Shown piece by piece: positions 1 to 62,789 of a stretch of 62,789 nt of DNA. The stretch is from Desulfurivibrionaceae bacterium (GTDB lineage: Bacteria; Desulfobacterota; Desulfobulbia; Desulfobulbales; JAGXFP01): the NCBI GenBank assembly GCA_046484585.1, contig JAWOIQ010000025.1:1-62789 (forward strand), written 5' to 3'. The position numbers and the translations under genes were made by a program. Under the pieces are notes generated by a model. That model was not told where the DNA came from and made no database searches. It was given only the letters and a program-made list of their open reading frames with translations. Within the stretch, counting starts at the first letter, position 1. Each line of letters begins with the position of its first letter.

Positions 1-216
1 GATAATTCTGGAAAGGGGCGGGTTTGAAGCCGAAATAACCAAGCTCAGACACCAGGGCTGACTTGTCGTCATCCAGGGGGATGTTTGGAGAATTTATCCA
101 TTAACGGAACAGTTCGGAGAATCGGAATAAGCGGGGTGACCTGAGAAAATTCATGGTCGGATCGGCGTCGCCAACCAGAAAGACGGCGCCACAGGAGATC
201 TGATATAGAGAGAAAT

Positions 217-293
217 TGGTCGGGACGAGAGGATTCGAACCTCCGGCCCCAGCGTCCCGAACGCTGTGCTCTACCAGACTGAGCCACGTCCCG
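217..293 (-). tRNA. tRNA-Pro (anticodon CGG), CCA encoded
   Basis: The reverse complement reads CGGGACGTGGCTCAGTCTGGTAGAGCACAGCGTTCGGGACGCTGGGGCCGGAGGTTCGAATCCTCTCGTCCCGACCA. It has a 7-bp acceptor stem, a GGTTCGAATCC T-arm, and anticodon loop TTCGGGA. Confidence 0.9.
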
Positions 294-465
294 ACCCGGG
301 AACTAAATGTTGCAGCACTCTATAAATTAAAATCTTAAAAAGGACAAGAAATAGATCGTCGATCTCGAAAAAAGTGGAGCGCCGGACAGGGCCGGACTGA
401 CAATGCCGGCTAACCCATTAATTCATCTTTACTTAGCTAAGTTTTACGACGCCATCATAAACTCA

Positions 466-491
466 GGGGTTAGAAGTGATCTTCTAACCCC
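466..491 (-). terminator. hairpin downstream of hup (GGGGTTAGAAG-TGAT-CTTCTAACCCC)
   Basis: Perfect 11-bp stem 47 nt past the hup stop. The U-tract on the minus strand is weak. Confidence 0.4.
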
Positions 492-537
492 CGAGAAAAA
501 CAACAAGTTGAAATGATACTTATTACAGACAGGTCCT

Positions 538-810
538 TTACTTTACAGCGTCGGCCAACTTGCTGCCTGGTTTGAAACGGGCAACCTTACGAGCCGGAAT
601 CTTGATGGCGGCGCCGGTCTGGGGATTACGGCCCTGACGAGCGGATCTCTTTGAAATGGAAAAGGTACCGAAACCGACCAAAGTCACTTTGTCCCCTTTA
701 GACAGCGCCCCTGATATTGAATCAAGTAACCCGGTAAGAGCTCTCTCAGCGGCGGCTTTACTAATCCCAGCGGCATCAGCCATGTTTTCTACCAATTCAC
801 CTTTGTTCAT
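538..810 (-). CDS. hup: HU family DNA-binding protein
   Basis: 90 aa. MNKGELV...FGTFSISKRSARQGRNPQTGAAIKIPARKVARFKPG is a typical HU/IHF fold signature. Confidence 0.9.
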   Translation of the reverse strand: MNKGELVENMADAAGISKAAAERALTGLLDSISGALSKGDKVTLVGFGTFSISKRSARQGRNPQTGAAIKIPARKVARFKPGSKLADAVK

Positions 811-1095
811 GCTCGCATTCCTCCTGTAAATTTGTGGTTCATTGCCCTCGTTGGTTTATCTCAACCAGAATTGATTGATCTAACCAAATGAAATTTTCAT
901 TGTCAAACAAAAAACTCAGCGTTGACAACCCAAAATCACTAGTTATTACATCCTAATCCGAATCAAATATCAAGAAAAAAAGAGCAAATAGTTAAAAAGT
1001 TCATTCTGAAATTATTTGTTAATTATCTAAATCCATTCACAAGCCTGAAGGGACCGACATCAACTCTTTGTTTTATGGTAACAAAAACCTCCTTG

Positions 1096-1869
1096 TCATC
1101 TTCCCCGCACGGATAGCCATAAATTAACGATACCCACTGCCCCGAACTCGAAAAGCATCTTTTCTCTGACTTCCGATTGAAAAAACCTTTCCAGGTCTGC
1201 TTCTTTTACTGCAATTTTAACCGATTGACTATCACACAACCCGACCCGGACTCCGGAAAAACCCGCCTCGATCAGGATGCCTTCATAACGTGCGACCAGG
1301 CCGAGTTTTTCGGCATTGATCGCAACGCCCGTCGGAATCCTGGTTGCCAGACATGAAGCGGATTCACGGTTCCAGGTCGGCACCCCGAGCAATTTGCCCA
1401 GGGAACGGACATCCGTTTTGCTCAACCCGGCTTCGATCAGCGGAGTTTTCACGTCCAATTCGATAAGGGCCCGCCTGCCGGGGCGGTCCTGCTGGAGGTC
1501 GTCAAGATTAGTGCCGTCGAGAACGAACATTTCACGCCGGGGCAACAGCTCCTTGAATATCCGATAAACCTTTTTTTTGCAGTGATAACAACGATCCGGA
1601 GGATTGTCGGTAAAATCCCGCCACTGCAAGGGAGTCAACTCGACGACCCGCAAATCGGCGCCTAGATCCCGGGCGGTCCGGATGGCATTGCTACGATCAG
1701 CATCGGTCTGAAGGACCGAATCACCAAAAAAAGCCGGGGCATTCGCGCCAAAGACATCGACCGCGGCTTTTAGAAGAAGAGAGCTATCCGCCCCACCGGA
1801 AAAAGCGACAACGCCGGGAACTTCGGCGAGAACGGCCTTTAAGGCCTCATATTTACGGAGCAGCTTCAT
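1096..1869 (-). CDS. PP-loop ATP pyrophosphatase, LarE/TIGR00268-like sulfur transferase family
   Basis: SGGADS PP-loop motif near the N-terminus (VVAFSGGADSSLL). 257 aa, with a CxxC motif (RCYHCKK). Confidence 0.7.
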   Translation of the reverse strand: MKLLRKYEALKAVLAEVPGVVAFSGGADSSLLLKAAVDVFGANAPAFFGDSVLQTDADRSNAIRTARDLGADLRVVELTPLQWRDFTDNPPDRCYHCKKKVYRIFKELLPRREMFVLDGTNLDDLQQDRPGRRALIELDVKTPLIEAGLSKTDVRSLGKLLGVPTWNRESASCLATRIPTGVAINAEKLGLVARYEGILIEAGFSGVRVGLCDSQSVKIAVKEADLERFFQSEVREKMLFEFGAVGIVNLWLSVRGR

Positions 1870-1908
1870 TAGGGTGAAAACCTGGACAGGTGCATGAAAA
1901 TATCGCCT

Positions 1909-3081
1909 TCAATTTCCATTAGGTAACATTTTTACAGGCGTGCTCAACTCAAAGCCCTCTTTCTCGATCCATTTCTTCAAAGTCTCGGCAATTTCACGGG
2001 CTCTGACAACACTGGACAACGGCGCGGTCCGCACCGGATTCCCGTTAACTTGGATCTGGCCGCTCTTAAGCTCGGCGTAGCTGACTTCACCGTAATTCCT
2101 GGCAATCCCGTGGGAATAGTCATGGGAATAATCGACCACCTGGGTAAAGATATCCTCGTCAGCGACACCGGTGAAGGCCGCGATCTCTTCATTAAAAATT
2201 GGAATCGGCACTCCGACCCCGACTGCAAGGGTGCAACCATAACCCTGCATACTGACCCCCTTGAGCCAGCGCGAAGACATCTGCTTGAGATCACCCTGCA
2301 ACATCAGGGTGCCGGCGGGTCGTACCGGTACGCCGTTTGCGCCCCGAGGCGCCATGGGGTTATGCTGGGTGCCGTGCCAGGTCACATACCCCTCGCCGCC
2401 GCCGAGAAAGATTCTGGTGCCCAGGCCGATGGTGCGGTAGTACGGATCGTTGATCAACGGACTCAACTGGCCGGCGCTGCAATAGGTGGCGTTACGGCCC
2501 TTGGCTTTCAGGGTACCCATATAGGTATAGATGGTCTTCTCGGAAAGATTGATGGCGCAGTTATAATTCTGGTAGGAGTTTCTGGGATTGCAAAGCAGGG
2601 CGTGGGGAAGATCGGCCAAGGTAAAGCTTTTAACCAGGCTGCGATTGGGATAACAATCAGTCCCGTATCCGCTCCCCTCCAAAACAATCTCCCTGCCCGC
2701 CACCAGATCCTCGATGACGTGTCCGCCGCCGTAACGGAATTCCCCGGGGTAAACCTTATTGAGGGGATCGTCCTCGGTTGGTTCGGTGGCGCCGATATAG
2801 ATATCGACCGCGGCCAGACCGCCGTAAGCCGGCACTCTGTTCAACGAAGCCTTCGCCGCCTTGAAAGTAGGATTGACCGGCCCGAAATTTATAAAGGCGC
2901 CGGAAGAACACATCGGCGAAAAAGTTCCGGTGGTGACAACATCAATCTGTCGGGCAGCCTCAACCGCTCCCTTCTCCTTAACGATCGAAACCATTTCCTC
3001 GGCGGTAACCACCACCGCTTCTCCTGAACGGATGCGAGCATTGATTTCTTCAATCGATTTTACTACCTGATAACTGCTCAT
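1909..3081 (-). CDS. COG1900-type homocysteine biosynthesis protein (MJ0100 N-domain family)
   Basis: 390 aa. By recall it resembles the family that makes homocysteine from aspartate semialdehyde plus sulfide in methanogens and sulfate reducers. Confidence 0.6.
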   Translation of the reverse strand: MSSYQVVKSIEEINARIRSGEAVVVTAEEMVSIVKEKGAVEAARQIDVVTTGTFSPMCSSGAFINFGPVNPTFKAAKASLNRVPAYGGLAAVDIYIGATEPTEDDPLNKVYPGEFRYGGGHVIEDLVAGREIVLEGSGYGTDCYPNRSLVKSFTLADLPHALLCNPRNSYQNYNCAINLSEKTIYTYMGTLKAKGRNATYCSAGQLSPLINDPYYRTIGLGTRIFLGGGEGYVTWHGTQHNPMAPRGANGVPVRPAGTLMLQGDLKQMSSRWLKGVSMQGYGCTLAVGVGVPIPIFNEEIAAFTGVADEDIFTQVVDYSHDYSHGIARNYGEVSYAELKSGQIQVNGNPVRTAPLSSVVRAREIAETLKKWIEKEGFELSTPVKMLPNGN

Positions 3082-3137
3082 CTATTGATTCACCTTAATA
3101 GTTGATGGTGCCACAAAAAAGCCGCCAGACCATGGCC

Positions 3138-3313
3138 CCTGAATCCGTGAACGTTAGAGAACGGCCCAGATACCAAGGAGGCCAGGATGTTGATCATGCT
3201 GAGGGTATATCAACGAGTTGTCGACGCGGCAGATCACCCTTTACAGGAACGCCTGAAAGGCGACGGGCAAATTCATCCACCGCGACCCAAGACAGATAAA
3301 CAAGTAATTCAGG
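3138..3313 (+). mobile_element. MITE family B copy (diverged subfamily)
   Basis: Starts with CCTGAATCCGTGA and ends with AATTCAGG. Internal GGTATATCAACGAGTTG and GAACGCCTGAA.GGCG blocks are shared with the copies at 6730 and 11949. Confidence 0.55.
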
Positions 3314-3378
3314 ATTGGCAATAGCAAACTAGCCGATGGTCGTCAAGGATTTAGGTTTATCCGAGGATCAGGCTGCAA

Positions 3379-3978
3379 TCAGTCCATAATCGAAATAACC
3401 CGATGGCCGGCGGACTCAAGGGCCTTTACCACCGGTTCGATATGGCCCTTGCCGAGCCTGAAATAGTAGACCTTGGGACTGGAGTTGCGTATTTCAGCGG
3501 CGACACTGAATATCTCGATCTCGTTTTCCTTGATGATTCTGGTAACATCCTCCACCCCGCCATCCATGTCGACAATAACGTCAAGACGGGTTGACGACTG
3601 GAGCAACCCCATGACCTCGATAAAACCAGCGATTATATCGGAAGAGGTAATCACCCCGACCAGTCTATCCCCCTCCATAACGGGCAAACCGCCGATCTTA
3701 TGGTCGTGGATCATCCGGGCCGCCTTGTCAATACTGGAATCGACGTCTATGGTGATCGGATTGACCGCCATCACATCATGGACATGTATATCCTCTACCA
3801 TTGAAGGGAAAAAGTACTGGCGGAGATCGGTCTGGGTGATAAACCCTTCCAGCCGACTGCCGTCGACCACCGGCAGATGGCGAATCGAATACTTCTTCAT
3901 CAATTCGGCCGCCCGCTGAATCAGCATGGTCCTGCCGATAGTCACGGGATCCGGTTTCATCCAGTTTTTAACCTTCAT
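3379..3978 (-). CDS. CBS-domain pair protein with C-terminal ACT-like domain (AcuB-like)
   Basis: 199 aa. Two CBS repeats (IRHLPVV..., IGGLPVM...). Confidence 0.7.
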   Translation of the reverse strand: MKVKNWMKPDPVTIGRTMLIQRAAELMKKYSIRHLPVVDGSRLEGFITQTDLRQYFFPSMVEDIHVHDVMAVNPITIDVDSSIDKAARMIHDHKIGGLPVMEGDRLVGVITSSDIIAGFIEVMGLLQSSTRLDVIVDMDGGVEDVTRIIKENEIEIFSVAAEIRNSSPKVYYFRLGKGHIEPVVKALESAGHRVISIMD

Positions 3979-4459
3979 TTCGTGGCATGCCTTTGAAAAT
4001 ATTAAAGGTTACCCTACTCCGGCATGGAAACCGCAATCAGGCTTCAATACCGACCAATATTAAAGTTAGAACAAAAGACCTTTTATTTCAAGCCGGAAAA
4101 ATCTGGCGGCAAGGATTGAAGGGGTAAAGACTCAGCAGCCCCATGAAAAATTCCATTTGCGGTTTTCAGGCAGTCAAACCGAACTCGCTTTTCCGGGGAT
4201 GGAGCTGCACCCGGTTTTAAAAAGGAGGGTTAGGATTGTGGCGAAAAGAGGCGAGTGAATTTCGAATAATGCAAGAGTACCCTATACGCCGCACTGAATT
4301 GACAATCGGAATCCACGCAAGGAGCGACTTTATGCTACTCCAGACCTTTGAACAGTAGAAGTTCCTTAAAAAAAACATCGGAAACTATTTCGACTTGTTG
4401 ATTATGTTTTTTCTAATTAAGATTGCAATCCTTCCAAGACTGAATAATCGATAAGAAAT

Positions 4460-5593
4460 TTGAAAAAAAACGGATTCGCAGCCATGTCAAACGATGACGA
4501 GCAGACCAACGAACCATCACAACCCAAAGCACTCCTGAAGATTCGGGACCGCATCGACGAAATTGATCAGGAAATTTTATCCCTGCTGAAAGAAAGACTC
4601 GCTTGCGCCAGGAAAATCGGCCAGCTCAAAAGCCATGACGATATGCCGAAATGGGACCCGAAACGGGAAAGGCAGATATTCGAACGGCTGCACAAAAGCA
4701 ATACCGGCGTCTTTCCCGAACCGTCACTCGATTCCATCTTTCAGGAAATCATCACCACCTGCCGTCTTTCCCAAAAAAAAATAGAAGTCGCGTATCTCGG
4801 CCCCGAGGCGACTTTCTCCAATCTGGCGGCGGTCGAATATTTCGGACAAAGCGCCTACTACCGATCGATGGAGACCATCGAGGATGTTTTCATCGAAACG
4901 GAGCGGGGCCGGGTCAATTACGGGATTGTACCGGTGGAAAACTCCATTGAGGGCGCGGTTACCTCTACCCTTGATTCCTTCATGAAATACAACGTCAAGA
5001 TCTGCGGCGAATTGAATCTCTGCATCAGCCACCATCTGGTCAACCAGTCGGGGGATATCAACGACATCAAAAAAGTGGTGTCCCACTCCCAACCCCTGGC
5101 CCAATGCCGGCAGTGGCTCAAGAAAAATCTGCCCGGGGTTAAGACCCAGACCGTCTTCAGCAGCGCGGTGGCCTCGATGATGGCCGCCGAGGATCCATCC
5201 CTGGCAGCTATTGCCAGCTCGATGGCCGTCAAGACCTATCATCTCCACACGGTGGTCAGGGGGATCGAGGACTACAGCGGCAACACCACCCGTTTTCTCT
5301 TGATCGGCCAGGAATCACCGGCCCGGAGCGGCTATGACAAGACCTCCCTGCTGGTCGGCCTTCTGGATCGTCCCGGCGCCCTCCACAACTCATTAAGCGT
5401 TCTCGCCGACCACGGCATAAATCTGACCAGGATCGAGTCGAGACCGTTAAAGGGCGAAGCCGGCAAGTACCTGTTCTTCCTGGACATGGAAGGGCACATC
5501 GAAGACGAAAACATCCGGCAGGGATGCGAGGAGCTGAAAAGCGGCTGTTCCTCGTTTGTCTGGCTGGGGTCCTATCCCCGTTCCCGATCCTGA
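4460..5593 (+). CDS. pheA: bifunctional chorismate mutase / prephenate dehydratase (P-protein)
   Basis: CM domain (LLKIRDRIDEIDQEILSLLKERL), PDT domain and a C-terminal ACT domain (ESRP motif). The start may instead be ATG 4484. Confidence 0.85.
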   Translation: MKKNGFAAMSNDDEQTNEPSQPKALLKIRDRIDEIDQEILSLLKERLACARKIGQLKSHDDMPKWDPKRERQIFERLHKSNTGVFPEPSLDSIFQEIITTCRLSQKKIEVAYLGPEATFSNLAAVEYFGQSAYYRSMETIEDVFIETERGRVNYGIVPVENSIEGAVTSTLDSFMKYNVKICGELNLCISHHLVNQSGDINDIKKVVSHSQPLAQCRQWLKKNLPGVKTQTVFSSAVASMMAAEDPSLAAIASSMAVKTYHLHTVVRGIEDYSGNTTRFLLIGQESPARSGYDKTSLLVGLLDRPGALHNSLSVLADHGINLTRIESRPLKGEAGKYLFFLDMEGHIEDENIRQGCEELKSGCSSFVWLGSYPRSRS

Positions 5594-5612
5594 CGGTGTC
5601 GTCAGGAAAACG

Positions 5613-6644
5613 CTAACCGCCGATTCTCGACATTCGGCCGTGGCAGTTCTTGATTTCAGACCCGGACAGCTTGTGTCCCTCGGGCTTATTCTTGATGGTC
5701 GCGATTAGGGCCGCGCGAATATCGGCGGCCGTGCCGCCGGACCTGATAATTGTCTTCAGATCGGTTTCCCGGTCGGTAAGCAGGCAGGAGCGCAAGCGGC
5801 CTTCGGCGGTCAGCCGCAGACGATTGCACCGGGCACAGAAATGATCGCTGATCGGGCTGATAAACCCCACGGTTCCCGCCGCCCCCGGCAGGCGAAAGGT
5901 CCTGGCCGGTCCGTCAAACCTGCCGCCGCCAACCGAGGTCAATCCGCCCAGTCCTCTCTCGATCCGGGCCATGATATCAGCGGACTTTATGTAATAATTC
6001 TGCCGCCAGTTGCTGTCGTCACCCATCGGCATAAACTCGATAAATCGAACCTGGAGCGGTTTCTCCACTGACAACCTGGCAAAATCGATAAACTCGTCGT
6101 CGTTAATGCCGTTCATCGCCACCACATTGAGCTTGATCGCGGCAAACTCCCGGCCAAGGGACTCCTCAATGCCCCGCCAGACCCCGCTAAAACCGTCAAC
6201 GCCGGTGATTTCCCGAAAACGCCCGGGTTTGAGGGTATCAAGGCTGATATTGAGTTTGCGGATCCCGGATTCATACAGCTCCGCAATTTTATCTGCCAGC
6301 AACATGCCGTTGGTGGTGATCCGCACCTCTTCAATGCCGTCAAGCCTGGCCAGTTCTCCGATAAAACCGGTGACATCGCGACGAACCAGGGGCTCCCCCC
6401 CAGTCAACCGGACTTTTTTGATACCCAGACCGGCCGCAACTTTTATGACTTCGAGCAACTCCTCGTAACTGAGCAACTCTCCGGCGGAAAGTTTGTCCTC
6501 AAGCGGTTTCGGCGTACAGTAAAAACAGCGCAGATTGCACTGATCGGTAAGAGAGACCCGCAGGTAACTGACCGAGCGGGCAAAAGAGTCGACAAGCCCT
6601 ATGTTTTTCGGCTGTTCCGATGGGTTGCTGCTGAAAATATTCAT
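5613..6644 (-). CDS. moaA: GTP 3',8-cyclase MoaA (radical SAM)
   Basis: CNLRCFYC radical-SAM motif, C-terminal CxxCxxxRLT cluster, GG tail. Confidence 0.9.
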   Translation of the reverse strand: MNIFSSNPSEQPKNIGLVDSFARSVSYLRVSLTDQCNLRCFYCTPKPLEDKLSAGELLSYEELLEVIKVAAGLGIKKVRLTGGEPLVRRDVTGFIGELARLDGIEEVRITTNGMLLADKIAELYESGIRKLNISLDTLKPGRFREITGVDGFSGVWRGIEESLGREFAAIKLNVVAMNGINDDEFIDFARLSVEKPLQVRFIEFMPMGDDSNWRQNYYIKSADIMARIERGLGGLTSVGGGRFDGPARTFRLPGAAGTVGFISPISDHFCARCNRLRLTAEGRLRSCLLTDRETDLKTIIRSGGTAADIRAALIATIKNKPEGHKLSGSEIKNCHGRMSRIGG

Positions 6645-6729
6645 TTAATGACCCAAACAATGTTTTTATGGAATACAGAGCCGATCGTTGCTATCTTGTC
6701 TAACCGATCACGCCTCAATCGAATTCAAA

Positions 6730-6947
6730 CCTGAATCAAAGAGCGTTAAAGAACCGGTCAGAGCAGGAAGGTGGGCCGATATTGATTATCTCACGTTATA
6801 TCAACGAGTTACCGGAACCACGGAAAGACCGAAAACGAACGCCCTGAAGGGCGGCGGAATCAGTTTATCCACCGCGATCACGGAGCGGATAAACAACCAA
6901 TTACAAGCTGGCAAGGGCATACGGCCCAATCGCCGTCATGGATTCAA
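6730..6947 (+). mobile_element. MITE family B copy (diverged)
   Basis: CCTGAATC...TCATGGATTCA termini. The internal TTATATCAACGAGTT and GCCCTGAAGGGCGGCGG blocks align to other B copies. Confidence 0.5.
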
Positions 6948-7071
6948 CTTATCTTAACCCTTATTAAACCGGTAGCCAAATTAAACCGTTAGCCAAATTA
7001 ATCGCTTTGTATTAAAGAAGACCAACTTGCAAAAAGGCACAGCGGAGCATAGCCCCCTTATAAACCTTACA

Positions 7072-7196
7072 CCTGAATCCATGACGGCTTAGTGCATTGA
7101 CTCACTATGTGATTGTTTTTACGTCAAATACGACAGTGATCCGAGGTGGCTGGAATGCACCCGCCGCCCTGCGGGGCGCCCTGGAACGGATTCAGA
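7072..7196 (-). mobile_element. MITE family B, internally deleted copy
   Basis: CCTGAATCCATGA ... GGATTCAGA termini, an internal GCGCCCCGCAGGGCGGCGGG block, and TTACA on both flanks. Confidence 0.6.
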
Positions 7197-7227
7197 TTAC
7201 AAGCTTCAGGAAATCACCAAAATCATC

Positions 7228-8232
7228 ATGTTGATCCTCGGAATTGAAAGTTCCTGCGACGAGACCGCGGCCGCGGTATTGGCCGACGGCAAAACCCTGC
7301 TGGCCGATGTCATCAACTCCCAGGTTGATATACATGCCCTTTACGGCGGAGTGGTCCCGGAACTTGCCTCGCGGCAGCACATCCGGAATATCAGCCACGT
7401 AGTCGATACCGCCCTGAAAGAAGCCGGGCTGACCCTGGACCAGATTGACGGGCTGGCGGTGACCGAAGGACCGGGACTGATCGGATGCTTGCTGGTGGGC
7501 CACACCTATGCCAAAGCTCTTTCGCTGGTTCGGCAAATTCCCATGGTCGGAGTCGACCACCTGACCGGCCATCTGCTATCGATCTTCCTAGCCGAGGAAC
7601 ACCCGGCCTTTCCTTATATTGCGATGGTCGCTTCCGGGGGTCATTCGAGCATCTTTCTGGTCGAAGGGCCCGAAAAGTTCAAACTGCTCGGCCGTACCCG
7701 TGACGATGCCGCCGGCGAAGCCTTCGATAAAGTCGCCAAACTTCTCGGTCTCGGCTATCCCGGCGGACCACTTATCAGCAGAGCGGCCGAGAAGGGAGAT
7801 CCCGAAGCCATTAATTTTCCCAGGGCGTGGCTGGGCCGTGACAACCTGGACTTCAGCTTCAGTGGTCTGAAAACGGCGGTGGCCAATTATGTCAATCAAC
7901 ATAAAAAAAAGGACATGGAGCTGAACATTGCCGACCTCTGCGCCTCCTTTCAGGAAGCAATCGTCGAGGTGATTACCACCAAAACCCTGCGGGCCGCAAG
8001 TCAGAACGGCTGCCGGAATATCGTTCTGGCCGGCGGAGTCGGCGCTAATCCGCGTCTGCGGGAATTAATGCTCAACCGAGGCAGGGCGGAAAACAAAAGC
8101 GTCTTTCTGAACCCGAAAAGATTCTGTACCGACAACGCGGCGATGATCGCCCTGGCCGGCTATTTAAAGTTCAAGGGTAACGCGGAAATCTGTCCGGATT
8201 CCGACGTCTATTCGAGATCGACCTTCAGTTGA
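7228..8232 (+). CDS. tsaD: tRNA N6-adenosine threonylcarbamoyltransferase TsaD
   Basis: MLILGIESSCDETAAAV N-terminus, 334 aa. Confidence 0.9.
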   Translation: MLILGIESSCDETAAAVLADGKTLLADVINSQVDIHALYGGVVPELASRQHIRNISHVVDTALKEAGLTLDQIDGLAVTEGPGLIGCLLVGHTYAKALSLVRQIPMVGVDHLTGHLLSIFLAEEHPAFPYIAMVASGGHSSIFLVEGPEKFKLLGRTRDDAAGEAFDKVAKLLGLGYPGGPLISRAAEKGDPEAINFPRAWLGRDNLDFSFSGLKTAVANYVNQHKKKDMELNIADLCASFQEAIVEVITTKTLRAASQNGCRNIVLAGGVGANPRLRELMLNRGRAENKSVFLNPKRFCTDNAAMIALAGYLKFKGNAEICPDSDVYSRSTFS

Positions 8233-8238
8233 AAAATG

Positions 8239-8393
8239 GTAACCGTTCAGCAGCACCGCATCTTCGGACTATCGGCCCGGCTTACGTACACGAGGTACGC
8301 GGCGCCGGTCCGCTTGTCCAAATCTGCATCACTGCTAAACAGTTACAGTCCGGCGGTTCTGGATACTTTGGCGTCCCCCCGGTGAACGGTTAC
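8239..8393 (+). mobile_element. MITE family A copy 1 (155 bp), flanked by 8-bp TSD GAAAAATG (8231-8238 and 8394-8401)
   Basis: Termini are GTAACCGTTCAG / GAACGGTTAC. It is about 90% identical to the copies at 41390 and 47632 and has perfect flanking direct repeats. Confidence 0.9.
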
Positions 8394-8398
8394 GAAAA

Positions 8399-9268
8399 AT
8401 GAAAAAGCAAAATAACATAAAACAAACACTCAGGAACTCAAGGCTGGCGCCCAGTAAAGAGCGCGGTCAGAATTTCCTGGTCAATCCGGCGATCTCCGAG
8501 GCCATTATCGCCAAAGCCGGTGTTACCGGAGAGGACACGATCATTGAACTCGGAGTGGGTCTGGGGGCCGTGACCATTCCCCTGGCGGCGAAAGCCCGAG
8601 AGGTGATCGGCATTGAGCTGGACAAAGGCATCGTCGAATGGCATCAGGAGCAAAATATCCTGCCGTCTAACGTCACCCTGATCCATCAGGATCTCCTCAA
8701 GACCGATTTTCGGGAATTATCCGCCCGGATCGGCGGCAAACTGAAGATCATCGCCAATCTGCCCTACTCGATCTCCAACCCCTTGATTTTCAAACTCATC
8801 GAAAATCGTGACGTGATGGAATACGCGGTTTTGATGCTGCAAAAGGAAGTCGGCCAACGTCTGCAGGCGTCCCCGGGAACAAAGGTCTACGGAGTGCTGT
8901 CGGTCCTGCTCGCTGCCTGTGCCTCGACAAAAATCATCATGGAGGTGGGACCGGAACAGTTTCACCCCCGCCCGAAAATCGACTCGGTAGTCACCAGGAT
9001 CCTTTTCGACCCGCCCCCATTGAGGGTCAGGGAACTGCCGGACCATGACCCGGCCCTGCTCAAGAAAGCGGTAAACGCCGCCTTTCAGCAGCGGCGCAAG
9101 ACTCTGTTCAACAGTCTCTCTTCATCGAGTATTCCCAATACCGACAAAAAAAAGCTGAAAGTTGTTCTGGAAAAAGCCGGGATCGACCCCAAGGTTCGAC
9201 CCGAAAAGTTGTCAGTCGAGGAATTTGTCCGGCTGGTCAACACGATCCAAAATCCTGATTTGCCTTGA
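8399..9268 (+). CDS. rsmA: 16S rRNA (adenine1518/1519-N6)-dimethyltransferase RsmA/KsgA
   Basis: ERGQNFLVNP motif, a SAM-binding ELGVGLGA motif, 289 aa. Confidence 0.9.
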   Translation: MKKQNNIKQTLRNSRLAPSKERGQNFLVNPAISEAIIAKAGVTGEDTIIELGVGLGAVTIPLAAKAREVIGIELDKGIVEWHQEQNILPSNVTLIHQDLLKTDFRELSARIGGKLKIIANLPYSISNPLIFKLIENRDVMEYAVLMLQKEVGQRLQASPGTKVYGVLSVLLAACASTKIIMEVGPEQFHPRPKIDSVVTRILFDPPPLRVRELPDHDPALLKKAVNAAFQQRRKTLFNSLSSSSIPNTDKKKLKVVLEKAGIDPKVRPEKLSVEEFVRLVNTIQNPDLP

Positions 9269-9269
9269 T

Positions 9270-9412
9270 CCTGAATCCGTAATTGCTTTGCAGAAGATTT
9301 TGCTCTATCAGTTTTGATGGCGTCGCAAAAAGTCCAATCTATATACCATTAGTATTATCAACATCGCTGCCGCCTTGCATCTGCACCGTTCTCGAACGCT
9401 CACGGATTCAGG
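9270..9412 (-). mobile_element. MITE family B copy with a family-C-like core
   Basis: In reverse complement it begins CCTGAATCCGTGAGCGTTCGAGAACGGTGCAGATGCAAGGCGGC. It then carries GACTTTTTGCGACGCCATC (the family C terminus) and ends ...CAATTACGGATTCAGG. Confidence 0.7.
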
Positions 9413-9423
9413 CTGATGACAAA

Positions 9424-9933
9424 TCAGAAGCACAAACCGCAATCGGGACACTCGGTCCCCCCCGAAAAACCATGTCCGCAGGCCGGGCAGGTGTTTTCGG
9501 CGGAGAGTGGATCGAAAACCGATTCCGTCGAGCCGGCCACGGTATCGATAACCGCGGTGCGGCGGATCTCGGCCTCAATGATCATTACGGCGTCACGGGC
9601 CTCCTCTCGTCTGACCACCAGATTGCAATTGCCGCCGCAACACCCTTTGCCGCAGGAACTTTCATCGCCGGTCAGCATCGAGCTGATCCTCTCCTTGGCC
9701 AGTAATTGTTCATAACCCTTCATTTCGGCAAGAGGTCCACTGCGAACCGCGACCAGCTCGTCATCGGCAGTAAGCTCGCCCCCGCGTTCCATGATTTTCC
9801 GCTGCTGTTTCTCCTTTTCGGCAAGCATTTGACTACCCGCTATCAAGTCAACCTCACAGCTTGGGCATATTTCAATTTCCGGACGGTACTCATCCCTGCA
9901 ACGGGGGCAATATTTAAGCTCCGGGTCATACAT
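9424..9933 (-). CDS. hypothetical protein with N- and C-terminal zinc ribbons and a central Cys cluster
   Basis: CPRC...CPSC at the N-terminus, CPAC...CPDC at the C-terminus, and SSCGKGCCGGNC in the centre. Confidence 0.6.
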   Translation of the reverse strand: MYDPELKYCPRCRDEYRPEIEICPSCEVDLIAGSQMLAEKEKQQRKIMERGGELTADDELVAVRSGPLAEMKGYEQLLAKERISSMLTGDESSCGKGCCGGNCNLVVRREEARDAVMIIEAEIRRTAVIDTVAGSTESVFDPLSAENTCPACGHGFSGGTECPDCGLCF

Positions 9934-9949
9934 TATTCATCCTCGCAAA

Positions 9950-11326
9950 TTACAGAATAAAACGGCTCAAATCCTCATCCTGAGAGATATCGGTCAGTTG
10001 CTCTTTCACGTAAGCGGCGGTCACCACAAAACGCGGCTCGGTCATCTCCGGGGCCTTGAAAGAAAGTTCTTCCAGGACCCTTTCCAGGACGGTGTGCAGG
10101 CGGCGGGCTCCAATGTTTTCAGTCCGGCTGTTAACTTCGGCGGCAATCTCGGCAATTTCATGAATGGCCTGATCCTCGAAAACCAGTTCAACCCCCTCGG
10201 TTTCCATCAAGGCGATATACTGCCTGATCAAAGCATTTTCGGGTTCGGTAAGAATCCGGTAAAATTCCTCTTTGCCGAGGGGGTGCAATTCGACCCTGAT
10301 CGGAAACCTCCCCTGCAATTCCGGAACCAGATCAGAGGGCTTGGCGAGGTGAAAAGCGCCGCTGGCGATGAACAGAATGTGATCGGTCCGGACCATGCCA
10401 TGTTTGGTGGTGACCGTCGAGCCTTCCACAATCGGCAGCAGGTCGCGCTGAACCCCTTCCCGGGAAACTTCGCCGCTTTGCGAGCCGCCCTGACGGGAGG
10501 CGATCTTATCGATCTCGTCGATAAACACTATACCTGACTGTTCGGTTCGGCGGACGGCAAGGTCGCTAACCTTCTCCATATCGACGAGCTTGGCTGACTC
10601 TTCGGAGGTCAACAGAGCCATGGCCTCGGCCACCTTGACTTTGCGGGGCTCTTTTTTCGGGGGGAATATTTTGCCGAACATCTCCTTTACTCCCATGCCC
10701 ATATCGTCCATGCCCGGTCCTCCGGAAAGCATCTCGATCATGGGCATCTGCTGGGACTGCTCGAAGTCCATTTCGACAATTCGCTCATCGAGCTTACCCT
10801 CACGAAGCATCCGCCTGAATTTCTCCCTGGTCGTGTCAAGCCTGGAGACCGCGTCGTCATCCTCGGGAAAACCGGGAGTGGTGGCGTAAGCTGGTTTGTC
10901 CGTGAGCGGCACCAGGACATCGAGCAGGCGCTCTTCAGCCAGCTCGGCGGCCCGGGCCGTTACCTTTTCCCTCTCCTCGTCGTTAACTATCTTGACGGCC
11001 AGATCGGTGAGGTCCCGGATCATCGATTCCACATCCCGCCCGACATAGCCGACCTCGGTAAACTTAGAGGCCTCGACCTTGATAAACGGAGACTGGGCCA
11101 ATTTGGCCAGACGCCGGGCAATCTCGGTTTTACCCACCCCGGTGGGGCCGATCATAATGATATTTTTCGGGGCGATCTCATCGGCCAAAGGGGGCGGCAC
11201 CTGCTGCCGACGCCAGCGGTTTCGCAAAGCGACGGCGGTAAAACGTTTGGCGCTTGCCTGGCCTATAATATATTTATCAAGTTCCGCGACAATTTCGCGG
11301 GGGGTCAACGAAGCTTTCGATTCCAT
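9950..11326 (-). CDS. hslU: ATP-dependent protease ATPase subunit HslU
   Basis: [15 protein letters not shown] Walker A motif, 458 aa, adjacent to hslV. Confidence 0.95.
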
Positions 11327-11379
11327 ATTTTTATTTTTCTGAGTTTGGATTTATAGATTGAAAAGTACATCGGCGAGCA

Positions 11380-11922
11380 TCATTTACCGGTGGCCATCTT
11401 TTCGACTATCAGGTTGTCGTTGGTGTAAATGCAGATCGAGGCGGCAATCAACAACGCTTCCCGGCAGATCTCCCCGGCATCGAGGCTGCTGTGGGCGACC
11501 AGGGCTTTGGCCGCCGACTGGGCGTAAGGACCGCCGGAGCCGATCGCCAATATCCCGTCATCCGGTTCGATCACGTCACCCGAACCGCTGATCAACAGGG
11601 AATGGTCTTTATCAACCGCGATCATCATCGCTTCAAGACGGCGTAGCATCTTATCCGTCCGCCACTCCTTGGCGAGCTCGACTGCCGCGCGCATCAGATT
11701 GCCGTTGAATCGTTCCAGTTTCTGCTCAAGCTTGTCAAAAAGAGTAAAGGCATCGGCTGTGGCGCCGGCAAAACCGGTTATGACCTTGTCACCATAAAGC
11801 TTTCGTACTTTTCGGGCCTGATGCTTCATAATCGTGTTGCCCACGGAGACCTGGCCGTCACCGGCCAAGGCCACTTCGTCATTATGACGAACGGCGATTA
11901 TTGTTGTCGATCTTATTTTCAA
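11380..11922 (-). CDS. hslV: ATP-dependent protease subunit HslV (start re-called at TTG 11922)
   Basis: Mature [21 protein letters not shown]-terminus. A GGGAGAG SD lies upstream of the TTG. The longer track ORF extends into a repeat. Confidence 0.85.
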
Positions 11923-11948
11923 TTTATTCTCTCCCGGTTTTATTTTTC

Positions 11949-12224
11949 CCTGAATCCGTGAGCGTTCGAGAACGGTGCAGATGCAAGGCGGCAAACGATG
12001 TTGATTATACTAATGGTATATCAACGAGTTGCCAAACACCGCACCCCAAGGGTTCTGTTCAATCCTCCTTTAAGGAGGGCACTTCCTGCGGGGCGCAGAT
12101 GCCGCCGTTATCGGGCGCCCCGCAGGGCGGCGGGATGAATCATGCGACCCAGGGAAAAACGATTATTTTAATGCAATTACAAGTTGATAAAGTTAACCCC
12201 ATACAAAGACGTCACGTATTCAGG
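11949..12224 (+). mobile_element. MITE family B, long reference copy (276 bp)
   Basis: CCTGAATCCGTGA ... TCACGTATTCAGG termini. It has internal hairpins (CTGCGGGGCGC...GCGCCCCGCAG) and aligns along its length with 41634-41853. Confidence 0.8.
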
Positions 12225-13131
12225 TTTTTGCCATGGGATGGGCTCGATCATACACTTCGGTCAGAAAGTCCATGTTCAGGTGCGTGTAGCGCTGGGTGGT
12301 TGACAGACTGGCATGGCCCAGAAGTTCCTGGACCGTTCTGAGATCGGCCCCCATTTCGAGCAGATGGGTGGCAAAGGAATGCCGCAGGACATGCGGGGTT
12401 ACCTTGCCGATTATGCCGGCCCTCAGAGAATAATCGGCCACCAGGCGCTCAATACTGCGCACCGTCAACCGCCCTCCCCTGACATTCAAAAAAACCGCGT
12501 TATTTTCCGGCTGATGCCCGCGTTTGATTCTTGCGGCAAGCAACTGGGCCCGCTGGGGCAGGTAAGCCTGCACAGCCTCCACGGCGGGACGCCCTACCGG
12601 CACGATCCTCTCCTTGTTACCTTTGCCGAGCACTCTAACTGATTCGTTGGCAAAATCAAGTTGCTTCAAATTAAGGGAGGCGAGTTCGGCAACCCGGATA
12701 CCGGTCGAATACAGGAGTTCCAGAATCGCCCGGTCCCTGGCCGCAAAGGTGTCGTTGTCGCCGGGCGTTTCGAGAAGGGCAAAGACCTCGTCAACCGTCA
12801 ACAGCGACGGCATATAGCGGTCCTGCCTGGGCATTGAAATAGCCAAAACCGGATTTGCCGCGACGATCTTTTCGCGAAGCAGAAAGCGGAAAAAAGTCCG
12901 CAGGGCGGACAGCTTCCGGGCAACCGAGGCGCTCTTGTTCCTGTTTTTCAGGGAATAAACGAAAGATCGGATCAGCGGCGTATCGATCAGGCGCGGATCG
13001 TTGACTCCGATAAAATCAACGAACTCGAGAAGATCGCGGCGATAGCTTTCAACCGTATTGGCGGAATAGTTCTTCTCAACCTCCAGCCACCAGGCGAAAC
13101 GGTCAAGGGATGCTGGCATATTTAGCGACAA
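12220..13131 (-). CDS. xerC: tyrosine recombinase XerC/XerD family
   Basis: C-terminal HVLRHSFATHLL...GHASLSTTQRYTH catalytic motifs. xerC-hslV-hslU synteny. Confidence 0.8.
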   Translation of the reverse strand: MSLNMPASLDRFAWWLEVEKNYSANTVESYRRDLLEFVDFIGVNDPRLIDTPLIRSFVYSLKNRNKSASVARKLSALRTFFRFLLREKIVAANPVLAISMPRQDRYMPSLLTVDEVFALLETPGDNDTFAARDRAILELLYSTGIRVAELASLNLKQLDFANESVRVLGKGNKERIVPVGRPAVEAVQAYLPQRAQLLAARIKRGHQPENNAVFLNVRGGRLTVRSIERLVADYSLRAGIIGKVTPHVLRHSFATHLLEMGADLRTVQELLGHASLSTTQRYTHLNMDFLTEVYDRAHPMAKT

Positions 13132-13207
13132 AGAGAAGTTCCTGCTGTAAAATTAGCGGTGTGTTATGGGATCGGAAAAATCACAACCTTAATATATACT
13201 ATGACAC

Positions 13208-13364
13208 ACTCTCGAAAAGTCACGGGATGGCTAAGCAAAAAGTCAAGACTGTCTATAAAGTCATTTCGACCATCGGGCGAAATTTTTATATAGTAGTATG
13301 GGTCAAGGTATAAGTTTTCATATCTGGGTTCGAAATGACAGCTTTTTTTCGACTTTTTGCGAGT
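13208..13364 (+). repeat. repeat family C copy
   Basis: ACTCTCGAAAAGTC ... GACTTTTTGCGAGT inverted termini, with the conserved GGATGGCTAAGCAAAAAGTC module after the left end. Confidence 0.55.
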
Positions 13365-13534
13365 TAATCCATAAATTAAATTACTCAAAATATCTTATTT
13401 TTAAAAGAGATTGCCCATCGGCGGTTATTTTTTTATGATGGCCCTTTTTCGGGTTACAGGGAAGGCAAAAGATGGAACGGATCTGCATCCCCCTTCCCGC
13501 CTCCCCACCACACATCTTCTTAAGGGATAAAGGT

Positions 13535-13780
13535 ATGGCCAAAAAAAATTTCGAGGAATCCCTGGCGAAACTTGAACGGATCACCGAAGAACTGGAAAGC
13601 GGCGATCTAACCCTTGAAGAATCCCTGAAAAAATTCGACGAGGGGGTGAAACTCGCCGAATTCTGCAACCATAAACTGGACGAAGCACAGCAGAAGGTAA
13701 ATATTTTGCTCAAAAAAGACGAAATCTTCCGGGAAAAACCCGTCGAAGATGAATCTCTTCCCGACAAATCCGAATCGTAA
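13535..13780 (+). CDS. xseB: exodeoxyribonuclease VII small subunit
   Basis: [35 protein letters not shown], in classical xseB-ispA-dxs order. Confidence 0.85.
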
Positions 13781-13788
13781 CAACCTTC

Positions 13789-14685
13789 ATGGATCTGCAA
13801 ACCTATCTGCAAGACAAACGAGGCCTGGTCGAACGGGCGATGGCCGATCTGATACCCGGGAACGGCAACCTGCCCGCCGAGCTGGATCGTCACATCGAAG
13901 CAATGCGCTACAGTCTCTTCGCCGGCGGCAAAAGAGTAAGGCCGATCCTCTGCCTCGCCGCCTGTGAAGCGGTTGGCGGCGCGGTCAGCCATGCCTTGCC
14001 GGCTGCCGTGGCTCTTGAATGCATCCACACCTACTCCCTGATTCACGACGATCTGCCCGCCATGGACGACGATGAGCTCCGGCGCGGCAAGCCGACCAGT
14101 CATATGCTTTACGGCGAGGCCGGGGCGATCCTGGCCGGGGACGGTTTGCTTACCTTGGCCTTTGAGCTGTTGAGCAGCAAACTCCCTGCCGATATCGAGC
14201 CTGCCGATCAGCTCGGGATCATCAACATCATCGCCCGCGCGGCCGGTTCACTGGGAATGGTCGGCGGCCAGGCGATGGATATCGTTTCGGAAGGAAAGGA
14301 GATCGAGGTCGAAACCCTGCGGGAAATACACAGCCGGAAAACCGGGGCGCTGATAAGTGCCGCGGTCCAGAGCGGCGCCGTCATCGGCGGAGCGACCCCG
14401 GAACAGTTTTCGTCCCTGACCACCTACGGCGAAAAGATCGGACTGGCCTTCCAGATTGTCGACGACCTGCTCAACGTCGAAGGAACCGCAGAGCAGTTGG
14501 GCAAAGCCGCGGGCTCCGATGCCGACCGGAACAAAGCAACTTACCCGGCCCTTTACGGTCTCGAACGGACCAGGCAGCTGGCCGAAGAGAGTGTTGCCGA
14601 GGCCTTGGACGCCCTGGCCCATTTTGACGAATATTCGGACCCCCTTCGCCAGCTGGCCTCCTATATTATTAGCCGAAACAAATAG
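13789..14685 (+). CDS. ispA: farnesyl diphosphate synthase (polyprenyl synthetase)
   Basis: Aspartate-rich motifs LIHDDLPAMDDD and FQIVDDLLN. Confidence 0.9.
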   Translation: MDLQTYLQDKRGLVERAMADLIPGNGNLPAELDRHIEAMRYSLFAGGKRVRPILCLAACEAVGGAVSHALPAAVALECIHTYSLIHDDLPAMDDDELRRGKPTSHMLYGEAGAILAGDGLLTLAFELLSSKLPADIEPADQLGIINIIARAAGSLGMVGGQAMDIVSEGKEIEVETLREIHSRKTGALISAAVQSGAVIGGATPEQFSSLTTYGEKIGLAFQIVDDLLNVEGTAEQLGKAAGSDADRNKATYPALYGLERTRQLAEESVAEALDALAHFDEYSDPLRQLASYIISRNK

Positions 14686-14785
14686 AAGTGACTATAATTA
14701 CAAAGTATGTTGAGCCTTTACCGCATGGTCAGTTATGAATGACGTCCCCTTAATCTCTATTGGCAGTCAACTCCAGCATCTAATT

Positions 14786-16675
14786 ATGACTGAAAAAAAT
14801 TCAATTCTTGACTCAATAAATTCCCCCCGGGATCTTAAAAAGTTAGCGGTTGAGGATTTACCGCTGCTGGCCGCGGATCTACGCCGGGAAATCATCAAAA
14901 CCGTCGCCGCCAACGGCGGGCATCTGGGTCCCTGTCTCGGCGTGGTCGAACTGACCATCGCCCTCCATTACGTGTTCAACACCCCGGACGACAAGCTGAT
15001 CTGGGATGTCGGCCACCAGGCATACGCCCATAAACTGCTGACCGGCCGCAAGGATCAATTCCACACCCTGAGGCAACACCAGGGCATCAGCGGTTTTCCC
15101 AAAAGGGATGAAAGTCCCTATGACGCCTTTGATACCGGCCACAGCAGCACTTCGATTTCCGCGAGCCTCGGCATCGCCCTGGCCAAATCCCTGAAAGGCG
15201 ATGCCAATCGTGCCATTGCCGTGATCGGCGACGGCTCCATGACCGGCGGCATGGCTTTCGAGGCTCTTAATCAGGCCGGTCACCTTGCCAAGGACCTCAT
15301 TGTCATTTTAAACGACAACGAGATGTCCATTTCCCCCAATGTCGGCGCACTGTCAAGCTTTCTAAGCAGGAAGATGACCGGAAAGGCCATGACCCGGCTG
15401 AAAAGAGACACCGAAAATTTCCTGAAATCGTTCGCCAACGTCGGCGAGAATATTTTCAATGTCCTGAAGAGAAGCGAGGAGAGTTTCAAGGCCTTCTTTA
15501 CCCCGGGCATGCTCTTCGAAGCCCTTAAGTTTGAGTATGTGGGACCCATTCAGGGGCACCAGGTTGAAAGTCTGATTGAAACCATGCAAAACGTCAGGGA
15601 TTTCAGCAAGGGTCCGGTCCTGATCCACGTGATTACCACCAAGGGCAAGGGCTATGCTCCGGCCGAGGAGACCCCCGATAAATATCATGGGGTCGGTCCC
15701 TTTGAGATCAACACCGGCAAACCCCTCCCGGCCCCGCCGAACCCCTTATCCTACACCAGGGTTTTCGGCGACACCATTGTCAAGATGGCCGAGAACGACC
15801 CCCGCATCGTCGCCATTACCGCCGCCATGACGGCCGGAACCGGTCTGAGCCGCTTTGCCGAACTTTTCCCCGACCGGTTCTTCGATGTCGGGATAGCAGA
15901 GCAACACGCGGTTACTTTCGCGGCCGGCCTGGCTACCGAAGGCATTCTGCCGGTAGTGGCAATCTATTCGACCTTCCTGCAACGCTCACTTGATCAGATT
16001 ATTCACGATGTATGCCTGCAGAATCTGCCGGTAACTTTTGCGATTGACCGCGGCGGCGTGGTCGGCGATGACGGTCCCACCCACCATGGCGTATTCGATC
16101 TCTCGTTCCTGCGCTTCATTCCCAATCTGATTCTGATGGCGCCCAAGGACGAAAGAGAATTTCAGGACATGCTCTACACGGCGGTCATGTATCCCGGACC
16201 GACGGCGATCCGCTATCCCAGGGGAAAAGGAATCGGCACGGAACTGACCGATTCTTTCGAAAAGTTGACGATGGGCAAAGGCGAGCTGTTGCGGGAAGGA
16301 AGCGATGTCCTGCTGCTGCCGATCGGAAACCGGGTACATCCGGCCCTGGCCGCGGCCGAAGGTTTGCAGAAGCTGGGGGTGGAAGCCGCGGTGATTAATC
16401 CCAGATTTATCACGCCCCTCGACAGTGAGCTGATCTGCGAATGGATCGGAAAAACAGGCGCGGTGGTAACGGTGGAAGACAATGCCCGGAAAGGGGGATT
16501 CGGAAGCGCGGTGCTGGAACTTATGGAGCGGCAGGGCTTAAACAGATCAAGCTCGGTAAAATGTCTCGGCTACCCGAACCATTTCATTGAACACGGACCC
16601 CAGGAAACCCTCTACAAGAATGCCAGAATAGATACTCCGGGAATTATTCAGACCGTCCTCAAACTGATCTCCTGA
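14786..16675 (+). CDS. dxs: 1-deoxy-D-xylulose-5-phosphate synthase
   Basis: [14 protein letters not shown] and [19 protein letters not shown] motifs. The start is taken at [20 protein letters not shown]. Confidence 0.9.
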
Positions 16676-16690
16676 CACAAGCACAAAAAA

Positions 16691-16720
16691 ACCGGCAAGT
16701 AGCGTCTGCTACTTACCGGT
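16691..16720. terminator. 13-bp stem hairpin between dxs and skp (ACCGGCAAGTAGC-GTCT-GCTACTTACCGGT)
   Basis: The A-run on the plus side gives a U-tract on the minus-strand transcript. The stem has one mismatch. Confidence 0.5.
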
Positions 16721-16765
16721 TATACGACAGCTCCAAGGTTCAAGCCGCAAGCTTCAAGGTTGCCA

Positions 16766-16930
16766 AAACTCGCAAATAGTCCCAAGATGGCTAAGCAAAA
16801 ATCGTCAGATACAGGGCGCGCGAATTTTGAGGAATGAAGCGTACTTCAGTACGCTGCAATGACGAGACAATTTGCAGCAACGCGGGAGCTACCGATTTAT
16901 GCCCTTGAGGGTGCTTTCTGCGACGCCATC
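16766..16930 (+). repeat. repeat family C copy
   Basis: About 85-90% identical to 23445-23579 over more than 100 nt (GATGGCTAAGCAAAAATCGTCAGAT...GCTGCAATGACGAGACAATTT...TGCGACGCCATC). The right end overlaps the skp stop codon. Confidence 0.7.
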
Positions 16931-17474
16931 ATTTTTCGGTTTTTTCGGCGGCTAGGCGCTTATCAAGTTCACCCGCCAATTCCTTGCTGATATCAAGGGA
17001 TTCATCCTCATAAAGCACACCTTTACTGATATCGAGAATCAACGAGTATCCTTTGCTTTTGCCGTATTCAATAATAATATCTTCAAGTTCCTTCAGAATC
17101 GGCTCAACCTGCTCCTGCTCGAATGTCTTGATATCGTTTGAGGCATATTCGGACTCCTCTTCGAGAGCCTGGGCAAGTCTCCTGAATTCACGTTCCTTCT
17201 TGGTCTTGACGGCCTCACTCCATACCCCGGACTTCTTCTCGATTTCGTCCTTGAGAGCGATGATGGTCTCTTCCTGCTTGCGAAGTTTCTTCTGGTAATC
17301 TTCCAGCTTTTTAGTTACGGAATTTCTTGCCGCCTGGCCGCTTTCGGAGATAGCCAGAATTTTTTGCAGATTCATGGTGCCGATCTTAACCGAATCCTGT
17401 GCCGAAACTGGTTGGGAAGCGAAAAAGGCAAGCGTAAGACCAAGACATAATGAGGCCAACAACTTTTGTGGCAT
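16929..17474 (-). CDS. skp: OmpH/Skp periplasmic chaperone
   Basis: Signal peptide followed by a charged coiled-coil region, 181 aa. Confidence 0.75.
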   Translation of the reverse strand: MPQKLLASLCLGLTLAFFASQPVSAQDSVKIGTMNLQKILAISESGQAARNSVTKKLEDYQKKLRKQEETIIALKDEIEKKSGVWSEAVKTKKEREFRRLAQALEEESEYASNDIKTFEQEQVEPILKELEDIIIEYGKSKGYSLILDISKGVLYEDESLDISKELAGELDKRLAAEKTEK

Positions 17475-17525
17475 AATATTTCTCCTCGTTAATGCTGAAT
17501 ACTTATAAAAATAACCATTTAAAAA

Positions 17526-17552
17526 GCCGGAGCAATCCTGCTTTGCCCCGGC
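17526..17552 (-). terminator. intrinsic terminator after pal
   Basis: On the minus strand, a GCCGGGGCAA...TTGCTCCGGC hairpin is followed by TTTTT. Confidence 0.55.
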
Positions 17553-17595
17553 CCGTGAAAAAAGACTTCAATAGATGATGAAATTGATGATATTT

Positions 17596-18192
17596 TTACT
17601 CTACAACGACGAAATCATCGCGCCTGTTCTGGGACCATGACAATTCATCATGCCCGAAATTAATCGGCCGCTCTTCGCCATAACTGATGGTGGAAAGACG
17701 TGTTTCCGAAATTCCGAGGTTGACCAGATATTTTTTCCCGCTTATCGCCCTTCTCTGCCCCAGAGCCATATTGTATTCGTTGGTTCCCCGCTCATCGCAG
17801 TTGCCCTCTACCTGCACCTTTAATCCCGGATTTTCTTCCATGAACACGGCATTTTTCTCCATGCGGTCAACCTGGTCGCTCTTGATTACCGATTTATCGA
17901 AATCAAAGTAGACAGGAAAGAGGCCGGGGGTAGTCCTGCCCTCCAAGGATGTCTCTTCGGCCTCGGCGATAACCTCTGTATCAAGCGGTTCCGCGCTGCC
18001 TAAACCTTCTTCCTCCACATCCGAGACCATGGGTTCCTCTTCCGCTTCAGGCTCAACCGCCTCCTCAACTCTGGCGACATCGGGCTCTTCCACGGTCGGC
18101 GGGACCGTTTTTTTAGCACAGGCGGACATTGAAACGAAAAATAAGACGATCATGGCTGAAACTACGAAAGAACTCAATTTATTACGATTCAT
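17596..18192 (-). CDS. pal: peptidoglycan-associated lipoprotein (OmpA_C domain) with acidic linker
   Basis: Lipobox VSMSAC. C-terminal OmpA domain (VEGNCDERGTNEYNMALGQRRA). The start at 18192 has an AGGAGA SD. Confidence 0.8.
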   Translation of the reverse strand: MNRNKLSSFVVSAMIVLFFVSMSACAKKTVPPTVEEPDVARVEEAVEPEAEEEPMVSDVEEEGLGSAEPLDTEVIAEAEETSLEGRTTPGLFPVYFDFDKSVIKSDQVDRMEKNAVFMEENPGLKVQVEGNCDERGTNEYNMALGQRRAISGKKYLVNLGISETRLSTISYGEERPINFGHDELSWSQNRRDDFVVVE

Positions 18193-18477
18193 TTTTTCAT
18201 TCTCCTCTTGTAAAATACTGAATATTAAACTGGCGGCAAATATGATAAAATAAATGTAAAGCAACAACTACATTTTTCAGATTTAGTCATTTAAACCAGA
18301 TTCCGTACAGTCTCGATTTTATCAATTTCTAAAGTTAAAGAAATACTGATTAAAATTCAATCTTTTTTTCACCCTGGATACCAGAAAGATGCTTGCCATT
18401 ATCCTTTAAAACTGCTTATTGGAATAGCGTTCTACACATTAACAGGAAGTTATATGAACATATACGGGAAGTAACAA

Positions 18478-20688
18478 ATGATGAAACAAAGCTCGGCGTA
18501 TATCGATAAAGACCAGATTCTCCACAATATGATCTCCTCCAACCGCTGGGGCGACTATTTCGGCGTATCCCAGAAAGTGCTGGATCAAGTCTGGGGCAGT
18601 CTCACTGCCCCGGAGGGTAATTCCGTCACCTACATTTCAATGGAAATCGCCGCGGACCGGGACGCTTTCCATCCAATAAAATCGAGACTCCTTGATCTGA
18701 ATATTTCCGGCAGCACCGACCCGCTGATCGATCGATTCATCAAGGACTTCCTCCACGGTCTTGAAAAAATCCCTAATTACGGAGGCGGGCTGGGAGTGCT
18801 GGCCGGCGATACCCTGAAGAGTTTCGCCGATTGCCGGATTCCGGTCGTCGCGGTCTCTCTCCTTTACCGGCACGGCTACTTTTCCCAGATGGTTGACTCC
18901 CGGATCGGCCAGATTTCCTGGTCAAGCGAATGGGGTCCGGAGAAGACTCCATCGATCTACGCCCTGCATCAAGCCGATGATCCGCAAAGCGAGCTCAGAA
19001 TTGAAGTGCCCTTCTATGATGAGCGTGACAGAGAAACCATCGCCTATGCCAGATTATGGATGAAAATGGAGGTAAACAATCAACTTACTTATTTCGTGCC
19101 GCACATCCTCCTTGACTTTCACACCGAGGAATCACCCCAATGGATTCGGGATGCCTCTAAAAACCTTTACGACAGCAGTTCGGAAAAGACCAAGATTATC
19201 CAGCGGCGGATGCTCGGCGCCGGTATCATTCCGGCGATGAAAGCCCTGGGCATCACCTCGAGAACCATCCACCTCAACGAACAACACGGAGTTGCGGTGA
19301 TCCTGGACCAGATACTCGACAGATTGCAGCAAAAATACGGCGAGGACTATACCCAGCGGGCCAGTGATCAGGATATTTTCGCGGCAGCCGAAGAGGTAGC
19401 GCGGAACATCGTCTTTACGATTCACACTCCGGTAAAGGCGGGCCATGACCGTTTTGACAAGAATCTTTACCGGAAATTCATCCACTCCTTTTATCACCGT
19501 ATTCTGGATCTGTTGGCCGAAGACCGCGACAACCATAACTACTTCAACTTTACCTCGCTGGCCATGCGGGTCAACCGCACCACCAATGCCGTTAGCCGCC
19601 TGCACAAGGAGGTAACCCAAAAGCAGTTTCCCGAATTTGCCGGAAAGATTTCGGCGATCACCAACGGAGTCCATCACCTGACCTGGATAAGCGATGCCAA
19701 GGCGGAGTTGTTCGACAGCTGCTCCGAATTTGAAAACTGGCGGCAGGATCCGAGTGTTTTCAAGCACGGCGCCGGTTTACTTGACAACAAGAGATTCAGG
19801 GCCTTTCTCGAAAGTGCCTGGAAAAAGGACAACTTCAAGTTAATTACCTATGTCAACGAGATGCTCGCCACCCATCGCACCATGATGCAGGAAACCTGGA
19901 TAGATCCGCCTAACTACTTGTCCAGTCTTGACATCAAGGATGCACGGCTGCAACCGGACACCTTAACCATTGGTTTTGCGAGGAGATTTTCGACCTATAA
20001 AAGAGCGGATCTCATTTTCGAGGATATTGAAGAGCTGCTCAAACTGGTAATTGCAAACAATTGGCCGGTCAATTTCATCTTTGCAGGTAAAGCCCACCCC
20101 GCCGACGAACCCGGCAAGGCCCTGATCAAAATGGTCATCGACGTGCAGGAGGAACTTTACCGAAAAAGTAACGGGCTCGCCAAGCTGGTATTTATCCCCG
20201 GTTACGATATGGTGATCGCCAAGATGATGGTAGCGGGGGTCCACTGCTGGTTGAACAGCCCCAAACGGCCCCTTGAAGCAAGCGGCACCAGCGGCATGAA
20301 GGCCGCCTTGAACGGCGTTCCCAATGTCAGCATCATGGACGGCTGGTGGGGAGAAGGATATCATGAAGGGGCAACCGGCTGGAAATTCGGTTACGAAGAC
20401 CCGGTAAACCTCGATACCTTAAGCGAAAACCGGGCGGAACTGCTCTATGCGGAAGATTCGGCTTCTTTTTACGAGGTATTCGCCGAGATCATCGACAACT
20501 TTTATAATCCGGAAAAATTCTATACCTTCATCGACAAAGCGATTATGAACATAGCCCTGAACACCCCCCGTTTCAATACGCACCGCATGGCGGCCGAATA
20601 CCTGTCGCGCTACAATCTCGATCTTGACGGACCCCTCGCAGGAAAGATGGCAAGACTCAAGGACAATTACAACAGCGACCACGAGTAA
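18478..20688 (+). CDS. glgP: alpha-glucan family phosphorylase
   Basis: 736 aa. PLEASGTSGMKAALNG PLP-lysine motif. Confidence 0.85.
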   Translation: MMKQSSAYIDKDQILHNMISSNRWGDYFGVSQKVLDQVWGSLTAPEGNSVTYISMEIAADRDAFHPIKSRLLDLNISGSTDPLIDRFIKDFLHGLEKIPNYGGGLGVLAGDTLKSFADCRIPVVAVSLLYRHGYFSQMVDSRIGQISWSSEWGPEKTPSIYALHQADDPQSELRIEVPFYDERDRETIAYARLWMKMEVNNQLTYFVPHILLDFHTEESPQWIRDASKNLYDSSSEKTKIIQRRMLGAGIIPAMKALGITSRTIHLNEQHGVAVILDQILDRLQQKYGEDYTQRASDQDIFAAAEEVARNIVFTIHTPVKAGHDRFDKNLYRKFIHSFYHRILDLLAEDRDNHNYFNFTSLAMRVNRTTNAVSRLHKEVTQKQFPEFAGKISAITNGVHHLTWISDAKAELFDSCSEFENWRQDPSVFKHGAGLLDNKRFRAFLESAWKKDNFKLITYVNEMLATHRTMMQETWIDPPNYLSSLDIKDARLQPDTLTIGFARRFSTYKRADLIFEDIEELLKLVIANNWPVNFIFAGKAHPADEPGKALIKMVIDVQEELYRKSNGLAKLVFIPGYDMVIAKMMVAGVHCWLNSPKRPLEASGTSGMKAALNGVPNVSIMDGWWGEGYHEGATGWKFGYEDPVNLDTLSENRAELLYAEDSASFYEVFAEIIDNFYNPEKFYTFIDKAIMNIALNTPRFNTHRMAAEYLSRYNLDLDGPLAGKMARLKDNYNSDHE

Positions 20689-20709
20689 GTCGCATCTTTC
20701 TGTATTCAA

Positions 20710-20898
20710 CCTGGATCCGTGAGCGTTCGAGAACGATGCAGATGCAAGGCGGCGGGTGAATCATGGCGACTCAGTAAAAAGATTTTTTCACTTAACATCA
20801 AATGGATAAAGCTGAGTTGAGCAGCTTGTCGGCTCATACGAAACTTATGCCCTGTGAGGTATAAAGCAAAATTCACAACGAAGCCGTCACGGATTCAG
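20710..20898 (+). mobile_element. MITE family B, internally deleted copy
   Basis: CCTGGATCCGTGAGCGTTCGAGAACGATGCAGATGCAAGGCGGC ... GCCGTCACGGATTCAGA, with TTCAA on both flanks. Confidence 0.75.
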
Positions 20899-20922
20899 AT
20901 TCAAAACAACACGGAGATATCA

Positions 20923-21210
20923 ATGGCCGAAACAATTGACGAAATAACCATAAATTACGAAGAGGACGGCGTCCTGATCGTCAAGGAACTTGACAAGGAA
21001 ATCCTGACCAGAGGAGCCTGGTCGACAATTATCTTCAAATACCAGCAGTGGGAAAAAGGCAAGGACAAGTACAGTGACGACCGCTATACCATCCGCCGCT
21101 ACCGGAAGATGAAAGGAGCCTATTCCCAGCAGTCAAAATTTAATATTTCAGGGCGAGACCAGGCCGCCAAACTGGCCGCGATCCTTAAAAGGTGGTCGGA
21201 GGAAAACTGA
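20923..21210 (+). CDS. hypothetical protein (95 aa)
   Basis: GGAGA SD 5 nt upstream of ATG 20923. I recognise no family. The longer track ORF starts inside the repeat. Confidence 0.5.
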   Translation: MAETIDEITINYEEDGVLIVKELDKEILTRGAWSTIIFKYQQWEKGKDKYSDDRYTIRRYRKMKGAYSQQSKFNISGRDQAAKLAAILKRWSEEN

Positions 21211-21260
21211 TCCGAAATGCTCCAATCAGGGTTTCCCAACCCAAGATTTTTTTTTGAAAA

Positions 21261-21300
21261 CCTGAAACTGTGAGCGCACGATAGCAGTCACATGTTCAGG
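21261..21300. repeat. 40-bp palindrome resembling fused family B termini
   Basis: The sequence is CCTGAAACTGTGAGCGCACGATAGCAGTCACATGTTCAGG. Confidence 0.4.
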
Positions 21301-21315
21301 AAAAACGGATTGATT

Positions 21316-21531
21316 ATGAAGATAACCATCAAATATTGCGCGGCCTGAAACTATCTCCCCAAGGCTTCCAGTCTGGAAGACGCCATTAAAGAGGAGATAG
21401 ACGCGGAAGTAGATCTTGTTGCAGGTTCGGGCGGGATATTCCTGGTATCCGTCGACGGCAGGGAGATATTTTCCAAGAAAAAGGAGGGCCGTTTTCCGGA
21501 AGTTTCGGAGATAATGGCCAAACTGGACTAA
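21316..21531 (+). CDS. SelW/Rdx-family selenoprotein (Sec encoded by TGA 21346-21348)
   Basis: Translation is MKITIKYCAA-U-NYLPKASSLEDAIKEEIDAEVDLVAGSGGIFLVSVDGREIFSKKKEGRFPEVSEIMAKLD. It has a CxxU redox motif and GSGGxF and EGRFPE blocks, with a hairpin just downstream of the UGA. Confidence 0.8.
21363..21384 (+). promoter_or_regulatory. candidate bacterial SECIS hairpin
   Basis: GGCUUCC-AGUCU-GGAAGacGCC starts 15 nt after the UGA. The apical loop contains GU. Confidence 0.6.
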
Positions 21532-21545
21532 GGTAAACGGATCAC

Positions 21546-22526
21546 ATGGTGGAAAATTCTGAACAAACCGTACTCCATGAACTTGGCCCCGGCGGCGCCT
21601 CGGCAAACAGCTGGAATCTCACCGGTAAAAACACCTTCAAGATAGGGCGCGGTCCGACCAACGATATAGTGCTCCCCTATTCATGGGTATCCCGCAAGCA
21701 CACCATGATCCAGCGGGAAAATAACGGGATTTTCCACATCATGGACCTTGGCAGTTCCAACGGCACTTACCTAAACGACAAACTGATCCACTCTCCGACG
21801 ATCCTGAATAACGGCGACCTGATCACCCTCGGCAGAACAACGATCAGATTCGACCAGTTCATCGAAAAAACCGAACAGGAAGAAGACATATCCGAACTTA
21901 CCCTGGATATGACCATCGCTCACATCAAAAAGGAAATCGTCACCATTCTGGTCTGCGACATCCATGAATTCACCCGCCTCTCCGAGAAACTGGGTAACAA
22001 ACATATTTCGAAACTGCTTCGGTTCTGGACCAAAAAAGTCGGCGCCATCATTAACGAACATGGCGGTCTGGTCGATAAATTTATCGGCGACGCGGTAATG
22101 GCCACCTGGACAGGCGGAACCGTAAGCAGCGGGGCAAGAAACGCCCTGCGATCGGCACTGGAGATCAGCCAGGCCACCAAAAAAATCGGGGAAAGCATTC
22201 CGGAGATCAGGACACCCCTGTCAATCGGCGCGGCAATCAATACCGGCGAGGCAATGCTGGGCAACATGGGGGTGACCGGACACCGGGATTCGACGGTGAT
22301 CGGTGATGTAGTTAATGTGGCCTTCAGATTGGAATCGATGACCGAACAGGATGAGGCGGATGTGATCATCGGCGCCGAAACAGCCCGATATCTCGATAAC
22401 CCGGCAAAATATTTCGACCAGAAAACCTTCGAGATTAAAGGAAAAACCGGCCAGATTAAAGCCCACGCCTGCTCTTTCGATCAATTAGCCTATTACCTTT
22501 CGGCCACCGCCACCCACAGCCGCTGA
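21546..22526 (+). CDS. FHA domain-containing class III adenylate/guanylate cyclase
   Basis: N-terminal FHA domain (FKIGRGPTNDIVL...SRKHTMI...GSSNGTYLN). C-terminal cyclase domain (VTILVCDIHEFTRLSE...KFIGDAVMATW). Confidence 0.8.
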   Translation: MVENSEQTVLHELGPGGASANSWNLTGKNTFKIGRGPTNDIVLPYSWVSRKHTMIQRENNGIFHIMDLGSSNGTYLNDKLIHSPTILNNGDLITLGRTTIRFDQFIEKTEQEEDISELTLDMTIAHIKKEIVTILVCDIHEFTRLSEKLGNKHISKLLRFWTKKVGAIINEHGGLVDKFIGDAVMATWTGGTVSSGARNALRSALEISQATKKIGESIPEIRTPLSIGAAINTGEAMLGNMGVTGHRDSTVIGDVVNVAFRLESMTEQDEADVIIGAETARYLDNPAKYFDQKTFEIKGKTGQIKAHACSFDQLAYYLSATATHSR

Positions 22527-22537
22527 AAGATTATCCG

Positions 22538-22706
22538 GTAAGCGATTGCAGGGTGCATAAGAGGCAAGGCATTGCCGGTAATCTTGGCAATTCTTCGATA
22601 ATCATCCGCATAATCAATCACCGCCTTCTTGCATCCAAGCCAATTCTCGAGCCCTTGCGAATTAAGGGACACCCCCCCGGATTCGGGGCTTTGCAGTAAT
22701 CGCTTA
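22538..22706. repeat. possible fourth small element with GTAAGCGATT-type inverted ends
   Basis: The left end is GTAAGCGATTGCAGGG. The right end, in reverse complement, is GTTAAGCGATTACTGCA. The left arm recurs at 26928. No TSD is seen. It could instead be a degenerate family B copy. Confidence 0.3.
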
Positions 22707-23402
22707 ACTTTTTCTCTCTCCGAACAGGGCGGAGCCCACCCTGATCAGGGTTGCCCCCTCCTCGATCGCCGCTTCATAATCGGCGGACATCCCCATCGAC
22801 AACTCCAGTCCCCCATCGACGGCCAGAAGTCCTTTCGCACGGAGGGCAAAAGCCAACTCCCTGGTTTGCCGGAAATATGGACGAGTCTGCTCCGGATCGG
22901 CACTGAAAGGCGGCATGACCATCAAACCCCGGGCACTAATGTTGGGCAGGTCGCGGATATCCTTCAGGAGCGCGGCGCAATCTTCAGGGGCAACTCCCGC
23001 TTTCTGGGGCTCCCTGCCGATGTTTACCTGGATCAGGACAGGCAGGACCCCGGAACCGCTTCCCGATAAACTCCGGTCGAGAGCCCGGGCTATCTTCAAA
23101 CGATCAACAGTTTGAATCATCCCGAACAAGGTGGCGGCTGTGCCCGCCTTGTTGGACTGAAGATGACCGATAAAATGCCAATCGATTCCCTGATCGAGCC
23201 GGGCAATCTTTTCCGCCGCTTCCTGCAGGTAATTTTCCCCGAACAATCTCTGGCCGCAGGCAAAGGCTTCATTGATCCGTTCAACCGGCTGTTTTTTACT
23301 GACTGCGACAAAACGAACTTCTTCCGGTGCCCGTCCCGTTCTGCGAGCCGCCGCTGCTATCCTGGTGCGAATTAGTTCAAGATTCGTTTTGATCAGGGAC
23401 AT
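22704..23402 (-). CDS. yggS: YggS family pyridoxal-phosphate homeostasis protein
   Basis: VAVSKKQP PLP-lysine motif, 232 aa. Confidence 0.85.
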   Translation of the reverse strand: MSLIKTNLELIRTRIAAAARRTGRAPEEVRFVAVSKKQPVERINEAFACGQRLFGENYLQEAAEKIARLDQGIDWHFIGHLQSNKAGTAATLFGMIQTVDRLKIARALDRSLSGSGSGVLPVLIQVNIGREPQKAGVAPEDCAALLKDIRDLPNISARGLMVMPPFSADPEQTRPYFRQTRELAFALRAKGLLAVDGGLELSMGMSADYEAAIEEGATLIRVGSALFGERKS

Positions 23403-23424
23403 TTTATAACCACCATTAAATTAG

Positions 23425-23579
23425 GATGAATTCGTAAAAAGTCAAAAATGGGATGGCTAAGCAAAAATCGTCAGATCCAAGGCGCGCGAATTTCGAGGAA
23501 TGCAGCGTACTTCAGTCGCTGCAATGACGAGACAATTTTGCATTAAACGAAGGAGCTGGCGACTTTTTGCGACGCCATC
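23425..23579 (+). repeat. repeat family C, reference copy (155 bp)
   Basis: Inverted termini are GATGAATTCGTAAAAAGTC / GACTTTTTGCGACGCCATC, with a GGATGGCTAAGCAAAAATCG module. Confidence 0.75.
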
Positions 23580-23600
23580 AAATAGGTTTTTCACCAACCG

Positions 23601-24434
23601 TTATTTTGCTGCCTGCGGCAGACGGAAAAGTTTTTCGGCATTGGCGGTTGTCGCCGCGGCAACTTCATCCAGGCCAAGGCCCTTGAGCTCGGCAACTTTT
23701 AGGGCGGTAAACAACATCAAGGCCGGTTCGTTGCGGCGGCCGCGGCGCGGTTCCGGTGCCAGAAAGGGGCCGTCGGTTTCAAGGATAATCCTGTCAAGGG
23801 GCGCCTCACGTACCGCCGCCTGCAAAATCTCGGCTTTTTTAAAGGTAACAACCCCCGGGATCGACACGTGAAAACCGAGGTCGATTACGGCTCGGGCAAA
23901 GGCGGGGTCTCCTGAAAAACAGTGCATTACCCCGCCCGCGGGAAAAGGGCGGGCTCTGGTCAAAACATCAAGCACCTCCCGATGGGCGTCGCGGTCATGG
24001 ACCACCAGCGGCAACTCTAATTGCTTGGCCAGATTAACCTGCCTGGTGAAATGCTCGATCTGGACATCACCCGGGGCATAATTGTAATGAAAATCGAGAC
24101 CGATCTCACCATAGGCCACCACCACCGGATTATCGGCCAGGGCCTGCAACTGGCGGTAGTCATCCCCGGTCATCCCGGCGACATTATGGGGATGAACCCC
24201 GATGGTGGCAAAGACTCCGGTACTTTCCTCGGCCAAGCGGATCGCCGCCCTGGAGCTGGCAAGATCGATCCCGACGGTAACGATCCGGTCGACCCCATGC
24301 CTCCCGGCCCGATCAATAACTTCGGCAAGGTCGTCGCCATAAGGCTGCATATCCAAGTGGCAATGGGTATCGATCAAACGTACCTCCTCACCAAGGATCG
24401 GATAAACTAGATTCTTTTTCTTCCTGGCAGCCAT
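23601..24434 (-). CDS. tatD: TatD family metal-dependent hydrolase
   Basis: LIDTHCHLD motif. The start at 24434 has a GGAGA SD. Confidence 0.85.
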   Translation of the reverse strand: MAARKKKNLVYPILGEEVRLIDTHCHLDMQPYGDDLAEVIDRAGRHGVDRIVTVGIDLASSRAAIRLAEESTGVFATIGVHPHNVAGMTGDDYRQLQALADNPVVVAYGEIGLDFHYNYAPGDVQIEHFTRQVNLAKQLELPLVVHDRDAHREVLDVLTRARPFPAGGVMHCFSGDPAFARAVIDLGFHVSIPGVVTFKKAEILQAAVREAPLDRIILETDGPFLAPEPRRGRRNEPALMLFTALKVAELKGLGLDEVAAATTANAEKLFRLPQAAK

Positions 24435-24609
24435 CTGAATAATCTCCAAGCCCTGATCTAAACCTAAAAACCTCAATCAACAACAACTGATAAAGCAAAT
24501 CATTTGACAAAGCAACTAACTACATAATATCTTTAGCCGAGCTCAGCTGGGAGATATTTGTCCCCGAATCACTGCCGAGTAATTTTTTCCCGAGGCCCGA
24601 CAACTTGCC

Positions 24610-25131
24610 ATGACAAAACCGGTTTTAAAGGCTATTTATAAAAGACGCAGCGTCCGGGAATATACCGGTGACCCGGTTAAAGTCGAAGATTTACGTGAAA
24701 TTGTCAAGGCCGGCTCCTGGGCGCCATCCGGTCTTAACAATCAGCCCTGGCGGTTTGTGCTTATCACCGATCCCGAAACGAGATCACAATTGGCCGACCA
24801 GACCCGCTACGGCCATGTTATCAAGGGCGCTCCCGCCTTGATCGCCGTATTCCTTGACACAAAGGATATGTACAACGAAGTTAAGGACCATCAAGCGAGC
24901 GGCGCCTGCATCCAGAACATGCTGCTGGCCGCCGAGGAACTGAAGCTCGGCGCCGTCTGGCTTGGAGAGATATTAAACCGGAAGGATCAAGTCAACCGGA
25001 TTATTGAAGTAAGCGATGATTATGACCTGATGGCAATCGTCGCCGTCGGCCACCCGACCGGCCGGAACCGCGACTCAAAGAGAAAAGAGTTAAACAGCTT
25101 AATCATTAAAGAAATTTTGGAGGATTCCTGA
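24610..25131 (+). CDS. nitroreductase family protein
   Basis: RRSVREY and SGLNNQPWRF motifs. Confidence 0.8.
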   Translation: MTKPVLKAIYKRRSVREYTGDPVKVEDLREIVKAGSWAPSGLNNQPWRFVLITDPETRSQLADQTRYGHVIKGAPALIAVFLDTKDMYNEVKDHQASGACIQNMLLAAEELKLGAVWLGEILNRKDQVNRIIEVSDDYDLMAIVAVGHPTGRNRDSKRKELNSLIIKEILEDS

Positions 25132-25604
25132 TGCGCAATACAATCCCCACCCTGTCGGCACATGTATGTATCTCCCTCTTAGCAGCCCTTTTCATGTTGA
25201 GCGGCTGTTTTCACACCATTTCCCCGGAAGCGGCTGACGGTGGCCGGGAAGAGATGCCGATAGGAGCAACCAACGAATTTGAACCCTTCTATCCTGACAA
25301 CTTTAAAGACCTGCTGATTCCCGGGGAACTCTCCTGGAACAGGGAAAAGAGTGTCGCCCTGAATTCCGATTCCTTCAATGGCGGCATCCTCAATTTCAGT
25401 GGCCGGGTCGAAGTCACCTCCCTGATGGAATTTTTTTCCAGCAGCATGAAAAATGACGGCTGGACCGAGGTCGGTTCGCTGAAATCAAAAGACGTCCTCC
25501 TCGCCTTTACCAAAATGAACAGTTCCTGCATGATCAGAATCATGGAAGGCGGCCCCATCGGCAAAACCGATGTCTACGTTTATATCGCCAACTCCAAAAA
25601 GTAG
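25131..25604 (+). CDS. hypothetical lipoprotein
   Basis: Signal peptide with lipobox LSGC. The ATG overlaps the upstream TGA (ATGA-type coupling). Confidence 0.6.
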   Translation: MRNTIPTLSAHVCISLLAALFMLSGCFHTISPEAADGGREEMPIGATNEFEPFYPDNFKDLLIPGELSWNREKSVALNSDSFNGGILNFSGRVEVTSLMEFFSSSMKNDGWTEVGSLKSKDVLLAFTKMNSSCMIRIMEGGPIGKTDVYVYIANSKK

Positions 25605-26823
25605 AACTACGGCCTCAAGTTTGTTAACCGACAAAACGATTATTTTCGCGGTGAGCGGCGGTATTGCCGCCTATAAAGCTGCCGACTGGATCCGTAAACT
25701 GCGTAGGGAGGGCGCCGGAGTACAGGTGGTTATGACCGTGGATGCCACCCGGTTTGTCACTCCCCTGACCTTTGCGGCCCTCTCCGGCCAGAAGGTTTAC
25801 GAGGGGATGTTCGACCCCGATGACGCCGAACGCATCCCCCATATCAGCCTGGCCGCCAAGGCCGACTTGATCCTTGTCGCCCCGGCCACCGCCCAGACTA
25901 TCGCCCGACTTGCATCGGGCATGGCCGACGATTTGCCATCCGCCCTGGTGCTTGCCAATCAATCACCCGTGATCATCTGCCCGGCAATGAACTCCAATAT
26001 GTACCTGCACCCGGCCACCCAGACCAACCTTGAGCGGCTCAAGTCATACGGCTACCTGATCGTGGACCCGGACAGCGGCTGCCTCGCCTGCGATACCGAA
26101 GGTCCCGGGCGTCTTGCCGATTGGAGTTCAGCGAAAGAGGCGATCTATTCAGCCTTAAGCGAACAGGATCTGGCCGGCCGTAAGGTTTTGGTAACGGCCG
26201 GACCTACCCATGAACCGCTTGACCCGGTTCGCTATCTTAGCAATCGCTCCAGCGGCCGCATGGGATTCGCGCTGGCGGTCACCGCCCGCAGGCGGGGGGC
26301 CGAGGTCACCCTGGTCACGGGCCCGACCGAATTTCCCGATCCACCAGGGATGAATGTCGTACGGATTACAACCGCCGAGGAAATGGCCGCCGAGGTCCTT
26401 GAGCGCTCAGCCGGCATGGATGTTATCGTCAAAGCCGCGGCCGTTTCGGATTTCCGACCGGCTGACTATTCAACCGGCAAGCTCAAAAAAGCCGGGGCTG
26501 GTTTTACCTTGGAACTCAGCAAAAACAGGGACATTCTCAAAATTCTGGGCGAGAATAAAGAGAAAAGGCCCCTGCCTCTTCTGGTCGGCTTTGCCGCTGA
26601 GAGTAACAATTTTATCGAAGAGGGCTGGCGCAAATTACGAGACAAGAACCTCGATTTGCTGGCCATAAACGACATCACTTCGGAAGACGCGGGATTCGGT
26701 GTTGAAACAAACCGTATAACCCTGCTGAATCGCAATGGCGATCAGGAAAAAATTCCTTTGCTGAGCAAGGAAGATACCGCCAGTCTGATCTGGAGAAGGG
26801 TTGCCGGCCTGCTCGCCGAATAG
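25570..26823 (+). CDS. coaBC: bifunctional phosphopantothenoylcysteine decarboxylase / synthetase
   Basis: SGGIAAYKA flavoprotein motif and a C-terminal DFP domain. The start is uncertain (ATG 25570 or TTG 25621). Confidence 0.85.
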   Translation: MSTFISPTPKSRTTASSLLTDKTIIFAVSGGIAAYKAADWIRKLRREGAGVQVVMTVDATRFVTPLTFAALSGQKVYEGMFDPDDAERIPHISLAAKADLILVAPATAQTIARLASGMADDLPSALVLANQSPVIICPAMNSNMYLHPATQTNLERLKSYGYLIVDPDSGCLACDTEGPGRLADWSSAKEAIYSALSEQDLAGRKVLVTAGPTHEPLDPVRYLSNRSSGRMGFALAVTARRRGAEVTLVTGPTEFPDPPGMNVVRITTAEEMAAEVLERSAGMDVIVKAAAVSDFRPADYSTGKLKKAGAGFTLELSKNRDILKILGENKEKRPLPLLVGFAAESNNFIEEGWRKLRDKNLDLLAINDITSEDAGFGVETNRITLLNRNGDQEKIPLLSKEDTASLIWRRVAGLLAE

Positions 26824-27019
26824 AACGACAACACGTGGCAGCTTTACCATGTCCGTTCCTGCTTAATTACTTAACCTAACCGATCACGGCGGGATAAGCC
26901 GACCAGGAATGGCCAATCTCCCATCCAGTAAGCGATTACAGGGTGGCGGAGATGCAAGGCATCGGCCTGCGATGTGCTTAACCTCTTCTTCCGATTTAGA
27001 CCAAGGCCGACTTTCGACT

Positions 27020-27844
27020 ATGTGGAAATCAAAAGACATCTATTACATTTCTGACAGCACCGGCATCCTGATCACCAATCTGGGCGAATCACTGATCTGC
27101 CAATTCCCGGAAATCAATTTTCACGAAGAAAAATTTCCCTATGTGAAAACCGTAAAAGACGCCCAGGAAACCCTGGATTATATCCTCGAACAATCAAGGG
27201 GGCGTCGGCCGATAATTTTCAGCACCATTATGGACATCGAAGTCCGGGATGTTTTCAGGTCGCCGGAAGTGGAGTTCTTCGATGCCTTCGATTATTTTCT
27301 TGATCCCCTGGAAGCCTGTCTGGAGGCAAAAGCGTTGCGGGTGCCGGGCTTCCTGCGCCTTGACGATGACGTAACCAGGGCAAGAAGGGTTGAGGCCATT
27401 CATTTCAGTCTGGACCACGACGACGGCACCCGGGAGAACGAATTCGATCAGGCTGATGTTATTCTGCTGGGCGTGTCCCGGGCCGGCAAGACCCCGGTCA
27501 GCATCTACCTGGCCACCCAACTGGGCCTCAAGGCAGCAAATTTCCCCCTGACCGCGGAGTACCTTGCCAGGCTGCAAATGCCCCCCAGCATCGTCCGGAA
27601 TGTCAAACGAGCGGTTGCCCTGACCACTACCCCCGAAATGCTGCACCACATCAGGGAAAAAAGATACCCGAACAGCACCTACGCGAAACTGACAACCTGC
27701 ATCGATGAGTTGCAGCAGGCCGAACATATCTTCCGCAAGCATCACGTACCGATGGTTTCCTCGGCCGGAAAATCAATAGAAGAGATCGCCACCCAGGTTA
27801 CCCAGGAAATAGGACTGGTAAAAAAACCCGGTAGGGTCCGTTAA
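27020..27844 (+). CDS. ppsR: PEP synthase / pyruvate phosphate dikinase regulatory protein (DUF299)
   Basis: IYYISDSTG N-terminus and GVSRAGKTP P-loop. The longer track ORF extends into a repeat-like segment. Confidence 0.8.
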   Translation: MWKSKDIYYISDSTGILITNLGESLICQFPEINFHEEKFPYVKTVKDAQETLDYILEQSRGRRPIIFSTIMDIEVRDVFRSPEVEFFDAFDYFLDPLEACLEAKALRVPGFLRLDDDVTRARRVEAIHFSLDHDDGTRENEFDQADVILLGVSRAGKTPVSIYLATQLGLKAANFPLTAEYLARLQMPPSIVRNVKRAVALTTTPEMLHHIREKRYPNSTYAKLTTCIDELQQAEHIFRKHHVPMVSSAGKSIEEIATQVTQEIGLVKKPGRVR

Positions 27845-28400
27845 TCCCTCCCATTAATCCAAGCCCCCCGATTCCGGTTTATCGATCTGTTTGATCGATT
27901 TATGGGGAATCCACGCCGGTTTCTCCGCTGGGCGGAAACGGCTTCAGCCGCGAAATTCAAAACCACCCCGTTTAGCTGCCGCGGCGAGATCTGCCCAAGT
28001 TTTCAACGGGCCGGGAACGGCTTAGTGTCGTCATTGTTTCCAACCCCGGTTCCGGATTGCCCCTCCCCTCTCCCCACCAACAAATCCGTTTAATCCTGAT
28101 AAGCCGATGTCTTTTTTATTTGACATTTCAGCTCTATAAATCGGAAGATAGCGTTAGAGCGAATGCTGAGTGTCTCCACATATCCGCGAGAATAATTTTC
28201 CCATGCTCCACCCTTTGGGAAAAAGATGTTTAGGTGTTAACCTGTTGATATCACATGGTATATTTTTTCAGCATAGCGTAGAATCGTCACCACATAAACT
28301 GAATTGGACCCCGTGTTGATCGACAAGGGAAATTGCCCTGAAAAGATCACGGAAAACCCGGATGGTCAATCACCTATAAAAATTTAAACGAGGGTAAAAA

Positions 28401-28757
28401 ATGTCCATAATTGAATCGGAAGGGAAAAAAATTAATCTTGATGATGAAGGCTATCTTACAAATTCGGAGGAGTGGAGCCCGGATGTGGCCCGGAAACTGG
28501 CCGAACGCGAAGGCCTCGCTCCACTGAGCGACGAACAGGTCTCGATCATCCAATTCATGCGCGATTACTATGGCAAATTCAATGCCTTCCCTATTTTGAA
28601 CCAGGTATGCAAAAATGTCCATCAACCGAGGGAATGCGTTAACGAAGAATTCATTAACCCTGAAAAGGCATGGAAGCTGGCCGGGCTGCCCAAGCTTTCC
28701 GGGATTCATTTCGTCAGCGTGGACGGCAAGAATTACATCATGGAAGAATGCTGCTAA
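28401..28757 (+). CDS. DsrC/TusE-family protein, atypical C-terminus
   Basis: It aligns by eye with DsrC (INLDDEGYL...W.P.VA...EG...LS.EQ..II.F.R.YY...N..P...). The arm reads AWKLAGLPKLSGIHFVSVDGKNYIMEECC instead of C..AGLPKPTGCV. Confidence 0.7.
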   Translation: MSIIESEGKKINLDDEGYLTNSEEWSPDVARKLAEREGLAPLSDEQVSIIQFMRDYYGKFNAFPILNQVCKNVHQPRECVNEEFINPEKAWKLAGLPKLSGIHFVSVDGKNYIMEECC

Positions 28758-29002
28758 AACGACAATCCTGAATCGTCCAGCCGAATCGTGCCGAGTTTTT
28801 GATTGAATAGCGGCATGGCATGCCGCAACCTCATCCGCTCGAACACATCCGATTTTCTTCAATGGCCGGGACCGGTAGAAGAGGTATCATCTCCCGGCTC
28901 CCGGCCGGCGACGAATCCCCCCTCCAGACAAGACTCAATTCAAGTGAAAACTGCCGGATTCAGAGGGGGGCATCCCCAAACGACTGATTCAGTCAATCAA
29001 GC

Positions 29003-30163
29003 TCATGGTTCGACATAGGAAATCCGGTAGATCACCCCGACCTTATCGTCCGAGACCAGCAACGCCCCGTCCGGCATGACAAGTACATCGACCGGCCGCC
29101 CCCAGGCTTTCATCCCCTGCAGCCAGCCGCTGGCGAAAACCTCTGATTTCAACACCTTATTACCATCAAGATCAACCGCCATGACCCTGTAACCAATCGG
29201 GATGGTCCGATTCCAGGAGCCGTGCTGGGCAATAAAGATCCTTCCATGGTAACTTTTCGGAAACATCGAGCCGGTATAAAACCTCATCCCCAGTGCGGCT
29301 ACATGGGCGTCCATTTTAAGGGCCGGCTGAATAAATGAATCCTTCGGTTTTTTATCGCCGTATTCGGGGTCGGCAACGTCGCCGCCGTGCCAGAAGGGAT
29401 AACCGAAATGCAGCCCCTTTTCGGGGACCCGATTAAGTTCATCGGGGGGCTTATCGTCACCCATCATGTCACGGCCGTTGTCGGTAAACCAGAGTTCCCT
29501 GGACACCGGATGCCAGTCGAATCCCACTGTGTTACGCACGCCCCGGGCATAAATCTCCAGCCCGGAACCGTCCGCTTTCATTCTGAGAATGGCGGCGTAG
29601 GGGTCTTGCGGATTACAGATGTTACAGGGCGCTCCCACCGGTACGTAAAGAAGCCCATCCGGTCCGAACGCGATAAACTTCCAGCCATGAAGACGATCAT
29701 CCGGAAACTGATCGTTAATCACCTCCGGTTTGCCGGGATTATTGAGATTTTTTTCAATTTCCGGGTAGCGGAGAATACGACTTACTTCGGCGACATACAA
29801 GGCACCGTCCCGGAACGCCACCCCGTTCGGCATATTGAGATCCTCGGCCAGGACGAACTTCTTTTCGGCCCGATGGTCTCCGTCGCGATCCTCCACGGCG
29901 TAAACCCTGCCCTCGGTACGGGTGCCGACATAGAGAACTCCGGCCGGGCTCAGGGCCATCGATCTGGCTCCGGGCAGATCATCGGCATAGATGTCGATCG
30001 AAAAACCGGCTGGCAATTCAATCTTGTCTAGCTGCACCTCGGCGGAACAACCCCACCCGGGGAGCAGACCCAAAAACAGCACCATGATGGGACAGATTCC
30101 GTATGCAAGCAGAATTTTGCGCATAATCGAGGACTCCCCGGCAAAATTATTTTCTTTTGACAA
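29003..30163 (-). CDS. PQQ-dependent sugar (sorbosone/glucose) dehydrogenase family beta-propeller
   Basis: Signal peptide, with repeated blades (LYVGTR, LYVAEV, LYVPVG, GFDWHP). The start may instead be ATG 30124. Confidence 0.65.
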   Translation of the reverse strand: MSKENNFAGESSIMRKILLAYGICPIMVLFLGLLPGWGCSAEVQLDKIELPAGFSIDIYADDLPGARSMALSPAGVLYVGTRTEGRVYAVEDRDGDHRAEKKFVLAEDLNMPNGVAFRDGALYVAEVSRILRYPEIEKNLNNPGKPEVINDQFPDDRLHGWKFIAFGPDGLLYVPVGAPCNICNPQDPYAAILRMKADGSGLEIYARGVRNTVGFDWHPVSRELWFTDNGRDMMGDDKPPDELNRVPEKGLHFGYPFWHGGDVADPEYGDKKPKDSFIQPALKMDAHVAALGMRFYTGSMFPKSYHGRIFIAQHGSWNRTIPIGYRVMAVDLDGNKVLKSEVFASGWLQGMKAWGRPVDVLVMPDGALLVSDDKVGVIYRISYVEP

Positions 30164-30199
30164 CCAGATCTCTTACCCCATAGATTATATGAGAAGGGC

Positions 30200-30946
30200 T
30201 TGATGGATCAACTTTTTACGATTGTTCCAGGGAGTGCCATGCGCGACGAGCAATACGTCTGTCTGACCTGCGGCTACAACATGATCGGCTACCATCCCGA
30301 TTTCTGCCCGTTCTGCGGTGCGCCGCAAGATAGATTTATAACCGCCGATGATTGTTCCAGCCGTTTCGAGGTGATTGCAACCCGGATTACCGAAGAGGTC
30401 GCCAGACTTAATTCCGTGCCGCCCCTGGGTCTGGAACATTCGGCATATCGGATCAACACCGGCAAAAAGACCATCTGGATCGACTGCCCATCAACTTTTT
30501 CCGCGAAAATCGCGGCGCCCGATAAAATAATCTTCACCCACCATCACTTTCTCGGCGCGGTAAATCTTTATCATGATCATGCCGGTTGCACGGTGGGAAT
30601 CAATCGGGCCGACTCCGGTTTTGAACTATGCCGCGGTTTTACCTTCGACAACTTATTTGAACACTCCCAGGAGATCGACGGCATCAAGGCGTTTCATATA
30701 GACGGTCACACCCCGGGGTTCACCGTTTACCTGTTCAAGGATCTCTTATTCATCTGCGACTATGTCTCCTACCGTAACGATGAACTTAAATTCAACCCCT
30801 TCGGCCCCATTGAGGAAACCGCGGCGGGAGGTTTGAAGTTATTCGAAATCATCAGGACCCATGAGATAAGCAAGATCTGCGGATTCAATTACGTAAGCGA
30901 CCTGGAAAAATGGTTGCCGCCCTTTAAAAATTTGCTGGCAAAATGA
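30200..30946 (+). CDS. rubredoxin-type zinc-ribbon fused to an MBL-fold (metallo-beta-lactamase-like) domain
   Basis: YVCLTCGY...CPFCGAP N-terminus, then FTHHHFLG and IDGHTPG metal motifs. Confidence 0.65.
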   Translation: MMDQLFTIVPGSAMRDEQYVCLTCGYNMIGYHPDFCPFCGAPQDRFITADDCSSRFEVIATRITEEVARLNSVPPLGLEHSAYRINTGKKTIWIDCPSTFSAKIAAPDKIIFTHHHFLGAVNLYHDHAGCTVGINRADSGFELCRGFTFDNLFEHSQEIDGIKAFHIDGHTPGFTVYLFKDLLFICDYVSYRNDELKFNPFGPIEETAAGGLKLFEIIRTHEISKICGFNYVSDLEKWLPPFKNLLAK

Positions 30947-31026
30947 TAGCATGAATTAAAGGCGACAGATTGACCCCGGATTAACCCAACGGAATCTGAA
31001 ACTATTACCGAGAGCGGAGGTGGCAG

Positions 31027-32745
31027 GTGGAATATACAATCAGAATCGGCGGCCAGGCCGGGCAAGGTCTGGTGGTGGTCGGCAGCAGCCTGGCCAAATA
31101 TTTTTCGCGAAAGGGATTTCAGGTCTTTACCCATAAGGATTATATGTCCCGGGTCAGAGGCGGTCACAACTTCTATCAGATCCGCCTGGCCGATCACCCC
31201 ATCAGTTCATCGCGAGACCGCGTGGATATCCTGATTGCCTTCGATCAGGAAACAATCGAAAGGCACCGCCAATATCTTTCTGAATCGGGAATTATTGTTT
31301 ACGATCCGGAGGAGAGCAAAAAAGAATTTTCCGGCCCTGAATTCGTCAATATCCCGGCAGCCTCGATCGTCGAGGAAATGGAAGTTCACAAAGTGATGGC
31401 GAACTCGGTGATTATGGGAGGGGTGCTGGCCCTGCTGGGATTCAATCTCAAGATTTACGGTGAGGTAATCGGCGATATCATCCATAAGAGCGATGAAGTC
31501 ATCGAAACCAACACCAGGGCCGCTCAAAAGGGCTTCGATCATGTCAAAGAGAATTTCTCCGATCGATCCGCCCATGAATTGCCTGATCTTGAGAAAAAAG
31601 ACCAGATGTTGATTAACGGCAATCAGGCAATCGGGCTGGGGGCGCTGGTCAGCGGCTGCAAATTCTACGCGGCCTACCCGATGACCCCCTCGACCGGCAT
31701 CATGAATTACCTGGGTTCCAAGGCCAAAAAACACCGGATCGTTATCGAACAGGCCGAGGATGAGATCTGCGCGATCAACATGACCCTCGGCGCTTCCTTC
31801 GGTGGAGTGCGGGCGATGACCGGTTCCTCCGGTGGCGGTTTCGCCCTGATGAACGAAGGATTGTCCCTGGCCGCCATGACCGAAATTCCGGTGGTGATCG
31901 CCGAGGTTCAGCGGCCCGGCCCCGCCACCGGCCTGCCGACCAGAACCGAACAGGGCGATCTTAGTTACGTCCTTTACGCCGGGCATGGAGAATTTCCCAG
32001 AGCGGTCTTTACGCCCGGCAGCCCGGAACAGGCCTTCTATCTAACCAACAAGGCTTTTCATCTGGCTGAAAAGTATCAGATCCCGGTTATCATCCAGTCG
32101 GATCAATATCTGGCCGATTCGGAGTGGACCTTTGCCAAATTCGACACGGACAGGCTGTTGTGGCAGGATTTTCGTCTTCGCGACGATAAACTTGCTGAAA
32201 CGGATAATTACCGGCGCCACGCCTATAACGAGAGCGGCATATCTCCATTGGCAATCCCCGGCGAGTCAAAAAATCTGGTGGTCGTCGACAGCGATGAACA
32301 CGATGAAGACGGCCATATTATCGAAGATGCCGAAACCAGAAACAAAATGGTACGGAAAAGACTTCTCCTGAAGCTCCCGCAACTGCAAAAAGAAATAGAA
32401 CCGCCAACCCTGTACGGCTCGGAAAATCCGGAAAACATCCTGGTCTGCTTCGGCTCCTGCCTCGGTGTCGTTAAAGAGGCCATGGAAAGTCTGGCCGCTG
32501 ACCATTCTCTCGCCATGCTTCACTTCAGCGAGGTCTTTCCATTTCCCCTTACCGACAAGTTCGATTATGTCGAACTACTGAAACGTGCCAGGCAGGCCAT
32601 CTGCATCGAAAATAACGCCACCGGCCAGTTCGCCCGTCTTTTAAGGTCTGAAACGAGTTTCAAGTGCCAGGTCAATATCAATAAATACGATGGCCGGCCG
32701 TTCACCCTGGAGTCATTGACAGGAGAGATAAATGAGTACTTATGA
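31027..32745 (+). CDS. korA: 2-oxoacid:ferredoxin oxidoreductase subunit alpha (gamma-alpha fusion)
   Basis: GTG start. N-terminal gamma domain (IRIGGQAGQG) and an alpha domain (YPMTPST). Confidence 0.85.
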   Translation: MEYTIRIGGQAGQGLVVVGSSLAKYFSRKGFQVFTHKDYMSRVRGGHNFYQIRLADHPISSSRDRVDILIAFDQETIERHRQYLSESGIIVYDPEESKKEFSGPEFVNIPAASIVEEMEVHKVMANSVIMGGVLALLGFNLKIYGEVIGDIIHKSDEVIETNTRAAQKGFDHVKENFSDRSAHELPDLEKKDQMLINGNQAIGLGALVSGCKFYAAYPMTPSTGIMNYLGSKAKKHRIVIEQAEDEICAINMTLGASFGGVRAMTGSSGGGFALMNEGLSLAAMTEIPVVIAEVQRPGPATGLPTRTEQGDLSYVLYAGHGEFPRAVFTPGSPEQAFYLTNKAFHLAEKYQIPVIIQSDQYLADSEWTFAKFDTDRLLWQDFRLRDDKLAETDNYRRHAYNESGISPLAIPGESKNLVVVDSDEHDEDGHIIEDAETRNKMVRKRLLLKLPQLQKEIEPPTLYGSENPENILVCFGSCLGVVKEAMESLAADHSLAMLHFSEVFPFPLTDKFDYVELLKRARQAICIENNATGQFARLLRSETSFKCQVNINKYDGRPFTLESLTGEINEYL

Positions 32746-33589
32746 GGATTATAAAGGACAAGAACCAGCCTGGTGCCCCGGCTGCGGCAATTTCTCCATT
32801 CTGAAGACCCTGAAAAACGCCCTGGTGGACCTGGATATCGAACCCCACCAGTTCACCATCGTTTCCGGGATCGGCCAGGGGGCGAAACTGCCCCATTACA
32901 CGAAATGCAACACCTTTAACGGTTTGCACGGCAGGACCCTGCCGGTAGCCACGGGGCTGAAACTCGCCAACAGCGATATGCTGGTATTCGCGGTTGCCGG
33001 CGACGGCGATTGTTACGGAGAAGGGGGCAACCACCTTATCCATGCCATCCGCCGCAACGCCAACGTAACCCTTTTTGTTCACAACAACCAGATTTACGGT
33101 CTCACCAAAGGCCAGGCCTCACCGACCACCGCGGAGGGTACCGTCACCAAGACCCAGCCCTTCGGGGATGCTTCGTCGCAATTCAATCCGCTGGCCCTGG
33201 CTATTTCGCAGAATTGCGGTTTCGTGGCCCGGGCCTTTGCCGGGGGGTCCGAACTCCCCTTCCTGCAGGAGATCATGAAAGAGGCCATAAACCACAAAGG
33301 GTTCGCCCTGGTCGACATTCTCCAGAACTGCATTGTCTTCAACAAGGTCAATACCTTCCATTGGTACAAGGAAAGGGTATACCGGCTCGAAGACGACTAT
33401 GATCCGACCGATCAGGTGGAGGCATTCAAAAGATCCCTGGAATGGGGAGATAATATTCCGACCGGAATCTTTTACAGAAACGACAGGGCTCCTTTTGAAA
33501 AATCATTCCCCATCATCCAAGGGGAGCCCCTGATGCGCCAGCAGTTCTCCATGTCGGAAACGCTGGATGAAATATCGGAGTTTTGCTAG
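32732..33589 (+). CDS. korB: 2-oxoacid:ferredoxin oxidoreductase subunit beta (TPP-binding)
   Basis: WCPGCGNFSIL and GDGDCYGEGGNH TPP motifs. It overlaps korA by 14 nt. Confidence 0.9.
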   Translation: MSTYEDYKGQEPAWCPGCGNFSILKTLKNALVDLDIEPHQFTIVSGIGQGAKLPHYTKCNTFNGLHGRTLPVATGLKLANSDMLVFAVAGDGDCYGEGGNHLIHAIRRNANVTLFVHNNQIYGLTKGQASPTTAEGTVTKTQPFGDASSQFNPLALAISQNCGFVARAFAGGSELPFLQEIMKEAINHKGFALVDILQNCIVFNKVNTFHWYKERVYRLEDDYDPTDQVEAFKRSLEWGDNIPTGIFYRNDRAPFEKSFPIIQGEPLMRQQFSMSETLDEISEFC

Positions 33590-33640
33590 GCATGCGACTC
33601 CTGAACCGACTGACTTAAATATCCGTTCATAAAGACAAAG

Positions 33641-33787
33641 TCGCAAAAGGTCTAGGGATGGTTAAGCAAAAGCGCGATATGCGCCCGGAGGAAGTTCCCT
33701 CGGGGTGTGCCCGGAGTAAGTGCCTCCTCAAGGGAGATTGAGCAAAACTCTTGGAGTGCAGGAAGCGATGTATTTTTTGTTAAAGCA
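33641..33787 (+). repeat. repeat family C copy (degenerate right end)
   Basis: TCGCAAAAGGTCTAGGGATGGTTAAGCAAAAGC left module. The right boundary is uncertain. Confidence 0.4.
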
Positions 33788-33800
33788 TTAAAATCCCTTG

Positions 33801-34151
33801 TCAAAACCCTGAACGCCTGAGCTTGTTCTTATCGTTTTTATGGTAAACCTCGAAAAAGATAACGCTGGCTTTCGCGATCCTTTCACAATGCTCACAGGCG
33901 ATGGTCAGTTTCTCGTTTGGTTTTCGGCAGAGTTCGCAATAGTAGTAGATTAACCGGTAGTCCTTGCGGCCCACGTATTTTTTAAATCTGCCGCGATGCT
34001 CCCCTTTCATGACCCCGTCCGCGTCCTCGGGATTATCGAGCAATCGGTCGATCACCGCAATAATTCTTTGAAAGCCAACCGGGTCCTTGCGTTTGATCCC
34101 GGCCAGATGGTCCGCGAAATTTCTGGTTGGATAATAGTTATAGCGGGGCAT
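33801..34151 (-). CDS. RelE/ParE-like toxin with inserted CxxC...CxxC zinc ribbon
   Basis: QRIIAVIDRLLDNP...MKGEHRGRFKKYVGRKDYRLIYYY-[CELCRKPNEKLTIACEHC]-...VIFFEVYHKND. The start follows the upstream stop by 4 nt. Confidence 0.6.
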   Translation of the reverse strand: MPRYNYYPTRNFADHLAGIKRKDPVGFQRIIAVIDRLLDNPEDADGVMKGEHRGRFKKYVGRKDYRLIYYYCELCRKPNEKLTIACEHCERIAKASVIFFEVYHKNDKNKLRRSGF

Positions 34152-34155
34152 CGAT

Positions 34156-34347
34156 TCACTCTTCGCAATCACAGCCGCAGCCTTGACTGTCATCGGTATC
34201 TGCCGGAAAAAGGCGTTTTCCCAGCATCGCCCTGAGATCGGCAGGAGCGTGCCGAAGACAATAAGTCATGGCCTCGTGCTGTTCCGGGCTGCCCTCCTCC
34301 ATGGTCATGCATAATTGCAGAGCCTGTTCAAACGATTCAAATTCCAT
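34156..34347 (-). CDS. small acidic protein, putative cognate antitoxin, C-terminal GCGCDCEE
   Basis: 63 aa, immediately upstream of the RelE-like gene in the same operon. I recognise no DNA-binding motif. Confidence 0.45.
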   Translation of the reverse strand: MEFESFEQALQLCMTMEEGSPEQHEAMTYCLRHAPADLRAMLGKRLFPADTDDSQGCGCDCEE

Positions 34348-34766
34348 ATTTTTCTCCCTGGATTATTTTTAAGGAAAATGCGGCGTCAAAACGCCGTTCG
34401 AGAAAACGGAAAAGACTTAATTTAAAAATCACTTACGCCGTGATGATCATCTCTGTCGCTGTCCTTTTGACTATAACTCCCGGGGCAGGAAATCCCAGCG
34501 ATAATAGTGAAACAGGTTTTTATCATCGGGGAAATTTCGTTTTTTTTACGGTTGACTTCCTTCACATCGTTGTACGAGACTGAAGGTAAGCAATGGAAGA
34601 GAAATTCCATTGATTATATTGTTTGCAAAGCTGGAACTGCCGGTCTCATAATCAGTGTGACGATGGCTGAGGTCAGCAAATTGGAGACAAAAATTATCAA
34701 AGCCGAATTGGAGTACCGACTATGATCTCCATCGAATATTATCCTGAAAACAAGAGGAGTAGAAAT

Positions 34767-35390
34767 ATGGTCAGAACAACGTTCTTTCTTCAAATCCTAA
34801 TCTTCAGTCTATTTTCACTTCTATTCACAGGTTGCGCCACAAAAGGAACGGTCCGGCACGATATCAGTACGTCGGAAGAAAAACAATCCCAAGCTATTGC
34901 TGAACTCAGGCAGGAGCTTACAGCCAAGATCAATCAACTGGAAGGGATGGGAGAAGACAGCGCCGTGGCACTGCGTTTGGCTCGGGAGGCCAGTCAGGCC
35001 ACAGCCAAACTGCGAACCGAGTTTGAAGCCCGCAACAACCTGGCAGAAAAAGTAAGGGAAACGGTCTATTTCGGCTTCGACCGGCATGATCTCAGTAACA
35101 TCGCCCAGGCCAACCTCGACAAGATCGCCGACATGATGAACAGTGACAACAGATACGAGGCGGTACTGATGGGCCATACCGATGGAAGAGGCTCGGAATC
35201 ATACAATTATGCTTTGAGTTACAGGCGAGTTGCCAGTGTTATCGGCTATCTGGTTACTGAAAAAAATGCGGATCTCAGCCGGATTCATTTAGTCGGACTG
35301 GGTGAGGGCTATCCAGCCGCGGACAACTCATCGGAAGAAGGTCGGCGGGAAAATCGCCGGGTCGTCATAAAGATTCTGGGACCACGCTGA
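34767..35390 (+). CDS. OmpA-family lipoprotein
   Basis: Lipobox LFTGC, a coiled-coil region, and a C-terminal OmpA_C domain (GHTDGRGSESYNYALSYRRV). AGGAG SD. Confidence 0.8.
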   Translation: MVRTTFFLQILIFSLFSLLFTGCATKGTVRHDISTSEEKQSQAIAELRQELTAKINQLEGMGEDSAVALRLAREASQATAKLRTEFEARNNLAEKVRETVYFGFDRHDLSNIAQANLDKIADMMNSDNRYEAVLMGHTDGRGSESYNYALSYRRVASVIGYLVTEKNADLSRIHLVGLGEGYPAADNSSEEGRRENRRVVIKILGPR

Positions 35391-35665
35391 TCAAATTAAC
35401 AAAAAGGGTTGAGCCGCTGAAAGCGATTCAACTCGAAACATACGCGCTTTAAGTGGCATATAACAGGGGACAGACAGTAGTCGAATAGCATAGAGACGGA
35501 GAATAGTCCGCCGAGGCAAGACTTTTTCGCTTTTTTTGCCGGCTACGGGGCCATCCCCATCAACATCATAGTTCTGTTCCCTGTTATCCCGACTTCGCCT
35601 CCACGCGGAGCTGATCCTCCCGCTGGAAGCATTTCATCATTCGGAAATCATCGGAAAGACAGTCA

Positions 35666-35821
35666 CTATTCAGGATAGAACTGGTCCTTGCCGACCCCGC
35701 AGACCGGACAGACCCAATCATCGGGAAGATTTTCAAAAGAGGTGCCCGGCGCGATTCCACCTTCAGGATCACCGATTTCGGGATCGTAGACATAACCACA
35801 AGCACTACAGACATATTTCAT
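35666..35821 (-). CDS. rub: rubredoxin (51 aa, absent from ORF track)
   Basis: [51 protein letters not shown], with canonical CxxCG...WxCPxCG motifs. Confidence 0.9.
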
Positions 35822-35930
35822 TGGCAACCTCCGCCTGACTGATTTTATTTAGTTATAAATCATGATAAAGAATCGAGTTAACCATATTCAATCCAATTTT
35901 TCAAAAATCGCGAATAATGGAGGTTAAATT

Positions 35931-36173
35931 GTGGGCGAACAGAAAGAGAAAAAATGTTTGAATTGCGGGAAACCTGTGCCCGAACCGGCCGCAGCCGCGC
36001 TATGTCCCAATTGCGGTCTTACCTATTGGAAATGCGGAAATTGCGGGTTTTTGCTGACGGCCGCCAACCCGCCCAATACCTGCCCAAGCTGCCACCGCGA
36101 TTGCGAATTCAAAAATGTTACATGCTATACCCCGGATTGCGGCGGCCCAGGCAATATCGATCCCCAGCTTTAG
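35931..36173 (+). CDS. Cys-rich zinc-ribbon / rubredoxin-like protein
   Basis: GTG start with GGAGG SD. Four CxxC pairs (CLNCG, CPNCG, CGNCG, CPSCH). Confidence 0.6.
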   Translation: MGEQKEKKCLNCGKPVPEPAAAALCPNCGLTYWKCGNCGFLLTAANPPNTCPSCHRDCEFKNVTCYTPDCGGPGNIDPQL

Positions 36174-36267
36174 ACGGGCAACATCCAGACCATCTTTCAT
36201 GGCAGAACCATAAGACCGGCGGAGAGGTTCCCGAAGCGGAGGGCCGTTGCCACTTATAAATAAAAAA

Positions 36268-36295
36268 AGCGGCGAGCGGAAAAAATCCGCCGCCG
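36268..36295 (-). terminator. GC-rich hairpin with U-tract on minus strand, downstream of the GNAT gene
   Basis: The stem is GCGGCGAGCGG-AAAAAAT-CCGCCGCCGC and is preceded by A7 on the plus strand. Confidence 0.5.
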
Positions 36296-36420
36296 CAATC
36301 CTTATAAAAATCATGCCGCTGTAAATTAATAACCCGTCATTCAAGAACAGCCGGGGGGGATACTGGAACGCAAGGGAAATGACTTGGTTTGAACAAGCTC
36401 TACCCTAACAGACCCCGAAC

Positions 36421-37065
36421 CTATACATCTTTTTTTAGACTGACCATTCCAGGCGCTCCGATCATCTTTTCAAAGAAACTATCAATTTTCTCTTCGGCAA
36501 CCCTGAATCCTTTCTTTTCAAAGAGTTTAATTCCGGGATCATTGCCGATATAAATATTGGCCTGGGCAAATCGAAAGCCGAGCTCCTTTCCTTCCGCGAC
36601 AACCTCATCCAGCAAATAACTGGCCGCCCCATGACGGCGCGCATCGGGTGAAGTGGCCCCGCGGTCGATAACCCAGGCCCCTTCGCTTATGACAGGCATG
36701 CAAGGCACCAGTTTGTCAGTGCGTTCCTTGACCAGACCCTGCTCGGCCTCGGACCATCCGAGAATGGGACTTACTTCAGGAATGGCGGCAAGAAAAGCTT
36801 GATAACCCATGGTGACGGGGTCATACCCCCCCATTGCCGCTACCGGGCCGCTTGTGTCTTCGGCAATCATAAAACGGGAATGGTGAAAGAGATGCGTGGT
36901 CTGGGTTATCAACAGCATCTGCAGAAAAGTCATGCAATCGTTCGGCTTGCCGCCGAGCAGATATTCAAGGATAGCCCTGGATATGTGATTGCGGCCTGCC
37001 ATCATGATCATATCGGCCAGAAATGATCCATCCTCAGGTTGAGCCTTTCTTAAACGGAATCCCAT
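36421..37065 (-). CDS. GNAT family N-acetyltransferase
   Basis: RRHGAASYLLDEVVAEGKELG acetyl-CoA-binding region. Confidence 0.7.
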   Translation of the reverse strand: MGFRLRKAQPEDGSFLADMIMMAGRNHISRAILEYLLGGKPNDCMTFLQMLLITQTTHLFHHSRFMIAEDTSGPVAAMGGYDPVTMGYQAFLAAIPEVSPILGWSEAEQGLVKERTDKLVPCMPVISEGAWVIDRGATSPDARRHGAASYLLDEVVAEGKELGFRFAQANIYIGNDPGIKLFEKKGFRVAEEKIDSFFEKMIGAPGMVSLKKDV

Positions 37066-37350
37066 TTTGTCTACCTTCTCTTTAAACTAAATTGAAACTT
37101 AATGGCGTCTAAAAAACACTTATTATTAATAAGTTATTTCGACCAATGGTTTTCTGTTCGTCCAACTAACCAAGAATATCCCAACGCTTTGTCAACTTTG
37201 TCTTAAACGACCTTACAAAGGTTTTACACCAAAGAACAACATTCGCAACAAAAAATCATCTTTTCAGCAGGCATCCCAACCGTAATCGGTGGATTAAATT
37301 ACCACCCTGCATCCGAAAAGCACTCGAACGCACACCAATCAGGATTATAT

Positions 37351-39333
37351 TTAGTCGTTCGCTCCGTCGAATAAACCGGGCAGTTCGTCCTCGGGCTTCT
37401 CCACTTCTTTAGGAGTAGTCTCCGCAACCCGCCTAACCACCCGGGAAGACACTCGTTTCCCCTTGGCCGGTGCTCCTTTAATCAGGAAATCGGCCAGGTT
37501 GAAATCCTCGTAATTGCGCCGTGCCCTTTTGTTGGGAGCAAAATGAACACGTACCCAGCCCTCTTCGCCGGTCTTCAGAAAAAGGATGGTAGAGCGTTTA
37601 TGTTCGGGAAAGAGTCGATATTCCTTGTCGAGGATGTATTTAGGCGTCTTGAATCTTTTCACGTAGCAAAGATTCTCTGTGCCGTCTCGATAGACGACAT
37701 TGAACAACATTTTATCGCCGACCTTGCCGACCCAGGCAAGATCATTGCCAACGAAAAGCTTATCGGCAAGGTAAATCACCTTGTACGAGCCATCGTTGCT
37801 GATCATCAGGATTTTGTCATATTCGGAACACGAGAAGGAGCTATCCTCACTCGCCTTGACCTGCAAACCCAGGAAACCGCTGTCGCGATCATAACCGACG
37901 GTTAAATTCGACAAGGCAACCTTGCGGACTTCCACCTCGCCGAAAGCCTTGATTTCGGTCCGCCGGGGGTAATGCCCGCCGTACTTGGTCAGCAGCTTGT
38001 CAAGATAACCGATCGCAAAACCGATCATATCCTTCAAGCTGGTTTCGATCTCCTTTATTCTGCTCCGGACATCCTTGATCTCTTTTTTCTTCTTGTCGAT
38101 ATCGTATCTGGAGATGCGTTTTATCCGGATCTCAAGCAGCCTTTCGATATCTTCCCTGCTCACGTCCCGGACCAGCTTCTCGCGAAAGGGCAACAGGGAT
38201 TGATCAACCGTTTTGATCACCGCCTCATACGATTCGCACTCCTCGATCTCCTTATAGAGCCTCTCCTCAATGAATATCTGTTCGAGAAGATGGGCGTGGA
38301 GCTTCTCCCGGTTGCGATCGCGATCGATAAGCAGTTCCTTCTCAAGATCGTCTTTCAGCTTGGCGGTATTGTAAGCCAGAACCTCGTTGACTCCGATGGT
38401 GACCGGCCGGTCATCCTTAATAATGGTCAGATTGGGACTGATCGCCACCTCGCAATCGGTGAAGGCGTAAAGGGCGCTGATGGTTTCCGTCGCGTAGATG
38501 CCCCGGGCCAGCTTAATCTCCACTTCGACATTTTCGGCCGTGTAATCGCTGATCGACATGATCTTGATTTTGCCGGACCTGGCTGCCTTCTCGACACTTT
38601 CGATCAGAGATTCGGTCGTCGTCGAATGCGGGATCTCCTTGATGGTGATGGTCTTCTCATCTTTCTCTTCAATTCGAGCCCGGCATTTAATCCGGCCGTT
38701 ACCCTGATTGTAGCCGTTGACGTCGACCAACCCGCCCTTGGGGAAGTCGGGATATATCTCGATCTCCTCCCCCAACAGAATTTTTTTCTGGGCCTCCAGC
38801 AATTCCTGAAAATTGTGAGGCATGATCTTGGTCGCCATGCCGACTGCGATGCCGTCGGCGCCAAGCAGCAGGAGCATCGGCAGCTTGGCGGGCAAGGTGA
38901 CGGGCTCCAGCATTCGGCCGTCATAAGAATCGGTGAATTCAGTCAGATCCTTATTGAACATGGTTTCCCGGGCCAACGGGGTCAAGCGGCATTCTATGTA
39001 ACGCGCGGCGGAGGCGTTATCTCCGGTATAGATGTTGCCGAAGTTACCCTGCCGCTCGATAAGAAACTCTTTATTGGCCAGATTGACCAGGGCCGAAAAA
39101 ATCGAGGCGTCGCCGTGGGGATGGAGCTTCATGCAGTCGCCCACCACGTTGGCAACTTTATGAAAACGCCCGTCATCCATATTATGGAGGGTCTGCAGGA
39201 TCCGGCGCTGCACCGGCTTCAAGCCGTCGCTGATATCGGGAATGGCCCGCTCCCGGATCACATAGGAAGTGTAATCGAGGAAATTGCTGTCAAAAAGCTT
39301 ATGTAATTCGCCATAGTGGGTGAGAGCGTTCAT
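37351..39333 (-). CDS. parC: type IIA topoisomerase subunit A, compact topo-IV (Bacteroidota-type ParC)-like
   Basis: DGLKPVQRRIL, HPHGDASI and AARYIECRL (catalytic Tyr) motifs. At 660 aa it has only a short C-terminal domain. Confidence 0.75.
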   Translation of the reverse strand: MNALTHYGELHKLFDSNFLDYTSYVIRERAIPDISDGLKPVQRRILQTLHNMDDGRFHKVANVVGDCMKLHPHGDASIFSALVNLANKEFLIERQGNFGNIYTGDNASAARYIECRLTPLARETMFNKDLTEFTDSYDGRMLEPVTLPAKLPMLLLLGADGIAVGMATKIMPHNFQELLEAQKKILLGEEIEIYPDFPKGGLVDVNGYNQGNGRIKCRARIEEKDEKTITIKEIPHSTTTESLIESVEKAARSGKIKIMSISDYTAENVEVEIKLARGIYATETISALYAFTDCEVAISPNLTIIKDDRPVTIGVNEVLAYNTAKLKDDLEKELLIDRDRNREKLHAHLLEQIFIEERLYKEIEECESYEAVIKTVDQSLLPFREKLVRDVSREDIERLLEIRIKRISRYDIDKKKKEIKDVRSRIKEIETSLKDMIGFAIGYLDKLLTKYGGHYPRRTEIKAFGEVEVRKVALSNLTVGYDRDSGFLGLQVKASEDSSFSCSEYDKILMISNDGSYKVIYLADKLFVGNDLAWVGKVGDKMLFNVVYRDGTENLCYVKRFKTPKYILDKEYRLFPEHKRSTILFLKTGEEGWVRVHFAPNKRARRNYEDFNLADFLIKGAPAKGKRVSSRVVRRVAETTPKEVEKPEDELPGLFDGAND

Positions 39334-39352
39334 ATTTAAGTCAGATTCCGTA

Positions 39353-41182
39353 TTAGGCCAATGGTTTATCGACTAAATTTTCCATTATGTATTCCTTGCG
39401 GCTCGGGGTGTTCTTGCCCATGTAGAACTCCAGGAGCTTCGGCACATCGCTGAGCTTATCGATGTTGACCTGCTGCAAACGAATATCCAAACCGATAAAC
39501 TGCTTGAACTCTTTCGGGGAGATTTCACCAAGTCCCTTGAAACGGGTGATCTCGACTTTCAGCATTTTTTTGCCGCGCCCGGCCAGCTTCTTTTCGGCCG
39601 CCCTTCTTTCCTTTTCCGAGTAGCAGTAGATGGTTTCCTGCTTGTTTCTGACCCTGAAGATCGGAGTTTCGAGAATATAGACATGGCCCTTCTTGACCAG
39701 CGACTCGAAGTAATGGAGGAAAAAGGTGAGAAGCAGATTGCGGATATGCAGACCGTCGACATCGGCATCGGTAGCCATGATAACCTTGTCGTAACGCAAG
39801 CCGCCCAGGGAATCTTCGATATTAAGAGCCCGCATCATGTTGTACATCTCGTCGTTTTTATAAAGCAGGGTGAGCTGCTGACCGAAGACGTTCATCGGTT
39901 TACCCTTAAGCGAGAAGACCGCCTGGGTCATGGGATCCCGTGCGCTGACAATCGACCCGGAAGCGGATTGGCCCTCGGTAATGAAAACCATGTTCTCCCG
40001 GCCTGCTTCGGAGGGTTTGTTCTTGGCGGGATGGTGCTTGCAGTCCTTGAGCTGGGGAATCTTCAGGGCGACCTTTTTGGCCTTGACCTTTGCTTCCTTG
40101 CGCACCTGCTGAAGATCCTTGCGAACCTTGGCATTATGCTGAATCTTCTGGATAAGGACATCGGCCATCTCGGTGTTCTTGTAGAAATAGTCGGTCAGGA
40201 CATCTTTGACCTTGTTGACTATCCAGCCCCGGATCTCGGTATTGCCGAGCTTGTTTTTGGTCTGCGACTCGAAGATCGGATCCTTGATCTTGATGGCCAC
40301 GGTGCCGACCACCCCGTCGCGAACGTCTTCGCCGGCGAATTTTTTACCGGAATACTCATTCACCCCCTTCAGGATCCCTTCTCGAAATGCGGAAAGATGG
40401 GTGCCTCCCTCGTTGGTGAAGGTGCCGTTCACGAAAGAGAAGTACGATTCGCCGTAACAATCGGTATGGGAGAAGGCCAGCTCCAGAGTGTTGTCTTTGT
40501 AATGAACCGGCTCGTAAAGCTGAGTGCCCTCAATTTCATTGTCGAGCAGGTCGAGCAGGCCGTTGGCCGAATAAAACTCCTCGTCATCGAGATAGAGCTT
40601 CAGACCGGCATTTAGATAGGCATAACGCCATAAACGTTTGCGGATAAAATCAAAATTAAAGGAAAAATCCTCGAACAGGGCGGGATCCGGGCTGAATTCA
40701 ATCAGAGTGCCGTTCTTTTCGACGGTTTTTCCGGCATCCTCCTTCTCAAGCTCACCATTGACAAATTCGGCCGAGGCGAATTTCCCTTCCCGGAAGGCGA
40801 TAACCTTGAAACGGCTGGAGAGGGCATTGACTGCCTTGGTGCCGACCCCGTTCAGACCGACGGAGAATTGAAAAACTTCGGTATTGTACTTCGCGCCGGT
40901 ATTGATCACCGAAACGCATTCGACCAGTTTGCCAAGGGGAATGCCGCGGCCATAGTCCCTAACCGTTACGTCACCGTTCGGAGCAACCGCGATGTCGATC
41001 CGGTCCCCTTCCCCCATGATGAATTCGTCCACGGCATTATCCACTACCTCCTTAAGGAGAATATAGATGCCGTCGTCGGGATGTGAACCGTTGCCGAGCC
41101 GGCCGATATACATGCCGGGTCGAAGGCGGATATGCTCCAGCGAACTCAGGGTTTTTATCTTGTCTTCGTTATATTCGGTCAT
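39353..41182 (-). CDS. parE: type IIA topoisomerase subunit B, topo-IV (ParE)-like
   Basis: HIRLRPGMYIG and LKEVVDNAVDE GHKL ATPase motifs, a TEGQSA Toprim motif, and DADVDGLHI. 609 aa. Confidence 0.8.
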   Translation of the reverse strand: MTEYNEDKIKTLSSLEHIRLRPGMYIGRLGNGSHPDDGIYILLKEVVDNAVDEFIMGEGDRIDIAVAPNGDVTVRDYGRGIPLGKLVECVSVINTGAKYNTEVFQFSVGLNGVGTKAVNALSSRFKVIAFREGKFASAEFVNGELEKEDAGKTVEKNGTLIEFSPDPALFEDFSFNFDFIRKRLWRYAYLNAGLKLYLDDEEFYSANGLLDLLDNEIEGTQLYEPVHYKDNTLELAFSHTDCYGESYFSFVNGTFTNEGGTHLSAFREGILKGVNEYSGKKFAGEDVRDGVVGTVAIKIKDPIFESQTKNKLGNTEIRGWIVNKVKDVLTDYFYKNTEMADVLIQKIQHNAKVRKDLQQVRKEAKVKAKKVALKIPQLKDCKHHPAKNKPSEAGRENMVFITEGQSASGSIVSARDPMTQAVFSLKGKPMNVFGQQLTLLYKNDEMYNMMRALNIEDSLGGLRYDKVIMATDADVDGLHIRNLLLTFFLHYFESLVKKGHVYILETPIFRVRNKQETIYCYSEKERRAAEKKLAGRGKKMLKVEITRFKGLGEISPKEFKQFIGLDIRLQQVNIDKLSDVPKLLEFYMGKNTPSRKEYIMENLVDKPLA

Positions 41183-41389
41183 CGTCTGCTTTATGGATAA
41201 TCAGGGTAAAATCCCATTGAATCATAGGAACCGCGCCGCTTTTGAGTATTCAGTTTTCCGTTACAAGGCAAGTAAACGTACAATCTATATCTTTCTTTCC
41301 ATTCGCCTGCAATGATAATCTTGTAAGGGTGATGGTTCACTTCCCGTCAACCGTTATGGTGTCGGCTCAAACTCTTTATTTGAAAAAAT

Positions 41390-41545
41390 GTAACCGTTCA
41401 GCCGCACCACATCTTCGGACGATCAGCCCGGCTTACGTGCATGAGGTACGCGGCGCCGGTCCGCTTGTCCAAATCTGCACCACTGCTGAACGGTTACAGT
41501 CCGGCGGTTTTGGGTGCTTTGGCTACTGCCCCGGGGAACGGTTAC
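41390..41545 (+). mobile_element. MITE family A copy 2 (156 bp), TSD GAAAAAAT (41382-41389 and 41546-41553)
   Basis: Same termini and internal sequence as the copy at 8239, with a perfect 8-bp flanking repeat. Confidence 0.9.
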
Positions 41546-41633
41546 GAAAAAATCACGGGGTATGCGCGGATTGTCATCAGCAAAATATCATCAGCAAAAT
41601 AGTGACATGTCCCGGGAAAAATACTAGCATAAA

Positions 41634-41853
41634 CCTGAATCCGTGTGGGTTCGAGAACGGTGCAGATGCAAGGCGGCAACGATGTTGATAATACTGATGG
41701 TATATTAACGAGTTGCCAACGCGGCAGTTGCGCCGTTATCGGGCGCCCCGCAGGGCGGCGGGGTTAATCGAGGCGACTCAGCAAAAAACTATTATTTTAC
41801 GTAAAAACAAACTGATAAAGCAAAATCCCCCTAGAAGCCTTCACGGATTCAGG
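41634..41853 (+). mobile_element. MITE family B copy (220 bp), flanked by ATAAA/ATAAA
   Basis: CCTGAATCCGTG ... TCACGGATTCAGG termini. It aligns with 11949-12224. Confidence 0.8.
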
Positions 41854-41951
41854 ATAAAGTATTGATGTCGCGCTTGAAGGGCCGATTTTGAGGTTTTCAT
41901 GGTCATTGCGGCGCCACCCAACCAAGACAACAAAAGGATTAGAATTTCAAT

Positions 41952-43715
41952 ATGAAAAACGATTCCCTGGAAACCGCCGAAATCATCTGGAAACTGGCCG
42001 ATCTCTATGACGGCCCAGATGATCTGAAACTTGAGGAAGACATTAAAAACTGCGAGATACAGGCAGCGGAACTGAAAAAAGATTATGACGGCAGAATCGC
42101 TGACCTGACGGCGGAGGAACTGCTGACCCTTACGACCTCCCTTGAAAGTCTGGAAAGCGTCCAGGGTCGGATCTCCACCTTTGCCTTTCTGAACTTCGCC
42201 ACCCGAACCAAAGACCAGACCGCCTCCGCCTTTCTTCAGAAAATCAAGGAATTCAGCAGCAGAGTGAGCCGGGAAACCGTCTTCTTTGAACTGGAATGGA
42301 ATCAGCTTGCTGAAGAAACAGCCGGGAAACTGCTGGCCGCGAAGGAGCTGGACCATTATCGACATTATCTGACCAGCCTCCGGCGCTATGCGCCCCATCA
42401 GCTCTCCCGGCCCGAGGAGACCCTTTTACTGGAAAAGGCCCCGGTCGGCCGCGGCAGCTGGAACAACCTGTTCGACAAAGTGATGGGCCACCTGAAATTC
42501 GGCAAGGAGCAGCGCTCGGAAGAAGAGGTGTTGACCGATCTCTATTCAACTGTCCGGGAAATCAGGGCCCAGGCCGCCCGGGAACTGACCGACGGCCTTA
42601 ACAGCCAGCTCCACATCCTCACCCACATCTTCAACACCATCCTGGCCGACAAAATGATCGACGACCGGCTGCGCAAATACGACTCCTGGCTGAACGCCAT
42701 GAATCTTTACAATGAACTGGACAATGCAACCGTCGAAGTCCTGGTCAATGAGGTTACCGAACGTTACGAGATAGTCCGGCGCTACTACAGGCTGAAAAAA
42801 GACCTGCTCGGAATAAAAGAACTGACCGACTACGACCGCTATGCCCCCCTGCCCCACCTTCCTGAAAAGAAGATCTCCTGGCCCGAATGCCGCCGGATGG
42901 TCCTGGACTCGTTTAATGATTTTTCGCCCGAAATGGCGGAGATCGGGGCCAGATTCTTTGACGAAGGCTGGATCCACGCCCCGCTTATCGAAGGCAAGAG
43001 GGGCGGCGCCTTCGCCCATCCATGCGTCCCCGATGTGCATCCATACATTATGGTCAACTACTCGGGAACCCTGCGGGATGTCTCGACTGTAGCCCACGAA
43101 CTGGGTCACGGCGTCCATCAATATCTGGCCGCGAAACAGGGCTACTATAACAGCTCGACCACCCTGGTCCTGGCCGAAACAGCCTCGGTCTTCGCCGAAC
43201 TGCTCCTCTTCCGCGCCCAGCTGGAATCCCTGGATGACGAAAAACAGAAAAAAGCCTTTACCTGCCAGAAGCTCGAATCGATCTTCGCCACCGTCTTCCG
43301 TCAGATCGCCATGAACAGATTCGAAAACCTGATCCACAACGAACGCCGCGACAAAGGAGAACTTTCCGCCGAACAATTTTCCGGACACTGGCTGGCCACG
43401 CAGCACCAAATGTTCGGCGACAGCATCACCCTTGGCGACGGCTACGGGGTATGGTGGTCATATATTCCCCATTTCATCAGTACTCCCGGCTATGTATACT
43501 CCTATGCCTTCGGAGAACTGCTGGTCCTGGCCCTCTACAATCTCTACCTGCACGATCGGCAAAACTTCGTCCCCGAATACCTGGAGCTGTTAAGCCGGGG
43601 CGGCAGCGCCGACCCCTACGAACTGCTGAGCCCGTTCGGCATTGATCTTAACTCCCCCGATTTCTGGCGGGGCGGTTTGAAAGTGATCGATGACATGCTA
43701 AAAGACATTGAATAA
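41952..43715 (+). CDS. pepF: oligoendopeptidase F (M3B family)
   Basis: HELGHGVH zinc motif, 587 aa. Confidence 0.85.
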   Translation: MKNDSLETAEIIWKLADLYDGPDDLKLEEDIKNCEIQAAELKKDYDGRIADLTAEELLTLTTSLESLESVQGRISTFAFLNFATRTKDQTASAFLQKIKEFSSRVSRETVFFELEWNQLAEETAGKLLAAKELDHYRHYLTSLRRYAPHQLSRPEETLLLEKAPVGRGSWNNLFDKVMGHLKFGKEQRSEEEVLTDLYSTVREIRAQAARELTDGLNSQLHILTHIFNTILADKMIDDRLRKYDSWLNAMNLYNELDNATVEVLVNEVTERYEIVRRYYRLKKDLLGIKELTDYDRYAPLPHLPEKKISWPECRRMVLDSFNDFSPEMAEIGARFFDEGWIHAPLIEGKRGGAFAHPCVPDVHPYIMVNYSGTLRDVSTVAHELGHGVHQYLAAKQGYYNSSTTLVLAETASVFAELLLFRAQLESLDDEKQKKAFTCQKLESIFATVFRQIAMNRFENLIHNERRDKGELSAEQFSGHWLATQHQMFGDSITLGDGYGVWWSYIPHFISTPGYVYSYAFGELLVLALYNLYLHDRQNFVPEYLELLSRGGSADPYELLSPFGIDLNSPDFWRGGLKVIDDMLKDIE

Positions 43716-43817
43716 CGGCTCGAAGAGAACCTGATCAATTTGCGGACAATTTTAGTTATGATCCGGGAATATTTTGTATTATTATGAGATCAAAGCGCTC
43801 CAAGCAAATTTTGCTGA

Positions 43818-43895
43818 ACTCGCAAAAAGTCACAGGATGGCAAAGCAAAAAACTAAGGGTACGGTGTTAATTCCCACCGTACCCTTTTTGCAAAT
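43818..43895 (+). repeat. repeat family C short variant
   Basis: ACTCGCAAAAAGTCACAGGATGGCAAAGCAAAAAAC module followed by a strong hairpin. Confidence 0.55.
43857..43889 (+). terminator. intrinsic terminator downstream of pepF
   Basis: GGGTACGGTG-TTAATTCC-CACCGTACCC followed by TTTTT. Confidence 0.75.
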
Positions 43896-43927
43896 CACCT
43901 ATCAATCCTAAAGTACTTGCCCTTAAA

Positions 43928-44785
43928 ATGACTTCAATTAAACCATTAAAATCCAGCCGCCGCCTTGTTTACCTCATCAGTCTGGCGCTCTTTCTCGCAA
44001 GTGGCTGCGGTTTTCCCACGATATCGAATCTGGTTGAGGGGCTTAATCATCAGAACGACCTTGAGTTGGTTTGCGACGGCTCCTCTTCCTATCTCCTTTT
44101 GCTTGACAGCCTGCTGGCCAGGGATCCCGATGATATCAACCTGCTGATCAATTCCACCAAGGCCTACAGCGCCTATGTCATCGTCACAACCGAGTGCGGT
44201 CGTCCGGAGCGCTCGGCCGTGCTCAGCCAGACCGCCAGGGCATACGGCCTGCGGCTGCTCCATGAAACCGGCGGAATCAACCGGTCCGACAACCTTGAGC
44301 AAATATCGCGGAAGCTGCGGGCCGCCCGGCGGAAAAATGTGGAGGCCTTATTCTGGGGGGCTTACAGCTGGGCCCAATGGATAAATTATCAGCAAGGCGC
44401 TCCAGCGGCGGTTATCGATCTTCTCAAGGTTGAACTGATCATGAAAAGAGTCATCGAACTGGATGAAACTTTTTACAATGGCGGAGCTCATCTCTTTCTG
44501 GGCATTTACCACACCCTGAAACCGGAGGTTTACGGCGGGGATCCCGAGGCGAGCCGCCGCCATTTCGAAAAGGCTCTGGAGATAAGCGGCCGCCGCTTTC
44601 TGCCGGTTCAGGCCGCCTATGCCGAACACTACGCCAGAATGGTTCAAGACCGGCAACTGTTCATAAATTTGCTCGAAGAAGTGCTGGCATTCGATATCTC
44701 CACCGTCCCGGACACAACCCTGAGCAATCTCGTCGCCCAAAAACAGGCCGTTAAACTGCTTGCCGAAATCGATCAATATTTCTAA
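43928..44785 (+). CDS. TRAP transporter TatT-component family lipoprotein (TPR-like)
   Basis: Lipobox LASGC and the family block ALFWGAYSWAQWINYQQG...FYNGGAHLFLGIYH. It is directly upstream of dctPQM. Confidence 0.7.
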   Translation: MTSIKPLKSSRRLVYLISLALFLASGCGFPTISNLVEGLNHQNDLELVCDGSSSYLLLLDSLLARDPDDINLLINSTKAYSAYVIVTTECGRPERSAVLSQTARAYGLRLLHETGGINRSDNLEQISRKLRAARRKNVEALFWGAYSWAQWINYQQGAPAAVIDLLKVELIMKRVIELDETFYNGGAHLFLGIYHTLKPEVYGGDPEASRRHFEKALEISGRRFLPVQAAYAEHYARMVQDRQLFINLLEEVLAFDISTVPDTTLSNLVAQKQAVKLLAEIDQYF

Positions 44786-44796
44786 TAAAGGAGAAC

Positions 44797-45834
44797 ATGA
44801 AGAACTCACTCCCCCGAAAAGCGACAGCGACACTGCTTACCCTGGCCATTCTGCTGATTCCGTTTACGGCCCAGGCCGGCAAATCAAAATATCTGTTCAA
44901 AATCGCCTCCCTGGCCCCCGCCGGCAGTGTCTGGGCCAACCATTTCGACAACTTCTCCCGGGAAATTACCGAAAAGAGCAATGGCGATATAACTTTCAAG
45001 GTCTACCCGGGCGGGGTTATGGGCGACGACCGGGCGATGTACCGGAAAATGCAGATCGGCCAGCTGCACGGCGGCGGCTTCACCATGACCGGGATCAGCG
45101 AATTCGTCCCGGACTTCCGGGTTCTGGGAATTCCGGTCCTCTTCGATTCACTCCGGGAGGTCGACGAGGTCAGGGCAGCCCTGCTCCCCTCGTTTAGGAA
45201 CTCTTTTGCCGAAAAGAACCTGGCCCTGATCGCCATGACCGAAGTCGGTTTCTTCTACACCATGTCGACCATGCCGATCAAGAATCTCGATCTGTTGCGA
45301 AATAGTAAATGCTGGGTCCCCTCCAATGATCCGGTCAATCAGGCTTTTTTCGAGGATATCGGCATCTCCCCGATCCAGCTGTCGATCCCCGACGTCCTCT
45401 CCTCCCTGCAGACCGGACTGGTCGACACGGTATTCAACAGTTTTTATGGCTCAATCGTCATGCAGTGGTTCACCAAGACTCCTTATATCACCGATGCCCC
45501 GTTCGGCTATGCCTACGGAGCTTTGGTCTTCTCCAAAAAATCCATGGACCGCCTGCCGACTGAATATGTCACGCTGATCAACGAACTTGCCGAAAAACAT
45601 TTTGCGGCGCTGCTGACCGACACCCGGAAAAGCAATGATGAGGCCCTGGAAGCCTTGAAGCTAAACGGCATCAAGCTGATCGAACCAACCCCGGAGACCT
45701 TGCGGAAATTGGAGATCCACCGGGAAAATACAGTAAAGAAGACAGTCGGCTCGGCATTTTCCGAAGAAATCCATGCCGAGACCATGCGGGTCCTCTCTGA
45801 ATTCCGCGCAAAGGCGAAACTTTCAGGCGATTGA
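44797..45834 (+). CDS. dctP: TRAP transporter substrate-binding protein (DctP family)
   Basis: Signal peptide, 345 aa, located next to the Q and M components. Confidence 0.8.
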   Translation: MKNSLPRKATATLLTLAILLIPFTAQAGKSKYLFKIASLAPAGSVWANHFDNFSREITEKSNGDITFKVYPGGVMGDDRAMYRKMQIGQLHGGGFTMTGISEFVPDFRVLGIPVLFDSLREVDEVRAALLPSFRNSFAEKNLALIAMTEVGFFYTMSTMPIKNLDLLRNSKCWVPSNDPVNQAFFEDIGISPIQLSIPDVLSSLQTGLVDTVFNSFYGSIVMQWFTKTPYITDAPFGYAYGALVFSKKSMDRLPTEYVTLINELAEKHFAALLTDTRKSNDEALEALKLNGIKLIEPTPETLRKLEIHRENTVKKTVGSAFSEEIHAETMRVLSEFRAKAKLSGD

Positions 45835-45837
45835 TCC

Positions 45838-46341
45838 ATGTCCGTATTTGCCCCCAGACATATCCTGAGCACCATCTACAGACTTGAAGACACACTGCTG
45901 AGCCTGTTGCTTTTTGCGATGATAATTATCTCCTGCCTGCAGATCGGGCTCAGAACCCTGTTCTCCTCGGGCATCGCCTGGGCCGATCCGCTCCTCCGTT
46001 ATCTGGTCCTCTGGGCCGGCCTGCTAGGAGCGGCGGTCGCCACCAGGACGGGCAAGCACATTGCCATCGATCTCTTCTCCCATCTCATGCCCAAACGTAT
46101 CTCCCGCTGGCTCGCCGTGGCGGTCAAGTTTTTTTCACTGGCAGTCTGCCTGCTGCTCACCTACGCCTCGATCGTCTTTGTCGCCAACGAAGCCTCTTTC
46201 GGCACCGGCCAGACCATTCTGGGCCTGGCCTCCTGGCAGCTCAATCTGATCTTCCCCGTCTCTTTCGGCCTGATCAGCCTCCATTTTCTGATCTGGACCG
46301 TCGCCGGAATCGGGAAGGCGTCATCCGGCAAAAACCCATAA
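45838..46341 (+). CDS. dctQ: TRAP transporter small permease (DctQ family)
   Basis: Hydrophobic protein of 167 aa with four predicted helices. Confidence 0.75.
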   Translation: MSVFAPRHILSTIYRLEDTLLSLLLFAMIIISCLQIGLRTLFSSGIAWADPLLRYLVLWAGLLGAAVATRTGKHIAIDLFSHLMPKRISRWLAVAVKFFSLAVCLLLTYASIVFVANEASFGTGQTILGLASWQLNLIFPVSFGLISLHFLIWTVAGIGKASSGKNP

Positions 46342-46359
46342 CCAAGACAGGGCTGCCCC

Positions 46360-47628
46360 ATGGTTTTCCAGAAACTGCTGCTCCTGATCATGGCCTTGCT
46401 CGGCACCCCGATCTTCGTGATCATTGCCGCCTTCGCCCTGCTCTCCTTCCACTCGATCGGGGTGGACAGCTCGGTGATCATAATCGAGATGTCCCGGCTG
46501 GCCGAAACCCCCATGCTGCTCTCCCTGCCGCTATTTATTTTCGCGGGCACCTTGCTTTCGGACAGCAATGCCCCCCGGCGGATGCTGAACATTTCCCAGG
46601 TGCTGCTGGGCTGGATGCCCGGCGGCCTGGCGGTAATCGCGCTGTTGATCTGCGCCCTTTTCACCGCCTTTACCGGCGCCTCGGGGGTAACGATCTTCGC
46701 CCTCGGCGGCATCCTTTTCCCCTCCCTGCTCAAGGATAATTACCCGGAAAACTTCTCCCTCGGCCTGGTAACCACCACCGGCAGTCTCGGCCTGCTCTTC
46801 CCGCCGAGTCTGCCCCTGATTATCTACGGAGTTATTTCCGAAACGAGAATCGACCAGCTTTTCCTGGCCGGAATCCTGCCGGGCATCCTGATGCTGGTCC
46901 TTCTGGCCGGCTACAGCATTTACAAGGGGAGACACGTCCGCAACCGGGAATTTTCCTTCTCCGGGCCGGACATCAAAAAAGCGCTGCGGGAAGCCGCCTG
47001 GGAAATTCCCTTGCCCTTTATCATCCTGGGCGGAATCTACGGCGGGATATTCGTGGTCGGAGAGGCGGCGGCGGTTACCGCCCTCTACGTGCTGATTGTC
47101 GAGGTCTTCATCTATCGGGATATCAAGTTAGGCCAGCTTGCGCCGATCATAGTCAAGAGCATGATCCTGTTCGGCGGCATTCTGGTGGTGCTGGCCGCCT
47201 CGATGGCCTCCACCAACTACCTGATCGACCAGGAAATCCCCGGCCAGCTCTTCGAGTTGATCAGGCAATACGTGCACAACAAGTATGCCTTCCTGCTGAT
47301 GCTGAATATCTTCTTGCTGATCGTGGGCACCATGCTGGACATCTTCTCGGCCCTGGTCCTGATCGTGCCCCTGATCGTCCCGATTGCCCAGCTTTACGGG
47401 GTTGACCTCGTCCACCTGGGCATCATTTTCCTGACCAATCTTCAGATCGGCTACTGCACCCCGCCGGTGGGGATCAACCTCTTTCTGGCCAGCTACCGGT
47501 TCAACCGGCCGGTCACCACGCTCTACTCAGCCAGCCTGCCTTTTCTGGCCCTGTTGCTCATCACCCTGGCGATCATCACCTATTTCCCGCTGCTGAGCCT
47601 CTATCTGGTCAAGCTCTGGGGTTCCTGA
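46360..47628 (+). CDS. dctM: TRAP transporter large permease (DctM family)
   Basis: Polytopic membrane protein of 422 aa. Confidence 0.85.
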   Translation: MVFQKLLLLIMALLGTPIFVIIAAFALLSFHSIGVDSSVIIIEMSRLAETPMLLSLPLFIFAGTLLSDSNAPRRMLNISQVLLGWMPGGLAVIALLICALFTAFTGASGVTIFALGGILFPSLLKDNYPENFSLGLVTTTGSLGLLFPPSLPLIIYGVISETRIDQLFLAGILPGILMLVLLAGYSIYKGRHVRNREFSFSGPDIKKALREAAWEIPLPFIILGGIYGGIFVVGEAAAVTALYVLIVEVFIYRDIKLGQLAPIIVKSMILFGGILVVLAASMASTNYLIDQEIPGQLFELIRQYVHNKYAFLLMLNIFLLIVGTMLDIFSALVLIVPLIVPIAQLYGVDLVHLGIIFLTNLQIGYCTPPVGINLFLASYRFNRPVTTLYSASLPFLALLLITLAIITYFPLLSLYLVKLWGS

Positions 47629-47631
47629 ATC

Positions 47632-47787
47632 GTAACCGTTCACCGTGCCGATCTCCAAAGTACCCAAAACCGCCGGACTGTAACCGTTCAGCAGTGGTGC
47701 AGATTTGGACAAGCGGACCGGCGCCGCGTACCTCGTGTACGTAAGCCGGGCCGATCGTCCGAAGATGTGGTGCTGCTGAACGGTTAC
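47632..47787 (-). mobile_element. MITE family A copy 3 (156 bp), TSD CCTGAATC (47624-47631 and 47788-47795)
   Basis: Reverse orientation with perfect 8-bp flanking repeats. The left TSD contains the dctM stop codon. Confidence 0.9.
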
Positions 47788-47810
47788 CCTGAATCCGATA
47801 AGTAAACACC

Positions 47811-48368
47811 TCAAGGCCGCTGCAAACCGCCCTCGACCCGGCTCCTCACCTCGGGGCCGGCCAGAATCTCGACCAGCTTCAAGGCGAAATCCATTGCCGT
47901 CCCCGGTCCCCTGGAGGTAATGATCCTGCCGTCGACCACCACCGGCTCCTCCCGGTAATCGATGCCGCTCAAGCACATCCCGTCCAGACAACCAGGATAG
48001 CTGGTCGCTTTTTTCCCCTCAAGGATCCCGGCCTTGCCGAGGACCATCGGCGCCGCGCAAATCGCCGCCACATAGAGATCCCGCCTTGCCCGCTCACGAA
48101 CCAGATCAATTATCCGCTCGTCCGCCATCAGATTATCGGTTCCGGGTTGGCCGCCGGGCAGAACGACAAGATCGTACTCTTCACGCAAGGCCCGATCAAG
48201 GGTCACATTGGGAACGATCACCGTGCCCCGGGCGCATTTAATCGGGACTAATTCGCCGGGTGCGGCAATTACCACCTCAAAACCGGCCCGCCTGAAGATA
48301 TTAACCAGAGTAACCGCCTCGAGCTCCTCACTTCCTTCCGCCATTGGAATCAACACTTTTACGGCCAT
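47811..48368 (-). CDS. DJ-1/PfpI family protein
   Basis: AAICAAP nucleophile-elbow Cys motif, 185 aa. Confidence 0.85.
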   Translation of the reverse strand: MAVKVLIPMAEGSEELEAVTLVNIFRRAGFEVVIAAPGELVPIKCARGTVIVPNVTLDRALREEYDLVVLPGGQPGTDNLMADERIIDLVRERARRDLYVAAICAAPMVLGKAGILEGKKATSYPGCLDGMCLSGIDYREEPVVVDGRIITSRGPGTAMDFALKLVEILAGPEVRSRVEGGLQRP

Positions 48369-48650
48369 TGCAAACCTCCTGATTAATTTTAGCAGCTAAC
48401 TTTTCTGCGTATGCAATTTCAAGGAACTCCCTCTTTCAAAAACCAAAACCCGCACTATTTGTTTCACCCGCTGCCAGCTCCTGCCTCCCACCCCTTCACT
48501 TTATTCCGTAGACCAATTTAGCATATACAGGCCCTTCCCTCAAAATAACTTGCCAATTATCATGGGGTTTCATAAGCTGGCAGAGAGGCCCCCCAACAAT
48601 AACAAACATCGACAGCGCAAATATCCCTTGATCTGTAAGGATTAAAAAGA

Positions 48651-49487
48651 ATGGATAACCGTTATCTGAAGAACATCATCCGCCAATTTCTGGCAGAGGA
48701 CATAGGCCAGGGCGATATTACCAGCGAACCGATATTTGATCCGGATCAGCGCAACAAGGCCTTTTTCGTGGCCAAGGATGAATTCATTTGCGCCGGCCTG
48801 ACCAGTATTGCCCCGATGGTTTTCAAATGCCAGAACGAAAACATCCTATGCGAGGGAATCGGCGACGGGACCATGGTAAAGAAGGGCGACACCCTCCTGA
48901 CCGCCACCGGGCCGATCCTCGATCTCCTCAAAGCGGAAAGAGTGACCTTGAACCTTGTGCAACGGTTATGCGGCATCGCCACCCTGACTAATAAATATGT
49001 AAAAACAGTCGAAGATCTGCCGGTCTCGGTGGTGGACACCCGCAAGACCACCCCCGGCCTAAGGTCCCTTGAAAAATACGCGGTCCGGGTCGGCGGCGGC
49101 CATAATCACCGGATGAGTTTAGCCGACGGCATCCTGATCAAGGACAACCATATCGAGGCCTGCGGCTCGCTCATCCTGGCGGTGGAAAAAGTCAGGGCCC
49201 AGGCCCCCCATACCCTGAAGGTGGAAGTAGAGTGCGAGAATCTTGAACAGGTCGGGGAATGCCTGGAGTGCGGGGTGGAAGTGATCATGCTCGACAATAT
49301 GGCACTCGATGAAATGCGCCTGGCGGTAGAACTTGTCAACAGCAGGGCAATAGTTGAGGCTTCCGGCGGAGTCAGGCTCGACAACATCCGGGCGATCGCC
49401 GAAACCGGGGTGGACATAATCTCGGTGGGCGCCCTCACCCACTCCGCCCCGGCCTGCGATATCAGCATGCGGCTGATTTCGGCCTGA
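48651..49487 (+). CDS. nadC: nicotinate-nucleotide pyrophosphorylase (carboxylating), paralogue 1
   Basis: ERVTLNLVQRLCGIAT, VDTRKTTPGLR and IMLDNM motifs. Confidence 0.9.
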   Translation: MDNRYLKNIIRQFLAEDIGQGDITSEPIFDPDQRNKAFFVAKDEFICAGLTSIAPMVFKCQNENILCEGIGDGTMVKKGDTLLTATGPILDLLKAERVTLNLVQRLCGIATLTNKYVKTVEDLPVSVVDTRKTTPGLRSLEKYAVRVGGGHNHRMSLADGILIKDNHIEACGSLILAVEKVRAQAPHTLKVEVECENLEQVGECLECGVEVIMLDNMALDEMRLAVELVNSRAIVEASGGVRLDNIRAIAETGVDIISVGALTHSAPACDISMRLISA

Positions 49488-49574
49488 ATTCCTTCTGATA
49501 GCGGAAAACCGCAATGGTAAAAACCCTTGTCCGGGTTGACCCGAAAGCACACGATATTGCGGAGTTCTGCAAAA

Positions 49575-50177
49575 CTAGATGATTAAAGGCGCCGGCGATC
49601 CGGAGGCCAGCAGTTCCGTCAAACGTTCGGCGGACTGCACCCCGGCCGCCAGCACCGTCCCTTCGGAAACAAAGGCCGGCACCGCCTTGACCCCGATATT
49701 CATCGCCTCCTCCTCATCGGCCACCACCTGAAGGGTGAACTCATGACCGGCCAGCGAGTTCTTAAGGGCCTCGCCGTCCATCCCCAGATCAACAGCCAGC
49801 TTCACCAGCACGCCGATCTTGTTGATATCGAGATCGAATTGGAAAAAGGCCCTGAAAACGGCGAAATGGAATTCGGCAAACCGGTCATAGGTCCCCGCCC
49901 ACTTGGATGCCTCATGGGCTCTCCGGGAACGGGTCTGGATCGACGGCAACCTCATTTCAATCCCCATCTTTTCCGCCAGGGGATAGACATGGTTTCGCCA
50001 GGCCGAGGTCAGGTAATCGCCTTGCGGGTCAAGGAGTTCCACGGGCTCGGGCCGCAGCTCAAAGGCCCGCCACCGGACCATGAATTCGGGGTCCCGGCTG
50101 GTGAGTTTCGCGAGAGCCGGCTCCGCCAGCCAACAGAACGGTCAGAGATAGTCGGAAAAGACGTCAAGAATCTTCAT
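49575..50177 (-). CDS. DsbA/FrnE-like thiol-disulfide oxidoreductase selenoprotein (Sec at TGA 50142-50144)
   Basis: An in-frame extension of the track ORF gives MKILDVFSDYL-U-PFCWLAEPALAKLTSRDPEF-MVRWRAFEL... The UxxC lies where DsbA-family proteins have CPWC. A GGAGAG SD sits 4 nt before ATG 50177. Confidence 0.75.
50096..50131 (-). promoter_or_regulatory. candidate SECIS hairpin of the DsbA-like gene
   Basis: GGCUGG...CCAGCC outer stem with an inner GGAG-CCGG-CUCU stem, starting 10 nt after the UGA. Confidence 0.45.
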
Positions 50178-50209
50178 GATCTCTCCAGGGAACATAGCGC
50201 CCGCAAGGA

Positions 50210-50473
50210 TTACTCATTTGCAGGATTGATTGGGGTTACGGCCCGGCCAGGGTATTTTGAGCGCTTTTTGCGTAAAACTTCTATATGCCTCATCTCGCCG
50301 CACTTAGGGCAAAAGGAGATGACGCCGCTGTTTTTCCCAACCCTTTTTTTGAAAAGAACCTGATGACATTTACCACAAAAAACGATTTCGCATCTGTTAC
50401 ATCTGATAAAGTCGGATTTGTGCGAACAAGTTAAAAAATAAGAATTAAATCGCGCTGAGGTCATCTCGCTCAC
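50210..50473 (-). CDS. small zinc-ribbon protein
   Basis: CNRC...CGKC...CPKC motifs, 87 aa, 33 nt upstream of the DsbA-like gene. Confidence 0.45.
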   Translation of the reverse strand: MSEMTSARFNSYFLTCSHKSDFIRCNRCEIVFCGKCHQVLFKKRVGKNSGVISFCPKCGEMRHIEVLRKKRSKYPGRAVTPINPANE

Positions 50474-50950
50474 CCGTTAGATCTCATCCCCTCTTTCTGA
50501 GTTTATAACGAGTTGCGCGTCGAAGTCAAGGCGCCCATCACACTGTAATTACGTAATAATACAAATTTCATGATTTTAACAATGATAATGAGGAAAAGTT
50601 CAAAAATGATGTTGAGAAGTGATCGTTTCGGATCATTGACTAAAAGAGGAGATTTAAAGAGGTCGGAGGACAGGCGATTACGGGGAAACAACAGCGCCAT
50701 GAAACCTTAAATCAGTGCTCTACTCTATCCTCTTCTAATCTACCATTATGGAAACACCGTTGCATTTCGACCATCCCCTTTTCATTTGCCCCCTTTTTAT
50801 TATACATTCATGGCAGGAGTAGATAACGAGGAGAAGAGTCCCTAGCCTGTCATTTTAGCATAAATCCAGGGCGGGGCCGGGGTGCCGGACTGACATTTCT
50901 CATTGTCCTTGCTAATTTGGCTTCATGTGAAAACCAGGGAGTATTAGTAA

Positions 50951-53104
50951 ATGATTGCTGGCAATGTATTCGTGGAAATAGCCGCTATTTTGGGACTTGC
51001 GACTTTGACCGGAATCATAGGGCAGAAATTGCGGCAGCCATTGGTCATCATGTTTTTGGCAACGGGCATTCTGGCCGGTCCTTCGCTTCTTGGCATCATA
51101 CACAGTTATGAGCAGATTGAGCTTCTGGCTCATATCGGCATAGCCCTTTTGTTGTTTATCGTTGGGCTTAAACTCGATCTGAATCTGATTCGAACCACCG
51201 GTCCGGTTGCCTTGGCGACTGGCCTTGGACAGATCGTTTTTACGTCGGTTATCGGATTTGTCATTGCCATTGCCATGGACATGTCATATCTCAGTGCGGC
51301 TTATGTTGCGGTGGCGCTTACTTTTTCAAGTACGATCATCATCGTAAAGCTCCTGTCCGACAAAAAAGAAATCGACTCTCTTCATGGGCAGATTGCTCTT
51401 GGATTTCTGATTGTTCAGGATATCGCCGCCATTTTGGCTCTGGTCGGCCTGACGACATTGGGGGCATCTGTTAGCGGGGAGGGTTCGGGATATCTCTCGT
51501 TTCTGATGATCGGCGCAAAAGGTGTGGGACTGTTGGGCGCGGTTGCCCTGCTGATGAAATATGTCATTCCTTACCTGACCCAGCGTCTCGCGCATTCGCT
51601 GGAACTGTTGACTCTATTCGCAATCGCATGGGCGGTCCTTCTCGGAGCGGGCAGTGAGCTGCTGGGATTCAGTAAGGAGGTCGGCGCATTTCTGGCCGGT
51701 GTCTCACTGGCGTCCACTGCCTTCAGGGATTCGATTGGCGCGCGGCTCACAGGCCTTCGGGATTTTCTTCTTCTGTTTTTTTTCATCGATCTTGGAGCAC
51801 GATTGGATTGGTCCATGGTGGGCTCGCAATTGGGCACATCGCTTGTTTTCTCCATCTTTGTGCTCGTCGGCAACCCGCTCATTGTTCTGATAATCATGGG
51901 AGTCATGGGATATCGCCGCCGCACCAGTTTTCTCGCCGGTCTCACGGTGGCCCAAATCAGCGAATTTTCGCTTATTGTAGCGGCCTTGGGGCTGAGTATC
52001 GGCCACATTACCGAAGAAACGATGGGGCTGATCACCCTCGTGGGTGTTGTGACCATATTCCTGTCCACCTACATGATCCTCTATTCCTATCCGCTTTATC
52101 GTGCTCTATCCTCCCCATTGAAGATTTTCGAAAGGCGCAATCCTTACCGGGAGGCGGACATAGACACCTTCACGGAAACGGGAGCAGTCGACGTCATTTT
52201 AGTGGGATTGGGTAATTATGGCAGCGGGCTGATGGAAAACCTTCTCCGGCGAAAAAATGCCATCGTGGGGATCGACTTCGACCCCGGCACTTTGGATATG
52301 TGGCGCAAGAAAGGCGTGCCTGTTCTTTACGGGGATATGGCTGACCCGGAGATGCATGAGCAATTGCCGTTGAAAAAGGCACGATGGGTTATCAGCGCCG
52401 TTCGTTCCAAAGAGATGAATTTGGCACTTATCCATAATCTCAAGAAGGACGGTTATACTGGAAAGGTGGCCTTGACGGCGACAAACAGCCAAGAAGCCGC
52501 TGAGTTCGAAAAAGCCGGCGCCAATTTGATATTTCGGCCTTTTCAGGATGCAACGGAACAAGCGGCCGACGCGTTGACTTATGCGATGGACTTCCTTCCG
52601 GAAAGCGTTGATTGGCCTGTCTCATTTCTCGAGTTGCGTATTCGTTCGGATGCTTCGGCCGCCGGGCAGACCATACGAGAACTCCCGTTATCGGCTTTGG
52701 GAATATCTATTCTGGCGGTCAGTCGAGGAGGGCGCACCTTTTATGAACCGAAGCCGGATTTCAGGATTTTCCCGGCCGATCGGCTACTCCTTATGGGAAA
52801 TCCGGCTGGCTTGAAAGATGCTGAAAACATACTGAATCAGCTTGAAGCGCAGAGAGACTTAGAAGACACAGACCGCTTTGACATCGCCGAAATCAAGGTG
52901 GCGGAGGATTCGGGCTTTTCAGGCAAGTCTTTGGCAGAGCTTCATTTTCGACAAACGTTCGGCACGACCCTGGTCGGCATACGCAGAGGCCCGAATCAGA
53001 TCACGACGATCAACCCTGCGGAGCGCCTGCAGGGGGGGGATTGTCTAATCGTTATCGGCAAGTCGAGCGCTATCAAAAAACTCAAGAACCGGGCCCCTGT
53101 TTAG
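50951..53104 (+). CDS. CPA2 (Kef-type) cation:proton antiporter with RCK N and C domains
   Basis: N-terminal 12-13 TM Na_H_exchanger region, a TrkA-N region (VILVGLGNYGSG) and a TrkA-C region. Confidence 0.85.
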   Translation: MIAGNVFVEIAAILGLATLTGIIGQKLRQPLVIMFLATGILAGPSLLGIIHSYEQIELLAHIGIALLLFIVGLKLDLNLIRTTGPVALATGLGQIVFTSVIGFVIAIAMDMSYLSAAYVAVALTFSSTIIIVKLLSDKKEIDSLHGQIALGFLIVQDIAAILALVGLTTLGASVSGEGSGYLSFLMIGAKGVGLLGAVALLMKYVIPYLTQRLAHSLELLTLFAIAWAVLLGAGSELLGFSKEVGAFLAGVSLASTAFRDSIGARLTGLRDFLLLFFFIDLGARLDWSMVGSQLGTSLVFSIFVLVGNPLIVLIIMGVMGYRRRTSFLAGLTVAQISEFSLIVAALGLSIGHITEETMGLITLVGVVTIFLSTYMILYSYPLYRALSSPLKIFERRNPYREADIDTFTETGAVDVILVGLGNYGSGLMENLLRRKNAIVGIDFDPGTLDMWRKKGVPVLYGDMADPEMHEQLPLKKARWVISAVRSKEMNLALIHNLKKDGYTGKVALTATNSQEAAEFEKAGANLIFRPFQDATEQAADALTYAMDFLPESVDWPVSFLELRIRSDASAAGQTIRELPLSALGISILAVSRGGRTFYEPKPDFRIFPADRLLLMGNPAGLKDAENILNQLEAQRDLEDTDRFDIAEIKVAEDSGFSGKSLAELHFRQTFGTTLVGIRRGPNQITTINPAERLQGGDCLIVIGKSSAIKKLKNRAPV

Positions 53105-53146
53105 CGGCGCGCATGTCACTCAACAGACAGACGTACGAGGTGATCC

Positions 53147-54121
53147 ATGAAACGTTTCAAAAACATACTCTATGTGAACGAACCAACCGCAGACCAGGAA
53201 TCGACGATTGCGCGTACGGTCTCACTGGCGGTAAACAATCAGGCCGGCCTGACGATTGTTGATGTAATCCCGACTCAGATCATCACGGCAGGTATCGGCC
53301 TGCCGCCGGAAGGCCCGTTATCCAACGATCTGCGAGCGGCCGTAAAAGCAGATCATCGCAAGGCGATGGAATCTATGGTTCAATCCTTCAACGAACGTCT
53401 GCAAATCCGGCTGGAAGTACTGGTTGGGAAAACGTACCTTGAGGCGATTCGAGCAGTATTGAAAAATGGGTATGATCTGCTCATCAAACCAGCGGAAAAT
53501 CCAACCTGGACGAACAGGCTGTTCGGCAGTGATGACCTGCATCTTCTCCGAAAATGTCCCTGCCCGGTCTGGCTCATGAAGGCACAAGAGAAATCAAATT
53601 ACAACAGCATCCTGGCGGCTGTCGATTTCGAGCTGTTGACCCCCACGCCTTCAGCGCATGATCTCAACCGCGAAATTTTGGAACTCGCCGCATCACTGGC
53701 ATTTTCCGACTTTGCGTCCTTGCACATTGTTCACGCCTGGGAAGCCCTTGCTGAGGGAATGTTAGTGTCAAGAGGCGACATGTCGCCGGCAGGCGTGATT
53801 AATTACGTTGAAAAAGAGAAGGCACTCCACAGGAAAGGACTTCACATGCTGGCCGAGGAACTGCGCGGATGGATCGGCAAGGATGTTTATGATTATCTCT
53901 CGCCTGTGTTTCACCTGCCACGGGGACCGGCAAAAAAAGTGATCGCGCCACTGGTGACTGAATTGCAGGCGGATCTTGTCGTCATGGGGACGGTTGCCCG
54001 TACCGGCATATCAGGACTGATCATCGGCAATACCGCAGAAGTCATTCTCGATCAGCTTGCGTGCTCGGTTCTTGCTATAAAGCCTCCTGGGTTTAAGACG
54101 CCGGTGAAATTTGATGAATGA
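53147..54121 (+). CDS. tandem universal stress protein (UspA) domain protein
   Basis: Two Usp domains. C-terminal LVVMGTVARTGISGLIIGNTAE motif. Confidence 0.8.
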   Translation: MKRFKNILYVNEPTADQESTIARTVSLAVNNQAGLTIVDVIPTQIITAGIGLPPEGPLSNDLRAAVKADHRKAMESMVQSFNERLQIRLEVLVGKTYLEAIRAVLKNGYDLLIKPAENPTWTNRLFGSDDLHLLRKCPCPVWLMKAQEKSNYNSILAAVDFELLTPTPSAHDLNREILELAASLAFSDFASLHIVHAWEALAEGMLVSRGDMSPAGVINYVEKEKALHRKGLHMLAEELRGWIGKDVYDYLSPVFHLPRGPAKKVIAPLVTELQADLVVMGTVARTGISGLIIGNTAEVILDQLACSVLAIKPPGFKTPVKFDE

Positions 54122-54360
54122 TGCTTTTTGTGTATTCTGTTGTGGCTGTCATAAAGTCAGAATGATCATATGACAATAAACATGATTTGGCAATCGATTC
54201 ATTTGTGGGTATATTGCAATTACGCCAATCACAGCATGAACTCGGACCGGGAAACAGAAGCTCCGCTTCTTTTTGCAACTGTTTCCCGGCCGTTTATGCT
54301 GAACGCTGTGCGCAAGAAACAGGCAGAATTGGTTGTTTCAGTCAGACAGTTGTTCAATTT

Positions 54361-54636
54361 TTACAACAGAGAAACATGTATTTTCCGCCCCAAAGCCTTG
54401 GCAAACTTTTCGAGCGTTGACAGACGGATATCAGTGGCATGATTTTCCATACGAGAAACAACAGATTTCGTTGTCTTTAAACTTTTTGCAATCTGTTCCT
54501 GGGTCAGGCCGGATTCAAGGCGGGCTTGTTTTAACATGACACCAAGTTTAAAAGTTTCAAGACGTTCGTCGTAGCCTGACCAAAATTTGGGGTCTTGTTC
54601 AGCTCGCTTTTTTTTATATTTTTGGAAATCGCTCAT
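54361..54636 (-). CDS. higA: XRE-family HTH antitoxin (HigA-like)
   Basis: GLTQEQIAKSLKTTKSVVSRMEN HTH motif. The start is taken at MSDFQKY. Confidence 0.7.
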   Translation of the reverse strand: MSDFQKYKKKRAEQDPKFWSGYDERLETFKLGVMLKQARLESGLTQEQIAKSLKTTKSVVSRMENHATDIRLSTLEKFAKALGRKIHVSLL

Positions 54637-54757
54637 TTTTTTCCTTTCGGCTATAATAATCCTGTTTACGTTTTTCAGCAGTGGCAATTTCCTTTTGAGG
54701 AATCTTTTGAGATTTTTTGGTGAAAGCATGATTGGAAGTTAGCATATATGCGAACAT
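54614..54757 (-). pseudogene. 5'-truncated HigB/Gp49-like toxin remnant
   Basis: The frame overlapping the higA start reads ...LTSNHAFTKKSQKIPQKEIATAEKRKQDYY..., the conserved C-terminal block of Gp49-type toxins. A TGA lies immediately upstream of the 47-codon remnant. Confidence 0.5.
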
Positions 54758-54933
54758 GCTTCAAGGGGTTTATTATAAAAAAACGCGCAACATGACATTG
54801 AACGCAGACGGCTAAATGCGGGGCGGTTCGAACATTATCGCCGTTTACACTGTTTCCAATCTGCCGGTAGGCGGCACTTCTCTATCCGCCGCTGGTTAGT
54901 TCGGCGCTATGCGCCTTACGGAGATAAAATTTT

Positions 54934-55278
54934 ATGGCATTTAAAGATCTTGAAATTAAAAGAATTGATAAATTAATCGGAGAGAGATTCAGGAATCGAG
55001 TTCCACCTGAAATTCATAACAAATTACGTAACGAAGTTCGCATTGAAAATCATGATGTTATAATATCTGAGGTTCGGCCACGCTGGGACAAGCCTGATGA
55101 ATGGCTTTCTTTGGATTTTGCAAAATTGAAGTACATACGGAGTAAGAATATCTGGAAGCTTTACTGGAAACGGGCGAGCGGTAAATGGAAGCTTTACGAA
55201 CCCAAAGGTGAAGCTAAAGACCTAAAAATATTAGCCGATGTAATAGACCAAGACAAATTCGGTTGTTTCTTTGGATAG
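54934..55278 (+). CDS. DUF3024-like protein
   Basis: RPRWDKPDEW...WKLYWKRASGKWKLYEP pattern, 114 aa. Confidence 0.6.
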   Translation: MAFKDLEIKRIDKLIGERFRNRVPPEIHNKLRNEVRIENHDVIISEVRPRWDKPDEWLSLDFAKLKYIRSKNIWKLYWKRASGKWKLYEPKGEAKDLKILADVIDQDKFGCFFG

Positions 55279-55347
55279 GCGGCACATAACCAGTCCGCAA
55301 AGCTTGATCTATTGATCGATGAAAACCTCGTGTCTGTTGCGTGATGA

Positions 55348-56313
55348 CTACCGGATAACGACTTTCAGGTACAGATCCCCCCTCTGCCCGTCAGGCATGA
55401 TCTTTCCCAGTCCAGTGAGCCGGAGCAGTGTTCCCTCTTTTGCACCGGCAGGAACCGATACCTGGAAAAACCGGTTATGAAATCCCCAGGGGATGTTTAC
55501 TGTTTTATGGGTTCCGGCCATGGCTTCATAGGTGCTTATCACAATAGATCCATACATATGCGAAGAGTCACTCTGATCTTTCGGCCGAATAACCTGAAGA
55601 CGATCTGTTTTTTTCCGGGTTGTGGCGGCACTGATGCTTTTCACCGCCCCTGCCCCGGGAACCGCCTGAAAAACCTTTAAAAAAATGATTCCAAAAATAA
55701 ATCCGCCGATATGAGCCCACCACGCAATCCCGGTGGAACCCGCATGACTTCCGGCTGCATAGAGCATCTGCATCACAAACCAGATCCCAAGGAAAATAAA
55801 CGCCGGAATCTCAACCAGCCAGGGGATGATGATAATCGGTATCAGGGTGAGTATTCTGGATCCCGGATAAAGCAGGAAATAGGCACCCATCACTCCGGCA
55901 ATCGCTCCGCTCGCTCCTACAGTCGGAATATCGGAGTGGAGATTCAAAACAAGGTGAGACAGGCCGGAGGCGATTCCGCACAGCAGATAAAAAACAAAAT
56001 AGCGCAGATGCCCGAGGCTGTCCTCGACATTGTCGCCAAATATGTAAAGGGACCACATGTTGCCTAACAGGTGCCAGAATCCGCCGTGAAGGAACATGAA
56101 AGAGATCAGGGAAACGATCTGCTGAAATGATGTAAAATGAAATGAGATTTCCGGAATGGAATATCGCGCCGGCACCAGACCGTAAAAATAAAGAAATCGA
56201 ACCGGATCTCCCTGAAACATCTGCACAAGAAAAACAACCGCATTGATACCGATAATGGTATTGTTCACGACTGGATAATTTTTCGAGGGGACCGTGTCCC
56301 GAATCGGTATCAT
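55348..56313 (-). CDS. rhomboid family intramembrane serine protease with C-terminal DnaJ_C-like domain
   Basis: GASGAIAGVMG catalytic Ser motif and WWAHIGGF His motif. The C-terminal 80 aa resemble the DnaJ substrate-binding CTD (GDLYLKVVI). Confidence 0.75.
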   Translation of the reverse strand: MIPIRDTVPSKNYPVVNNTIIGINAVVFLVQMFQGDPVRFLYFYGLVPARYSIPEISFHFTSFQQIVSLISFMFLHGGFWHLLGNMWSLYIFGDNVEDSLGHLRYFVFYLLCGIASGLSHLVLNLHSDIPTVGASGAIAGVMGAYFLLYPGSRILTLIPIIIIPWLVEIPAFIFLGIWFVMQMLYAAGSHAGSTGIAWWAHIGGFIFGIIFLKVFQAVPGAGAVKSISAATTRKKTDRLQVIRPKDQSDSSHMYGSIVISTYEAMAGTHKTVNIPWGFHNRFFQVSVPAGAKEGTLLRLTGLGKIMPDGQRGDLYLKVVIR

Positions 56314-57141
56314 TTACTGGGAAATTCTCATGCTGAAATCAACGGATGGCGCTGAATGGGTCAATGCCCCTGAAGAAATAATATCAACCCCGATTTGGGC
56401 AAGCGCTCTCAAATTCTTTTTGGTGATCATGCCTGAAACTTCAACCAGCGCACGGCCGGAAATCAACTTTACCGCTTCCCGTATCTGGTCATGATTCATA
56501 TTGTCCAGCATGATGACCTCCGCTCCGGAATTCAGTGCATCCCTTACCTGGTCCATGTCGGAAGTTTCAATCTCGATCCGGACAAGATGGGAAGTCATGC
56601 CTCGAATCCGCCTCACCGCCTCGGGGATTCCGCCGCATGCTGCGATATGATTGTCCTTGATCAGGACCCCATCGTATAGGCCTGTCCGATGGTTGAACGC
56701 GCCTCCTGTCCGAACCGCATACTTTTCAAGGATTCGCCATCCGGGAGTTGTTTTGCGGGTATCCACGAGACGAACCGGAAGGTCTCCCAACAAATCCACA
56801 TAGGACCGGACATGGGTGGCTATCCCGGATAAACGCTGAAGAAAATTCAACGCCGTCCGTTCACCCGTTAAAAGAGTTCTCAGGGAGCCTTTGATTTCAA
56901 GAATCGTCGTCCTGTCTTCTATGCGATCCCCATCTTCATGTTCCGAAACTAATTCAACATTGGAATCAAGAATTGTAAAAACCTGCTTCGCGACATCAAG
57001 CCCTGCAAGGATTAAAGGCTCTTTGGCAACGATGATGCCCCGGCCCTTCATCTCCTTTGGGATCAGGTTGTCGGTGGTTATATCTCCGGGACCGATGTCT
57101 TCCCGAAGAGCGAGATTGATCAAATGTCTGGTGCTATGCAT
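56314..57141 (-). CDS. nadC: nicotinate-nucleotide pyrophosphorylase (carboxylating), paralogue 2
   Basis: ERTALNFLQRLSGIAT, VDTRKTTPGWR and IMLDNM motifs. The stop TAA abuts the rhomboid ATG. Confidence 0.9.
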   Translation of the reverse strand: MHSTRHLINLALREDIGPGDITTDNLIPKEMKGRGIIVAKEPLILAGLDVAKQVFTILDSNVELVSEHEDGDRIEDRTTILEIKGSLRTLLTGERTALNFLQRLSGIATHVRSYVDLLGDLPVRLVDTRKTTPGWRILEKYAVRTGGAFNHRTGLYDGVLIKDNHIAACGGIPEAVRRIRGMTSHLVRIEIETSDMDQVRDALNSGAEVIMLDNMNHDQIREAVKLISGRALVEVSGMITKKNLRALAQIGVDIISSGALTHSAPSVDFSMRISQ

Positions 57142-57158
57142 GGCGGTTCACATTCGTC

Positions 57159-59819
57159 TTAACTGTTTTGAAGCCCCTTGATCCTTTCCAGGTTGGTCTC
57201 CAGTTTCTGCTGCTTTTCCCGAAGCTCATCGCTTCTTTCCCGCACTTTTTGAACGACATGTTCAGGGGCTTTATCAATAAACCCCTTATTCCCCAGTTTT
57301 TTCTCCAGGGTATCCAACTCCTGTTTCACTTTATTCATTTCCTTTTCAAGACGAACTTCCTCTTTTGAAAAGTCAATAACCCCTTCGAGCAAAACAAAAA
57401 CAGCGGCTCCGTCCACAAGAGAAGTGGCTGCGGATTTCGGGCGGTTTCCGGGCTTTGAAGTCTCGAAGGATTCAAGTTTCGCGAGGTTGATTATCAAATC
57501 CGAACAGGTATCCATCAGCAGCCGCTTTGCATCATCATCAGACTGTACCTTCACGGAAAGCGCCTTTGAAGGAGAGATGTTCATCTCTCCTCTGATGTTG
57601 CGTATACCGGTAATAATACCCGAAATCGTTTCCATTGTCGACTCTGCTTCCGGATCTTCATGCAGTGCCTCTCCATTTTCGCCTGGAAAAGCAGCCTTCA
57701 TGATGGAACCATCGGTTCCCGGAAGCTTATGCCAGATCTCTTCTGTAACAAATGGAATGAAGGGATGCAGCAGTATCAGCGTATCCCGAAGAACACGCCA
57801 GAGAACGGCTGATGTCGCGGCCTGTTGCTTTTCTCCTTTATTTCCATACAATATCGGCTTGACCGCTTCAAGATACCAGTCGCAGAATTCATGCCAGACA
57901 AACTTGTAAAGCGAACCGGCCGCTTCGTTATACCGGTAGTGGTCAAGGGAATCGGCAATCGATACCGTCAGTTTGCCGAGCCTTGAAAGAATCCATCTGT
58001 CCGGAAGTGAAATGTCATCCTTATCAAAATCATCCGGAACGGTCTTTAAATGCATCAGAGAAAACCGTGCGGCATTCCAGAGCTTGTTAATAAAATGCCT
58101 GTATCCTTCTACCCTGCTCTCGGACAGCTTGATATCCCGACCCATGGCCGCGAATGCCGCAAGCGTAAAACGAAACGCATCCGTGCCGTATTTATCGATC
58201 ACTTCAAGAGGGTCAATGACATTTCCCTTGGACTTGCTCATTTTCTTGCCCTGCTCGTCACGCACAAGCGCATGGACATATACGTCCCGGAACGGAACCT
58301 CCTTCATGAAATGAATTCCCATCATCATCATTCGCGCTACCCAGAAAAAAAGAATATCAAAACCGGTAATCAGAACAGAAGTGGGATAAAAAGTTTTCAG
58401 AAGCTGCGTCTCGTCCGGCCATCCCATGGTTGAAAAAGGCCAAAGGGCTGAACTGAACCAGGTGTCGAGCACATCCGTCTCCTGAACAAGATCCGTGCTT
58501 TTGCATGAGGGGCACTGGGTCGGCGCCTCGATTTCGACAACCACTTCATCGCACTGCAGGCATGTCCAGGCAGGAATCTGATGCCCCCACCAGATTTGCC
58601 TTGAAATACACCAATCCCTGATATTGAACATCCAGTCATTATAAGTTTTGGTCCAGGTTTCAGGGATAATCCTGGTTTTTCCTTCCTCTACAGCCCTGAT
58701 TGCTTTATCGGCAAGAGGTTTTGCCTTCACAAACCACTGTTTGGAAAGATTCGGTTCCACAATCGTTTTACATCGGTAGCATTGCCCGACGCTGTGATCA
58801 TGCTTTTCAATCTTTTCAAGCAACCCCTGTTCCTTGAGCGCCGCGACAACTGCTTTCCGGCATTCAAACCGTTCCAGTCCCTCATATTTCCCAGCATCCG
58901 CCGTCATTGTCCCATCATCACCAATCACTTTGACGGATTCCAGGCCATGACGCTCCCCGATATGGAAATCGTTGGGATCATGTGCCGGCGTCACTTTCAA
59001 CGCGCCTGTTCCAAAAGACATCTCAACATATTCATCCCGGATAACGGGAATCGCCCTTCCGGTTAAAGGCAGCATCACTTTTTCCGCACCAATATCGAAA
59101 TATCTTTCATCATCCGGATTGATTGCCACCGCTGTATCCCCGAGCATCGTTTCGGGACGGGTGGTTGCCACAACCAGACCGCCCGTTCTCCCCACAAAGG
59201 GATATTGAATATGGTACAGATGTCCTTCCTGTTCTTCATGATCCACTTCAAGATCAGAAAGCGCTGTCCGGCATCTGGGACACCAGTTGATGATATAGTT
59301 GCCGCGATAGATGAGGTTCTCTTTGTAAAGCTGAACAAATACTTTTCGGACTGCCCTGGAAAGGCCTTCATCCATTGTAAATCTTTCACGATCCCAGTCA
59401 CACGAAGCACCAAGCCGTTTGAGCTGGTTGATAATCGCGCTTCCGGACTCTTCCCGCCACTTCCAGACCTCCTTGATAAATTCCTCTCTTCCAAGCGTTT
59501 GTCGATCCGTACCCTGGTCGGCGAGCTTTCTCTCGACCACGTTCTGGGTTGCGATCCCGGCATGATCGGTTCCGGGCATCCACAGCACATTGTCTCCTCG
59601 AAGCCTTCTATAACGGCATAGTATATCCTGCATGGTATTGTTCAGGGCATGTCCCATATGAAGCACGCCGGTAACATTCGGGGGCGGGATAACGATGGAA
59701 TAACTCTTCTGATCACTTTTCTCATCCGCGGCAAACAGCCGGTTCTCCTCCCAGAAGGAATACCAGCGTTCTTCAACATCATGGGGTTCATAACCTTTAT
59801 CTATCAAACCGGAACTCAT
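57159..59819 (-). CDS. valS: valine--tRNA ligase
   Basis: PPPNVTGVLHMGHAL (HIGH) and KMSKSKGN (KMSKS) motifs, with a C-terminal coiled coil. 886 aa. Confidence 0.95.
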   Translation of the reverse strand: MSSGLIDKGYEPHDVEERWYSFWEENRLFAADEKSDQKSYSIVIPPPNVTGVLHMGHALNNTMQDILCRYRRLRGDNVLWMPGTDHAGIATQNVVERKLADQGTDRQTLGREEFIKEVWKWREESGSAIINQLKRLGASCDWDRERFTMDEGLSRAVRKVFVQLYKENLIYRGNYIINWCPRCRTALSDLEVDHEEQEGHLYHIQYPFVGRTGGLVVATTRPETMLGDTAVAINPDDERYFDIGAEKVMLPLTGRAIPVIRDEYVEMSFGTGALKVTPAHDPNDFHIGERHGLESVKVIGDDGTMTADAGKYEGLERFECRKAVVAALKEQGLLEKIEKHDHSVGQCYRCKTIVEPNLSKQWFVKAKPLADKAIRAVEEGKTRIIPETWTKTYNDWMFNIRDWCISRQIWWGHQIPAWTCLQCDEVVVEIEAPTQCPSCKSTDLVQETDVLDTWFSSALWPFSTMGWPDETQLLKTFYPTSVLITGFDILFFWVARMMMMGIHFMKEVPFRDVYVHALVRDEQGKKMSKSKGNVIDPLEVIDKYGTDAFRFTLAAFAAMGRDIKLSESRVEGYRHFINKLWNAARFSLMHLKTVPDDFDKDDISLPDRWILSRLGKLTVSIADSLDHYRYNEAAGSLYKFVWHEFCDWYLEAVKPILYGNKGEKQQAATSAVLWRVLRDTLILLHPFIPFVTEEIWHKLPGTDGSIMKAAFPGENGEALHEDPEAESTMETISGIITGIRNIRGEMNISPSKALSVKVQSDDDAKRLLMDTCSDLIINLAKLESFETSKPGNRPKSAATSLVDGAAVFVLLEGVIDFSKEEVRLEKEMNKVKQELDTLEKKLGNKGFIDKAPEHVVQKVRERSDELREKQQKLETNLERIKGLQNS

Positions 59820-60074
59820 CTTCTACCCTTTCAATGGCAAACATAATTTGAATATTTCAGCACCGTAGAACATTCCAGATTCTACATGACCGGAATGAGA
59901 ACTACCGCTAAACCTCAGGGACAAAAACTGAAAAAGGGATTATCGAATAATCCCCGGATTCACATCATCATTCTTTTTTTCAAAAGACTTTTAAAAATCC
60001 TGGTGGCAGACGTTTACAGGAAACGTCCATGCAGAGATTCAACCACGAAAAGAGATTCCGCCTGCTTAACGCGA

Positions 60075-61364
60075 TTATACTCCATGTTTTTTCGTATTTT
60101 TCAGCAGGGCCTCTTTAATTTTTTTAATCTCTTCTGAAACCGTTTTTTCAATCACCTCAACAAGAAGTCCTTCTATTTTATCGGAGAGCATCTCCCGTAC
60201 CACTCTTTCGATGGCCTTTTCCACCTGTGTCGGAGATATAGAACTATCGGCCTTCGGTACGATCTCCTTTTCCTTGACGATTGTATCACCCGGTCGAATT
60301 CTGGATTCAAACTTAAAATCAATCGGAGCGCCCTCTTTTCTCATGTCTTTCACTTTAACGGTCATGACGCCCTTGTGATCCAGCCTGGTCTCCATCCCGC
60401 GCTCATCAGAAGAATCCTCTTTTGAAATTTCAAGGGCGGAATCCAGTTCAAAATCAAGAGACTCCGCGAATTGATTTTCAATCTCACGACTCACTTCAGA
60501 ATCATCTTCTCCGGGTATTTCAATTTCGTCATCCGGCTCAAGCAGATCCTTTTCCGATTCCGAGAGTTCTTCTTCTTTCGCGTCAACTCTTGCTTCACGG
60601 TTTATTTCCTCAACCAGTTCAATCAGGTCTTCATCAACCTTGCCGGATATGGAAGGAATATCAGTTATTTCGGATACTTGAATTTCATCTCTTTCTTCGG
60701 TCTCATCAGGCTTTCCACTCGCCTTCGCATCCGGAGACGCCGTGGTATCGGTCAGATCGATGATCTCTTCTTCTTCAACCGTATCCGCCAGATCAAGGAT
60801 CTCTTCTTCCTCACCCGCGGACTCGATGGTATCCGTCAATTCGATGGTGGTTTCTTCTTCAAGCGCATCCATCAAGTCGACAGGCTCCTCTTCCGCATCC
60901 AGGAAGGCTGCGGTATCGGCCAGATCGATGATCTCTTCTTCTTCAACCGTATCCGTCAGTTCAAAGATCTCTTCCTCTTCACCCGCGGGCTCGACGGTAT
61001 CCGTCAATTCGATGGTGGTTTCTTCTTCAAGCGCGTCCATCAAGTCGACAGGCTCCTCTTCCGCATCCGGGAAGGCTGCGGTATCGGTCAGATCGATGAT
61101 CTCTTCTTCTTCAACCGTATCCATCAGTTCAAGGATCTCTTCCTCCTCACCCGCGGGCTCGACGGTATCCGTCAAGTCGATGGTAGCCTCTTCTTCAGCC
61201 TCATCTGTCAGATCAAAGATATCTTCAACCAGATCAGCGGATTCGACAACATCGGATAATTCGATAATGTCGTCTTCGACAGCATCCGTCAATTCGATAA
61301 TTTCATCATCATCTGGCAAATTTGAATCTTTTGTGTTCTTACCGGGTTCGTCCTTTTCAACCAT
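60075..61364 (-). CDS. hyperacidic tandem-repeat protein with a non-repetitive C-terminal domain
   Basis: 429 aa. About 18 copies of an (I/L)(D/E)L(T/M)D motif embedded in E/D runs. I recognise no family. Confidence 0.7.
   Translation of the reverse strand: MVEKDEPGKNTKDSNLPDDDEIIELTDAVEDDIIELSDVVESADLVEDIFDLTDEAEEEATIDLTDTVEPAGEEEEILELMDTVEEEEIIDLTDTAAFPDAEEEPVDLMDALEEETTIELTDTVEPAGEEEEIFELTDTVEEEEIIDLADTAAFLDAEEEPVDLMDALEEETTIELTDTIESAGEEEEILDLADTVEEEEIIDLTDTTASPDAKASGKPDETEERDEIQVSEITDIPSISGKVDEDLIELVEEINREARVDAKEEELSESEKDLLEPDDEIEIPGEDDSEVSREIENQFAESLDFELDSALEISKEDSSDERGMETRLDHKGVMTVKVKDMRKEGAPIDFKFESRIRPGDTIVKEKEIVPKADSSISPTQVEKAIERVVREMLSDKIEGLLVEVIEKTVSEEIKKIKEALLKNTKKHGV
60744..61195. 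repeat. 168-bp tandem repeat, about 2.7 copies (coding, 56-aa unit)
   Basis: GGTATCGG(T/C)CAGATCGATGATCTCTTCTTCTTCAACCGTATCC recurs at 60744, 60912 and 61080. Confidence 0.85.
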
Positions 61365-61765
61365 ATCAACCCCGCTTTTTTACGAATACCCACAAAAAAT
61401 AGTTTTTAAATCAATCAAGCCCTTATAATTTTTGGAAAATTAGCATACGCCATATCCTGTGTCAAGGCATTTGCTCTAATGCCATCCGACAGCAAAAAAA
61501 GTGTTTACATGGCTACGTAATCATAGTTTAAATACGATGGCTTTGTAAGAAGTCCAGGTCAGCACTAAAGGCTGCGCCGATTGGCTTGCAGCAACGCTCT
61601 TCGTGTCGGTAAAGCGTCAGTCAAAGGCACGAGCAGACTGTCTGCACCTGAACTTTTTTCTTTGCCGTCAACATTTTGGCTTTTTACGAGACGGTAAGCT
61701 ATACCAATACCCTTTTTCGAATAAACAATCATTCGGATTTTTCGTTTACCTTCAACGGTATCATT

Positions 61766-62536
61766 ATGCGCCGGTTTTTTATTCAAAAAAAAGACATAAC
61801 CGAATCATTCGCGACCATAACCGGATCAGATGCGACGCACATGCAAAAAGTTCTGCGGCTGACAAAAGGTCAACGAATCGAACTGCTTGACGAGTCAGGG
61901 GTTGGATACAGCGCTGAGATCACCCATGTTTCAGCTGAAGCGGTTGATGTCACCATTCTGGGTATGACAGATTCAGAAACAGAATCGCCGATCCGGCTGA
62001 TTGTCGCGCAGGCATTTTTAAAAGACCGAAAAATGGATACGCTTGTCCGCCAGTTGACGGAACTGGGTGTCTCCTTTTTTTTCCCTTTTATGGCAAAACG
62101 CTCCATTGCGCGCCCGGACAGGCAGCGGCTTGCCACAAGGATGGAGAGGTGGAAAAAAATCGCCAAAGAGTCTGTAAAACAATGCAGAAGAAATCGTGTT
62201 CCGGAAATCGGCCCTGCATTGTCCTTTAAGGAAACCCTTGATTTCGGAAAACAGTGCAACCTGCGTATCGTTCTTTGGGAAAATGCCCTAATTCCCTTGA
62301 ATCATAAAATGACGCACCATGGCACTCAAAAAAAAACAATATTGCTTATGCTGGGCCCGGAAGGCGGTTTTTCCTTTCAGGAGATCGAAAAAGCAGAAGA
62401 AGCCGGATTTGCGGTCGCATCCCTTGGGCCCCGAATACTCAAGGCAGAGACCGCGCCGATCGCTGCATGCACCATCATTCAATATCTGTTTGGCGATTTG
62501 GGGATAAACAATAAATTTCTTGACAAACAACCCTGA
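61766..62536 (+). CDS. rsmE: 16S rRNA (uracil1498-N3)-methyltransferase RsmE
   Basis: MRRFFI N-terminus and C-terminal GPEGGFSFQEIE...LGPRILKAETA motifs. Confidence 0.85.
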   Translation: MRRFFIQKKDITESFATITGSDATHMQKVLRLTKGQRIELLDESGVGYSAEITHVSAEAVDVTILGMTDSETESPIRLIVAQAFLKDRKMDTLVRQLTELGVSFFFPFMAKRSIARPDRQRLATRMERWKKIAKESVKQCRRNRVPEIGPALSFKETLDFGKQCNLRIVLWENALIPLNHKMTHHGTQKKTILLMLGPEGGFSFQEIEKAEEAGFAVASLGPRILKAETAPIAACTIIQYLFGDLGINNKFLDKQP

Positions 62537-62568
62537 CTTCATTAATAACAGCACTTGCTTTCGGTAAG

Positions 62569-62644
62569 CCGAGGTAGCTCAGTCGGTAGAGCAGGGGACT
62601 GAAAATCCCCGTGTCGGCAGTTCGATTCTGTCCCTCGGCACCAG
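62569..62644 (+). tRNA. tRNA-Phe (anticodon GAA), CCA encoded
   Basis: GCCGAGGTAGCTCAGTCGGTAGAGCAGGGGACTGAAAATCCCCGTGTCGGCAGTTCGATTCTGTCCCTCGGCACCA. Confidence 0.95.
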
Positions 62645-62652
62645 CAAAAAAA

Positions 62653-62689
62653 GGGTTTTACAGAGATGGTTTCTGTAAACCCTTTTTTT
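62653..62689 (+). terminator. intrinsic terminator after tRNA-Phe
   Basis: A GGGTTTTACAGA...TTCTGTAAACCC stem is followed by TTTTTTT. Confidence 0.8.
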
Positions 62690-62789
62690 GTGGGGTTTTA
62701 TCTGTCTATACGCTTAAAAGCTTACCCGGAATGCGTTTGACAGAGGAATCATTTATTTCTGCGTCCTGGGGAATAAATACATCAGACAT

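Follow-up and report, generated by a model that had tools for sequence, protein, structure and literature searches.

A repeated element between tsaD and rsmA

What is the 155-nt segment that separates tsaD from rsmA in this uncultured sulfur bacterium of the Desulfurivibrionaceae, and how did it come to lie there? In the window (the whole stretch of 62,789 nucleotides that was analysed), this segment is present three times, and we refer to these copies as family A. Copy 1 (8239..8393, + strand, 155 nt) lies after the tsaD stop and before the rsmA start, copy 2 (41390..41545, + strand, 156 nt) separates two divergent genes, parE-like and pepF, and copy 3 (47632..47787, - strand, 156 nt) separates the convergent pair dctM and DJ-1. 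An earlier sequence-only reading had described a triple element of about 90% identity at these coordinates and on these strands, and this is what we recovered, with pairwise identities among the three copies of 89%, 92%, and 95%. The copies share a left end, GTAACCGTTC(A), and a right end, (T)GAACGGTTAC, which form terminal inverted repeats in every copy, with the left GTAACCGTTCAG and the right GAACGGTTAC making up a perfect inverted repeat of 10-11 nt. In fact, the 13-mer of the ends occurs nine times in the window with two or fewer mismatches, against an expectation of 0.89, and this count was reached by none of 100 shuffles.

The flanks of the copies are equally regular. As had been claimed, the ends are inverted and each of the three copies stands between perfect 8-bp direct repeats that differ from one copy to another, and all of these were verified in the sequence. 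They are GAAAAATG for copy 1 (8231..8238 and 8394..8401, + strand), GAAAAAAT for copy 2 (41382-41389 and 41546-41553), and CCTGAATC for copy 3 (47624-47631 and 47788-47795), the left one of the latter pair containing the TGA stop of dctM. Around copy 1, the left duplication overlaps the GA of the tsaD TGA (8230-8232) and gives an ATG at 8236, and the right duplication has the rsmA ATG (8399-8401) inside it. Moreover, copies 2 and 3 carry an intact third, internal copy of the end motif (CTGCTGAACGGTTAC), which in copy 1 is mutated to a degenerate form (CTGCTAAACAGTTAC; 8332..8346, + strand).

Empty sites in relatives

A search for empty sites, as suggested by the same reading, revealed precise ones for two copies. 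The site of copy 3 is filled in two relatives (loci L113 and L114) and is precisely empty, with a single 8-mer, in two others (L115 and L116). Another copy (L080, from the C14-07 genome) is inserted in the overlapping stop-start junction of ubiE and ubiX with the 8-mer GAAAAATG, and L227 has the matching site precisely empty, GTAGGTGAAAAATGAGCGCT. Here, the gene calls of L228 give the same 4-nt ubiE/ubiX overlap, and the GTAA end of the inserted copy provided a new TAA stop for ubiE. Copy 2 occupies its orthologous position in every relative examined (L113, L114, and L115) and is therefore an older insertion. Copies are polymorphic, being present or absent among genomes that are ~95% identical to the window. 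Filled sites without duplicated 8-mers, which the sequence-only reading had named as evidence against its own proposal, are the opposite of what was found.

A superfamily of related elements

Counting copies beyond the window, which had also been suggested, recovered more than 200 loci from genome and metagenome collections. A scan with the 19-nt end located the terminus in at least 104 genome-collection loci, and an end scan with family A excluded did so in at least 109 metagenome loci. Nearly all of the genome-collection matches listed are labelled as Desulfobulbales or relatives, organism names being carried by these records only and not by the metagenome ones. Family A is one branch of this large superfamily, which comprises elements of 94-299 nt in Desulfobulbales/Desulfurivibrionaceae genomes and metagenomes, with possible minis of 47-60 nt alongside. 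The left end of the superfamily, GTAACCGTTCAGCAGCACC(G/A)CATCT, is conserved over ~19-27 nt, and the right end is ...TGAACGGTTAC. The layout seen in the element is conserved and asymmetric, consisting of the left end, a hairpin, an internal right-end copy, a tail of ~47 nt, and the right end. One 108-nt element (L096) terminates at the internal end motif and has a duplication matching at 7/8 positions. Apparently, this superfamily has not been described before; our literature search for MITEs in Desulfobulbales/Desulfurivibrionaceae found no paper, and looking for the end sequence in the literature yielded primers only.

Perfect duplications border 16 of the 28 full-length family A copies in the fetched loci, and another 7 of the 28 have one mismatch, where chance would give a perfect 8-bp duplication at 1 in 65,536 sites. 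Taking all subfamilies together, the matches listed include 40 distinct insertions whose 8-bp duplications are perfect. The duplicated 8-mers are AT-rich (67% vs a background of 43%) and follow a palindromic target consensus, S-A-W-W-W-W-T-S, with S at positions 1 and 8, A at position 2, and T at position 7. Together with the precise empty sites, these 40 insertions uphold the earlier proposal that the copies are transposition products. The element is small, non-coding, and multi-copy, with terminal inverted repeats and differing duplications of fixed length, and we regard it as almost certainly a MITE that generates 8-bp duplications. It is like the classical bacterial MITEs (Correia of Neisseria, ERIC/IRU, RUP, MITEAba12, Nezha, and Chunjie) in being a non-coding, multi-copy element of 100-300 nt with terminal inverted repeats, duplications, and strong hairpins, and in its intergenic placement, often right at gene ends, and its polymorphism between strains. 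However, the ends and the duplication length of those MITEs are different (Correia/IS630-type elements duplicate TA), as is their host lineage, which here is that of uncultured Desulfobulbales/Desulfurivibrionaceae.

The putative mobiliser

The sequence-only reading had attributed the insertions to IS66-family transposition, and this we judge to be the more probable source of the moving enzyme, if by no means a secure one. The inverted repeats of IS66 elements are 20-30 bp long, start with GTAAGCG, and are accompanied by 8-bp direct repeats (PMC11946415), with the members ISPsy43 and ISPa97 having the end GTAACCGTCCGGGCA (PMC12888890). Our element is identical to the ISPsy43/ISPa97 repeat in the first 8 nt and at 11/15 positions overall; its conserved terminus (GTAACCGTTCAGCAGCACC(G/A)CATCT, ~25-27 nt) agrees with the published repeats, and its duplications with the 8-bp direct repeats. 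What it has in common with the IS66-family ISs (IS66 and ISBst12 groups) are therefore the GTAA(C/G)CG ends and duplications of exactly 8 bp. The differences are that those ISs have tnpA/tnpB/tnpC, none of which is in the element, that the ends diverge beyond ~10 nt, and that the layout of the element is asymmetric.

Around the ~213 end-bearing loci listed (1.65 Mb), we found no transposase-sized ORF adjoining a terminus, no ends paired at a distance of 1-5 kb and bordered by a convincing duplication, and no IS66 element with these ends. The sole long end pair in a search of up to 5 kb, a 1253-nt candidate in L181, includes a poor end and was discarded as spurious. Inspection of the ORFs downstream of 40 terminus-only matches revealed housekeeping genes or other MITE subfamilies, and six identical metagenome matches, considered as a possible IS, proved to belong to a conserved gene, their upstream flanks being identical too. 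A TnpB_IS66 phmmer probe, validated against Pfam PF05717 (E 9e-44), detected no homologue in the fetched loci, its one weak match (in L157) being false. Viral contigs scanned for the terminus gave 0 matches, and blastn of PLSDB plasmids with the 31-nt terminus gave chance matches only. Since no autonomous IS66 or other transposase was found beside the ends in the 1.65 Mb of fetched DNA, we infer the IS66 attribution from the end sequence and the duplication length only.

Alternatively, the MITE might be moved by a non-IS66 transposase, either of another 8-bp family or of an undescribed one, with the likeness of GTAACCG to IS66 ends being coincidental. No IS66 gene or other autonomous element was found near the more than 200 copies, and only 8-11 terminal nucleotides resemble the published IS66 repeats, both of which speak for this alternative. 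In the ISfinder table, IS1595, ISL3, IS256, IS6, and ISH6 duplicate 8 bp, though their ends are of the GG.../CcTGATT type and not GTAA. To our knowledge, GTAA ends together with an 8-bp duplication are specific to IS66/ISBst12, and this pairing in IS66 is backed by the literature (PMC11946415). Moreover, our searches reached a few kb (up to ~10 kb) around exact 19-nt end matches, so a parent IS would escape them if its repeat had diverged slightly or if it lay on an unassembled contig. A non-IS66 mover is in our estimation unlikely.

Considered as a whole, a MITE moved in trans, with an IS66-family enzyme as the putative mover, is the explanation in which we place good confidence. Here, a 155-156-nt, non-coding, and strongly self-complementary DNA without its own transposase would depend for its movement on an enzyme able to recognise its ends. 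This would be an IS66-family DDE transposase (TnpC, probably with TnpA/TnpB), which would bind the GTAACCG... ends and cut the target with an 8-bp stagger, gap repair then leaving the duplications. The internal third end motif might serve as an alternative right end.

History and consequences of copy 1

Both genes next to copy 1 are intact and lie 166 nt apart, as had been claimed, and their identities are given by NCBIfam as tsaD (7228..8232, + strand; TIGR03723, E 2.8e-130) and rsmA/ksgA (8399..9268, + strand; TIGR00755, E 3.2e-71). The orthologous site is filled in one relative (L111), with the same duplication, and is without the element in three others that are ~95% identical to the window (L110, L112, and L226). 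Instead, these three have an unrelated tsaD-rsmA spacer of 87-89 nt and a GTG start for rsmA, which begins GTG AGT AAG rather than the ATG AAA AAG of the window, so that between unfilled and filled alleles the spacer and the first two rsmA codons are replaced. In more distant relatives, the spacers are 20 and 34 nt long. A precise empty site for copy 1 was not found among the relatives compared, and the predicted compact one (CAGTTGAAAAATGAAAAAGCAAAAT; queried as a degenerate 30-mer) had 0 matches in the JGI metagenome collection. The ancestral junction that the sequence-only reading had proposed, TGAAAAATGAAAAAG with a 3-nt spacer, is thus without support in the three MITE-free relatives, with their 87-89-nt spacers, and unmatched in the JGI metagenomes. 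Such a compact junction is mechanistically plausible, because a sister copy entered one (ubiE/ubiX) by way of the same 8-mer, GAAAAATG. Against the MITE-free relatives available for comparison, a simple insertion does not account for copy 1.

Two origins proposed for the spacers were rejected. The 87-89-nt spacer as a decayed MITE or other repeat is an unsupported idea, similarity to the element being only ~58% over 24 nt and this spacer being absent elsewhere in the fetched DNA. The 34-nt spacer of L105 (starting GGTAACCGG) is no MITE remnant, as it lines up with the 3' portion of the L110 spacer (TCAACCGAGCGACTAAT) and is therefore ancestral spacer sequence.

In the region 8000-8600, we found no sigma-70 or intrinsic-terminator consensus, and co-transcription of tsaD and rsmA is probably kept despite copy 1. 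The insertion keeps both reading frames intact and puts a highly structured 155-nt segment between them, by which any stop-start translational coupling of the two genes would be broken, or else relayed via an incidental ORF. This ORF (8236..8385, + strand) begins at the ATG of the left duplication and has the 49 codons that had been reported, though its stop ends 13 nt before the rsmA ATG rather than the 15 nt that had been given. Its frame is not conserved. Where a 156-nt copy carries the same duplication, the ORF is 55 codons long, and its TGA overlaps the downstream ATG, an arrangement that could relay ribosomes over the insert to the downstream gene. Among 26 copies, the stop-free frames are +0 in 16, +2 in 19, and -0 in 11, and we rejected the 49- to 55-codon ORF as coding, the several frames open in many copies being an effect of GC composition. 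As a separate observation, the 8-mer GAAAAATG served as the target of two independent copies, each at a stop/start junction, namely those of tsaD/rsmA and ubiE/ubiX.

A wider reading takes the superfamily as an orphan, moved by a transposase that is undescribed or has diverged ends, and holds separately that some insertions may be kept for preserving function at translationally coupled operon junctions. We consider this improbable.

Folding and other readings of the element

Copy 1 is predicted to fold at -59.8 kcal/mol (z -3.5), and strong self-complementarity is a feature of all subfamilies (median z -4.7). A hairpin of ~100 nt, as earlier suggested, is predicted for copy 3 (positions 1-107), whereas copy 1 is predicted to pair its left end with its far right end. 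That the element might be a conserved structured RNA gene or cis-regulator (an sRNA, a riboswitch-like rsmA leader, or an attenuator) and not mobile DNA would accord with this strong fold, with a stem that stays paired in 95.6% of cells across 26 copies and shows four compensatory pairs, and with its transcribed-looking intergenic position. However, self-complementarity is in any case usual for inverted-repeat elements. Moreover, the flanks and the 8-bp duplication are different at every copy, precise empty sites exist, and both orientations are seen, at divergent and convergent gene pairs. Rfam assigned no family to the element, the best match, to a plant miRNA model, scoring 17.9 bits where the cutoff is 100, and in the window its gathering score was reached by two tRNAs only. 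A structured RNA gene of fixed context is thus refuted as the primary identity.

Least credible of all is the view that a RAYT (Y1) transposase spreads the element as a palindromic repeat of the REP/BIME type, for although it is likewise an abundant, intergenic, hairpin-forming repeat, and one fetched locus holds an IS200/IS605-type Y1 transposase ORF (L157, 5031-5468), this ORF is not bounded by the element's ends, and REPs are palindromes of 20-40 nt without target-site duplication or long terminal inverted repeats, far shorter than an element of 94-299 nt that has terminal inverted repeats and exact 8-bp duplications.

Significance

The element is an ordinary kind of mobile DNA and no new kind of biology. 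If the IS66 link is true, it would represent a superfamily of IS66-derived MITEs that is well documented, spans the lineage, and has a defined target preference, and our search of the literature for an IS66-derived MITE family found none described. Knowing the family spares annotators spurious ORFs, several of which, at 50-150 codons, cross copies, and it accounts for contig breaks in these metagenome-assembled genomes. Copies that land exactly at gene junctions can uncouple or rewire operon translation, and the family as a whole is a marker of recent genome dynamics in the uncultured, environmentally important Desulfurivibrionaceae and other Desulfobulbales.

Family A copies in the window and in close relatives

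Three family A copies lie in the window, at 8239–8393 (copy 1, plus strand, 155 nt), 41390–41545 (copy 2, plus strand, 156 nt), and 47632–47787 (copy 3, minus strand, 156 nt), and these positions match exactly those given by the sequence-only reading. Aligned together with 20-nt flanks on each side, they gave a mean column identity of 89%, with pairwise identities of 89%, 92%, and 95%. Here, we also saw the other features claimed in that reading, these being inverted ends (left GTAACCGTTCAG..., right ...GAACGGTTAC), a third, internal end motif at element positions 94–108, and perfect flanking 8-mers that are different for each copy (GAAAAATG, GAAAAAAT, and CCTGAATC). In fact, the 13-nt end motif, with up to two mismatches, occurs nine times in the window versus 0.89 times expected by chance. 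As predicted, nucleotides 1–107 of copy 3 fold as a single hairpin. The left end of copy 1 instead pairs with the far right end (−59.8 kcal/mol, z −3.5) because the internal motif is mutated there. Copy 1 occupies the 166-nt gap between tsaD (7228–8232) and rsmA (8399–9268), both assigned by NCBIfam matches.

Contigs of relatives about 95% identical to the window were reached through RsmA homologues and the 90%-cluster members of flanking proteins. Copy 3 is present with an identical duplication in loci L113 (JBHEOZ01) and L114 (JAIVHF01), and a precise empty site (...GGGGTTCTTGAATCCGATGAGTAAA) is found in L115 (JGI Ga0371479) and L116 (a Logan contig), where both window flanks are joined via a single 8-mer. 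L113, L114, and L115 all have copy 2 at the orthologous position, and it is therefore the older insertion. Copy 1, again with an identical duplication, is found in L111 (JAIVHF01) and is absent from L110 (JBHEPJ01), L112 (Ga0371479), and L226 (Logan). Family A is thus mobile DNA, as evidenced by the precise empty sites.

The window holds other repeats as well. MITE family B (ends CCTGAATCCGTG.../...CACGGATTCAGG) has a copy at 41634–41853 with a 5-bp duplication (ATAAA); L113 and L114 lack this copy and show its precise empty site. Further family B copies lie near 3137–3224, 9264–9421 (minus strand), 11948–12150, and 20701–20898. Another family B copy lies in L115 just downstream of the empty site for family A copy 3, where the native sequence, CCTGAATCCG, coincidentally equals the first 10 nt of the family B terminus. 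Moreover, tandem repeats with a period of 84 nt lie at 60726–61313 (six overlapping 168-nt windows, 61–100% identity), and a short dispersed repeat, ...GATGGCTAAGCAAAAA..., has 4–5 copies (13208–13241, 16768–16850, 23452–23516, 33639–33672, and 43818–43851), one pair of which reaches 65 nt at 94% identity.

A MITE superfamily and its likely transposase

When one genome per species was scanned with the query GTAACCGTTCAGCNGCACC, matches were obtained at no fewer than 104 loci, and, a few chance ones aside, those listed come from MAGs labelled Desulfobulbales, Desulfurivibrionaceae, Desulfurivibrio, Desulfobulbaceae, or Thermodesulfobacteriota. A metagenome scan with family A excluded gave at least 109 further loci. 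Among the fetched loci there are 28 full-length family A copies, and their 8-bp duplications are perfect in 16 and have one mismatch in seven; three of the remaining five resemble end-alignment offsets. Many other subfamilies with unrelated internal sequence have in common the left end of about 25–27 nt (GTAACCGTTCAGCAGCACC(G/A)CATCT) and the right end (...TGAACGGTTAC). Across the subfamilies in the fetched loci, we counted 40 separate insertions whose 8-bp duplications are perfect, these elements being 94–299 nt long. The duplicated 8-mers are 67% A+T versus 43% in the surrounding DNA, and the target preference is palindromic: the two outermost positions favour G/C, position 2 favours A, position 7 favours T, and the central positions favour A/T. 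Self-complementarity is strong in all subfamilies (median z −4.7), and in the family A hairpin 95.6% of cells are paired, with four compensatory pairs. The internal motif is probably usable as a right end, since a 108-nt version in L096 stops at this motif and has a 7/8 duplication.

Possible mini-elements of 47–60 nt, consisting of hardly more than two ends (e.g., GTAACCGTTCAGCAGCACCGCACGTTGGCGGCACTGCTGAACGGTTGC), were noticed in L181, L188, L005, L031, and L103/L133. Separately, a 299-nt superfamily member, flanked by a perfect duplication (TGATTTCG), occurs on a 1954-nt contig (L072, JALUJS010000641.1) whose bin is assigned to another phylum (Candidatus Krumholzibacteriia), and this placement could reflect a binning error or horizontal transfer.

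To our knowledge, other families with 8-bp duplications have ends that differ from the GTAA(C/G)CG type. IS66 elements have inverted repeats of 20–30 bp that start with GTAAGCG, along with 8-bp direct repeats (PMC11946415), and the repeat of the IS66 members ISPsy43 and ISPa97 is GTAACCGTCCGGGCA (PMC12888890). The first 8 nt of the latter are identical to the family A end, and 11 of 15 positions match. Because end sequence and duplication length both agree with published IS66 elements, and other 8-bp families end differently, mobilization is probably by an IS66-family transposase. The search for a parent element covered a few kb (up to ~10 kb) around exact end matches, among the matches listed. 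In the fetched loci, no transposase-sized ORF adjoins the termini, nor is there a convincing case of a long element bounded by family ends. Likewise, a Pfam-validated TnpB_IS66 probe gave no homologue in 1.65 Mb of fetched DNA, and no element with these ends was found in plasmid and viral collections.

The searchable literature yielded neither an account of MITEs in Desulfobulbales nor one of an IS66-derived MITE family. That this is a new MITE family, indeed a superfamily, is well supported; the element type itself is entirely familiar.

Origin of the filled tsaD-rsmA junction

The sequence-only reading had proposed an ancestor, ...TGAAAAATGAAAAAG, with the tsaD stop and rsmA start 3 nt apart, but the MITE-free relatives carry instead an 87–89-nt spacer (L110 2912–3000, L112 2911–3000, and L226 358–446). 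In all three, this consists of TGAAAAAG, about 57 nt, GAAAAAG, and TCAACCGAGCGACTAATGA, and rsmA starts with GTG (GTG AGT AAG in L110 and L226, GTG CAA in L112). Spacers in the next relatives measure 34 nt (L105) and 20 nt (L106), and since the L105 spacer aligns with the 3′ portion of that in L110, a spacer is ancestral. The ~57-nt insert is flanked by direct repeats (GAAAAA(A)G/GAAAAAG), contains a small GGGG...CCCC hairpin, and has no second occurrence across the fetched DNA.

The filled allele is without this spacer, and its first two rsmA codons differ (ATG AAA AAG). Moreover, the predicted compact empty site gave 0 matches in the JGI metagenome collection. Judging by these alignments, the filled site is not a simple insertion relative to the known relatives. 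Given the missing ancestral spacer, the different start codons, and the unmatched compact site, the window/L111 lineage would either have lost the spacer before or around insertion, or have gained the allele by recombination. A segment with moaA and its flanks (window 5610–7206) is shared by the window and L112 and missing from L110 and L111, so that all four combinations with copy 1 occur among ~95%-identical genomes, which suggests recombination among these strains. The junction also varies in structure across the clade, as shown by a relative with an RsmA identity of 75% (L108 2492–3004), in which tsaD and rsmA are separated by a DUF2062 gene.

A parallel insertion is found in L080 (Desulfobulbales bacterium C14-07; 590–745, minus strand), where an independent family A copy, with the same GAAAAATG duplication as copy 1, separates a UbiE/MenG methyltransferase gene from ubiX. 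Two close relatives of the window, JBHEOZ01 and JBHEPJ01, have the empty state (in L227, 1490–1510, GTAGGTGAAAAATGAGCGCT), and the gene calls in L227 and L228 give a 4-nt overlap (ATGA) between the ubiE stop, TGA, and the ubiX ATG. By this comparison, the insertion split a putatively translationally coupled junction, with the GTAA end of the element supplying a new TAA stop for ubiE and the right-hand duplication preserving the ubiX ATG. As this case shows a compact TGAAAAATG-type junction to be a preferred target, the compact tsaD-rsmA ancestor is plausible but unobserved.

Likely consequences at tsaD-rsmA

In 156-nt copies with GAAAAATG, a 55-codon ORF opens at the left-duplication ATG and closes with a TGA that overlaps the ATG of the next gene (L111 2837–3004; L080 581–748, minus strand). 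The corresponding window ORF has 49 codons (8236–8385), as a 1-nt deletion in the 155-nt copy makes it end 13 nt before the downstream ATG. Stop-free frames are found in 16 (+0), 19 (+2), and 11 (−0) of 26 copies, and because open frames are this common in the GC-rich element, the bridging one is probably incidental. In 8000–8600 we found neither a sigma-70-like promoter nor an intrinsic terminator consensus, and no Rfam family matches the element. The consequence of copy 1 would most likely be a structured 155-nt insert within a tsaD-rsmA co-transcript, with rsmA then most likely starting from an A-rich leader in which no Shine-Dalgarno sequence is obvious.

Follow-up and report, generated by a model that had tools for sequence, protein, structure and literature searches.

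The window—by which we mean the whole analysed stretch of 62,789 nucleotides—carries on its minus strand a gene for a DsbA-family protein whose reading frame is crossed by a single in-frame TGA. A conventional ORF listing starts this gene at an internal Met and gives a protein of 168 residues; upstream of that Met the same frame stays open to a further ATG, with the one TGA as its only interruption. Read through, the frame yields 200 residues with the N-terminus MKILDVFSDYL-U-PFCW; the joined product begins MKILDVFSDYL-U-PFCWLAEPALAKL, and the stretch across the predicted selenocysteine (Sec) position is ILDVFSDYL-U-PFCWLAEPALAK. U12 and C15 are the only Sec or Cys residues in the protein. An earlier reading made from the sequence alone had placed the ORF start at the internal Met, described the frame as open to the upstream ATG bar one TGA, and proposed this joined N-terminus; the translation bears out all three, and the coordinates of that reading are all correct. 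That sequence-only reading also described a GGAGAG Shine-Dalgarno element 4 nt before the ATG: the element is present, but the spacing is 3 nt. Relatives have purine-rich runs in the same place, while the rest of their upstream sequence is unrelated. A summary of the features discussed here is given in Table 1.

Table 1. Features of the window discussed in the text, with coordinates counted from its first nucleotide.
Feature	Coordinates	Strand	Remarks
SelW/Rdx-like selenoprotein gene	21292-21531	plus	CAAU motif; UGA 21346-21348
DJ-1 family glyoxalase III gene	47811-48368	minus	TIGR01383, 174 bits against a cutoff of 131; two genes downstream of the selenoprotein gene
nadC, first paralogue	48651-49487	plus	adjoins the selenoprotein gene downstream; convergent
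FrnE/DsbA-like selenoprotein gene, predicted full CDS	49575-50177	minus	ATG 50177-50175, TAG 49577-49575; 200 sense codons including UGA as Sec codon 12
Conventional ORF from the internal Met	49575-50081	minus	168 aa
Antisense ORF	49743-50363	plus	206 aa; overlaps the selenoprotein gene
CCAGCC, 3' arm of a long-range pairing	50096-50101	minus	competes with the conserved hairpin for GGCUGG (50131-50126)
Optional lower-stem extension of the predicted SECIS	50105-50139	minus	50139-50133 with 50111-50105; weakened here by GAA-to-AAA (E24K)
Predicted bacterial SECIS core	50115-50131	minus	7-bp stem, 50131-50125 with 50121-50115; GGA apical loop 50124-50122
In-frame UGA, predicted Sec codon 12	50142-50144	minus	first (nucleophilic) position of the U-P-F-C redox motif
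GGAGAG, Shine-Dalgarno-like element	50181-50186	minus	3 nt 5' of the ATG; read from sequence
Cys-rich zinc-ribbon-like ORF, 87 aa	50210-50473	minus	ends 32 nt upstream of the selenoprotein start
Promoter-like site	50529-50500	minus	upstream of the 87-aa ORF; weak evidence
Kef-type cation/proton antiporter gene	50951-53104	plus
Tandem-Usp gene			like the Kef-type antiporter gene, on the far side of the selenoprotein gene from the glyoxalase III gene
nadC, second paralogue	56314-57141	minus	full length, as is the first; about 7 kb apart

Relatives of the gene were collected in two ways. A protein search returned 763 homologues, and we describe the composition of the best 120 of these; 80 related loci came from a DNA-level scan that took one genome per species, and they belong to Desulfobacterota, Pyrinomonadaceae and other Acidobacteriota, Binatia, and others. 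The nearest of the 80 is locus L001, from a Desulfobacterales metagenome-assembled genome (MAG), at 93% identity. Two metagenome loci, L085 and L100, contain unrelated short repeats, YLCPFCWC*, that matched the CPFCW DNA pattern (twice in L085); they are not family members and were disregarded.

The codon at the Sec position is TGA at 77 of the 80 loci and TGC at the other three. In close relatives the start ATG holds the same position, and the 11 codons ahead of the TGA differ synonymously, so that the encoded peptide is preserved. When all Sec loci are compared over codons 7-11, 174 differences are synonymous and 37 non-synonymous. The upstream peptide FSDY(L/V) is conserved and the DSBA domain is complete downstream of the UGA, with sequence similarity in the related loci stopping immediately 5' of the ATG. 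TGA is also an ordinary terminator here, ending 21 of the 41 Pfam-supported genes in the window, where it is the commonest stop. The near-universal retention of the TGA, the coding evolution upstream of it and the normal use of TGA as a stop together rule out a sequencing error, a pseudogene or a reassigned code. Nor is the in-frame TGA a chance occurrence—this follows from the 77 TGA and three TGC codons, from the CPFCW homologues, and from a DSBA match that needs the extension. Two outcomes that would have told against the sequence-only reading were not seen: orthologues do not all start at the internal Met and lack a CxxC, having instead the ATG, 11 conserved codons, TGA or TGC, and PFCW; and a sequencing error at 50142-50144 is excluded by 77 independent assemblies with the same TGA.

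Among the best 120 of the 763 protein homologues, about 19 are full length and read FSDYVCPFCW, with Cys at the position of the UGA. Seven more (P0012, P0023, P0093, P0097, P0100, P0105, and P0113) carry Trp there, as FSDYVWPFCW; these are probably TGA codons translated by pipelines that use genetic code 4 or 25. The remainder of the pattern is truncation: about 90 of the 120 are calls that start at assorted Met, Leu, or Val codons just past the motif, such as P0001 (168 aa) and P0005 (184 aa, named 'DsbA family protein').

With the UGA read as Cys, the product matches Pfam DSBA (PF01323) with E=6.8e-29 and 101.4 bits against a cutoff of 25.6. Residues 4-190 cover profile positions 2-190 of 191, and they do so only with the N-terminal extension; hence the extension is integral to the domain. 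Among PDB sequences the best match is to FrnE of Deinococcus radiodurans (5cnw/5cp1; residues 4-198, E=1e-13), in which SDIACPWC aligns column for column with SDYL-U-PFC of the window protein. U12-P-F-C15 thus falls on C22-P-W-C25 of FrnE, and on the CPFC of the full-length homologues. The sequence-only reading had proposed a DsbA-family (FrnE/HCCA-isomerase-like) β1-CxxC-α1 signature with Sec in place of the first active-site Cys (UxxC), and had suggested alignment to DSBA homologues as a check. The Pfam match runs end to end, FrnE is the best relative, Cys forms place their CxxC exactly at the UGA, and the first Cys of CPFC/CPWC stands opposite the UGA, so both parts of the proposal hold. 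No NCBIfam model claims the protein; the best match reaches 40 bits against a 190-bit cutoff.

For the fold we used a structure model of a full-length Cys homologue, P0008, which is 53% identical to the window protein; all fold results refer to this model. It has a pLDDT of 92.2, with a strand at residues 4-10 and a helix from residue 15. Ranked against PDB structures, FrnE comes first (TM 0.87), followed by SCO1869 and then by HCCA isomerase, kappa-class glutathione transferase (GST), and YjbH. The Foldseek TM range is 0.85-0.88 for FrnE (5co3/5cp1) and 3gl5, and classical periplasmic DsbAs score lower, at 0.55-0.70. The window protein itself begins at once with strand 1 (MKILDVF...), so that a signal peptide would have no space, and we take it to be a probable cytoplasmic protein.

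D. radiodurans FrnE (DR_0659; 5cnw/5co3), a DsbA-family disulfide reductase/isomerase of the cytoplasm, is the best match in both sequence and fold. The likeness extends to a CP(W/F)C-type site at the N-terminus of helix 1 right after strand 1, the probable lack of a signal peptide, and a cis-Pro loop (V166-P167 in the window protein). The two differ in that the window protein has Sec for the first Cys, is 200 rather than 260 residues long, and shares only about 25-30% identity. They differ also in the C-terminal CxxxxC tail that regenerates the D. radiodurans enzyme: the motif is absent from the window protein, whose whole sequence holds only U12 and C15. The FrnE homologues of S. roseofulvus and D. 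maricopensis likewise lack CxxxxC (PMC8945050). Given the missing tail, we propose that the window protein probably depends on an external reductant. HCCA isomerase, kappa-class GST, and YjbH share the same overall fold (Foldseek TM 0.75-0.82 for the P0008 model) but stand below FrnE and SCO1869, with 16-20% identity. Such proteins rely on glutathione or serve as adaptors and mostly have no CxxC dithiol; the UxxC of the window protein, in contrast, is complete.

Selenoproteins of this kind have been described before. In 2005, Zhang, Fomenko & Gladyshev (PMC1088965) introduced DsbA-like selenoproteins (COG2761, UxxC, a SECIS whose apical loop has G) as a new family of nine sequences from the Sargasso Sea, and a 2026 review lists 'DsbA-like protein form 1' (PF01323, UxxC; PMC13188914); published example sequences are AACY01178397 and NIP15863.1. 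The window gene shares with this family the PF01323 domain, the UxxC motif, a SECIS-like hairpin directly past the UGA with G in its apical loop, and widespread Cys homologues; nothing essential differs, the subfamily identity being read from COG, Pfam, and motif. The window gene is therefore a mis-annotated new member of a known selenoprotein family whose motif and mechanism are already described, and it leaves general knowledge of selenoproteins unchanged. One difference lies in frequency—Sec forms dominate the sampled clade (77/80), whereas in the papers of 2005-2006 Sec forms were the minority in most families.

Directly past the UGA lies the candidate SECIS, a hairpin whose core starts 10 nt after the codon and is encoded by codons W16-L-A-E-P-A21. 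Bacterial SECIS (bSECIS) elements are expected to have a loop of 3-9 nt, a stem of 4-16 bp, a G in the first two loop positions, a distance of 16-37 nt from the UGA, and a minimum free energy (MFE) of at most -7.5 kcal/mol (PMC13188914). The window hairpin fits every one of these, with a GGA loop that begins 17 nt past the UGA, 7 bp, and -10.3 kcal/mol; upper and lower stems together reach -13.1 kcal/mol. It thus agrees with the bSECISearch consensus in loop, stem, spacing, and stability, no Rfam family matches it, and binding by SelB is predicted. A GGCUGGC-GGA-GCCRGCC hairpin, 10-11 nt past the UGA and often with a lower stem, is found in nearly all Sec-form loci. In an ungapped alignment of 73 Sec-form genes, pairing in the upper helix extends to 95.5% of cells, against 25-53% for slid partners; for the lower helix the family-wide figure is 63.8%, its four outer pairs being best kept.

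A covariance search for a SECIS, which the sequence-only reading had proposed, gave no support: Rfam yielded no SECIS match, either at the gathering threshold over the whole window or at E<=10 over 50040-50200. Since Rfam also misses the SelW-like gene, this test is uninformative for bacterial SECIS elements. The predicted SECIS of the window gene is not known to resemble the SECIS of E. coli fdhF in sequence.

Covariation within the stem was no better in the 73 sequences than in column shuffles, a result that is explained by the conserved peptide WLAEPA that the stem encodes. Covariation being uninformative here, we used synonymous-site entropy and a Cys-form control in its place. Among Sec forms the codons of the hairpin are almost frozen: Ala18 is GCG in 69 of 69, Glu19 is GAG in 73 of 73, Ala21 is GCC in 62 of 66, Leu17 is YUG in 70 of 73, and Pro20 is CCA or CCG, both of which pair with U, in 69 of 71. 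Other conserved columns of the same genes have third-base entropies of 1.5-1.95 bits for Ala and 0.7-1.0 bits for Glu. The control comprised 11 distinct Cys-form contexts, found among the genome loci and in a metagenome pattern scan; of the 20 stretches that the scan gave, about half were unrelated CPFCW proteins. In Cys forms GAG occurs in only 2 of 11 (Fisher p=1.5e-10, the counts ignoring phylogeny), and GCA, GAA, CCC, and changes of the Glu to Lys, Met, or Val are all found. A fully paired stem is present in 60 of 73 Sec forms and in none of the 11 Cys forms, again by counts that ignore phylogeny. The frozen synonymous sites and the contrast between Sec and Cys forms show, at the level of sequence comparison, that a constraint on the RNA acts on this hairpin. 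The sequence variants found among Sec forms still make a hairpin: eight P-S variants retain 7 bp by bulging out one A, and in three WLGEPA variants the register moves, which brings in a new C24-G28 pair.

The local hairpin is not the most stable structure predicted for the window gene. In the MFE fold, GGCUGG pairs instead with CCAGCC further downstream (-19.6 kcal/mol, pair probability 0.87), giving a UCUC apex without G. This long-range arm is shared, among the relatives, with L001 only, and the MFE fold is no better than that of shuffled sequence (z=0.14). The sequence-only reading had drawn a nested hairpin at 50096-50131, beginning 10 nt past the UGA; the MFE fold is indeed so drawn, but the conserved SECIS has its 3' arm at 50121-50115. 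That the long-range pairing is thermodynamically favoured over the conserved hairpin (-19.6 against -10.3 or -13.1 kcal/mol) is a real caveat for the efficiency of Sec insertion in the window gene. The conserved local hairpin is nonetheless the better SECIS candidate, and it would form first as the mRNA emerges. A further register, proposed by RNAalifold (columns 18-23 with 29-34, loop GGCGG), was rejected: in the window it has -6.6 kcal/mol and a 14-nt spacing, and so fails two of the bSECIS criteria. It may still occur as a minor conformer, and it is the register that the three WLGEPA variants adopt.

The window holds a second candidate selenoprotein gene, of the SelW/Rdx type. It matches Pfam Rdx (E=6.7e-19) and the NCBIfam SelT/SelW/SelH (seleno)protein model NF041051 (92.4 bits against a cutoff of 88), and downstream of its UGA is a hairpin with a GUC apical loop 22 nt past the codon. 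Both matches agree with the sequence-only reading, which had named it as a second thiol-oxidoreductase selenoprotein. No selA, selB, selD, or tRNA-Sec gene lies within the 62.8-kb window, and tRNA-Sec was not found in 60 related loci. The two recoded genes, together with the taxon (Desulfobacterales), lead us to infer that the organism decodes Sec. Public sequencing runs contain no more than 14% of the words of the locus. Deltaproteobacteria have been reported as the most selenoprotein-rich bacteria (PMC1794560).

We consider it highly probable—roughly 90%, a figure that applies to the explanation as a whole—that the locus is a real gene for a UxxC oxidoreductase of the FrnE/DsbA type, namely a FrnE-type protein of the cytoplasm that belongs to the thioredoxin-fold DsbA family, with Sec inserted at the UGA as the nucleophilic residue of its CxxC. 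Translation would begin at the upstream ATG; at the UGA, a SelB-type elongation factor with Sec-tRNA(Sec) would be recruited by the hairpin with its GGA loop, Sec would be inserted in place of termination, and the ribosome would run on to the TAG to give the 200-residue protein. The most likely activity, judged from D. radiodurans FrnE, is that of a reductase/isomerase, with the product reducing or isomerising disulfides of cytoplasmic proteins through a U12-C15 selenenylsulfide.

Other readings of the TGA have to be weighed against this one. Gene callers and GenBank records (for example P0001 and P0005) annotate the truncated form and TGA is a normal stop codon in the window genome, as would be expected if the TGA were a true stop, with the locus either a pseudogene or the source of a functional 168-residue protein made from the internal Met. 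Such a protein, however, would lack the first β-strand and the whole DSBA active site, and the truncated calls begin at differing, non-homologous codons, as artefactual starts do; moreover, the TGA is kept at 77 of 80 loci in several phyla, with conserved and mostly synonymous coding sequence on both sides. Genuine termination at this codon is therefore very unlikely. A sequencing or assembly error is scarcely credible: a single base separates TGA from TGC or TGT and the source is probably a metagenome assembly, but the same TGA stands in the independently assembled, 93%-identical MAG and at 76 other loci, and the frozen hairpin codons are typical of Sec forms, not of Cys forms.

The UGA might also be read through as something other than Sec—by a near-cognate Trp or Cys tRNA, or under a reassigned code—with the hairpin doing no more than stimulating read-through. 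The seven database homologues with Trp at the Sec position would fit such decoding, as would the failure to find Sec machinery in the window. Against it, TGA ends 21 of the 41 well-supported genes in the window, so the code is not reassigned and codes 4 and 25 are rejected; the 'W' forms are then most simply understood as gene calls made under those codes. The position, moreover, is that of the catalytic Cys of a CxxC, a classic Sec/Cys pair at which Trp would abolish redox activity. The hairpin fits a SelB-type bSECIS, since its small apical loop carries GG and is correctly spaced, and the window contains a second gene, with a CxxU motif, from a canonical selenoprotein family. We regard non-Sec read-through as improbable, and prefer Sec insertion at this UGA.

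The surroundings of the gene say little about its partners. The 87-aa ORF upstream has two CxxC pairs (CNRC...CGKC and CPKC); its Pfam zinc-ribbon matches all fall below threshold, and no family is assigned. It is kept beside the selenoprotein gene in L001 only, at 87.5% identity. It is possibly co-transcribed with the selenoprotein gene, and it might be a redox partner or a regulator. When 13 window proteins were compared with the 80 loci, common neighbours (NadC and the zinc-ribbon ORF) appeared only in the near-identical MAG L001; without a conserved operon, no partner or substrate can be drawn from synteny. Beyond these neighbours, the glyoxalase III, tandem-Usp, and Kef-type antiporter genes form a loose stress/electrophile-response cluster, an arrangement that is not conserved in the other loci. 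The window also has two full-length nadC (quinolinate phosphoribosyltransferase) paralogues; by tblastn, the L001 nadC copy is 91% identical to the first and about 61% to the second.

The hairpin sequence is remarkably uniform across distant taxa. An RNA of about 17 nt, UGG YUG GCG GAG CCR GCC, is preserved almost unchanged in Desulfobacterota, Acidobacteriota (Pyrinomonadaceae), Binatia, and other phyla, which suggests a strong shared constraint, horizontal transfer, or some binning contamination. The 17-18 nt core (alignment columns 19-36, in L001-L080) is also found in Methylomirabilota, Gemmatimonadota, Verrucomicrobiia, and Burkholderiales MAGs and in bins labelled Rubrobacter and Saccharimonadales. 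At the protein level, E19 is invariant in all 73 Sec forms and drifts to Lys, Met, or Val in Cys forms. One tentative reading, which we hold to be possible though rather doubtful, is that this FrnE-like clade is unusually 'Sec-fixed', with a SECIS that sits within the sequence of the active-site helix and determines it. If true, the RNA element rather than protein function would fix part of helix 1, and either the SelB recognition sequence would be common across phyla or the gene and its SECIS would have been transferred horizontally more than once. The strength with which the SECIS seems to fix codons and residues of the active-site helix across phyla, together with the dominance of Sec forms in the clade, is the only mildly novel angle on the gene. 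For practical use, the contrast between Sec and Cys codons offers a clean, reusable computational signature of a coding-region SECIS where covariation fails.

The gene also has value for annotation, since it is systematically truncated in public databases—the approximately 90 clipped entries among the best 120 hits have no active site. The missing NCBIfam model leaves the redox function invisible to automated pipelines and explains the truncated 'DsbA family protein' annotations; the Trp-translated entries are probably a second type of mis-annotation beside truncation. Correcting the window gene would add one selenoprotein to a Desulfobacterales genome and, with the SelW-like gene, would mark the organism as a Sec user. 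The SelW-like gene, too, would be missed or truncated by ordinary ORF calling. At the FrnE-like gene the overlapping antisense ORF is longer than the truncated sense ORF, and a gene caller that prefers the longest ORF would choose the wrong strand.
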